Of a stretch of DNA of 64,000 bases, positions 1-64,000 are shown piece after piece. The position numbers and the translations under genes were made by a program. The number at the start of each line of letters is the position of its first letter. The stretch's first letter is position 1. This stretch comes from Auanema rhodensis (Eukaryota; Animalia; Nematoda): assembly GCA_964057225.1 (NCBI GenBank), contig OZ059899.1:19530001-19594000 (forward strand), written 5' to 3'. The notes below the pieces were generated by a model, which was given only the letters and a program-made list of their open reading frames with translations, had not been told where the DNA came from and searched no databases.

Positions 1-3000
1 GACGATGGACAATGTTATTCAACGAAAAAATTAATTCTGCAGGGTGAAAATCAAGGATATAAGTGTGAACTTATATCAGTTGATATCTCGGTGCATTTTT
101 AAGCTAGCGCAAATCTGATAACACAGATCGACGCAGCTTGAAAATCCGCATCAAATGCACTATACAACATTGAGAAACGCTTAATACAAAAATTAGTTAT
201 GATCGTTTGAAAAATGATGCATTAGTGTATGTTGAGTTTCCATGTACACTCAACATTGCTTCCAAAAACATTTTGACAAAAATTTTTCCGAAAAATTTCG
301 AAAAAATTTCGCAAAAAGTAAATGTTTTTAGATTCCTTTTTTCAAGGCAAAGACGATGGACAATGTTATTCAACGAAAAAATTAATTCTGCAGGGTGAAA
401 ATCGAGGATATAAGTGTGAACTTATATCAGTTGATATCTCGGTGCATTTTTAAGCTAGCGCAAATCTGATAACACAGATCGACGCAGCTTGAAAATCCGC
501 ATCAAATGCACTATACAACATTGAGAAACGCTTAATACAAAAATTAGTTATGATCGTTTGAAAAATGATGCATTAGTGTATGTTGAGTTTCCATGTACAC
601 TCAACATTGCTTCCAAAAACATTTTGACAAAAATTTTTCCGAAAAATTTTAAAATAATTTCGCAAAAAGTAGATGTTTTTAGATTCCTTTTTTCAAGGCA
701 AAGACGATGGACAATGTTATTCAACGAAAAAATTATTTCTGCAGGGTGAAAATCGAGGATATAAGTGTGAACTTATATCAGTTGAAATCTCGGTGCATTT
801 TTAAGCTAGCGCAAATCTGATAACACAGATCGACGCAGCTTAAAAATCCGCATCGAATGCACTATACAACATTGAGAAACGCTTAATAAAAAAATTAGTT
901 ATGATCGTTTGAAAAATGAAGCATTAGTGTATGTTGAGTTTCCATGTACACTCAACATAGCTTCCAAAAACATTTTGACAAAAATTTTTCCGAAAAATTT
1001 TAAAATAATTTCGCAAAAAGTAGATGTTTTTAGATTCCTTTTTTCAAGGCAAAGACGATGGACAATGTTATTCAACGAAAAAATTATTTCTGCAGGGTGA
1101 AAATCGAGGATATAAGTGTGAACTTATATCAGTTGAAATCTCGGTGCAATTTTAAGCTAGCGCAAATCTGATAATACAGATCGACGCAGCTTAAAAATCC
1201 GCATCGAATGCACTATACTGCATTGAGAAACGCTTAATACAAAAGTTAGTTATGATCGTTTGAAAAATGATGCATTAGTGTATGTTGAGTTTCCATGTAC
1301 ACTCAACATTGCTTCCAAAAACATTTTGACAAAAATTTTTCCGAAAAATTTCGAAAAAATTTTGCAAAAAGTAGATGTTTTTAGATTCTTTTTTTCAAGG
1401 CAAAGACGATGGACAATGTTATTCAACGAAAAAATTATTTCTGCAGGGTGAAAATCGAGGATATAAGTGTGAACTTATATCAGTTGATATCTCGGTGCAT
1501 TTTTAAGCTAGCGCAAATCTGATAACACAGATCGACGCAGCTTAAAAATCCGCATCGAATGCACTATACTGCATTGAGAAACGCTTAATACAAAAGTTAG
1601 TTATGATCGTTTGAAAAATGATGCATTAGTGTATGTTGAGTTTCCATGTACACTCAACATTGCTTCCAAAAACATTTTGACAAAAATTTTTCCGAAAAAT
1701 TTTAAAATAATTTCGCAAAAAGTAGATGTTTTTAGATTCCTTTTTTCAAGGCAAAGACGATGGACAATGTTATTCAACGAAAAATTTATTTCTGCAGGGT
1801 GAAAATCGAGGATATAAGTGTGAACTTATATCAGTTGAAATCTCGGTGCATTTTTAAGCTAGCGCAAATCTGATAACACAGATCGACGCAGCTTAAAAAT
1901 CCGCATCGAATGCACTATACAACATTGAGAAACGCTTAATAAAAAAATTAGTTATGATCGTTTGAAAAATGAAGCATTAGTGTATGTTGAGTTTCCATGT
2001 ACACTCAACATAGCTTCCAAAAACATTTTGACAAAAATTTTTCCGAAAAATTTCAAAATAAATTTGCAAAAAGTAGATGTTTTTAGATTCCTTTTTTCAA
2101 GGCAAAGACGATGGACAATGTTATTCAACGAAAAAATTAATTCTGCAGGGTGAAAATCGAGGATATAAGTGTGAACTTATATCAGTTGATATCTCGGTGC
2201 ATTTTTAAGCTAGCGCAAATCTGATAACACAGATCGACGCAGCTTAAAAATCCGCATCGAATGCACTATACTGCATTGAGAAACGCTTACTACAAAAGTT
2301 AGTTATGATCGTTTGAAAAATGATGCATTAGTGTATGTTGAGTTTCCATGTACACTCAACATTGCTTCCAAAAACATTTTGACAAAAATTTTTCCGAAAA
2401 ATTTCAAAATAAATTTGCAAAAAGTAGATGTTTTTAGATTCCTTTTTTCAAGGCAAAGACGATGGACAATGTTATTCAACGAAAAAATTATTTCTGCAGG
2501 GTGAAAATCGAGGATATAAGTGTGAACTTATATCAGTTGAAATCTCGGTGCATTTTTAAGCTAGCGCAAATCTGATAACACAGATCAACGCAGCTTAAAA
2601 ATCCGCATCGAATGCACTATACAACATTGAGAAACGCTTAATACAAAAATTAGTTATGATCGTTTGAAAAATGATGCATTAGTGTATGTTGAGTTTCCAT
2701 GTACACTCAACATTGCTTCCAAAAACATTTTGACAAAAATTTTTTCGAAAAATTTTAAAATAATTTCGCAAAAAGTAGATGTTTTTAGATTCCTTATTTC
2801 AAGGCAAAGACGATGGACAATGTTATTCAACGAAAAAATTAATTCTGCAGGGTGAAAATCAAGGATATAAGTGTGAACTTATATCAGTTGATATCTCGGT
2901 GCATTTTCAAGCTAGCGCAAATCTGATAACACAGATCGACGCAGCTTAAAAATCCGCATCGAATGCACTATACTACATTGAGAAACGCTTGATACAAAAA

Positions 3001-6000
3001 TTAGGTATGATCGTTTGAAAAATGATGCATTAGTGTATGTTGAGTTTCCATGTACACTCAACATTGCTTCCAAAAACATTTTGACAAAAATTTTTCCGAA
3101 AAATTTCGAAAAAATTTCGCAAAAAGTAGATGTTTTTAGATTTTTTTTTTCAAGGCAAAGACGATGGACAATGTTATTCAACGAAAAAATTATTTCTGCA
3201 GGGTGAAAATCGAGGATATAAGTGTGAACTTATATCAGTTGATATCTCGGTGCATTTTTAAGCTAGCGCAAATCTGATAACACAGATCGACGCAGCTTGA
3301 AAATCCGCATCAAATGCACTATACAACAGTGAGAAACGCTTAATACAAAAATTAGTTATGATCGTTTGAAAAATGATGCATTAGTGTATGTTGAGTTTCC
3401 ATGTACACTCAACATTGCTTCCAAAAACATTTTGACAAAAATTTTTCCGAAAAATTTCGAAAAAATTTCGCAAAAAGTAAATGTTTTTAGATTCCTTTTT
3501 TCAAGGCAAAGACGATGGACAATGTTATTCAACGAAAAAATTATTTCTGCAGGGTGAAAATCGAGGATATAAGTGTGAACTTATATCAGTTGATATCTCG
3601 GTGCATTTTTAAGCTAGCGCAAATCTGATAACACAGATCGACGCAGCTTAAAAATCCGCATCGAATGCACTATACTGCATTGAGAAACGCTTAATACAAA
3701 AGTTAGTTATGATCGTTTGAAAAATGATGCATTAGTGTATGTTGAGTTTCCATGTACACTCAACATTGCTTCCAAAAACATTTTGACAAAAATTTTTCCG
3801 AAAAATTTTAAAATAATTTCGCAAAAAGTAGATGTTTTTAGATTCCTTTTTTCAAGGCAAAGACGATGGACAATGTTATTCAACGAAAAAATTATTTCTG
3901 CAGGGTGAAAATCGAGGATATAAGTGTGAACTTATATCAGTTGATATCTCGGTGCATTTTTAAGCTAGCGCAAATCTGATAACACAGATCAACGCAGCTT
4001 AAAAATCCGCATCGAATGCACTATACAACATTGAGAAACGCTTAATACAAAAATTAGTTATGATCGTTTGAAAAATGATGCATTAGTGTATGTTGAGTTT
4101 CCATGTACACTCAACATTGCTTCCAAAAACATTTTGACAAAAATTTTTTCGAAAAATTTTAAAATAATTTCGCAAAAAGTAGATGTTTTTAGATTCCTTA
4201 TTTCAAGGCAAAGACGATGGACAATGTTATTCAACGAAAAAATTAATTCTGCAGGGTGAAAATCAAGGATATAAGTGTGAACTTATATCAGTTGATATCT
4301 CGGTGCATTTTTAAGCTAGCGCAAATCTGATAACACAGATCGACGCAGCTTGAAAATCCGCATCAAATGCACTATACAACATTGAGAAACGCTTAATACA
4401 AAAATTAGTTATGATCGTTTGAAAAATGATGCATTAGTGTATGTTGAGTTTCCATGTACACTCAACATTGCTTCCAAAAACATTTTGACAAAAATTTTTC
4501 CGAAAAATTTCGAAAAAATTTCGCAAAAAGTAAATGTTTTTAGATTCCTTTTTTCAAGGCAAAGACGATGGACAATGTTATTCAACGAAAAAATTAATTC
4601 TGCAGGGTGAAAATCGAGGATATAAGTGTGAACTTATATCAGTTGATATCTCGGTGCATTTTTAAGCTAGCGCAAATCTGATAACACAGATCGACGCAGC
4701 TTGAAAATCCGCATCAAATGCACTATACAACATTGAGAAACGCTTAATACAAAAATTAGTTATGATCGTTTGAAAAATGATGCATTAGTGTATGTTGAGT
4801 TTCCATGTACACTCAACATTGCTTCCAAAAACATTTTGACAAAAATTTTTCCGAAAAATTTTAAAATAATTTCGCAAAAAGTAGATGTTTTTAGATTCCT
4901 TTTTTCAAGGCAAAGACGATGGACAATGTTATTCAACGAAAAAATTATTTCTGCAGGGTGAAAATCGAGGATATAAGTGTGAACTTATATCAGTTGAAAT
5001 CTCGGTGCATTTTTAAGCTAGCGCAAATCTGATAACACAGATCGACGCAGCTTAAAAATCCGCATCGAATGCACTATACAACATTGAGAAACGCTTAATA
5101 AAAAAATTAGTTATGATCGTTTGAAAAATGAAGCATTAGTGTATGTTGAGTTTCCATGTACACTCAACATAGCTTCCAAAAACATTTTGACAAAAATTTT
5201 TCCGAAAAATTTCAAAATAAATTTGCAAAAAGTAGATGTTTTTAGATTCCTTTTTTCAAGGCAAAGACGATGGACAATGTTATTCAACGAAAAAATTATT
5301 TCTGCAGGGTGAAAATCGAGGATATAAGTGTGAACTTATATCAGTTGAAATCTCGGTGCAATTTTAAGCTAGCGCAAATCTGATAATACAGATCGACGCA
5401 GCTTAAAAATCCGCATCGAATGCACTATACTGCATTGAGAAACGCTTAATACAAAAGTTAGTTATGATCGTTTGAAAAATGATGCATTAGTGTATGTTGA
5501 GTTTCCATGTACACTCAACATTGCTTCCAAAAACATTTTGACAAAAATTTTTCCGAAAAATTTCGAAAAAATTTTGCAAAAAGTAGATGTTTTTAGATTC
5601 TTTTTTTCAAGGCAAAGACGATGGACAATGTTATTCAACGAAAAAATTATTTCTGCAGGGTGAAAATCGAGGATATAAGTGTGAACTTATATCAGTTGAT
5701 ATCTCGGTGCATTTTTAAGCTAGCGCAAATCTGATAACACAGATCGACGCAGCTTAAAAATCCGCATCGAATGCACTATACTGCATTGAGAAACGCTTAA
5801 TACAAAAGTTAGTTATGATCGTTTGAAAAATGATGCATTAGTGTATGTTGAGTTTCCATGTACACTCAACATTGCTTCCAAAAACATTTTGACAAAAATT
5901 TTTCCGAAAAATTTTAAAATAATTTCGCAAAAAGTAGATGTTTTTAGATTCCTTTTTTCAAGGCAAAGACGATGGACAATGTTATTCAACGAAAAATTTA

Positions 6001-6700
6001 TTTCTGCAGGGTGAAAATCGAGGATATAAGTGTGAACTTATATCAGTTGAAATCTCGGTGCATTTTTAAGCTAGCGCAAATCTGATAACACAGATCGACG
6101 CAGCTTAAAAATCCGCATCGAATGCACTATACAACATTGAGAAACGCTTAATAAAAAAATTAGTTATGATCGTTTGAAAAATGAAGCATTAGTGTATGTT
6201 GAGTTTCCATGTACACTCAACATAGCTTCCAAAAACATTTTGACAAAAATTTTTCCGAAAAATTTCAAAATAAATTTGCAAAAAGTAGATGTTTTTAGAT
6301 TCCTTTTTTCAAGGCAAAGACGATGGACAATGTTATTCAACGAAAAAATTAATTCTGCAGGGTGAAAATCGAGGATATAAGTGTGAACTTATATCAGTTG
6401 ATATCTCGGTGCATTTTTAAGCTAGCGCAAATCTGATAACACAGATCGACGCAGCTTAAAAATCCGCATCGAATGCACTATACTGCATTGAGAAACGCTT
6501 ACTACAAAAGTTAGTTATGATCGTTTGAAAAATGATGCATTAGTGTATGTTGAGTTTCCATGTACACTCAACATTGCTTCCAAAAACATTTTGACAAAAA
6601 TTTTTCCGAAAAATTTCAAAATAAATTTGCAAAAAGTAGATGTTTTTAGATTCCTTTTTTCAAGGCAAAGACGATGGACAATGTTATTCAACGAAAAAAT
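1..6700. repeat. Higher-order duplication in array A with a 12-monomer offset (4212 bp); boundaries approximate
   Basis: The order of rare variants in monomers at 207, 558, 909, 1260, 1611, 1962 and 2313 (GTAAATG, GAAGCATT, GCAATTTT, ATTCTTTT, AAATTTATT) recurs at 4419, 4770, 5121, 5472, 5823, 6174 and 6525. Confidence 0.85.
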
Positions 6701-9700
6701 TAATTCTGCAGGGTGAAAATCGAGGTTATAAGTGTGAACTTATATCAGTTGATATCTCGGTGCATTTTTAAGCTAGCGCAAATCTGATAACACAGATCGA
6801 CGCAGCTTAAAAATCCGCATCGAATGCACTATACTGCATTGAGAAACGCTTAATACAAAAGTTAGTTATGATCGTTTGAAAAATGATGCATTAGTGTATG
6901 TTGAGTTTCCATGTACACTCAACATTGCTTCCAAAAACATTTTGACAAAAATTTTTCCGAAAAATTTCGAGAAAATTTCGCAAAAAGTAGATGTTTTTAG
7001 ATTCCTTTTTTCAAGGCAAAGACGATGGACAATGTTATTCAACGAAAAAATTATTTCTGCAGGGTGAAAATCGAGGATATAAGTGTGAACTTATATCAGT
7101 TGATATCTCGGTGCATTTTTAAGCTAGCGCAAATCTGATAACACAGATCGACGCAGCTTAAAAATCCGCATCGAATGCACTATACAACATTGAGAAACGC
7201 TTAATACAAAAATTAGTTATGATCGTTTGAAAAATGATGCATTAGTGTATGTTGAGTTTCCATGTACACTCAACATAGCTTCCAAAAACATTTTGACAAA
7301 AATTTTTCCGAAAAATTTCAAAATAAATTTGCAAAAAGTAGATGTTTTTAGATTCCTTTTTTCAAGGCAAAGACGATGGACAATGTTATTCAACGAAAAA
7401 ATTAATTCTGCAGGGTGAAAATCGAGGATATAAGTGTGAACTTATATCAGTTGATATCTCGGTGCATTTTTAAGCTAGCGCAAATCTGATAACACAGATC
7501 GACGCAGCTTAAAAATCCGCATCGAATGCACTATACTGCATTGAGAAACGCTTAATACAAAAATTAGTTATGATCGTTTGAAAAATGATGCATTAGTGTA
7601 TGTTGAGTTTCCATGTACACTCAACATTGCTTCCAAAAACATTTTGACAAAAATTTTTCCGAAAAATTTCGAAAAAATTTCGCAAAAAGTAGATGTTTTT
7701 AGATTCTTTTTTTCAAGGCAAAGACGATGGACAATGTTATTCAACGAAAAAATTAATTCTGCAGGGTGAAAATCGAGGATATAAGTGTGAACTTATATCA
7801 GTTGATATCTCGGTGCATTTTTAAGCTAGCGCAAATCTGATAACACAGATCGACGCAGCTTGAAAATCCGCATCAAATGCACTATACAACATTGAGAAAC
7901 GCTTAATACAAAAATTAGTTATGATCGTTTGAAAAATGATGCATTAGTGTATGTTGAGTTTCCATGTACACTCAACATTGCTTCCAAAAACATTTTGACA
8001 AAAATTTTTCCGAAAAATTTCGAGAAAATTTCGCAAAAAGTAGATGTTTTTAGATTCCTTTTTTCAAGGCAAAGACGATGGACAATGTTATTCAACGAAA
8101 AAATTATTTCTGCAGGGTGAAAATCGAGGATATAAGTGTGAACTTATATCAGTTGATATCTCGGTGCATTTTTAAGCTAGCGCAAATCTGATAACACAGA
8201 TCGACGCAGCTTAAAAATCCGCATCGAATGCACTATACTGCATTGAGAAACGCTTAATACAAAAGTTAGTTATGATCGTTTGAAAAATGATGCATTAGTG
8301 TATGTTGAGTTTCCATGTACACTCAACATTGCTTCCAAAAACATTTTGACAAAAATTTTTCCGAAAAATTTTAAAATAATTTCGCAAAAAGTAGATGTTT
8401 TTAGATTCCTTTTTTCAAGGCAAAGACGATGGACAATGTTATTCAACGAAAAATTTATTTCTGCAGGGTGAAAATCGAGGATATAAGTGTGAACTTATAT
8501 CAGTTGAAATCTCGGTGCATTTTTAAGCTAGCGCAAATCTGATAACACAGATCGACGCAGCTTAAAAATCCGCATCGAATGCACTATACAACATTGAGAA
8601 ACGCTTAATAAAAAAATTAGTTATGATCGTTTGAAAAATGAAGCATTAGTGTATGTTGAGTTTCCATGTACACTCAACATAGCTTCCAAAAACATTTTGA
8701 CAAAAATTTTTCCGAAAAATTTCAAAATAAATTTGCAAAAAGTAGATGTTTTTAGATTCCTTTTTTCAAGGCAAAGACGATGGACAATGTTATTCAACGA
8801 AAAAATTAATTCTGCAGGGTGAAAATCGAGGATATAAGTGTGAACTTATATCAGTTGATATCTCGGTGCATTTTTAAGCTAGCGCAAATCTGTTAACACA
8901 GATCGACTCAGCTTAAAAATCCGCATCGAATGCACTATACTGCATTGAGAAACGCTTACTACAAAAGTTAGTTATGATCGTTTGAAAAATGATGCATTAG
9001 TGTATGTTGAGTTTCCATGTACACTCAACATTGCTTCCAAAAACATTTTGACAAAAATTTTTCCGAAAAATTTCAAAATAAATTTGCAAAAAGTAGATGT
9101 TTTTAGATTCCTTTTTTCAAGGCAAAGACGATGGACAATGTTATTCAACGAAAAAATTAATTCTGCAGGGTGAAAATCGAGGTTATAAGTGTGAACTTAT
9201 ATCAGTTGATATCTCGGTGCATTTTTAAGCTAGCGCAAATCTGATAACACAGATCGACGCAGCTTAAAAATCCGCATCGAATGCACTATACTGCATTGAG
9301 AAACGCTTAATACAAAAGTTAGTTATGATCGTTTGAAAAATGATGCATTAGTGTATGTTGAGTTTCCATGTACACTCAACATTGCTTCCAAAAACATTTT
9401 GACAAAAATTTTTCCGAAAAATTTCGAGAAAATTTCGCAAAAAGTAGATGTTTTTAGATTCCTTTTTTCAAGGCAAAGACGATGGACAATGTTATTCAAC
9501 GAAAAAATTATTTCTGCAGGGTGAAAATCGAGGATATAAGTGTGAACTTATATCAGTTGATATCTCGGTGCATTTTTAAGCTAGCGCAAATCTGATAACA
9601 CAGATCGACGCAGCTTAAAAATCCGCATCGAATGCACTATACAACATTGAGAAACGCTTAATACAAAAATTAGTTATGATCGTTTGAAAAATGATGCATT

Positions 9701-10000
9701 AGTGTATGTTGAGTTTCCATGTACACTCAACATAGCTTCCAAAAACATTTTGACAAAAATTTTTCCGAAAAATTTCAAAATAAATTTGCAAAAAGTAGAT
9801 GTTTTTAGATTCCTTTTTTCAAGGCAAAGACGATGGACAATGTTATTCAACGAAAAAATTAATTCTGCAGGGTGAAAATCGAGGATATAAGTGTGAACTT
9901 ATATCAGTTGATATCTCGGTGCATTTTTAAGCTAGCGCAAATCTGATAACACAGATCGACGCAGCTTAAAAATCCGCATCGAATGCACTATACTGCATTG
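5700..10000. repeat. Higher-order duplication in array A with a 7-monomer offset (2457 bp); boundaries approximate
   Basis: Monomers at 5823, 6174, 6525, 6876 and 7227 match those at 8280, 8631, 8982, 9333 and 9684 (AAATTTATT, GAAGCATT, CTTACTAC, GAGGTTAT and TCGAGAAA variants in the same order). Confidence 0.85.
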
Positions 10001-12099
10001 AGAAACGCTTAATACAAAAGTTAGTTATGATCGTTTGAAAAATGATGCATTAGTGTATGTTGAGTTTCCATGTACACTCAACATTGCTTCCAAAAACATT
10101 TTGACAAAAATTTTTCCGAAAAATTTCGAGAAAATTTCGCAAAAAGTAGATGTTTTTAGATTCCTTTTTTCAAGGCAAAGACGATGGACAATGTTATTCA
10201 ACGAAAAAATTATTTCTGCAGGGTGAAAATCGAGGATATAAGTGTGAACTTATATCAGTTGATATCTCGGTGCATTTTTAAGCTAGCGCAAATCTGATAA
10301 CACAGATCGACGCAGCTTAAAAATCCGCATCGAATGCACTATACAACATTGAGAAACGCTTAATACAAAAATTAGTTATGATCGTTTGAAAAATGATGCA
10401 TTAGTGTATGTTGAGTTTCCATGTACACTCAACATAGCTTCCAAAAACATTTTGACAAAAATTTTTCCGAAAAATTTCAAAATAAATTTGCAAAAAGTAG
10501 ATGTTTTTAGATTCCTTTTTTCAAGGCAAAGACGATGGACAATGTTATTCAACGAAAAAATTAATTCTGCAGGGTGAAAATCGAGGATATAAGTGTGAAC
10601 TTATATCAGTTGATATCTCGGTGCATTTTTAAGCTAGCGCAAATCTGATAACACAGATCGACGCAGCTTAAAAATCCGCATCGAATGCACTATACTGCAT
10701 TGAGAAACGCTTAATACAAAAGTTAGTTATGATCGTTTGAAAAATGATGCATTAGTGTATGTTGAGTTTCCATGTACACTCAACATTGCTTCCAAAAACA
10801 TTTTGACAAAAATTTTTCCGAAAAATTTCGAGAAAATTTCGCAAAAAGTAGATGTTTTTAGATTCCTTTTTTCAAGGCAAAGACGATGGACAATGTTATT
10901 CAACGAAAAAATTAATTCTGCAGGGTGAAAATCGAGGTTATAAGTGTGAACTTATATCAGTTGATATCTCGGTGCATTTTTAAGCTAGCGCAAATCTGAT
11001 AACACAGATCGACGCAGCTTAAAAATCCGCATCGAATGCACTATACTGCATTGAGAAACGCTTAATACAAAAGTTAGTTATGATCGTTTGAAAAATGATG
11101 CATTAGTGTATGTTGAGTTTCCATGTACACTCAACATTGCTTCCAAAAACATTTTGACAAAAATTTTTCCGAAAAATTTCGAGAAAATTTCGCAAAAAGT
11201 AGATGTTTTTAGATTCCTTTTTTCAAGGCAAAGACGATGGACAATGTTATTCAACGAAAAAATTATTTCTGCAGGGTGAAAATCGAGGATATAAGTGTGA
11301 ACTTATATCAGTTGATATCTCGGTGCATTTTTAAGCTAGCGCAAATCTGATAACACAGATCGACGCAGCTTAAAAATCCGCATCGAATGCACTATACTGC
11401 ATTGAGAAACGCTTACTACAAAAGTTAGTTATGATCGTTTGAAAAATGATGCATTAGTGTATGTTGAGTTTCCATGTACACTCAACATTGCTTCCAAAAA
11501 CATTTTGACAAAAATTTTTCCGAAAAATTTTAAAATAATTTCGCAAAAAGTAGATGTTTTTAGATTCCTTTTTTCAAGGCAAAGACGATGGACAATGTTA
11601 TTCAACGAAAAAATTATTTCTGCAGGGTGAAAATCGAGGATATAAGTGTGAACTTATATCAGTTGATATCTCGGTGCATTTTTAAGCTAGCGCAAATCTG
11701 ATAACACAGATCGACGCAGCTTGAAAATCCGCATCAAATGCACTATACAACATTGAGAAACGCTTAATACAAAAATTAGTTATGATCGTTTGAAAAATGA
11801 TGCATTAGTGTATGTTGAGTTTCCATGTACACTCAACATTGCTTCCAAAAACATTTTGACAAAAATTTTTCCGAAAAATTTCGAGAAAATTTCGCAAAAA
11901 GTAGATGTTTTTAGATTCCTTTTTTTAAGGCAAAGACGATGGACAATGTTATTCAACGAAAAAATTAATTCTGCAGGGTGAAAATCGAGGTTATAAGTGT
12001 GAACTTATATCAGTTGATATCTCGGTGCATTTTTAAGCTAGCGCAAATCTGATAACACAGATCGACGCAGCTTAAAAATCCGCATCGAATGCACTATAC

Positions 12100-14950
12100 A
12101 ACATTGAGAAACGCTTAATACAAAAATTAGTTATGATCGTTTGAAAAATGATGCATTAGTGTATGTTGAGTTTCCATGTACACTCAACATTGCTTCCAAA
12201 AACATTTTGACAAAAATTTTTTCGAAAAATTTTAAAATAATTTCGCAAAAAGTAGATGTTTTTAGATTCCTTATTTCAAGGCAAAGACGATGGACAATGT
12301 TATTCAACGAAAAAATTAATTCTGCAGGGTGAAAATCGAGGATATAAGTGTGAACTTATATCAGTTGATATCTCGGTGCATTTTTAAGCTAGCGCAAATC
12401 TGATAATACAGATCGACGCAGCTTAAAAATCCGCATCGAATGCACTATACAACATTGAGAAACGCTTAATACAAAAATTAGGTATGATCGTTTGAAAAAT
12501 GATGCATTAGTGTATGTTGAGTTTCCATGTACACTCAACATTGCTTCCAAAAACATTTTGACAAAAATTTTTCCGAAAAATTTTAAAATAATTTCGCAAA
12601 AAGTAGATGTTTTTAGATTCCTTTTTTCAAGGCAAAGACGATGGACAATGTTATTCAACGAAAAAATTATTTCTGCAGGGTGAAAATCGAGGATATAAGT
12701 GTGAACTTATATCAGTTGATATCTCGGTGCGTTTTTAAGCTAGCGCAAATCTGATAACACAGATCGACGCAGCTTGAAAATCCGCATCAAATGCACTATA
12801 CAACATTGAGAAACGCTTAATACAAAAATTAGTTATGATCGTTTGAAAAATGATGCATTAGTGTATGTTGAGTTTCCATGTACACTCAACATTGCTTCCA
12901 AAAACATTTTGACAAAAATTTTTCCGAAAAATTTCGAGAAAATTTCGCAAAAAGTAGATGTTTTTAGATTCCTTTTTTCAAGGCAAAGACGATGGACAAT
13001 GTGTATTCAACGAAAAAATTATTTCTGCAGGGTGAAAATCGAGGATATAAGTGTGAACTTATATCAGTTGATATCTCGGTGCATTTTTAAGCTAGCGCAA
13101 ATCTGATAATACAGATCGACGCAGCTTAAAAATCCGCATCGAATGCACTATACAACATTGAGAAACGCTTAATACAAAAATTAGTTATGATCGTTTGAAA
13201 AATGATGCATTAGTGTATGTTGAGTTTCCATGTACACTCAACATTGCTTCCAAAAACATTTTGACAAAAATTTTTTCGAAAAATTTTAAAATAATTTCGC
13301 AAAAAGTAGATGTTTTTAGATTCCTTATTTCAAGGCAAAGACGATGGACAATGTTATTCAACGAAAAAATTAATTCTGCAGGGTGAAAATCGAGGATATA
13401 AGTGTGAACTTATATCAGTTGATATCTCGGTGCATTTTTAAGCTAGCGCAAATCTGATAATACAGATCGACGCAGCTTAAAAATCCGCATCGAATGCACT
13501 ATACAACATTGAGAAACGCTTAATACAAAAATTAGTTATGATCGTTTGAAAAATGATGCATTAGTGTATGTTGAGTTTCCATGTACACTCAACATTGCTT
13601 CCAAAAACATTTTGACAAAAATTTTTTCGAAAAATTTTAAAATAATTTCGCAAAAAGTAGATGTTTTTAGATTCCTTATTTCAAGGCAAAGACGATGGAC
13701 AATGTTATTCAACGAAAAAATTAATTCTGCAGGGTGAAAATCGAGGATATAAGTGTGAACTTATATCAGTTGATATCTCGGTGCATTTTTAAGCTAGCGC
13801 AAATCTGATAATACAGATCGACGCAGCTTAAAAATCCGCATCGAATGCACTATACAACATTGAGAAACGCTTAATACAAAAATTAGTTATGATCGTTTGA
13901 AAAATGATGCATTAGTGTATGTTGAGTTTCCATGTACACTCAACATTGCTTCCAAAAACATTTTGACAAAAATTTTTCCGAAAAATTTTAAAATAATTTC
14001 GCAAAAAGTAGATGTTTTTAGATTCCTTTTTTCAAGGCAAAGACGATGGACAATGTTATTCAACGAAAAAATTATTTCTGCAGGGTGAAAATCGAGGATA
14101 TAAGTGTGAACTTATATCAGTTGATATCTCGGTGCGTTTTTAAGCTAGCGCAAATCTGATAACACAGATCGACGCAGCTTGAAAATCCGCATCAAATGCA
14201 CTATACAACATTGAGAAACGCTTAATACAAAAATTAGTTATGATCGTTTGAAAAATGATGCATTAGTGTATGTTGAGTTTCCATGTACACTCAACATTGC
14301 TTCCAAAAACATTTTGACAAAAATTTTTCCGAAAAATTTCGAGAAAATTTCGCAAAAAGTAGATGTTTTTAGATTCCTTTTTTCAAGGCAAAGACGATGG
14401 ACAATGTGTATTCAACGAAAAAATTATTTCTGCAGGGTGAAAATCGAGGATATAAGTGTGAACTTATATCAGTTGATATCTCGGTGCATTTTTAAGCTAG
14501 CGCAAATCTGATAATACAGATCGACGCAGCTTAAAAATCCGCATCGAATGCACTATACAACATTGAGAAACGCTTAATACAAAAATTAGTTATGATCGTT
14601 TGAAAAATGATGCATTAGTGTATGTTGAGTTTCCATGTACACTCAACATTGCTTCCAAAAACATTTTGACAAAAATTTTTTCGAAAAATTTTAAAATAAT
14701 TTCGCAAAAAGTAGATGTTTTTAGATTCCTTATTTCAAGGCAAAGACGATGGACAATGTTATTCAACGAAAAAATTAATTCTGCAGGGTGAAAATCGAGG
14801 ATATAAGTGTGAACTTATATCAGTTGATATCTCGGTGCATTTTTAAGCTAGCGCAAATCTGATAATACAGATCGACGCAGCTTAAAAATCCGCATCGAAT
14901 GCACTATACAACATTGAGAAACGCTTAATACAAAAATTAGGTATGATCGT
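12100..14950. repeat. 4-monomer higher-order duplication (1405 bp) marked by a 1-bp insertion
   Basis: CAATGTGTATT (+1 bp) near 13002 and 14407, and GGTGCGTTTT near 12731 and 14136, are both spaced 1405 bp = 4x351+1. Confidence 0.88.
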
Positions 14951-17900
14951 TTGAAAAATGATGCATTAGTGTATGTTGAGTTTCCATGTACACTCAACAT
15001 TGCTTCCAAAAACATTTTGACAAAAATTTTTCCGAAAAATTTCGAAAAAATTTCGCAAAAAGTAGATGTTTTTAGATTCCTTTTTTCAAGGCAAAGACGA
15101 TGGACAATGTTATTCAACGAAAAAATTATTTCTGCAGGGTGAAAATCGAGGATATAAGTGTGAACTTATATCAGTTGATATCTCGGTGCATTTTTAAGCT
15201 AGCGCAAATCTGATATCACAGATCGACGCAGCTTAAAAATCCGCATCGAATGCACTATACAACATTGAGAAACGCTTAATACAAAAATTAGTTATGATCG
15301 TTTGAAAAATGATGCATTAGTGTATGTTGAGTTTCCATGTACACTCAACATTGCTTCCAAAAACATTTTGACAAAAATTTTTCCGAAAAATTTCAAAATA
15401 ATTTCGCGAAAAGTAGATGTTTTTAGATTCCTTTTTTCAAGGCAAAGACGATGGACAATGTTATTCAACGAAAAAATTATTTCTGCAGGGTGAAAATCGA
15501 GGATATAAGTGTGAACTTATATCAGTTGAAATCTCGGTGCATTTTTAAGCTAGCGCAAATCTGATAATACAGATCGACGCAGCTTAAAAATCCGCATCGA
15601 ATGCACTATACTGCATTGAGAAACGCTTAATACAAAAGTTAGTTATGATCGTTTGAAAAATGATGCATTAGTGTATGTTGAGTTTCCATGTACACTCAAC
15701 ATTGCTTCCAAAAACATTTTGACAAAAATTTTTTCGAAAAATTTTAAAATAATTTCGCAAAAAGTAGATGTTTTTAGATTCCTTATTTCAAGGCAAAGAC
15801 GATGGACAATGTTATTCAACGAAAAAATTAATTCTGCAGGGTGAAAATCAAGGATATAAGTGTGAACTTATATCAGTTGATATCTCGGTGCATTTTTAAG
15901 CTAGCGCAAATCTGATAATACAGATCGACGCAGCTTAAAAATCCGCATCGAATGCACTATACAACATTGAGAAACGCTTAATACAAAAATTAGTTATGAT
16001 CGTTTGAAAAATGATGCATTAGTGTATGTTGAGTTTCCATGTACACTCAACATTGCTTCCAAAAACATTTTGACAAAAATTTTTTCGAAAAATTTTAAAA
16101 TAATTTCGCAAAAAGTAGATGTTTTTAGATTCCTTATTTCAAGGCAAAGACGATGGACAATGTTATTCAACGAAAAAATTAATTCTGCAGGGTGAAAATC
16201 AAGGATATAAGTGTGAACTTATATCAGTTGATATCTCGGTGCATTTTTAAGCTAGCGCAAATCTGATAACACAGATCGACGCAGCTTAAAAATCCGCATC
16301 GAATGCACTATACTACATTGAGAAACGCTTGATACAAAAATTAGGTATGATCGTTTGAAAAATGATGCATTAGTGTATGTTGAGTTTCCATGTACACTCA
16401 ACATTGCTTCCAAAAACATTTTGACAAAAATTTTTCCGAAAAATTTCGAAAAAATTTCGCAAAAAGTAGATGTTTTTAGATTCCTTTTTTCAAGGCAAAG
16501 ACGATGGACAATGTTATTCAACGAAAAAATTATTTCTGCAGGTTGAAAATCGAGGATATAAGTGTGAACTTATATCAGTTGATATCTCGGTGCATTTTTA
16601 AGCTAGCGCAAATCTGATAACACAGATCGACGCAGCTTGAAAATCCGCATCAAATGCACTATACAACATTGAGAAACGCTTAATACAAAAATTAGTTATG
16701 ATCGTTTGAAAAATGATGCATTAGTGTATGTTGAGTTTCCATGTACACTCAACATTGCTTCCAAAAACATTTTGACAAAAATTTTTCCGAAAAATTTCGA
16801 AAAAATTTCGCAAAAAGTAGATGTTTTTAGATTCCTTTTTTCAAGGCAAAGACGATGGACAATGTTATTCAACGAAAAAATTATTTCTGCAGGGTGAAAA
16901 TCGAGGATATAAGTGTGAACTTATATCAGTTGATATCTCGGTGCATTTTTAAGCTAGCGCAAATCTGATAACACAGATCGACGCAGCTTAAAAATTCGCA
17001 TCGAATGCACTATACAACATTGAGAAACGCTTAATACAAAAATTAGTTATGATCGTTTGAAAAATGATGCATTAGTGTATGTTGAGTTTCCATGTACACT
17101 CAACATTGCTTCCAAAAACATTTTGACAAAAATTTTTCCGAAAAATTTCAAAATAATTTCGCGAAAAGTAGATGTTTTTAGATTCCTTTTTTCAAGGCAA
17201 AGACGATGGACAATGTTATTCAACGAAAAAATTATTTCTGCAGGGTGAAAATCGAGGATATAAGTGTGAACTTATATCAGTTGATATCTCGGTGCATTTT
17301 TAAGCTAGCGCAAATCTGATAACACAGATCGACGCAGCTTAAAAATCCGCATCGAATGCACTATACAACATTGAGAAACGCTTAATACAAAAATTAGTTA
17401 TGATCGTTTGAAAAATGATGCATTAGTGTATGTTGAGTTTCCATGTACACTCAACATTGCTTCCAAAAACATTTTGACAAAAATTTTTCCGAAAAATTTC
17501 AAAATAATTTCGCGAAAAGTAGATGTTTTTAGATTCCTTTTTTCAAGGCAAAGACGATGGACAATGTTATTCAACGAAAAAATTATTTCTGCAGGGTGAA
17601 AATCGAGGATATAAGTGTGAACTTATATCAGTTGAAATCTCGGTGCATTTTTAAGCTAGCGCAAATCTGATAACACAGATCGACGCAGCTTAAAAATCCG
17701 CATCGAATGCACTATACAACATTGAGAAACGCTCAATACAAAAATTAGTTATGATCGTTTGAAAAATGATGCATTAGTGTATGTTGAGTTTCCATGTACA
17801 CTCAACATTGCTTCCAAAAACATTTTGACAAAAATTTTTCCGAAAAATTTCAAAATAATTTCGCGAAAAGTAGATGTTTTTAGATTCCTTTTTTCAAGGC

Positions 17901-20900
17901 AAAGACGATGGACAATGTTATTCAACGAAAAAATTATTTCTGCAGGGTGAAAATCGAGGATATAAGTGTGAACTTATATCAGTTGAAATCTCGGTGCATT
18001 TTTAAGCTAGCGCAAATCTGATAATACAGATCGACGCAGCTTAAAATTCCGCATCGAATGCACTATACTGCATTGAGAAACGCTTAATACAAAAGTTAGT
18101 TATGATCGTTTGAAAAATGATGCATTAGTGTATGTTGAGTTTCCATGTACACTCAACATTGCTTCCAAAAACATTTTGACAAAAATTTTTCCGAAAAATT
18201 TCGAAAAAATTTCGCAAAAAGTAGATGTTTTTAGATTCCTTTTTTCAAGGCAAAGACGATGGACAATGTTATTCAACGAAAAAATTATTTCTGCAGGGTG
18301 AAAATCGAGGATATAAGTGTGAACTTATATCAGTTGATATCTCGGTGCATTTTTAAGCTAGCGCAAATCTGATAACACAGATCGACGCAGCTTAAAAATT
18401 CGCATCGAATGCACTATACAACATTGAGAAACGCTTAATACAAAAATTAGTTATGATCGTTTGAAAAATGATGCATTAGTGTATGTTGAGTTTCCATGTA
18501 CACTCAACATTGCTTCCAAAAACATTTTGACAAAAATTTTTCCGAAAAATTTCAAAATAATTTCGCGAAAAGTAGATGTTTTTAGATTCCTTTTTTCAAG
18601 GCAAAGACGATGGACAATGTTATTCAACGAAAAAATTATTTCTGCAGGGTGAAAATCGAGGATATAAGTGTGAACTTATATCAGTTGATATCTCGGTGTA
18701 TTTTTAAGCTAGCGCAAATCTGATAACACAGATCGACGCAGCTTAAAAATCCGCATCGAATGCACTATACAACATTGAGAAACGCTTAATACAAAAATTA
18801 GTTATGATCGTTTGAAAAATGATGCATTAGTGTATGTTGAGTTTCCATGTACACTCAACATTGCTTCCAAAAACATTTTGACAAAAATTTTTCCGAAAAA
18901 TTTCAAAATAATTTCGCGAAAAGTAGATGTTTTTAGATTCCTTTTTTCAAGGCAAAGACGATGGACAATGTTATTCAACGAAAAAATTATTTCTGCAGGG
19001 TGAAAATCGAGGATATAAGTGTGAACTTATATCAGTTGAAATCTCGGTGCATTTTTAAGCTAGCGCAAATCTGATAACACAGATCGACGCAGCTTAAAAA
19101 TCCGCATCGAATGCACTATACAACATTGAGAAACGCTTAATACAAAAATTAGTTATGATCGTTTGAAAAATGATGCATTAGTGTATGTTCAGTTTCCATG
19201 TACACTCAACATTGCTTCCAAAAACATTTTGACAAAAATTTTTCCGAAAAATTTCAAAATAATTTCGCGAAAAGTAGATGTTTTTAGATTCCTTTTTTCA
19301 AGGCAAAGACGATGGACAGTGTTATTCAACGAAAAAATTATTTCTGCAGGGTGAAAATCGAGGATATAAGTGTGAACTTATATCAGTTGAAATCTCGGTG
19401 CATTTTTAAGCTAGCGCAAATCTGATAATACAGATCGACGCAGCTTAAAAATCCGCATCGAATGCACTATACTGCATTGAGAAACGCTTAATACAAAAAT
19501 TAGTTATGATCGTTTGAAAAATGATGCATTAGTGTATGTTGAGTTTCCATGTACACTCAACATTGCTTCCAAAAACATTTTGACAAAAATTTTTCCGAAA
19601 AATTTTAAAATAATTTCGCAAAAAGTAGATGTTTTTAGATTCCTTTTTTCAAGGCAAAGACGATGGACAATGTTATTCAACGAAAAAATTATTTCTGCAG
19701 GGTGAAAATCGAGGATATAAGTGTGAACTTATATCAGTTGATATCTCGGTGCATTTTTAAGCTAGCGCAAATCTGATAACACAGATCGACGCAGCTTACA
19801 AATCCGCATCGAATGCACTATACAACATTGAGAAACGCTTAATACAAAAATTAGTTATGATCGTTTGAAAAATGATGCATTAGTGTATGTTGAGTTTCCA
19901 TGTACACTCAACATTGCTTCCAAAAACATTTTGACAAAAATTTTTCCGAAAAATTTCAAAATAATTTCGCGAAAAGTAGATGTTTTTAGATTCCTTTTTT
20001 CAAGGCAAAGACGATGGACAATGTTATTCAACGAAAAAATTATTTCTGCAGGGTGAAAATCGAGGATATAAGTGTGAACTTATATCAGTTGATATCTCGG
20101 TGCATTTTTAAGCTAGCGCAAATCTGATAACACAGATCGACGCAGCTTAAAAATCCGCATCGAATGCACTATACTGCATTGAGAAACGCTTAATACAAAA
20201 GTTAGTTATGATCGTTTGAAAAATGATGCATTAGTGTATGTTGAGTTTCCATGTACACTCAACATTGCTTCCAAAAACATTTTGACAAAAATTTTTCCGA
20301 AAAATTTCAAAATAATTTCGCGAAAAGTAGATGTTTTTAGATTCCTTTTTTCAAGGGAAAGACGATGGACAATGTTATTCAACGAAAAAATTGTTTCTGC
20401 AGGGTGAAAATCGAGGATATAAGTGTGAACTTATATCAGTTGATATCTCGGTGCATTTTTAAGCTAGCGCAAATCTGATAACACAGATCGACGCAGCTTA
20501 AAAATCCGCATCGAATGCACTATACTGTATTGAGAAACGCTTAATACAAAAGTTAGTTATGGTCGTTTGAAAAATGATGCATTAGTGTATGTTGAGTTTC
20601 CATGTACACTCAACATTGCTTCCAAAAACATTTTGACAAAAATTTTTCCGAAAAATTTTAAAATAATTTCGCAAAAAGTAGATGTTTTTAGATTCCTTTT
20701 TTCAAGGCAAAGACGATGGACAATGTTATTCAACGAAAAAATTATTTCTGCAGGGTGAAAATCGAGGATATAAGTGTGAACTTATATCAGTTGATATCTC
20801 GGTGCATTTTTAAGCTAGCGCAAATTTGATAACACAGATCGACGCAGCTTAAAAATTCGCATCGAATGCACTATACAACATTGAGAAACGCTTAATACAA

Positions 20901-21599
20901 AAATTAGTTATGATCGTTTGAAAAATGATGCATTAGTGTATGTTGAGTTTCCATGTACACTCAACATTGCTTCCAAAAACATTTTGACAAAAATTTTTCC
21001 GAAAAATTTCAAAATAATTTCGCGAAAAGTAGATGTTTTTAGATTCCTTTTTTCAAGGCAAAGACGATGGACAATGTTATTCAACGAAAAAATTATTTCT
21101 GCAGGGTGAAAATCGAGGATATAAGTGTGAACTTATATCAGTTGATATCTCGGTGCATTTTTAAGCTAGCGCAAATCTGATAACACAGATCGACGCAGCT
21201 TGAAAATCCGCATCAAATGCACTATACAACATTGAGAAACGCTTAATACAAAAATTAGTTATGATCGTTTGAAAAATGATGCATTAGTGTATGTTGAGTT
21301 TCCATGTACACTCAACATTGCTTCCAAAAACATTTTGACAAAAATTTTTCCGAAAAATTTCAAAATAATTTCGCGAAAAGTAGATGTTTTTAGATTCCTT
21401 TTTTCAAGGCAAAGACGATGGACAATGTTATTCAACGAAAAAATTATTTCTGCAGGGTGAAAATCAAGGATATAAGTGTGAACTTATATCAGTTGAAATC
21501 TCGGTGCATTTTTAAGCTAGCGCAAATCTGATAACACAGATCGACGCAGCTTAAAAATCCGCATCGAATGCACTATACAACATTGAGAAACGCTTAATA

Positions 21600-24500
21600 C
21601 AAAAATTAGTTATGATCGTTTGAAAAATGATGCATTAGTGTATGTTGAGTTTCCATGTACACTCAACATTGCTTCCAAAAACATTTTGACAAAAATTTTT
21701 CCGAAAAATTTCAAAATAATTTCGCGAAAAGTAGATGTTTTTAGATTCCTTTTTTCAAGGCAAAGACGATGGACAATGTTATTCAACGAAAAAATTATTT
21801 CTGCAGGGTGAAAATCGAGGATATAAGTGTGAACTTATATCAGTTGAAATCTCGGTGCATTTTTAAGGTAGCGCAAATCTGATAATACAGATCGACGCAG
21901 CTTAAAAATCCGCATCGAATGCACTATACTGCATTGAGAAACGCTTAATACAAAAGTTAGTTATGATCGTTTGAAAAATGATGCATTAGTGTATGTTGAG
22001 TTTCCATGTACACTCAACATTGCTTCCAAAAACATTTTGACAAATTTTTTCCGAAAAATTTTAAAATAATTTCGCAAAAAGTAGATGTTTTTAGATTCCT
22101 TTTTTCAAGGCAAAGACGATGGACAATGTTATTCAACGAAAAAATTATTTCTGCAGGGTGAAAATCGAGGATATAAGTGTGAACTTATATCAGTTGAAAT
22201 CTCGGTGCATTTTTAAGCTAGCGCAAATCTGATAACACAGATCGACGCAGCTTAAAAATTCGCATCGAATACACTATACAACATTGAGAAACGCTTAATA
22301 CAAAAATTAGTTATGATCGTTTGAAAAATGATGCATTAGTGTATGTTGAGTTTCCATGTACACTCAACATTGCTTCCAAAAACATTTTGACAAAAATGTT
22401 TCCGAAAAATTTCAAAATAATTTCGCGAAAAGTAGATGTTTTTAGATTCCTTTTTTCAAGGCAAAGACGATGGACAATGTTATTCAACGAAAAAATTATT
22501 TCTGCAGGGTGAAAATCGAGGATATAAGTGTGAACTTATATCAGTTGAAATCTCGGTGCATTTTTAAGCTAGCGCAAATCTGATAACACAGATCGACGCA
22601 GCTTAAAAATCCGCATCGAATGCACTATACAACATTGAGAAACGCTTAATACAAAAATTAGTTATGATCGTTTGAAAAATGATGCATTAGTGTATGTTGA
22701 AGTTCCATGTACACTCAACATTGCTTCCAAAAACATTTTGACAAAAATTTTTCCGAAAAATTTCAAAATAATTTCGCGAAAAGTAGATGTTTTTAGATTC
22801 CTTTTTTCAAGGCAAAGACGATGGACAATGTTATTCAACGAAAAAATTATTTCTGCAGGGTGAAAATCGAGGATATAAGTGTGAACTTATATCAGTTGAA
22901 ATCTCGGTGCATTTTTAAGCTAGCGCAAATCTGATAATACAGATCGACGCAGCTTAAAAATCCGCATCGAATGCACTATACTGCATTGAGAAACGCTTAA
23001 TACAAAAGTTAGTTATGATCGTTTGAAAAATGATGCATTAGTGTATGTTGAGTTTCCATGTACACTCAACATTGCTTCCAAAAACATTTTGACAAATTTT
23101 TTCCGAAAAATTTTAAAATAATTTCGCAAAAAGTAGATGTTTTTAGATTCCTTTTTTCAAGGCAAAGACGATGGACAATGTTATTCAACGAAAAAATTAT
23201 TTCTGCAGGGTGAAAATCGAGGATATAAGTGTGAACTTATATCAGTTGAAATCTCGGTGCATTTTTAAGCTAGCGCAAATCTGATAACACAGATCGACGC
23301 AGCTTAAAAATTCGCATCGAATGCACTATACAACATTGAGAAACGCTTAATACAAAAATTAGTTATGATCGTTTGAAAAATGATGCATTAGTGTATGTTG
23401 AGTTTCCATGTACACTCAACATTGCTTCCAAAAACATTTTGACAAAAATGTTTCCGAAAAATTTCAAAATAATTTCGCGAAAAGTAGATGTTTTTAGATT
23501 CCTTTTTTCAAGGCAAAGACGATGGACAATGTTATTCAACGAAAAAATTATTTCTGCAGGGTGAAAATCGAGGATATAAGTGTGAACTTATATCAGTTGA
23601 AATCTCGGTGCATTTTTAAGCTAGCGCAAATCTGATAACACAGATCGACGCAGCTTAAAAATCCGCATCGAATGCACTATACAACATTGAGAAACGCTTA
23701 ATACAAAAATTAGTTATGATCGTTTGAAAAATGATGCATTAGTGTATGTTGAAGTTCCATGTACACTCAACATTGCTTCCAAAAACATTTTGACAAAGAT
23801 TTTTCCGAAAAATTTCAAAATAATTTCGCGAAAAGTAGATGTTTTTAGATTCCTTTTTTCAAGGCAAAGACGATGGACAATGTTATTCAACGAAAAAATT
23901 ATTTCTGCAGGGTGAAAATCGAGGATATAAGTGTGAACTTATATCAGTTGAAATCTCGGTGCATTTTTAAGCTAGCGCAAATCTGATAATACAGATCGAC
24001 GCAGCTTAAAAATCCGCATCGAATGCACTATACTGCATTGAGAAACGCTTAATACAAAAGTTAGTTATGATCGTTTGAAAAATGATGCATTAGTGTATGT
24101 TGAGTTTCCATGTACACTCAACATTGCTTCCAAAAACATTTTGACAAATTTTTTCCGAAAAATTTTAAAATAATTTCGCAAAAAGTAGATGTTTTTAGAT
24201 TCCTTTTTTCAAGGCAAAGACGATGGACAATGTTATTCAACGAAAAAATTATTTCTGCAGGGTGAAAATCGAGGATATAAGTGTGAACTTATATCAGTTG
24301 ATATCTCGGTGCATTTTTAAGCTAGCGCAAATCTGATAACACAGATCGACGCAGCTTAAAAATTCGCATCGAATGCACTATACAACATTGAGAAACGCTT
24401 AATACAAAAATTAGTTATGATAGTTTGAGAAATGATGCATTAGTGTATGTTGAGTTTCCATGTACACTCAACATTGCTTCCAAAAACATTTTGACAAAAA

Positions 24501-24800
24501 TGTTTCCGAAAAATTTCAAAATAATTTCGCGAAAAGTAGATGTTTTTAGATTCCTTTTTTCAAGGCAAAGACGATGGACAATGTTATTCAACGAAAAAAT
24601 TATTTCTGCAGGGTGAAAATCGAGGATATAAGTGTGAACTTATATCAGTTGAAATCTCGGTGCATTTTTAAGCTAGCGCAAATCTGATAACACAGATCGA
24701 CGCAGCTTAAAAATCCGCATCGAATGCACTATACAACATTGAGAAACGCTTAATACAAAAATTAGTTATGATCGTTTGAAAAATGATGCATTAGTGTATG
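21600..24800. repeat. 3-monomer higher-order repeat (1052 bp, three copies) marked by a 1-bp deletion
   Basis: GACAAATTTTTT (-1 bp) occurs near 22045, 23097 and 24149, each followed by a monomer with AAAATGTTTCC. GAAGTTCC occurs near 22701 and 23753. Confidence 0.88.
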
Positions 24801-27800
24801 TTGAGTTTCCATGTACACTCAACATTGCTTCCAAAAACATTTTGACAAAAATTTTTCCGAAAAATTTCAAAATAATTTCGCGAAAAGTAGATGTTTTTAG
24901 ATTCCTTTTTTCAAGGCAAAGACGATGGACAATGTTATTCAACGAAAAAATTATTTCTGCAGGGTGAAAATCGAGGATATAAGTGTGAACTTATATCAGT
25001 TGAAATCTCGGTGCATTTTTAAGCTAGCGCAAATCTGATAATACAGATCGACGCAGCTTAAAAATCCGCATCGAATGCACTATACTGCATTGAGAAACGC
25101 TTAATACAAAAGTTAGTTATGATCGTTTGAAAAATGATGCATTAGTGTATGTTGAGTTTCCATGTACACTCAACATTGCTTCCAAAAACATTTTGACAAA
25201 AATTTTTCCGAAAAATTTTAAAATAATTTCGCAAAAAGTAGATGTTTTTAGATTCCTTTTTTTAAGGCAAAGACGATGGACAATGTTATTCAACGAAAAA
25301 ATTATTTCTGCAGGGTGAAAATCGAGGATATAAGTGTGAACTTATATCAGTTGAAATCTCGGTGCATTTTTAAGCTAGCGCAAATCTGATAACACAGATC
25401 GACGCAGCTTAAAAATCCGCATCAAATGCACTATACAACATTGAGAAACGCTTAATACAAAAATTAGTTATGATCGTTTGAAAAATGATGCATTAGTGTA
25501 TGTTGAGTTTCCATGTACACTCAACATTGCTTCCAAAAACTTTTTGACAAAAATGTTTCCGAAAAATTTCAAAATAATTTCGCGAAAAGTAGATGTTTTT
25601 AGATTCCTTTTTTCAAGGCAAAGACGATGGACAATGTTATTCAACGAAAAAATTATTTCTGCAGGGTGAAAATCGAGGATATAAGTGTGAACTTATATCA
25701 GTTGAAATCTCGGTGCATTTTTAAGCTAGCGCAAATCTGATAACACAGATCGACGCAGCTTAAAAATCCGCATCGAATGCACTATACAACATTGAGAAAC
25801 GCTTAATACAAAAATTAGTTATGATCGTTTGAAAAATGATGCATTAGTGTATGTTGAGTTTCCATGTACACTCAACATTGCTTCCAAAAACATTTTGACA
25901 AAAATGTTTCCGAAAAATTTCAAAATAATTTCGCGAAAAGTAGATGTTTTTAGATTCCTTTTTTCAAGGCAAAGACGATGGACAATGTTATTCAACGAAA
26001 AAATTATTTCTGCAGGGTGAAAATCGAGGATATAAGTGTGAACTTATATCAGTTGAAATCTCGGTGCATTTTTAAGCTAGCGCAAATCTGATAACACAGA
26101 TCGACGCAGCTTAAAAATCCGCATCGAATGCACTATACAACATTGAGAAACGCTTAATACAAAAATTAGTTATGATCGTTTGAAAAATGATGCATTAGTG
26201 TATGTTGAGTTTCCATGTACACTCAACATTGCTTCCAAAAACATTTTGACAAAAATGTTTCCGAAAAATTTCAAAATAATTTCGCGAAAAGTAGATGTTT
26301 TTAGATTCCTTTTTTCAAGGCAAAGACGATGGACAATGTTATTCAACGAAAAAATTATTTCTGCAGGGTGAAAATCGAGGATATAAGTGTGAACTTATAT
26401 CAGTTGAAATCTCGGTGCATTTTTAAGCTAGCGCAAATCTGATAACACAGATCGACGCAGCTTAAAAATCCGCATCGAATGCACTATACAACATTGAGAA
26501 ACGCTTAATACAAAAATTAGTTATGATCGTTTGAAAAATGATGCATTAGTGTATGTTGAGTTTCCATGTACACTCAACATTGCTTCCAAAAACATTTTGA
26601 CAAAAATTTTTCCGAAAAATTTCAAAATAATTTCGCGAAAAGTAGATGTTTTTAGATTCCTTTTTTCAAGGCAAAGACGATGGACAATGTTATTCAACGA
26701 AAAAATTATTTCTGCAGGGTGAAAATCGAGGATATAAGTGTGAACTTATATCAGTTGAAATCTCGGTGCATTTTTAAGCTAGCGCAAATCTGATAATACA
26801 GATCGACGCAGCTTAAAAATCCGCATCGAATGCACTATACTGCATTGAGAAACGCTTAATACAAAAGTTAGTTATGATCGTTTGAAAAATGATGCATTAG
26901 TGTATGTTGAGTTTCCATGTACACTCAACATTGCTTCCAAAAACATTTTGACAAAAATTTTTCCGAAAAATTTTAAAATAATTTCGCAAAAAGTAGATGT
27001 TTTTAGATTCCTTTTTTCAAGGCAAAGACGATGGACAATGTTATTCAACGAAAAAATTATTTCTGCAGGGTGAAAATCGAGGATATAAGTGTGAACTTAT
27101 ATCAGTTGATATCTCGGTGCATTTTTAAGCTAGCGCAAATCTGATAACACAGATCGACGCAGCTTAAAAATCCGCATCGAATGCACTATACAACATTGAG
27201 AAACGCTTAATACAAAAATTAGTTATGATCGTTTGAAAAATGATGCATTAGTGTATGTTGAGTTTCCATGTACACTCAACATTGCTTCCAAAAACATTTT
27301 GACAAAAATTTTTCCGAAAAATTTCAAAATAATTTCGCGAAAAGTAGATGTTTTTAGATTCCTTTTTTCAAGGCAAAGACGATGGACAATGTTATTCAAC
27401 GAAAAAATTATTTCTGCAGGGTGAAAATCGAGGATATAAGTGTGAACTTACATCAGTTGAAATCTCGGTGCATTTTTAAGCTAGCGCAAATCTGATAACA
27501 CAGATCGACGCAGCTTAAAAATCCGCATTGAATGCACTATACAACATTGAGAAACGCTTAATACAAAAATTAGTTATGATCGTTTGAAAAATGATGCATT
27601 AGTGTATGTTGAGTTTCCATGTACACTCAACATTGCTTCCAAAAACATTTTGACAAAAAATTTTCCGAAAAATTTCAGAATAATTTCGCGAAAAGTAGAT
27701 GTTTTTAAATTCCTTTTTTCAAGGCAAAGACGATGGACAATGTTATTCAACGAAAAAATTATTTCTGCAGGGTGAAAATCGAGGATATAAGTGTGATCTT

Positions 27801-30039
27801 ATATCAGTTGATATCTCGGTGCATTTTTAAGCTAGCGCAAATCTGATAACACAGATCGACGCAGCTTGAAAATCCGCATCGAATGCACTATACAACATTG
27901 AGAAACGCTTGATACAAAAATTAGTTATGATCGTTTGAAAAATGATGCATTAGTGTATGTTGAGTTTCCATGTACACTCAACATTGCTTCCAAAAACATT
28001 TTGACAAAAATTTTTCCGAAAAATTTTAAAATAATTTCGCAAAAAGTAGATGTTTTTAGATTCCTTTTTTCAAGGCAAAGACGATGGACAATGTTATTCA
28101 ACGAAAAAATTATTTCTGCAGGGTGAAAATCGAGGATATAAGTGTGAACTTATATCAGTTGATATCTCGGTGCATTTTTAAGCTAGCGCAAATCTGATAA
28201 CACAGATCGACGCAGCTTACAAATCCGCATCGAATGCACTATACAACATTGAGAAACGCTTAATACAAAAGTTAGTTATGATCGTTTGAAAAATGATGCA
28301 TTAGTGTATGTTGAGTTTCCATGTACACTCAACATTGCTTCCAAAAACATTTTGACAAAAATTTTTCCGAAAAATTTTAAAATAATTTCGCAAAAAGTAG
28401 ATGTTTTTAGATTCCTTTTTTCAAGGCAAAGACGATGGACAATGTTATTCAACGAAAAAATTATTTCTGCAGGGTGAAAATCGAGGATATAAGTGTGAAC
28501 TTATATCAGTTGATATCTCGGTGCATTTTTAAGCTAGCGCAAATCTGATAACACAGATCGACGCAGCTTAAAAATCCGCATCGAATGCACTATACAACAT
28601 TGAGAAACGCTTAATACAAAAATTAGTTATGATCGTTTGAAAAATGATGCATTAGTGTATGTTGAGTTTCCATGTACACTCAACATTGCTTCCAAAAACA
28701 TTTTGACAAAAATTTTTCCGAAAAATTTCAAAATAATTTCGCGAAAAGTAGATGTTTTTAGATTCCTTTTTTCAAGGGAAAGACGATGGACAATGTTATT
28801 CAACGAAAAAATTATTTCTGCAGGGTGAAAATCGAGGATATAAGTGTGAACTTATATCAGTTGAAATCTCGGTGCATTTTTAAGCTAGCGCAAATCTGAT
28901 AACACAGATCGACGCAGCTTGAAAATCCGCATCAAATGCACTATACAACATTGAGAAACGCTTAATACAAAAATTAGTTATGATCGTTTGAAAAATGATG
29001 CATTAGTGTATGTTGAGTTTCCATGTACACTCAACATTGCTTCCAAAAACATTTTGACAAAAATTTTTCCGAAAAATTTCAAAATAATTTCGCGAAAAGT
29101 AGATGTTTTTAGATTCCTTTTTTCAAGGGAAAGACGATGGACAATGTTATTCAACGAAAAAATTATTTCTGCAGGGTGAAAATCGAGGATATAAGTGTGA
29201 ACTTATATCAGTTGAAATCTCGGTGCATTTTTAAGCTAGCGCAAATCTGATAACACAGATCGACGCAGCTTAAAAATCCGCATCGAATGCACTATACAAC
29301 ATTGAGAAACGCTTAATACAAAAATTAGTTATGATCGTTTGAAAAATGATGCATTAGTGTATGTTGAGTTTCCATGTACACTCAACATTGCTTCCAAAAA
29401 CATTTTGACAAAAATTTTTCCGAAAAATTTCAAAATAATTTCGCGAAAAGTAGATGTTTTTAGATTCCTTTTTTCAAGGGAAAGACGATGGACAATGTTA
29501 TTCAACGAAAAAATTATTTCTGCAGGGTGAAAATCGAGGATATAAGTGTGAACTTATATCAGTTGAAATCTCGGTGCATTTTTAAGCTAGCGCAAATCTG
29601 ATAACACAGATCGACGCAGCTTAAAAATCCGCATCGAATGCACTATACTACATTGAGAAACGCTTAATACAAAAATTAGTTATGATCGTTTGAAAAATGA
29701 TGCATTAGTGTATGTTGAGTTTCCATGTACACTCAACATTGCTTCCAAAAACATTTTGACAAAAATTTTTCCGAAAAATTTCAAAATAATTTTGCGAAAA
29801 GTAGATGTTTTTAGATTCCTTTTTTCAAGGCAAAGACGATGGACAATGTTATTCAACGAAAAAATTATTTCTGCAGGGTGAAAATCGAGGATATAAGTGT
29901 GAACTTATATCAGTTGAAATCTCGGTGCATTTTTAAGCTAGCGCAAATCTGATAACACAGATCGACGCAGCTTGAAAATCCGCATCGAATGCACTATACA
30001 ACATTGAGAAACGTTTAATACAAAAATTAGTTATGATCG

Positions 30040-32040
30040 TTTAAAAAATGATGCATTAGTGTATGTTGAGTTTCCATGTACACTCAACATTGCTTCCAAA
30101 AACATTTTGACAAAAATTTTTCCGAAAAATTTCGAGAAAATTTTGCGAAAAGTAGATGTTTTTAGATTCCTTTTTCCAAGGCAAAGACGATGGACAATGT
30201 TATTCAACGAAAAAATTATTTCTGCAGGGTGAAAATCGAGGATATAAGTGTGAACTTATATCAGTTGATATCTCGGTGCATTTTTAAGCTAGCGCAAATC
30301 TGATAACACAGATCGACGCAGCTTAAAAATCCGCATCGAATGCACTATACAACATTGAGAAACGCTTGATACAAAAATTAGTTATGATCGTTTGAAAAAT
30401 GATGCATTAGTGTATGTTGAGTTTCCATGTACACTCAACATTGCTTCCAAAAACATTTTGACAAAAATTTTTCCGAAGAATTTCAAAATAATTTCGCGAA
30501 AAGTAGATGTTTTTAGATTCCTTTTTTCAAGGCAAAGACGATGGACAACGTTATTCAACGAAAAAATTAATTCTCCAGAGTGAAAATCGAGGATATAAGT
30601 GTGAACTTATATCAGTTGATATCTCGGTGCAATTTTAAGCTAGCGCAAATCTGATAATACAGATCGACGCAGCTTAAAAATCCGCATCGAATGCATTATA
30701 CTGCATTGAGAAACGCTTAATACAAAAGTTAGTTATGATCGTTTGAAAAATGATGCATTAGTGTATGTTGAGTTTCCATGTACACTCAACATTGCTTCCA
30801 AAAACATTTTGACAAAAATTTTTCCGAAAAATTTCAAAATAATTTCGCAAAAAGTAGATGTTTTTAGATTCCTTTTTTCAAGGCAAAGACGATGGACAAT
30901 GTTATTCAACGAAAAAATTAATTCTGCAGGGTGAAAATCGAGGATATAAGTGTGAACTTATATCAGTTGATATCTCGGTGCATTTTTAAGCTAGCGCAAA
31001 TCTGATAACAAAGATCGACGCAGCTTAAAAATCCGCATCGAATGCACTATACAACATTGAGAAACGCTTAATACAAAAGTTAGTTATGATCGTTTGAAAA
31101 ATGATGCATTAGTGTATGTTGAGTTTCCATGTACACTCAACATTGCTTCCAAAAACATTTTGACAAAAATTTTTCCGAAAAATTTCGAGAAAATTTTGCG
31201 AAAAGTAGATGTTTTTAGATTCCTTTTTCCAAGGCAAAAACGATGGACAATGTTATTCAACGAAAAAATTATTTCTGCAGGGTGAAAATCGAGGATATAA
31301 GTGTGAACTTATATCAGTTGATATCTCGGTGCATTTTTAAGCTAGCGCAAATCTGATAACACAGATCGACGCAGCTTAAAAATCCGCATCGAATGCACTA
31401 TACAACATTGAGAAACGCTTGATACAAAAATTAGTTATGATCGTTTGAAAAATGATGCATTAGTGTATGTTGAGTTTCCATGTACACTCAACATTGCTTC
31501 CAAAAACATTTTGACAAAAATTTTTCCGAAGAATTTCAAAATAATTTCGCGAAAAGTAGATGTTTTTAGATTCCTTTTTTCAAGGCAAAGACGATGGACA
31601 ACGTTATTCAACGAAAAAATTAATTCTCCAGAGTGAAAATCGAGGATATAAGTGTGAACTTATATCAGTTGATATCTCGGTGCAATTTTAAGCTAGCGCA
31701 AATCTGATAATACAGATCGACGCAGCTTAAAAATCCGCATCGAATGCATTATACTGCATTGAGAAACGCTTAATACAAAAGTTAGTTATGATCGTTTGAA
31801 AAATGATGCATTAGTGTATGTTGAGTTTCCATGTACACTCAACATTGCTTCCAAAAACATTTTGACAAAAATTTTTCCGAAAAATTTCAAAATAATTTCG
31901 CAAAAAGTAGATGTTTTTAGATTCCTTTTTTCAAGGCAAAGACGATGGACAATGTTATTCAACGAAAAAATTAATTCTGCAGGGTGAAAATCGAGGATAT
32001 AAGTGTGAACTTATATCAGTTGATATCTCGGTACATTTTA
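30040..32040. repeat. 3-monomer duplication (1053 bp) close to the junction
   Basis: Private variants TTTTCCAAGG, CCGAAGAA, GACAACGTT, TTCTCCAGAG and GCATTATAC occur twice, 1053 bp apart (monomers 30392 and 31445). Confidence 0.88.
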
Positions 32041-32660
32041 AAGCTAGCGCAAATCTGATAACACAGATCGACGCAGCTTAAAAATCCGCATCGAATGCAC
32101 TATACTACATTGAGAAACGCTTAATACAAAAATTAGTTATGATCGTTTGAAAAATGATGCATTAGTGTATGTTGAGTTTCCATGTACACTCAACATTGCT
32201 TCCAAAAACATTTTTACAAAAATTTTTCCGAAAAATTTCAAAATAATTTCGCAAAAAGTAGATGTTTTTAGATTCCTTTTTTCAAGGCAAAGACGATGGA
32301 CAATGTTATTCAACGAAAAAATTAATTCTGCAGGGTGAAAATCGAGGATATAAGTGTGAACTTATATCAGTTGATATCTCGGTGCATTTTAAAGCTAGCG
32401 CAAATCTGATAACACAGATCGACGCAGCTTAAAAATCCGCATCGAATGCACTATACTACATTGAGAAACGCTTAATACAAAAATTAGTTATGATCGTTTG
32501 AAAAATGATGCATTAGTGTATGTTGAGTTTCCATGTACACTCAACATTGCTTCCAAAAACATTTTTACAAAAATTTTTCCGAAAAATTTCAAAATAATTT
32601 CGCAAAAAGTAGATGTTTTTAGATTCCTTTTTTCAAGGCAAAGACGATGGACAATGTTAT

Positions 32661-32672
32661 GATTAGACAATG
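32661..32672. other. 12-bp junction insert GATTAGACAATG between the two satellite arrays
   Basis: These bases match neither the expected continuation of the 351-bp monomer (TCAACGAAAA) nor the bases that normally precede CCATGA in the 176-bp monomer (GGTGCATGGTAA). Confidence 0.93.
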
Positions 32673-35600
32673 CCATGATTTTGAAATTTACGTGAACTTT
32701 AATTTATGCTAATTAAATGTACACATGGTGTGCACTCGGTATGTAACTCGCTTCACGTGAAAGATAAAGAGATGCGGTTTTCGAAATTAGATTCCCCATG
32801 TCCATATTAATCTAAAAACAAATTTTTATTGATATTGGTGCATGGTAACCATGACTTTGAAATTTACGTGAACTTTATTTTATGCTACATAAATGTACAC
32901 GTGGTGTGCACTCGGTATGTATCTCGCTTCACGTGAAAGAAAAAGAGATGCGGTTTCCAAAATTAGATTCCCCATGTCCATATTAGTCTAAAAACAGTTT
33001 TTTACTGATATTGGTGCATGGTAACCATGATTTTGAAATTTACGTGAACTTTAATTTATGCTAATTAAATGTACACATGGTGTGCACTCGGTATGTAACT
33101 CGCTTCACGTGAAAGATAAAGAGATGCGGTTTTCAAAATTAGATTCCCCATGTCCATATTAGTCTAAAAACAAATTTTAATGATATTGGTGCATGGTAAC
33201 CATGACTTTGAATTTTACGTGAACTTTAATTTATGCTAATTAAATGTACACGTGATGTGCACTTGGTATGTAACTTGCTTCACGTGAAAGATAAAGAGAT
33301 GCGGTTTTCAAAATTAGACTCCCCATGTCCATATTAGTCTAAAAACAAATTTTTATTGATATTGGTGCATGGTAACCATGACTTTGAAATTTACGTGAAC
33401 TTTAATTTATGCTAATTAAATGTACACGTGGTGTGCACTCGGTATGTAACTCGCTTCACGTGAAAGATAAAGAGATGCGGTTTTTAAAATTAGACTCCCC
33501 ATGTCCATATTAGTCTAAAAACAAATTTTTATTGATATTGGTGCATGGTAACCATGACTTTGAAATTTACGTGAACTTTAATTTATGCTAATTAAATGTA
33601 CACGTGGTGTGCACTCGGTATGTAACTCGCTTCACGTGAAAGATAAAGAGATGCGGTTTTTAAAATTAGATTCCCCATGTCCATATTAGTCTGAAAACAA
33701 TTTTTTACTGATATTGGTGCATGGTAACCATGACTTTGAAATTTACGTGAACTTTAATTTATGCTAATTAAATGTACACGTGGTGTGCACTCGGTATGTA
33801 ACTCGCTTCACGTGAAAGATAAAGAGATGCGGTTTTTAAAATTAGATTCCCCATGTCCATATTAGTCTGAAAACAATTTTTTACTGATATTGGTGCATGG
33901 TAACCATGACTTTGAAATTTACGTGAACTTTAATTTATGCTAATTAAATGTACAAGTGATGTGCACTTGGTATGTAACTCGCTTCACGTGAAAGATAAGG
34001 AGATGCGGTTTTCACAATTAGATTCCCCATGTCCATATTAGTCTAAAAACAAATTTTTATTGATATTGGTGCATGGTAACCATGACTTTGAAATCTACGT
34101 GAACTTTAATTTATGCTAATTAAATGTACACGTGATGTGCACTTGGTATGTAACTCGCTTCACGTGAAAGATAAAGAGATGCGGTTTTTAAAATTAGACT
34201 CCCCATGTCCATATTAGTCTAAAAACAAATTTTTATTGATATTGGTGCATGGTAACCATGACTTTGAAATTTACGTGAACTTTAATTTATGCTAATTAAA
34301 TGTACACGTGGTGTGCACTCGGTATGTAACTCGCTTCACGTGAAAGATAAAGAGATGCGGTTTTTAAAATTAGATTCCCCATGTCCATACTAGTCTGAAA
34401 ACAATTTTTTACTGATATTGGTGCATGGTAACCATGACTTTGAAATTTACGTGAACTTTAATTTATGCTAATTAAATGTACACGTGATGTGCACTTGGTA
34501 TGTAACTTGCTTCACGTGAAAGATAAAGAGATGCGGTTTTCAAAATTAGATTTCCCATGTCCATATTAGTCTTAAAACAAATTTTTATTGATATTGGTGC
34601 ATGGTAACCATGACTTTGAAATTTACGTGAACTTTAATTTATGCTAATTAAATGTACACGTGGTGTGCACTCGGTATGTAACTCGCTTCACGTGAAAGAT
34701 AAAGAGATGCGGTTTTTAAAATTAGATTCCCCATGTCCATACTAGTCTGAAAACAATTTTTTACTGATATTGGTGCATGGTAACCATGACTTTGAAATTT
34801 ACGTGAACTTTAATTTATGCTAATTAAATGTACACGTGATGTGCACTTGGTATGTAACTCGCTTCACGTGAAAGATAAAGAGATGCGGTTTTTAAAATTA
34901 GATTCCCCATGTCCATATTAGTCTAGAAACAAATTTTTATTGATATTGGTGCATGGTAACCATGACTTTGAAATTTACGTGAACTTTAATTTATGCTAAT
35001 TAAATGTACACGTGATGTGCACTTGGTATGTAACTTGCTTCACGTGAAAGATAAAGAGATGCGGTTTTCAAAATTAGATTCTTCATGTCCATATCAGTCT
35101 TAAAACAAATTTTCATTGATATTGGTGCATGGTAACCATGACTTTGAAATCTACGTGAACTTTAATTTATGCTAATTAAATGTACACGTGATGTGCACTT
35201 GGTATGTAACTCGCTTCACGTGAAAGATAAAGAGATGCGGTTTTTAAAATTAGACTCCCCATGTCCATATTAGTCTAAAAACAAATTTTTATTGATATTG
35301 GTGCATGGTAACCATGACTTTGAAATTTACGTGAACTTTAATTTATGCTAATTAAATGTACACGTGGTGTGCACTCGGTATGTACCTCGCTTCACGTGAA
35401 AGATAAAGAGATGCGGTTTTTGAAATTAGATTCCCCATGTCCATATTAGTCTGAAAACAATTTTTTACTGATATTGGTGCATGGTAACCATGACTTTGAA
35501 ATTTACGTGAACTTTAATTTATGCTAATTAAATGTACACGTGGTGTGCACTCGGTATGTAACTCGCTTCACGTGAAAGATAAAGAGATGCGGTTTTTAAA

Positions 35601-38600
35601 ATTAGATTCCCCATGTCCATATTAGTCTGAAAACAATTTTTTACTGATATTGGTGCATGGTAACCATGACTTTGAAATTTACGTGAACTTTAATTTATGC
35701 TAATTAAATGTACAAGTGATGTGCACTTGGTATGTAACTCGCTTCACGTGAAAGATAAGGAGATGCGGTTTTCACAATTAGATTCCCCATGTCCATATTA
35801 GTCTAAAAACAAATTTTTATTGATATTGGTGCATGGTAACCATGACTTTGAAATCTACGTGAACTTTAATTTATGCTAATTAAATGAACACGTGATGTGC
35901 ACTTGGTATGTAACTCGCTTCACGTGAAAGATAAAGAGATGCGGTTTTTAAAATTAGACTCCCCATGTCCATACTAGTCTGAAAACAATTTTTTACTGAT
36001 ATTGGTGCATGGTAACCATGACTTTGAAATTTACGTGAACTTTAATTTATGCTAATTAAATGTACACGTGGTGTGCACTCGGTATGTAACTCGCTTCACG
36101 TGAAAGATAAAGAGATGCGGTTTTTAAAATTAGATTCCCCATGTCCATACTAGTCTGAAAACAATTTTTTACTGATATTGGTGCATGGTAACCATGACTT
36201 TGAAATTTACGTGAACTTTAATTTATGCTAATTAAATGTACACGTGATGTGCACTTGGTATGTAACTCGCTTCACGTGAAAGATAAAGAGATGCGGTTTT
36301 TAAAATTAGATTCCCCATGTCCATATTAGTCTAGAAACAAATTTTTATTGATATTGGTGCATGGTAACCATGACTTTGAAATTTACGTGAACTTTAATTT
36401 ATGCTAATTAAATGTACACGTGATGTGCACTTGGTATGTAACTTGCTTCACGTGAAAGATAAAGAGATGCGGTTTTCAAAATTAGATTCTTCATGTCCAT
36501 ATCAGTCTTAAAACAAATTTTCATTGATATTGGTGCATGGTAACCATGACTTTGAAATCTACGTGAACTTTAATTTATGCTAATTAAATGTACACGTGAT
36601 GTGCACTTGGTATGTAACTCGCTTCACGTGAAAGATAAAGAGATGCGGTTTTTAAAATTAGACTCCCCATGTCCATATTAGTCTAAAAACAAATTTTTAT
36701 TGATATTGGTGCATGGTAACCATGACTTTGAAATTTACGTGAACTTTAATTTATGCTAATTAAATGTACACGTGGTGTGCACTCGGTATGTAACTCGCTT
36801 CACGTGAAAGATAAAGAGATGCGGTTTTTAAAATTAGATTCCCCATGTCCATACTAGTCTGAAAACAATTTTTTACTGATATTGGTGCATGGTAACCATG
36901 ACTTTGAAATTTACGTGAACTTTAATTTATGCTAATTAAATGTACACGTGATGTGCACTTGGTATGTAACTCGCTTCACGTGAAAGATAAAGAGATGCGG
37001 TTTTCAAAATTAGATTCCCCATGTCCATATTAGTCTAGAAACAAATTTTTATTGATATTGGTGCATGGTAACCATGACTTTGAAATTTACGTGAACTTTA
37101 ATTTATGCTAATTAAATGTACACGTGGTGTGCACTCGGTATGTAACTCGCTTCACGTGAAAGATAAAGAGATGCGGTTTTTAAAATTAGATTCCCCATGT
37201 CCATATTAGTCTGAAAACAATTTTTCACTGATATTGGTGCATGGTAACCATGACTTTGAATTTTACGTGAACTTTAATTTATGCTAATTAAACGTACACG
37301 TGGTGTGCACTCGGTATGTAACTCGCTTCACGTGAAAGATAAAGAGATGCGGTTTTCAAAAATAGATTCCCCATGTCCATATTAGTCTAAAAACAAATTT
37401 TTATTGATATTGGTGCATGGTAACCATGACTTTGAAATTTACGTGAACTTTAATTTATGCTAATTAAATGTACACGTGGTGTGCACCCGGTATGTAACTC
37501 GCTTCACGTGAAAGATAAAGAGATGAGGTTTTCCCAATTAGATTCCCCATGTCCATATTAGTCTAAAAACAAAGTTTTATCGATATTGGTGCATGGTAAC
37601 CATGACTTTGAAATTTACGTGAATTTTATTTTATGCTACATAAATGTACACGTGGTGTGCACTCGGTATGTATCTCGCTTCACGTGAAAGAAAAAGAGAT
37701 GCGGTTTCCAAAATTAGATTCCCCATGTCCATATTAGTCTAAAAACAGTTTTTTACTGATATTGGATCATGGTAACCATGATTTTGAAATTTACGTGAAC
37801 TCTAATTTATGCTAATTAAATGTACACATGGTGTGCACTCGGTATGTAACTCGCTTCACGTGAAAGATAAAGAGATGCGGTTTTCAAAATTAGATTCCCC
37901 ATGTCCATATTAGTCTAAAAACAAATTTTAATGATATTGGTGCATGGTAACCATGACTTTGAATTTTACGTGAACTTTAATTTATGCTAATTAAACGTAC
38001 ACGTGGTGTGCACTCGGTATGTAACTCGCTTCACGTGAAAGATAAAGAGATGCGGTTTTCAAAAATAGATTCCCCATGTCCATATTAGTCTAAAAACAAA
38101 TTTTTATTGATATTGGTGCATGGTAACCATGACTTTGAATTTTACGTGAACTTTAATTTATGCTAATTAAATGTACACGTGGTGTGCACTCGGTATGTAA
38201 CTCGCTTCACGTGAAAGATAAAGAGATGCGGTTTTCAAAATTAGATTTCCCATGTCCATATTAGTCTTAAAACAAATTTTTATTGATATTGGTGCATGGT
38301 AACCATGACTTTGAAATTTACGTGAACTTTAATTTATGCTAATTAAATGTACACGTGGTGTGCACTCGGTATGTAACTCGCTTCACGTGAAAGATAAAGA
38401 GATGCGGTTTTTAAAATTAGACTCCCCATGTCCATATTAGTCTAAAAACAAATTTTTATTGATATTGGTGCATGGTAACCATGACTTTGAAATTTACGTG
38501 AACTTTAATTTATGCTAATTAAATGTACACGTGGTGTGCACTCGGTATGTAACTCGCTTCACGTGAAAGATAAAGAGATGCGGTTTTTAAAATTAGATTC

Positions 38601-41600
38601 CCCATGTCCATATTAGTCTGAAAACAATTTTTTACTGATATTGGTGCATGGTAACCATGACTTTGAAATTTACGTGAACTTTAATTTATGCTAATTAAAT
38701 GTACACGTGGTGTGCACTCGGTATGTAACTCGCTTCACGTGAAAGATAAAGAGATGCGGTTTTTAAAATTAGATTCCCCATGTCCATATTAGTCTGAAAA
38801 CAATTTTTTACTGATATTGGTGCATGGTAACCATGACTTTGAAATTTACGTGAACTTTAATTTATGCTAATTAAATGTACAAGTGATGTGCACTTGGTAT
38901 GTAACTCGCTTCACGTGAAAGATAAGGAGATGCGGTTTTCACAATTAGATTCCCCATGTCCATATTAGTCTAAAAACAAATTTTTATTGATATTGGTGCA
39001 TGGTAACCATGACTTTGAAATCTACGTGAACTTTAATTTATGCTAATTAAATGTACACGTGATGTGCACTTGGTATGTAACTCGCTTCACGTGAAAGATA
39101 AAGAGATGCGGTTTTTAAAATTAGACTCCCCATGTCCATATTAGTCTAAAAACAAATTTTTATTGATATTGGTGCATGGTAACCATGACTTTGAAATTTA
39201 CGTGAACTTTAATTTATGCTAATTAAATGTACACGTGGTGTGCACTCGGTATGTAACTCGCTTCACGTGAAAGATAAAGAGATGCGGTTTTTAAAATTAG
39301 ATTCCCCATGTCCATACTAGTCTGAAAACAATTTTTTACTGATATTGGTGCATGGTAACCATGACTTTGAAATTTACGTGAACTTTAATTTATGCTAATT
39401 AAATGTACACGTGATGTGCACTTGGTATGTAACTCGCTTCACGTGAAAGATAAAGAGATGCGGTTTTTAAAATTAGATTCCCCATGTCCATATTAGTCTA
39501 GGAACAAATTTTTATTGATATTGGTGCATGGTAACCATGACTTTGAAATTTACGTGAACTTTAATTTATGCTAATTAAATGTACACGTGGTGTGCACTCG
39601 GTATGTAACTCGCTTCACGTGAAAGATAAAGAGATGCGGTTTTTAAAATTAGATTCCCCATGTCCATATTAGTCTGAAAACAATTTTTCACTGATATTGG
39701 TGCATGGTAACCATGACTTTGAATTTTACGTGAACTTTAATTTATGCTAATTAAACGTACACGTGGTGTGCACTCGGTATGTAACTCGCTTCACGTGAAA
39801 GATAAAGAGATGCGGTTTTCAAAAATAGATTCCCCATGTCCATATTAGTCTAAAAACAATTTTTTATTGATATTGGTGCATGGTAACCATGACTTTGAAA
39901 TTTACGTGAACTTTAATTTATGCTAATTAAATGTACACGTGGTGTGCACTCGGTATGTAACTCGCTTCACGTGAAAGATAAAGAGATGCGGTTTTTGAAA
40001 TTAGATTCCCCATGTCCATACTAGTCTGAAAACAATTTTTTACTGATATTGGTGCATGGTAACCATGACTTTGAAATTTACGTGAACTTTAATTTATGCT
40101 AATTAAATGTACACGTGATGTGCACTTGGTATGTAACTCGCTTCACGTGAAAGATAAAGAGATGCGGTTTTTAAAATTAGATTCCCCATGTCCATATTAG
40201 TCTAGAAACAAATTTTTATTGATATTGGTGCATGGTAACCATGACTTTGAAATTTACGTGAACTTTAATTTATGCTAATTAAATGTACACGTGATGTGCA
40301 CTTGGTATGTAACTTGCTTCACGTGAAAGATAAAGAGATGCGGTTTTCAAAATTAGATTCTTCATGTCCATATCAGTCTTAAAACAAATTTTCATTGATA
40401 TTGGTGCATGGTAACCATGACTTTGAAATCTACGTGAACTTTAATTTATGCTAATTAAATGTACACGTGATGTGCACTTGGTATGTAACTCGCTTCACGT
40501 GAAAGATAAAGAGATGCGGTTTTTAAAATTAGACTCCCCATGTCCATATTAGTCTAAAAACAAATTTTTATTGATATTGGTGCATGGTAACCATGACTTT
40601 GAAATTTACGTGAACTTTAATTTATGCTAATTAAATGTACACGTGGTGTGCACTCGGTATGTAACTCGCTTCACGTGAAAGATAAAGAGATGCGGTTTTT
40701 AAAATTAGATTCCCCATGTCCATACTAGTCTGAAAACAATTTTTTACTGATATTGGTGCATGGTAACCATGACTTTGAAATTTACGTGAACTTTAATTTA
40801 TGCTAATTAAATGTACACGTGATGTGCACTTGGTATGTAACTCGCTTCACGTGAAAGATAAAGAGATGCGGTTTTTAAAATTAGATTCCCCATGTCCATA
40901 TTAGTCTAGAAACAAATTTTTATTGATATTGGTGCATGGTAACCATGACTTTGAAATTTACGTGAACTTTATTTTATGCTACATAAATGTACACGTGGTG
41001 TGCACTCGGTATGTATCTCGCTTCACGTGAAAGAAAAAGAGATGCGGTTTCCAAAATTAGATTCCCCATGTCCATATTAGTCTAAAAACAGTTTTTTACT
41101 GATATTGGTGCATGGTAACCATGATTTTGAAATTTACGTGAACTTTAATTTATGCTAATTAAATGTACACATGGTGTGCACTCGGTATGTAACTCGCTTC
41201 ACGTGAAAGATAAAGAGATGCGGTTTTTAAAATTAGATTCCCCATGTCCATATTAGTCTGAAAACAATTTTTCACTGATATTGGTGCATGGTAACCATGA
41301 CTTTGAATTTTACGTGAACTTTAATTTATGCTAATTAAACGTACACGTGGTGTGCACTCGGTATGTAACTCGCTTCACGTGAAAGATAAAGAGATGCGGT
41401 TTTCAAAAATAGATTCCCCATGTCCATATTAGTCTAAAAACAAATTTTTATTGATATTGGTGCATGGTAACCATGACTTTGAATTTTACGTGAACTTTAA
41501 TTTATGCTAATTAAATGTACACGTGATGTGCACTTGGTATGTAACTTGCTTCACGTGAAAGATAAAGAGATGCGGTTTTCAAAATTAGATTTCCCATGTC

Positions 41601-43759
41601 CATATTAGTCTTAAAACAAATTTTTATTGATATTGGTGCATGGTAACCATGACTTTGAAATTTACGTGAACTTTAATTTATGCTAATTAAATGTACACGT
41701 GGTGTGCACTCGGTATGTAACTCGCTTCACGTGAAAGATAAAGAGATGCGGTTTTTAAAATTAGATTCCCCATGTCCATACTAGTCTGAAAACAATTTTT
41801 TACTGATATTGGTGCATGGTAACCATGACTTTGAAATTTACGTGAACTTTAATTTATGCTAATTAAATGTACACGTGATGTGCACTTGGTATGTAACTCG
41901 CTTCACGTGAAAGATAAAGAGATGCGGTTTTTAAAATTAGATTCCCCATGTCCATATTAGTCTAGAAACAAATTTTTATTGATATTGGTGCATGGTAACC
42001 ATGACTTTGAAATTTACGTGAACTTTAATTTATGCTAATTAAATGTACACGTGATGTGCACTTGGTATGTAACTTGCTTCACGTGAAAGATAAAGAGATG
42101 CGGTTTTCAAAATTAGATTCTTCATGTCCATATTAGTCTTAAAACAAATTTTCATTGATATTGGTGCATGGTAACCATGACTTTGAAATTTACGTGAACT
42201 TTAATTTATGCTAATTAAATGTACACGTGATGTGCACTTGGTATGTAACTCGCTTCACGTGAAAGATAAAGAGATGCAGTTCTCAAAATTAGATTCCCCA
42301 TGTCCATATTAGTCTAAAAACAAATTTTTGTTGATATTGGTGCATGGTAACCATGACTTTGAAATTTACGTGAACTTTATTTTATGCTACATAAATGTAC
42401 ACGTGGTGTGCACTCGGTATGTATCTCGCTTCACGTGAAAGATAAAGAGATGAGGTTTTCCCAATTAGATTCCCCATGTCCATATTAGTCTAAAAACAAA
42501 TTTTTATCGATATTGGTGCATGGTAACCATGACTTTGAAATTTACGTGAACTTTATTTTATGCTACATAAATGTACACGTGGTGTGCACTCGGTATGTAA
42601 CTCGCTTCACGTGAAAGATAAAGAGATGCGGTTTTCAAAATTAGATTCCCCATGTCCATATTAGTCTAAAAACAAATTTTTATTGATATTGGTGCATGGT
42701 AACCATGACTTTGAATTTTACGTGAACTTTAATTTATGCTAATTAAACGTACACGTGGTGTGCACTCGGTATGTAACTCGCTTCACGTGAAAGATAAAGA
42801 GATGCGGTTTTCAAAAATAGATTCCCCATGTCCATATTAGTCTAAAAACAAATTTTTATTGATATTGGTGCATGGTAACCATGACTTTGAATTTTACGTG
42901 AACTTTAATTTATGCTAATTAAATGTACACGTGATGTGCACTTGGTATGTAACTTGCTTCACGTGAAAGATAAAGAGATGCGGTTTTCAAAATTAGATTT
43001 CCCATGTCCATATTAGTCTTAAAACAAATTTTTATTGATATTGGTGCATGGTAACCATGACTTTGAAATTTACGTGAACTTTAATTTATGCTAATTAAAT
43101 GTACACGTGGTGTGCACTCGGTATGTAACTCGCTTCACGTGAAAGATAAAGAGATGCGGTTTTTAAAATTAGACTCCCCATGTCCATATTAGTCTAAAAA
43201 CAAATTTTTATTGATATTGGTGCATGGTAACCATGACTTTGAAATTTACGTGAACTTTAATTTATGCTAATTAAATGTACACGTGGTGTGCACTCGGTAT
43301 GTAACTCGCTTCACGTGAAAGATAAAGAGATGCGGTTTTTAAAATTAGATTCCCCATGTCCATATTAGTCTGAAAACAATTTTTTACTGATATTGGTGCA
43401 TGGTAACCATGACTTTGAATTTTACGTGAACTTTAATTTATGCTAATTAAACGTACACGTGGTGTGCACTCGGTATGTAACTCGCTTCACGTGAAAGATA
43501 AAGAGATGCGGTTTTCAAAAATAGATTCCCCATGTCCATATTAGTCTTAAAACAAATTTTTATTGATATTGGTGCATGGTAACCATGACTTTGAAATTTA
43601 CGTGAACTTTAATTTATGCTAATTAAATGTACACGTGGTGTGCACTCGGTATGTAACTCGCTTCACGTGAAAGATAAAGAGATGAGGTTTTCCCAATTAG
43701 ATTCCCCATGTCCATATTAGTCTAAAAACAAATTTTTATCGATATTGGTGCATGGTAAC

Positions 43760-46700
43760 CATGACTTTGAAATTTACGTGAACTTTATTTTATGCTACAT
43801 AAATGTACACGTGGTGTGCACTCGGTATGTATCTCGCTTCACGTGAAAGAAAAAGAGATGCGGTTTCCAAAATTAGATTCCCCATGTCCATATTAGTCTA
43901 AAAACAGTTTTTTACTGATATTGGTGCATGGTAACCATGATTTTGAAATTTACGTGAACTTTAATTTATGCTAATTAAATGTACACATGGTGTGCACTCG
44001 GTATGTAACTCGCTTCACGTGAAAGATAAAGAGATGCGGTTTTCAAAATTAGATTCCCCATGTCCATATTAGTCTAAAAACAAATTTTTATTGATATTGG
44101 TGCATGGTAACCATGACTTTGAATTTTACGTGAACTTTAATTTATGCTAATTAAACGTACACGTGGTGTGCACTCGGTATGTAACTCGCTTCACGTGAAA
44201 GATAAAGAGATGCGGTTTTCAAAAATAGATTCCCCATGTCCATATTAGTCTAAAAACAAATTTTTATTGATATTGGTGCATGGTAACCATGACTTTGAAT
44301 TTTACGTGAACTTTAATTTATGCTAATTAAACGTACACGTGGTGTGCACTCGGTATGTAACTCGCTTCACGTGAAAGATAAAGAGATGCGGTTTTTAAAA
44401 TTAGACTCCCCATGTCCATATTAGTCTAAAAACAAATTTTTATTGATATTGGTGCATGGTAACCATGACTTTGAAATTTACGTGAACTTTAATTTATGCT
44501 AATTAAATGTACACGTGGTGTGCACTCGGTATGTAACTCGCTTCACGTGAAAGATAAAGAGATGCGGTTTTTAAAATTAGATTCCCCATGTCCATATTAG
44601 TCTGAAAACAATTTTTTACTGATATTGGTGCATGGTAACCATGACTTTGAAATTTACGTGAACTTTAATTTATGCTAATTAAATGTACAAGTGATGTGCA
44701 CTTGGTATGTAACTCGCTTCACGTGAAAGATAAGGAGATGCGGTTTTCACAATTAGATTCCCCATGTCCATATTAGTCTAAAAACAAATTTTTATTGATA
44801 TTGGTGCATGGTAACCATGACTTTGAAATCTACGTGAACTTTAATTTATGCTAATTAAATGTACACGTGATGTGCACTTGGTATGTAACTCGCTTCACGT
44901 GAAAGATAAAGAGATGCGGTTTTCAAAATTAGATTTCCCATGTCCATATTAGTCTTAAAACAAATTTTTATTGATATTGGTGCATGGTAACCATGACTTT
45001 GAAATTTACGTGAACTTTAATTTATGCTAATTAAATGTACACGTGGTGTGCACTCGGTATGTAACTCGCTTCACGTGAAAGATAAAGAGATGCGGTTTTT
45101 AAAATTAGACTCCCCATGTCCATATTAGTCTAAAAACAAATTTTTATTGATATTGGTGCATGGTAACCATGACTTTGAAATTTACGTGAACTTTAATTTA
45201 TGCTAATTAAATGTACACGTGGTGTGCACTCGGTATGTAACTCGCTTCACGTGAAAGATAAAGAGATGCGGTTTTTAAAATTAGATTCCCCATGTCCATA
45301 CTAGTCTGAAAACAATTTTTTACTGATATTGGTGCATGGTAACCATGACTTTGAAATTTACGTGAACTTTAATTTATGCTAATTAAATGTACACGTGATG
45401 TGCACTTGGTATGTAACTCGCTTCACGTGAAAGATAAAGAGATGCGGTTTTTAAAATTAGATTCCCCATGTCCATATTAGTCTAGAAACAAATTTTTATT
45501 GATATTGGTGCATGGTAACCATGACTTTGAATTTTACGTGAACTTTAATTTATGCTAATTAAACGTACACGTGGTGTGCACTCGGTATGTAACTCGCTTC
45601 ACGTGAAAGATAAGGAGATGCGGTTTTCACAATTAGATTCCCCATGTCCATATTAGTCTAAAAACAAATTTTTATTGATATTGGTGCATGGTAACCATGA
45701 CTTTGAAATCTACGTGAACTTTAATTTATGCTAATTAAATGTACACGTGATGTGCACTTGGTATGTAACTCGCTTCACGTGAAAGATAAAGAGATGCGGT
45801 TTTCAAAATTAGATTTCCCATGTCCATATTAGTCTTAAAACAAATTTTTATTGATATTGGTGCATGGTAACCATGACTTTGAAATTTACGTGAACTTTAA
45901 TTTATGCTAATTAAATGTACACGTGGTGTGCACTCGGTATGTAACTCGCTTCACGTGAAAGATAAAGAGATGCGGTTTTTAAAATTAGACTCCCCATGTC
46001 CATATTAGTCTAAAAACAAATTTTTATTGATATTGGTGCATGGTAACCATGACTTTGAAATTTACGTGAACTTTAATTTATGCTAATTAAATGTACACGT
46101 GGTGTGCACTCGGTATGTAACTCGCTTCACGTGAAAGATAAAGAGATGCGGTTTTTAAAATTAGATTCCCCATGTCCATACTAGTCTGAAAACAATTTTT
46201 TACTGATATTGGTGCATGGTAACCATGACTTTGAAATTTACGTGAACTTTAATTTATGCTAATTAAATGTACACGTGATGTGCACTTGGTATGTAACTCG
46301 CTTCACGTGAAAGATAAAGAGATGCGGTTTTTAAAATTAGATTCCCCATGTCCATATTAGTCTAGAAACAAATTTTTATTGATATTGGTGCATGGTAACC
46401 ATGACTTTGAAATTTACGTGAACTTTAATTTATGCTAATTAAATGTACACGTGATGTGCACTTGGTATGTAACTTGCTTCACGTGAAAGATAAAGAGATG
46501 CGGTTTTCAAAATTAGATTCTTCATGTCCATATTAGTCTTAAAACAAATTTTCATTGATATTGGTGCATGGTAACCATGATTTTGAAATTTACGTGAACT
46601 TTATTTTATGCTAATTAAATGTACACGTGATGTGCACTTGGTATGTAACTTGCTTCACGTGAAAGATAAAGAGATGCGGTTTCCAAAATTAGATTCCTCA

Positions 46701-49700
46701 TGTCCATATTAGTCTAAAAACAGTTTTTTACTGATATTGGTGCATGGTAACCATGATTTTGAAATTTACGTGAACTTTATTTTATGCTACATAAATGTAC
46801 ACGTGGTGTGCACTCGGTATGTATCTCGCTTCACGTGAAAGATAAAGAGATGCGGTTTCCAAAATTAGATTCCCCATGTCCATATTAGTCTAAAAACAAA
46901 TTTTTATCGATATTGGTGCATGGTAACCATGACTTTGAAATTTACGTGAACTTTATTTTATGCTACATAAATGTACACGTGGTGTGCACTCGGTATGTAT
47001 CTCGCTTCACGTGAAAGATAAAGAGATGCGGTTTCCAAAATTAGATTCCCCATGTCCATATTAGTCTAAAAACAGTTTTTTACTGATATTGGTGCATGGT
47101 AACCATGATTTTGAAATTTACGTGAACTTTAATTTATGCTAATTAAATGTACACATGGTGTGCACTCGGTATGTAACTCGCTTCACGTGAAAGATAAAGA
47201 GATGCGGTTTTCGAAATTAGATTCCCCATGTCCATATTAGTCTAAAAACAAATTTTTATTGATATTGGTGCATGGTAACCATGACTTTGAAATTTACGTG
47301 AACTTTAATTTATGCTAATTAAATGTACACGTGATGTGCACTTGGTATGTAACTCGCTTCACGTGAAAGATAAAGAGATGCAGTTCTCAAAATTAGATTC
47401 CCCATGTCCATATTAGTCTAAAAACAAATTTTTATTGATATTGGTGCATGGTAACCATGACTTTGAAATTTACGTGAACTTTAATTTATGCTAATTAAAT
47501 GTACACGTGATGTGCACTTGGTATGTAACTTGCTTCACGTGAAAGATAAAGAGATGCGGTTTTCAAAATTAGATTCCCCATGTCCATATTAGTCTTAAAA
47601 CAAATTTTTATTGATATTGGTGCATGGTAACCATGACTTTGAAATTTACGTGAACTTTAATTTATGCTCATTAAATGTACACGTGATGTGCACTTGGTAT
47701 GTAACTCGCTTCACGTGAAAGATAAAGAGATGCAGTTCTCAAAATTAGATTCCCCATGTCCATATTAGTCTAAAAACAAATTTTTATTGATATTGGTGCA
47801 TGGTAACCATGACTTTGAAATTTACGTGAACTTTATTTTATGCTACATAAATGTACACGTGGTGTGCACTCGGTATGTATCTCGCTTCACGTGAAAGATA
47901 AAGAGATGAGGTTTTCCCAATTAGATTCCCCATGTCCATATTAGTCTAAAAACAAATTTTTATCGATATTGGTGCATGGTAACCATGACTTTGAAATTTA
48001 CGTGAACTTTAATTTATGCTAATTAAATGTACACGTGATGTGCACTTGGTATGTAACTTGCTTCACGTGAAAGATAAAGAGATGCGGTTTTCAAAATTAG
48101 ATTCTTCATGTCCATATTAGTCTTAAAACAAATTTTCATTGATATTGGTGCATGGTAACCATGACTTTGAAATTTACGTGAACTTTAATTTATGCTAATT
48201 AAATGTACACGTGATGTGCACTTGGTATGTAACTCGCTTCACGTGAAAGATAAAGAGATGCAGTTCTCAAAATTAGATTCCCCATGTCCATATTAGTCTA
48301 AAAACAAATTTTTGTTGATATTGGTGCATGGTAACCATGACTTTGAAATTTACGTGAACTTTATTTTATGCTACATAAATGTACACGTGGTGTGCACTCG
48401 GTATGTATCTCGCTTCACGTGAAAGATAAAGAGATGCGGTTTCCAAAATTAGATTCCTCATGTCCATATTAGTCTAAAAACAGTTTTTTACTGATATTGG
48501 TGCATGGTAACCATGATTTTGAAATTTACGTGAACTTTATTTTATGCTACATAAATGTACACGTGGTGTGCACTCGGTATGTATCTCGCTTCACGTGAAA
48601 GATAAAGAGATGAGGTTTTCCCAATTAGATTCCCCATGTCCATATTAGTCTAAAAACAAATTTTTATCGATATTGGTGCATGGTAACCATGACTTTGAAA
48701 TTTACGTGAACTTTATTTTATGCTACATAAATGTACACGTGGTGTGCACTCGGTATGTATCTCGCTTCACGTGAAAGAAAAAGAGATGCGGTTTCCAAAA
48801 TTAGATTCCCCATGTCCATATTAGTCTAAAAACAGTTTTTTACTGATATTGGTGCATGGTAACCATGATTTTGAAATTTACGTGAACTTTAATTTATGCT
48901 AATTAAATGTACACATGATGTGCACTCGGTATGTAACTCGCTTCACGTGAAAGATAAAGAGATGCGGTTTTCAAAATTAGATTCCCCATGTCCATATTAG
49001 TCTAAAAACAAATTTTTATTGATATTGGTGCATGGTAACCATGACTTTGAATTTTACGTGAACTTTAATTTATGCTAATTAAACGTACACGTGGTGTGCA
49101 CTCGGTATGTAACTCGCTTCACGTGAAAGATAAAGAGATGCGGTTTTCAAAAATAGATTCCCCATGTCCATATTAGTCTAAAAACAAATTTTTATTGATA
49201 TTGGTGCATGGTAACCATGACTTTGAATTTTACGTGAACTTTAATTTATGCTAATTAAATGTACACGTGATGTGCACTTGGTATGTAACTTGCTTCACGT
49301 GAAAGATAAAGAGATGCGGTTTTCAAAATTAGATTTCCCATGTCCATATTAGTCTTAAAACAAATTTTTATTGATATTGGTGCATGGTAACCATGACTTT
49401 GAAATTTACGTGAACTTTAGTTTATGCTAATTAAATGTACACGTTGGTGTGCACTCGGTATGTAACTCGCTTCACGTGAAAGATAAAGAGATGCGGTTTT
49501 TAAAATTAGACTCCCCATGTCCATATTAGTCTAAAAACAAATTTTTATTGATATTGGTGCATGGTAACCATGACTTTGAAATTTACGTGAACTTTAATTT
49601 ATGCTAATTAAATGTACACGTGGTGTGCACTCGGTATGTAACTCGCTTCACGTGAAAGATAAAGAGATGCGGTTTTTAAAATTAGATTCCCCATGTCCAT

Positions 49701-52650
49701 ATTAGTCTGAAAACAATTTTTTACTGATATTGGTGCATGGTAACCATGACTTTGAATTTTACGTGAACTTTAATTTATGCTAATTAAACGTACACGTGGT
49801 GTGCACTCGGTATGTAACTCGCTTCACGTGAAAGATAAAGAGATGCGGTTTTCAAAAATAGATTCCCCATGTCCATATTAGTCTAAAAACAAATTTTTAT
49901 TGATATTGGTGCATGGTAACCATGACTTTGAATTTTACGTGAACTTTAATTTATGCTAATTAAATGTACACGTGATGTGCACTTGGTATGTAACTTGCTT
50001 CACGTGAAAGATAAAGAGATGCGGTTTTCAAAATTAGATTTCCCATGTCCATATTAGTCTTAAAACAAATTTTTATTGATATTGGTGCATGGTAACCATG
50101 ACTTTGAAATTTACGTGAACTTTAATTTATGCTAATTAAATGTACACGTGGTGTGCACTCGGTATGTAACTCGCTTCACGTGAAAGATAAAGAGATGCGG
50201 TTTTTAAAATTAGACTCCCCATGTCCATATTAGTCTAAAAACAAATTTTTATTGATATTGGTGCATGGTAACCATGACTTTGAAATTTACGTGAACTTTA
50301 ATTTATGCTAATTAAATGTACACGTGGTGTGCACTCGGTATGTAACTCGCTTCACGTGAAAGATAAAGAGATGCGGTTTTTAAAATTAGATTCCCCATGT
50401 CCATATTAGTCTGAAAACAATTTTTTACTGATATTGGTGCATGGTAACCATGACTTTGAAATTTACGTGAACTTTAATTTATGCTAATTAAATGTACAAG
50501 TGATGTGCACTTGGTATGTAACTCGCTTCACGTGAAAGATAAGGAGATGCGGTTTTCACAATTAGATTCCCCATGTCCATATTAGTCTAAAAACAAATTT
50601 TTATTGATATTGGTGCATGGTAACCATGACTTTGAAATCTACGTGAACTTTAATTTATGCTAATTAAATGTACACGTGATGTGCACTTGGTATGTAACTC
50701 GCTTCACGTGAAAGATAAAGAGATGCGGTTTTCAAAATTAGATTTCCCATGTCCATATTAGTCTTAAAACAAATTTTTATTGATATTGGTGCATGGTAAC
50801 CATGACTTTGAAATTTACGTGAACTTTAATTTATGCTAATTAAATGTACACGTGGTGTGCACTCGGTATGTAACTCGCTTCACGTGAAAGATAAAGAGAT
50901 GCGGTTTTTAAAATTAGACTCCCCATGTCCATATTAGTCTAAAAACAAATTTTTATTGATATTGGTGCATGGTAACCATGACTTTGAAATTTACGTGAAC
51001 TTTAATTTATGCTAATTAAATGTACACGTGGTGTGCACTCGGTATGTAACTCGCTTCACGTGAAAGATAAAGAGATGCGGTTTTTAAAATTAGATTCCCC
51101 ATGTCCATACTAGTCTGAAAACAATTTTTTACTGATATTGGTGCATGGTAACCATGACTTTGAAATTTACGTGAACTTTAATTTATGCTAATTAAATGTA
51201 CACGTGATGTGCACTTGGTATGTAACTCGCTTCACGTGAAAGATAAAGAGATGCGGTTTTTAAAATTAGATTCCCCATGTCCATATTAGTCTAGAAACAA
51301 ATTTTTATTGATATTGGTGCATGGTAACCATGACTTTGAAATTTACGTGAACTTTAATTTATGCTAATTAAATGTACACGTGATGTGCACTTGGTATGTA
51401 ACTTGCTTCACGTGAAAGATAAAGAGATGCGGTTTTCAAAATTAGATTCTTCATGTCCATATTAGTCATAAAACAAATTTTCATTGATATTGGTGCATGG
51501 TAACCATGACTTTGAAATTTACGTGAACTTTATTTTATGCTACATAAATGTACACGTGGTGTGCACTCGGTATGTATCTCGCTTCACGTGAAAGATAAAG
51601 AGATGCGGTTTCCAAAATTAGATTCCTCATGTCCATATTAGTCTAAAAACAGTTTTTTACTGATATTGGTGCATGGTAACCATGATTTTGAAATTTACGT
51701 GAACTTTATTTTATGCTACATAAATGTACACGTGGTGTGCACTCGGTATGTATCTCGCTTCACGTGAAAGATAAAGAGATGCGGTTTCCAAAATTAGATT
51801 CCCCATGTCCATATTAGTCTAAAAACAAATTTTTATCGATATTGGTGCATGGTAACCATGACTTTGAAATTTACGTGAACTTTATTTTATGCTACATAAA
51901 TGTACACGTGGTGTGCACTCGGTATGTATCTCGCTTCACGTGAAAGATAAAGAGATGCGGTTTCCAAAATTAGATTCCACATGTCCATATTAGTCTAAAA
52001 ACAGTTTTTTACTGATATTGGTGCATGGTAACCATGATTTTGAAATTTACGTGAACTTTAATTTATGCTAATTAAATGTACACATGGTGTGCACTCGGTA
52101 TGTAACTCGCTTCACGTGAAAGATAAAGAGATGCGGTTTTCGAAATTAGATTCCCCATGTCCATATTAGTCTAAAAACAAATTTTTATTGATATTGGTGC
52201 ATGGTAACCATGACTTTGAAATTTACGTGAACTTTAATTTATGCTAATTAAATGTACACGTGATGTGCACTTGGTATGTAACTCGCTTCACGTGAAAGAT
52301 AAAGAGATGCAGTTCTCAAAATTAGATTCCCCATGTCCATATTAGTCTAAAAACAAATTTTTATTGATATTGGTGCATGGTAACCATGACTTTGAAATTT
52401 ACGTGAACTTTAATTTATGCTAATTAAATGTACACGTGATGTGCACTTGGTATGTAACTTGCTTCACGTGAAAGATAAAGAGATGCGGTTTTCAAAATTA
52501 GATTCCCCATGTCCATATTAGTCTTAAAACAAATTTTTATTGATATTGGTGCATGGTAACCATGACTTTGAAATTTACGTGAACTTTAATTTATGCTCAT
52601 TAAATGTACACGTGATGTGCACTTGGTATGTAACTCGCTTCACGTGAAAG
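43760..52650. repeat. Imperfect higher-order duplication in array B with an offset of about 28 monomers (4928-4929 bp)
   Basis: Marker pairs: GAAAGAAAAAGAG near 43851 and 48779, ATTCTTCATG near 46521 and 51450, TGCTCATTAA near 47669 and 52598. Confidence 0.7.
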
Positions 52651-54089
52651 ATAAAGAGATGCGGTTTCCAAAATTAGATTCCCCATGTCCATATTAGTCT
52701 AAAAACAAATTTTTATCGATATTGGTGCATGGTAACCATGACTTTGAAATTTACGTGAACTTTATTTTATGCTACATAAATGTACACGTGGTGTGCACTC
52801 GGTATGTATCTCGCTTCACGTGAAAGATAAAGAGATGCGGTTTCCAAAATTAGATTCCCCATGTCCATATTAGTCTAAAAACAGTTTTTTACTGATATTG
52901 GTGCATGGTAACCATGATTTTGAAATTTACGTGAACTTTATTTTATGCTACATAAATGTACACGTGGTGTGCACTCGGTATGTATCTCGCTTCACGTGAA
53001 AGATAAAGAGATGCGGTTTCCAAAATTAGATTCCCCATGTCCATATTAGTCTAAAAACAAATTTTTATTGTTATTGGTGCATGGTAACCATGATTTTGAA
53101 ATTTACGTGAACTTTAATTTATGCTAATTAAATTTACACATGGTGTGCACTTGGTATGTAACTTGCTTCACGTGAAAGATAAAGAGATGCGGTTTTCAAA
53201 ATTAGATTCCCCATGTCCATATTAGTCTAAAAACAAATTTTTATTGATATTGGTGCATGGTAACCATGACTTTGAAATTTACGTGAACTTTAATTTATGC
53301 TAATTAAATGTACACGTGATGTGCACTTGGTATGTAACTTGCTTCACGTGAAAGATAAAGAGATGCAGTTCTCAAAATTAGATTCCCCATGTCCATATTA
53401 GTCTAAAAACAAATTTTTATTGATATTGGTGCATGGTAACCATGACTTTGAAATTTACGTGAACTTTAATTTATGCTAATTAAATGTACACGTGATGTGC
53501 ACTTGGTATGTAACTTGCTTCACGTGAAAGATAAAGAGATGCGGTTTTCAAAATTAGATTCCCCATGTCCATATTAGTCTTAAAACAAATTTTTATTGAT
53601 ATTGGTGCATGGTAACCATGACTTTGAAATTTACGTGAACTTTAATTTATGCTAATTAAATGTACACGTGATGTGCACTTGGTATGTAACTTGCTTCACG
53701 TGAAAGATAAAGAGATGCGGTTTTCAAAATTAGATTCCCCATGTCCATATTAGTCTTAAAACAAATTTTTATTGATATTGGTGCATGGTAACCATGACTT
53801 TGAAATTTACGTGAACTTTAATTTATGCTAATTAAATGTACACGTGGTGTGCACCCGGTATGTAACTCGCTTCACGTGAAAGATAAAGAGATGAGGTTTT
53901 CCCAATTAGATTCCCCATGTCCATATTAGTCTAAAAACAAATTTTTATCGATATTGGTGCATGGTAACCATGACTTTGAAATTTACGTGAACTTTAATTT
54001 ATGCTAATTAAATGTACACGTGGTGTGCACCCGGTATGTAACTCGCTTCACGTGAAAGATAAAGAGATGAGGTTTTCCCAATTAGATTC

Positions 54090-54119
54090 CCCATGTCCAT
54101 ATTACCCATGTCCATATTA
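54090..54119 (+). repeat. 15-bp direct tandem duplication (CCCATGTCCATATTA x2) creating one 191-bp monomer
   Basis: Copies lie at 54090-54104 and 54105-54119. The flanking CATGG landmarks at 53960 and 54151 are 191 bp apart. Confidence 0.95.
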
Positions 54120-55049
54120 GTCTAAAAACAAATTTTTATTGATATTGGTGCATGGTAACCATGACTTTGAAATTTACGTGAACTTTATTTTATGCTACAT
54201 AAATGTACACGTGGTGTGCACTCGGTATGTATCTCGCTTCACGTGAAAGATAAAGAGATGCGGTTTCCAAAATTAGATTCCCCATGTCCATATTAGTCTT
54301 AAAACAAATTTTTATTGATATTGGTGCATGGTAACCATGACTTTGAAATTTACGTGAACTTTATTTTATGCTACATAAATGTACACGTGGTGTGCACTCG
54401 GTATGTATCTCGCTTCACGTGAAAGATAAAGAGATGCGGTTTCCAAAATTAGATTCCCCATGTCCATATTAGTCTAAAAACAGTTTTTTACTGATATTGG
54501 TGCATGGTAACCATGATTTTGAAATTTACGTGAACTTTAATTTATGCTAATTAAATGTACACATGGTGTGCACTCGGTATGTAACTCGCTTCACGTGAAA
54601 GATAAAGAGATGCGGTTTTCGAAATTAGATTCCCCATGTCCATATTAGTCTTAAAACAAATTTTTATTGATATTGGTGCATGGTAACCATGACTTTGAAA
54701 TTTACGTGAACTTTAATTTATGCTAATTAAATGTACACGTGATGTGCACTTGGTATGTAACTTGCTTCACGTGAAAGATAGAGAGATGCGGTTTTCAAAA
54801 TTAGATTCCCCATGTCCATATTAGTCTTAAAACAAATTTTTATTGATATTGGTGCATGGTAACCATGACTTTGAAATTTACGTGAACTTTAATTTATGCT
54901 AATTAAATGTACACGTGATGTGCACTTGGTATGTAACTCGCTTCACGTGAAAGATAAAGAGATGAGGTTTTCCCAATTAGATTCCCCATGTCCATATTAG
55001 TCTTAAAACAAATTTTTATTGATATTGGTGCATGGTAACCATGACTTTG

Positions 55050-58000
55050 AAATTTACGTGAACTTTAATTTATGCTAATTAAATGTACACGTGATGTGCA
55101 CTTGGTATGTAACTCGCTTCACGTGAAAGATAAAGAGATGCAGTTCTCAAAATTAGATTCCCCATGTCCATATTAGTCTAAAAACAAATTTTTATTGATA
55201 TTGGTGCATGGTAACCATGACTTTGAAATTTACGTGAACTTTATTTTATGCTACATAAATGTACACGTGGTGTGCACTCGGTATGTATCTCGCTTCACGT
55301 GAAAGATAAAGAGATGCGGTTTCCAAAATTAGATTCCCCATGTCCATATTAGTCTAAAAACAGTTTTTTACTGATATTGGTGCATGGTAACCATGATTTT
55401 GAAATTTACGTGAACTTTATTTTATGCTACATAAATGTACACGTGGTGTGCACTCGGTATGTATCTCGCTTCACGTGAAAGATAAAGAGATGCGGTTTCC
55501 AAAATTAGATTCCCCATGTCCATATTAGTCTAAAAACAAATTTTTATCGATATTGGTGCATGGTAACCATGACTTTGAAATTTACGTGAACTTTATTTTA
55601 TGCTACATAAATGTACACGTGGTGTGCACTCGGTATGTATCTCGCTTCACGTGAAAGATAAAGAGATGCGGTTTCCAAAATTAGATTCCCCATGTCCATA
55701 TTAGTCTAAAAACAGTTTTTTACTGATATTGGTGCATGGTAACCATGATTTTGAAATTTACGTGAACTTTATTTTATGCTACATAAATGTACACGTGGTG
55801 TGCACTCGGTATGTATCTCGCTTCACGTGAAAGATAAAGAGATGCGGTTTCCAAAATTAGATTCCCCATGTCCATATTAGTCTAAAAACAAATTTTTATC
55901 GATATTGGTGCATGGTAACCATGACTTTGAAATTTACGTGAACTTTATTTTATGCTACATAAATGTACACGTGGTGTGCACTCGGTATGTATCTCGCTTC
56001 ACGTGAAAGATAAAGAGATGCGGTTTCCAAAATTAGATTCCCCATGTCCATATTAGTCTAAAAACAGTTTTTTACTGATATTGGTGCATGGTAACCATGA
56101 TTTTGAAATTTACGTGAACTTTAATTTATGCTAATTAAATTTACACATGGTGTGCACTCGGTATGTAACTCGCTTCACGTGAAAGATAAAGAGATGCGGT
56201 TTTCGAAATTAGATTCCCCATGTCCATATTAGTCTAAAAACAAATTTTTATTGATATTGGTGCATGGTAACCATGACTTTGAAATTTACGTGAACTTTAA
56301 TTTATGCTAATTAAATGTACACGTGATGTGCACTTGGTATGTAACTTGCTTCACGTGAAAGATAAAGAGATGCAGTTCTCAAAATTAGATTCTCCATGTC
56401 CATATTAGTCTAAAAACAAATTTTTATTGATATTGGTGCATGGTAACCATGACTTTGAAATTTACGTGAACTTTAATTTATGCTAATTAAATGTACACGT
56501 GATGTGCACTTGGTATGTAACTTGCTTCACGTGAAAGATAAAGAGATGCGGTTTTCAAAATTAGATTCCCCATGTCCATATTAGTCTTAAAACAAATTTT
56601 TATTGATATTGGTGCATGGTAACCATGACTTTGAAATTTACGTGAACTTTAATTTATGCTAATTAAATGTACACGTGGTGTGCACCCGGTATGTAACTCG
56701 CTTCACGTGAAAGATAAAGAGATGAGGTTTTCCCAATTATATTCCCCATGTCCATATTAGTCTAAAAACAAATTTTTATCGATATTGGTGCATGGTAACC
56801 ATGACTTTGAAATTTACGTGAACTTTATTTTATGCTACATAAATGTACACGTGGTGTGCACTCGGTATGTATCTCGCTTCACGTGAAAGATAAAGAGATG
56901 CGGTTTCCAAAATTAGATTCCCCATGTCCATATTAGTCTAAAAACAGTTTTTTACTGATATTGGTGCATGGTAACCATGATTTTGAAATTTACGTGAACT
57001 TTAATTTATGCTAATTAAATGTACACATGGTGTGCACTCGGTATGTAACTCGCTTCACGTGAAAGATAAAGAGATGCGGTTTTCAAAATTAGATTCCCCA
57101 TGTCCATATTAGTCTAAAAACAAATTTTTATTGATATTGGTGCATGGTAACCATGACTTTGAAATTTACGTGAACTTTAATTTATGCTAATTAAATGTAC
57201 ACGTGATGTGCACTTGGTATGTAACTCGCTTCACGTGAAAGATAAAGAGATGCAGTTCTCAAAATTAGATTCCCCATGTCCATATTAGTCTAAAAACAAA
57301 TTTTTATTGATATTGGTGCATGGTAACCATGACTTTGAAATTTACGTGAACTTTATTTTATGCTACATAAATGTACACGTGGTGTGCACTCGGTATGTAT
57401 CTCGCTTCACGTGAAAGATAAAGAGATGCGGTTTCCAAAATTAGATTCCCCATGTCCATATTAGTCTAAAAACAGTTTTTTACTGATATTGGTGCATGGT
57501 AACCATGATTTTGAAATTTACGTGAACTTTATTTTATGCTACATAAATGTACACGTGGTGTGCACTCGGTATGTATCTCGCTTCACGTGAAAGATAAAGA
57601 GATGCGGTTTCCAAAATTAGATTCCCCATGTCCATATTAGTCTAAAAACAAATTTTTATCGATATTGGTGCATGGTAACCATGACTTTGAAATTTACGTG
57701 AACTTTATTTTATGCTACATAAATGTACACGTGGTGTGCACTCGGTATGTATCTCGCTTCACGTGAAAGATAAAGAGATGCGGTTTCCAAAATTAGATTC
57801 CCCATGTCCATATTAGTCTAAAAACAGTTTTTTACTGATATTGGTGCATGGTAACCATGATTTTGAAATTTACGTGAACTTTATTTTATGCTACATAAAT
57901 GTACACGTGGTGTGCACTCGGTATGTATCTCGCTTCACGTGAAAGATAAAGAGATGCGGTTTCCAAAATTAGATTCCCCATGTCCATATTAGTCTAAAAA

Positions 58001-61000
58001 CAAATTGTTATCGATATTGGTGCATGGTAACCATGACTTTGAAATTTACGTGAACTTTATTTTATGCTACATAAATGTACACGTGGTGTGCACTCGGTAT
58101 GTATCTCGCTTCACGTGAAAGATAAAGAGATGCGGTTTCCAAAATTAGATTCCCCATGTCCATATTAGTCTAAAAACAGTTTTTTACTGATATTGGTGCA
58201 TGGTAACCATGATTTTGAAATTTACGTGAACTTTAATTTATGCTAATTAAATTTACACATGGTGTGCACTCGGTATGTAACTCGCTTCACGTGAAAGATA
58301 AAGAGATGCGGTTTTCGAAATTAGATTCCCCATGTCCATATTAGTCTAAAAACAAATTTTTATTGATATTGGTGCATGGTAACCATGACTTTGAAATTTA
58401 CGTGAACTTTAATTTATGCTAATTAAATGTACACGTGATGTGCACTTGGTATGTAACTTGCTTCACGTGAAAGATAAAGAGATGCAGTTCTCAAAATTAG
58501 ATTCTCCATGTCCATATTAGTCTAAAAACAAATTTTTATTGATATTGGTGCATGGTAACCATGACTTTGAAATTTACGTGAACTTTAATTTATGCTAATT
58601 AAATGTACACGTGATGTGCACTTGGTATGTAACTTGCTTCACGTGAAAGATAAAGAGATGCGGTTTTCAAAATTAGATTCCCCATGTCCATATTAGTCTT
58701 AAAACAAATTTTTATTGATATTGGTGCATGGTAACCATGACTTTGAAATTTACGTGAACTTTAATTTATGCTAATTAAATGTACACGTGGTGTGCACCCG
58801 GTATGTAACTCGCTTCACGTGAAAGATAAAGAGATGAGGTTTTCCCAATTATATTCCCCATGTCCATATTAGTCTAAAAACAAATTTTTATCGATATTGG
58901 TGCATGGTAACCATGACTTTGAAATTTACGTGAACTTTATTTTATGCTACATAAATGTACACGTGGTGTGCACTCGGTATGTATCTCGCTTCACGTGAAA
59001 GATAAAGAGATGCGGTTTCCAAAATTAGATTCCCCATGTCCATATTAGTCTAAAAACAGTTTTTTACTGATATTGGTGCATGGTAACCATGATTTTGAAA
59101 TTTACGTGAACTTTAATTTATGCTAATTAAATGTACACATGGTGTGCACTCGGTATGTAACTCGCTTCACGTGAAAGATAAAGAGATGCGGTTTTCAAAA
59201 TTAGATTCCCCATGTCCATATTAGTCTAAAAACAAATTTTTATTGATATTGGTGCATGGTAACCATGACTTTGAAATTTACGTGAACTTTAATTTATGCT
59301 AATTAAATGTACACGTGATGTGCACTTGGTAAGTAACTCGCTTCACGTGAAAGATAAAGAGATGCAGTTCTCAAAATTAGATTCCCCATGTCCATATTAG
59401 TCTAAAAACAAATTTTTATTGATATTGGTGCATGGTAACCATGACTTTGAAATTTACGTGAACTTTAATTTATGCTAATTAAATGTACACGTGATGTGCA
59501 CTTGGTATGTAACTTGCTTCACGTGAAAGATAAAGAGATGCGGTTTTCAAAATTAGATTCCCCATGTCCATATTAGTCTTAAAACAAATTTTTATTGATA
59601 TTGGTGCATGGTAACCATGACTTTGAAATTTACGTGAACTTTAATTTATGCTAATTAAATGTACACGTGATGTGCACTTGGTATGTAACTTGCTTCACGT
59701 GAAAGATAAAGAGATGCGGTTCTCAAAATTAGATTCCCCATGTCCATATTAGTATTAAAACAAATTTTTATTGATATTGGTGCATGGTAACCATGACTTT
59801 GAAATTTACGTGAACTTTAATTTATGCTAATTAAATGTACACGTGGTGTGCACTCGCTATGTAACTCGCTTCACGTGAAAGATAAAGAGATGCGGTTTTT
59901 AAAATTAGATTCCCCATGTCCATATTAGTCTAAAAACAAATTTTTATCGATATTGGTGCATGGTAACCATGACTTTGAAATTTACGTGAACTTTAATTTA
60001 TGCTAATTAAATGTACACGTGGTGTGCACTCGGTATGTAACTTGCTTCACGTGAGAGATAAAGAGATGCGGTTTTTAAAATTAGATTCCCCATGTCCATA
60101 TTAGTCTGAAAACATATTTTTATTGATATTGGTGCATGGTAACCATGACTTTGAAATTTACGTGAACTTTAATTTATGCTAATTAAATGTACACGTGATG
60201 TGCACTTGGTATGTAACTTGCTTCACGTGAAAGATAAAGAGATGCGGTTCTCAAAATTAGATTCCCCATGTCCATATTAGTATTAAAACAAATTTTTATT
60301 GATATTGGTGCATGGTAACCATGACTTTGAAATTTACGTGAACTTTAATTTATGCTAATTAAATGTACACGTGGTGTGCACTCGCTATGTAACTCGCTTC
60401 ACGTGAAAGATAAAGAGATGCGGTTTTTAAAATTAGATTCCCCATGTCCATATTAGTCTAAAAACAAATTTTTATCGATATTGGTGCATGGTAACCATGA
60501 CTTTGAAATTTACGTGAACTTTATTTTATGCTACATTAATGTACACGTGGTGTGCACTCGGTATGTAACTCGCTTCACGTGAGAGATAAAGAGATGCGGT
60601 TTTTAAAATTAGATTCCCCATGTCCATATTAGTCTGAAAACATATTTTTATTGATATTGGTGCATGGTAACCATGACTTTGAAATTTACGTGAACTTTAA
60701 TTTATGCTAATTAAATGTACACGTGATGTGCACTTGGTATGTAACTCGCTTCACGTGAAAGATAAAGAGATGCAGTTCTCAAAATTAGATTCCCCATGTC
60801 CATATTAGTCTAAAAACAAATTTTTATTGATATTGGTGCATGGTAACCATGACTTTGAAATTTACGTGAACTTTAATTTATGCTAATTAAATGTACACGT
60901 GGTGTGCACTCGCTATGTAACTCGCTTCACGTGAAAGATAAAGAGATGCGGTTTTTAAAATTAGATTCCCCATGTCCATATTAGTCTAAAAACAAATTTT

Positions 61001-64000
61001 TATCGATATTGGTGCATGGTAACCATGACTTTGAAATTTACGTGAACTTTATTTTATGCTACATTAATGTACACGTGGTGTGCACTCGGTATGTAACTCG
61101 CTTCACGTGAGAGATAAAGAGATGCGGTTTTTAAAATTAGATTCCCCATGTCCATATTAGTCTGAAAACATATTTTTATTGATATTGGTGCATGGTAACC
61201 ATGACTTTGAAATTTACGTGAACTTTAATTTATGCTAATTAAATGTACACGTGATGTGCACTTGGTATGTAACTCGCTTCACGTGAAAGATAAAGAGATG
61301 CAGTTCTCAAAATTAGATTCCCCATGTCCATATTAGTCTAAAAACAAATTTTTATTGATATTGGTGCATGGTAACCATGACTTTGAAATTTACGTGAACT
61401 TTATTTTATGCTACATAAATGTACACGTGGTGTGCACTCGGTATGTATCTCGCTTCACGTGAAAGATAAAGAGATGCGGTTTCCAAAATTAGATTCCCCA
61501 TGTCCATATTAGTCTAAAAACAGTTTTTTACTGATATTGGTGCATGGTAACCATGATTTTGAAATTTACGTGAACTTTATTTTATGCTACATAAATGTAC
61601 ACGTGGTGTGCACTCGGTATGTATCTCGCTTCACGTGAAAGATAAAGAGATGCGGTTTCCAAAATTAGATTCCCCATGTCCATATTAGTCTAAAAACAAA
61701 TTTTTATCGATATTGGTGCATGGTAACCATGACTTTGAAATTTACGTGAACTTTATTTTATGCTACATAAATGTACACGTGGTGTGCACTCGGTATGTAT
61801 CTCGCTTCACGTGAAAGATAAAGAGATGCGGTTTCCAAAATTAGATTCCCCATGTCCATATTAGTCTAAAAACAGTTTTTTACTGATATTGGTGCATGGT
61901 AACCATGATTTTGAAATTTACGTGAACTTTATTTTATGCTACATAAATGTACACGTGGTGTGCACTCGGTATGTATCTCGCTTCACGTGAAAGATAAAGA
62001 GATGCGGTTTCCAAAATTAGATTCCCCATGTCCATATTAGTCTAAAAACAAATTTTTATCGATATTGGTGCATGGTAACCATGACTTTGAAATTTACGTG
62101 AACTTTATTTTATGCTACATAAATGTACACGTGGTGTGCACTCGGTATGTATCTCGCTTCACGTGAAAGATAAAGAGATGCGGTTTCCAAAATTAGATTC
62201 CCCATGTCCATATTAGTCTAAAAACAGTTTTTTACTGATATTGGTGCATGGTAACCATGATTTTGAAATTTACGTGAACTTTAATTTATGCTAATTAAAT
62301 TTACACATGGTGTGCACTCGGTATGTAACTCGCTTCACGTGAAAGATAAAGAGATGCGGTTTTCGAAATTAGATTCCCCATGTCCATATTAGTCTAAAAA
62401 CAAATTTTTATTGATATTGGTGCATGGTAACCATGACTTTGAAATTTACGTGAACTTTAATTTATGCTACATAAATGTACACGTGATGTGCACTTGGTAT
62501 GTAACTTGCTTCACGTGAAAGATAAAGAGATGCAGTTCTCAAAATTAGATTCTCCATGTCCATATTAGTCTAAAAACAAATTTTTATTGATATTGGTGCA
62601 TGGTAACCATGACTTTGAAATTTACGTGAACTTTAATTTATGCTAATTAAATGTACACGTGATGTGCACTTGGTATGTAACTTGCTTCACGTGAAAGATA
62701 AAGAGATGCGGTTTTCAAAATTAGATTCCCCATGTCCATATTAGTCTTAAAACAAATTTTTATTGATATTGGTGCATGGTAACCATGACTTTGAAATTTA
62801 CGTGAACTTTAATTTATGCTAATTAAATGTACACGTGGTGTGCACCCGGTATGTAACTCGCTTCACGTGAAAGATAAAGAGATGAGGTTTTCCCAATTAT
62901 ATTCCCCATGTCCATATTAGTCTAAAAACAAATTTTTATCGATATTGGTGCATGGTAACCATGACTTTGAAATTTACGTGAACTTTATTTTATGCTACAT
63001 AAATGTACACGTGGTGTGCACTCGGTATGTATCTCGCTTCACGTGAAAGATAAAGAGATGCGGTTTCCAAAATTAGATTCCCCATGTCCATATTAGTCTA
63101 AAAACAGTTTTTTACTGATATTGGTGCATGGTAACCATGATTTTGAAATTTACGTGAACTTTAATTTATGCTAATTAAATGTACACATGGTGTGCACTCG
63201 GTATGTAACTCGCTTCACGTGAAAGATAAAGAGATGCGGTTTTCAAAATTAGATTCCCCATGTCCATATTAGTCTAAAAACAAATTTTTATTGATATTGG
63301 TGCATGGTAACCATGACTTTGAAATTTACGTGAACTTTAATTTATGCTAATTAAATGTACACGTGATGTGCACTTGGTAAGTAACTCGCTTCACGTGAAA
63401 GATAAAGAGATGCAGTTCTCAAAATTAGATTCCCCATGTCCATATTAGTCTAAAAACAAATTTTTATTGATATTGGTGCATGGTAACCATGACTTTGAAA
63501 TTTACGTGAACTTTAATTTATGCTAATTAAATGTACACGTGATGTGCACTTGGTATGTAACTTGCTTCACGTGAAAGATAAAGAGATGCGGTTTTCAAAA
63601 TTAGATTCCCCATGTCCATATTAGTCTTAAAACAAATTTTTATTGATATTGGTGCATGGTAACCATGACTTTGAAATTTACGTGAACTTTAATTTATGCT
63701 AATTAAATGTACACGTGATGTGCACTTGGTATGTAACTTGCTTCACGTGAAAGATAAAGAGATGCGGTTCTCAAAATTAGATTCCCCATGTCCATATTAG
63801 TATTAAAACAAATTTTTATTGATATTGGTGCATGGTAACCATGACTTTGAAATTTACGTGAACTTTAATTTATGCTAATTAAATGTACACGTGGTGTGCA
63901 CTCGCTATGTAACTCGCTTCACGTGAAAGATAAAGAGATGCGGTTTTTAAAATTAGATTCCCCATGTCCATATTAGTCTAAAAACAAATTTTTATCGATA
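55050..64000. repeat. Nested higher-order repeats in array B: 12-monomer (2112 bp), 23-monomer (4048 bp) and 3-monomer (528 bp) offsets
   Basis: CAATTATATT occurs near 56740, 58852 and 62900 (offsets 2112 and 4048). GGTAAGTAAC occurs near 59332 and 63380 (4048). GTGAGAGAT with AAACATATT occurs near 60055, 60583 and 61111 (528). Confidence 0.85.

Follow-up and report, generated by a model that had tools for sequence, protein, structure and literature searches.

In complete assemblies, centromeric satellite arrays have been described as expanding in layers and through segmental duplications within the arrays. The locus analyzed here resembles those arrays in that composite segments with unique junctions are present in multiple copies and in that turnover, apparently by unequal exchange, proceeds around conserved junction cores. 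It differs in that the DNA is reportedly eliminated from the soma and belongs to a nematode with holocentric relatives, and in that it is not a centromere. The nematode is Auanema rhodense, for which a preprint reports a germline genome of 180 Mb in seven chromosomes, about 61% of which is eliminated from somatic cells, and autosome ends that consist of multi-megabase, germline-restricted blocks made up of two tandem repeats, AT-1 and AT-2, that are specific to autosomes (bioRxiv 10.64898/2026.08.27.747507). The distribution of these repeats is given there at the level of blocks, and the word “junction” is absent from the main text. The internal architecture of such blocks has so far been undescribed at base level, and a literature search for satellites of 351 bp and 176 bp together found no papers. 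What is added here is finer: a mosaic of blocks, orientation-specific subfamilies, and duplicated junctions.

For the junctions themselves, the closest described counterparts are found in Caenorhabditis elegans, in whose germ cells polymerase theta end joining dominates error-prone break repair and germline TMEJ leaves “delins” scars, which are short inserts identical to DNA near the break with 0–2 nt of homology at the join (Roerink 2014, PMC4032859; van Schendel 2015, PMC4490562). The junction studied here, termed J1, has in common with these scars an insert identical to break-near sequence, 0–2 nt of join homology, a location in nematode germline DNA, and a genome with a polymerase theta-like gene. 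It differs from them in that it joins two satellite arrays and does not close a small deletion, and in that it appears to have been duplicated later within a large segment.

Results

The window is a stretch of 64,000 nucleotides on contig OZ059899.1 (hereafter C7), and all features are given on its forward strand. TRF resolves it into two tandem arrays: satellite A, with a 351-bp monomer, at 1–32660 (about 93 monomers averaging 97.7% mutual identity), and satellite B, with a 176-bp monomer, at 32673–64000 and continuing past the window. The arrays are separated by 12 bp at 32661–32672, GATTAGACAATG, which belong to neither satellite and occur once in the window; compared with monomers in the expected phase, this filler agrees with the continuation of A at 4 of 12 positions and with the B sequence preceding the start phase at 2 of 12. 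The switch from A to B is base-precise. A breaks off after 18 bases of its TRF-phase monomer with ...GGACAATGTTAT, where other A monomers go on with TCAACG, and the first B bases are CCATGA, at a point preceded by ...GCATGGTAA in other B monomers. The sequence-only reading of this stretch had described two different satellites that meet at a base-precise junction with a 12-bp insertion, and the sequence reads as it described. Comparison of the A and B consensus monomers gave no similarity (local alignment score of 20 versus 20.3 ± 2.4 for the shuffled null), and by these controls the partners lack extended homology. The near-doubling of monomer length (351 versus 2 × 176) might suggest that A is a diverged dimer of B, but neither A and B nor the two halves of A are more similar than shuffled sequences. 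Degenerate array edges are absent at J1, where the adjoining monomers are as near to consensus as interior ones. Neither a mobile element nor a target-site duplication is present in the sequence at J1, and a transposon-mediated origin was rejected on these grounds, the nearest element being a later LINE that lies 385 bp from the second copy of the junction described below. The earlier statement that the two repeats do not interleave is true only within the window; outside it, A and B do interleave, as blocks.

The published AT-1 FISH probe matches B 141 times with at most two mismatches, where none would be expected; dozens of the matches are exact, and they occur once per 176-bp monomer. By this match B is identified as AT-1 of A. 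rhodense. Because the autosome-terminal blocks consist of two repeats, A is taken as AT-2, and is probably that repeat. The genome size of 181 Mb, a location close to the end of a chromosome, and the restriction to only two repeats fit the published description, as does the exact probe match of B, and by the preprint's account the window lies within the germline-restricted terminal block of an autosome.

Of the 12 filler bases, 11 fall within two tracts that have identical counterparts in the flanks, each counterpart lying within 22 bp. The tract ATGATT at 32659–32664, which comprises two bases of the A flank and four of the filler, is identical to 32675–32680 in the first B monomer, its putative template, and has a 2-nt AT overlap as priming microhomology. 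The tract GACAATG at 32666–32672 is identical to 32650–32656 in the last A monomer, likewise a putative template, and has no priming microhomology on either strand. The A at 32665 is the one filler base without a template. These identities are the ones from which the sequence-only reading had concluded that the filler was copied from the flanks, and they were reproduced base for base. Random 12-mers of local composition, or shuffled 12-mers, were placed between the real J1 flanks and scored for flank-present words of at least 6 bases that cover at least 11 filler bases. Across both null models and with one or both strands considered, P was 0.002–0.006 for flanks of 25 bp, 0.008–0.046 for 50 bp, and 0.024–0.106 for 100 bp, and because the criteria were set post hoc, after the J1 case had been seen, these values are taken as moderate support for a resemblance that exceeds chance, though not overwhelmingly. 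Two other words contained in the filler, ATTAGA and ATTAGAC, recur in more distant B monomers, at 32786 and 33314, which indicates that short matches arise easily in AT-rich repeats. A third repeat as the source of the filler, which had been named as the finding that would overturn this interpretation, is not seen: the 12-mer has only eight exact copies in the 181-Mb genome, of which two are at the copies of J1 and six are scattered single sites.

A search of the 181-Mb genome with a 90-bp junction probe and with a 25-mer (up to three mismatches) returned exactly two matches each. The junction, for which such a search had been proposed, is thus not unique; it is present in exactly two copies, both on C7 and on the same strand, at 19562661 in the window and at 17474634 (25-mer matches at 19562654 and 17474627), 2,088,027 bp apart. 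The two copies are 100% identical only over a 326-bp core, 32484–32809 of the window, and beyond it they differ like any two monomers of the arrays. In a monomer-by-monomer identity matrix of the B flank, register 0 gave 0.962 and the other registers 0.953–0.967; in the absence of a diagonal signal, collinear paralogy of the copies beyond the core was rejected. The first 385 bp of B in the second copy are identical to internal positions of the window, at 47103 and 52032. Immediately after these 385 bp, the second copy carries a 4.58-kb insertion that has an (AAAT)n tail and is accompanied by a target duplication of 6 bp (TAATTT); the window copy represents the empty site. The insertion contains an open reading frame of 935 amino acids with endonuclease and reverse-transcriptase domains and is on that account identified as a LINE. 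Since the same 12-bp filler is found at two loci with different surroundings, a misjoin by the assembler is ruled out, and the junction must predate the duplication. The A–B junction is real, as these copies confirm. That one break-repair event fused the two arrays, as had been proposed, agrees with the non-homologous join and its flank-matching filler, but the window holds one of two copies. The proposal is thus partly supported: the window junction need not be the site of the original event, and the joining predates a segmental duplication.

In the second copy, another base-precise junction, J2, terminates the B array at a distance of 26.9 kb from J1; here B stops at phase 72 (...GGTATGT) and is followed by TGGTA and then by inverted A. 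The 5-bp filler TGGTA, read together with the preceding T, gives TTGGTA and so duplicates a TTGGTA beginning 8 bases to the left (P = 0.03–0.04 within 25 bp). J2 occurs four times, always on C7 and on the same strand, at 17501550, 19416536 (two mismatches), 19609211, and 20388040, and its copies share an identical core of only about 200–280 bp. The occurrence at 19609211 lies 46.5 kb to the right of J1 in the window, whose B array extends beyond the window for a total of 46.55 kb and ends in J2 at C7:19609222, versus 22.3 kb for the B array of the second copy, LINE excluded. Both copies of J1 thus lead through B to J2, which indicates that A(+)–J1–B(+)–J2–A(−) was duplicated as a unit. The same far end speaks against two possible origins of the juxtaposition. 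Reinsertion of a circular array, such as an eccDNA array, should leave adjacent end phases and a host array of the same orientation across the insert, but the ends of B are at phases 1 and 72 of the 176-bp monomer, and the A arrays that flank it run in opposite orientations and have diverged by about 5%. The same arrangement of the A arrays, together with the lack of any target-site duplication, disagrees with an insertion that creates one. The two A breakpoints lie 28 bp apart in opposite orientation, a proximity with about a 16% chance of occurring, and this had suggested a fold-back origin of the inverted arms. That origin was also rejected, because identity between the arms is 94.5–95.3% whichever register is compared, register 0 not standing out, versus 97.7–98.4% within A(+); the arms share no mirrored private variants in register.

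The wider block was surveyed with twenty 10-kb samples taken from 17.30 to 19.86 Mb of the 21.47-Mb contig. All sampled pieces were pure satellite, in alternating A(+), A(−), and B(+) blocks, and further A(−) stretches turned up in a later search; the alternation of A and B with switches of orientation spans at least 2.5 Mb. Inverted A constitutes a distinct subfamily, 94.5–95.3% identical to A(+), versus 97.7–98.4% within A(+). An A(+)-to-A(−) junction at C7:17754718 is unique and has a 2-bp microhomology and no filler. Some of the places where the samples imply a change between A and B yielded neither J1 nor J2, so that several independent joining events have taken place.

Family-A polymerases are represented in the genome by one locus, at C7:15.903 Mb. 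A 70-amino-acid piece of it matched only polymerase theta chains in the PDB, and a second piece of the same gene gave no PDB match. Judged from its polymerase domain, the genome is predicted to encode a polymerase theta-like enzyme.

Discussion

From the anatomy of J1, its two copies, their common far-end junction, the LINE in one of them, and the polymerase theta-like gene, we infer a repair pathway and an order of events as follows. A and B would have been joined once, by non-homologous end joining, most likely of the polymerase theta-mediated type. In that case the AT of the B flank may have served as the priming site for the 3′ end of the A side, with GATT as the copied sequence, and a second short round of synthesis, templated by the A flank, may have added GACAATG before the ends were ligated. 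J1, the B array, and J2 to the inverted, about 5% diverged A subfamily would then have been copied as one segment to a second site on this chromosome, at a distance of 2.09 Mb. Subsequently, unequal exchange in register, or conversion, would have altered the lengths of the arrays and replaced monomers to as close as about 150 bp from the junction, while the junction cores would have escaped overwriting by exchange because no other template exists for them. The LINE would have inserted into one copy of J1 after the segment had been duplicated. The simplest reading is that the segmental duplication was fairly recent and was followed by turnover of the arrays.

J1 is probably, with somewhat better than even confidence, a product of polymerase theta-mediated end joining that was later copied as part of a segment. 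Polymerase theta is favored because the anatomy fits its signature, namely, non-homologous partners, 0–2 nt of homology, and inserts taken from next to the break. The sequence-only reading had recognized this signature, that of theta-mediated or synthesis-dependent microhomology-mediated end joining, and it gains from the flank-matching filler, from the filler of J2, and from the polymerase theta-like gene, but only the first tract of J1 has a priming microhomology, and sequence alone does not separate polymerase theta from replicative template switching. The latter, in the form of FoSTeS or microhomology-mediated break-induced replication, would require that a collapsed replication fork or a one-ended break in A changed templates several times over short distances and then resumed in B, and the patchwork filler would then be a by-product of replication and not of two-ended end joining. 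Such switching gives a scar of the same kind as J1, and the region is rich in orientation switches, duplications of large composite segments, and repeated junctions, and contains an A-to-inverted-A junction with a 2-bp microhomology and no filler. We nevertheless regard template switching as an unlikely, if serious, alternative, because the templated tracts are only 4–7 bases long and lie at most 22 bp away, which is the typical size of polymerase theta inserts, because microhomology is found at only one switch, and because nothing ties J1 to a gain in copy number at the time of its formation. Joining of the theta type therefore stands, with modest confidence, as the likeliest origin suggested by the junction sequence.

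Another possibility is that a different joining pathway operated, or that the filler is the relic of a longer spacer, so that it is untemplated or left over and resembles its flanks by chance in AT-rich DNA. When templates within 100 bp on both strands are allowed, 6–11% of random 12-mers match as well, competing 6- to 7-mer matches exist elsewhere in B, and the second tract lacks a priming microhomology. This explanation seems quite unlikely, however, in view of the location of both templates within 22 bp of the junction (P = 0.002–0.006), the filler of the independent junction J2, which also matches nearby sequence (P = 0.03–0.04), and the fact that the 12-mer belongs to no repeated family. 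An artefact of assembly, either a chimeric join of two satellite arrays or a false duplication, must also be considered because multi-megabase satellite blocks are hard to assemble. Read-level data point in neither direction: Logan contigs on 32321–32842 (short contigs of one data set) show a huge satellite depth with no record among those listed bridging the junction, and one of four sampled 31-mers that overlap the junction was present in one indexed data set, which may be the assembly's own sample. The run search with the junction also returned two runs of unrelated organisms. That the junction is real is argued from its two copies in the assembly, which have diverged from each other. The same filler and 326-bp core stand at two loci that differ in flanks, array length, and LINE content and that are both followed by J2, and since a misjoin would not yield the same filler twice, an artefact is very improbable.

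The recurrence of the junctions, two copies of J1 and four of J2, indicates that the blocks expand by the copying of large composite segments together with slippage at the level of monomers, and that array turnover is rapid on either side of the short cores conserved at the junctions. One possibility is that these cores are protected from the homogenization that overwrites their surroundings. A tentative and rather doubtful generalization is that the reportedly germline-restricted blocks at autosome ends grew largely through repeated duplication of composite A–B–inverted-A segments, with J1, J2, and other end-joining junctions serving as heritable “barcodes.” If that is true, the barcodes would allow both the history of amplification and the repair pathway acting in DNA destined for elimination to be reconstructed.

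Taken alone, J1 is an ordinary repair scar of a known kind. Its value comes from its context, the autosome-terminal blocks that are reportedly discarded from the somatic cells of A. rhodense, where it is of moderate interest as a marker of block amplification. Recurrent junctions of this sort could serve as checks on how satellite blocks have been assembled and as a basis for comparing strains, and they may reveal the repair pathways that act on DNA free of somatic constraint. As a separate observation on this genome, it carries a tandem cluster of SL1-like RNA genes.

Junctions and inserted element

Downstream of both copies of the junction from the 351-bp to the 176-bp satellite, the 176-bp array ends at another junction, J2, where it passes into the inverted 351-bp satellite. 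J2 was located in sampled locus L015 at 7562-7566, corresponding to C7:17501562 on the contig that contains the window, and again at C7:19609211, 20388040, and 19416536, which brings its copy number on C7 to four. The 5-bp filler of J2, TGGTA, forms with the T preceding it a TTGGTA that copies the TTGGTA beginning 8 bases leftward, and the identical core of each copy extends over only ~200-280 bp.

Within the 176-bp array of the second copy of the first junction (C7:17474634) lies a non-LTR retrotransposon of 4.58 kb (L014:1031-5613 = C7:17475031-17479613), whose tail is (AAAT)n and whose target duplication is TAATTT. Its ORF2, of 935 amino acids, is uninterrupted and carries endonuclease and reverse-transcriptase domains, while its ORF1, of 346 amino acids, had no match in Pfam. 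The window copy of the junction lacks this element, and its insertion is therefore later than the duplication.

Orientation and local structure of the satellites

The 351-bp satellite turns from plus to minus orientation at a unique junction (L017:4718/4719 = C7:17754718), where the join shows 2 bp of microhomology (GT) and lacks a filler. Among loci L011-L030 (C7 17.30-19.86 Mb), the minus-orientation arrays form a separate subfamily, with ~95-96% identity to the plus-type monomer versus 97-98% among the plus arrays, and on the basis of these identities subfamily goes with orientation over >2 Mb of C7.

In the window, variant 351-bp monomers with small internal repeats (1316-1370 and 5528-5582; 22024, 23076, and 24128) recur 12 monomers apart (4212 bp) and 3 monomers apart (1052 bp), and long exact matches in the 176-bp array recur 28 monomers apart (4929 bp). 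All of these count as local higher-order repeats; a search of the window satellites for array-wide periodicity found none. One 176-bp monomer contains a 15-bp tandem duplication (ATTACCCATGTCCAT) at 54086-54119, which makes it the sole 191-bp monomer of the window's array.

Other loci

The genome's only family-A DNA polymerase locus (C7:15903374-15904754; L031 and L032), which is split by introns and has Pol-theta-like motifs, is on the same chromosome as the satellites, and the leftmost sample of these (C7 17.30 Mb) lies ~1.4 Mb to its right. Elsewhere, SL1-like spliced-leader RNA genes form a large tandem cluster at C3:6.74-7.10 Mb; they score 55-62 bits, short of Rfam's cut-off of 75, and their spacings are multiples of ~252 bp.
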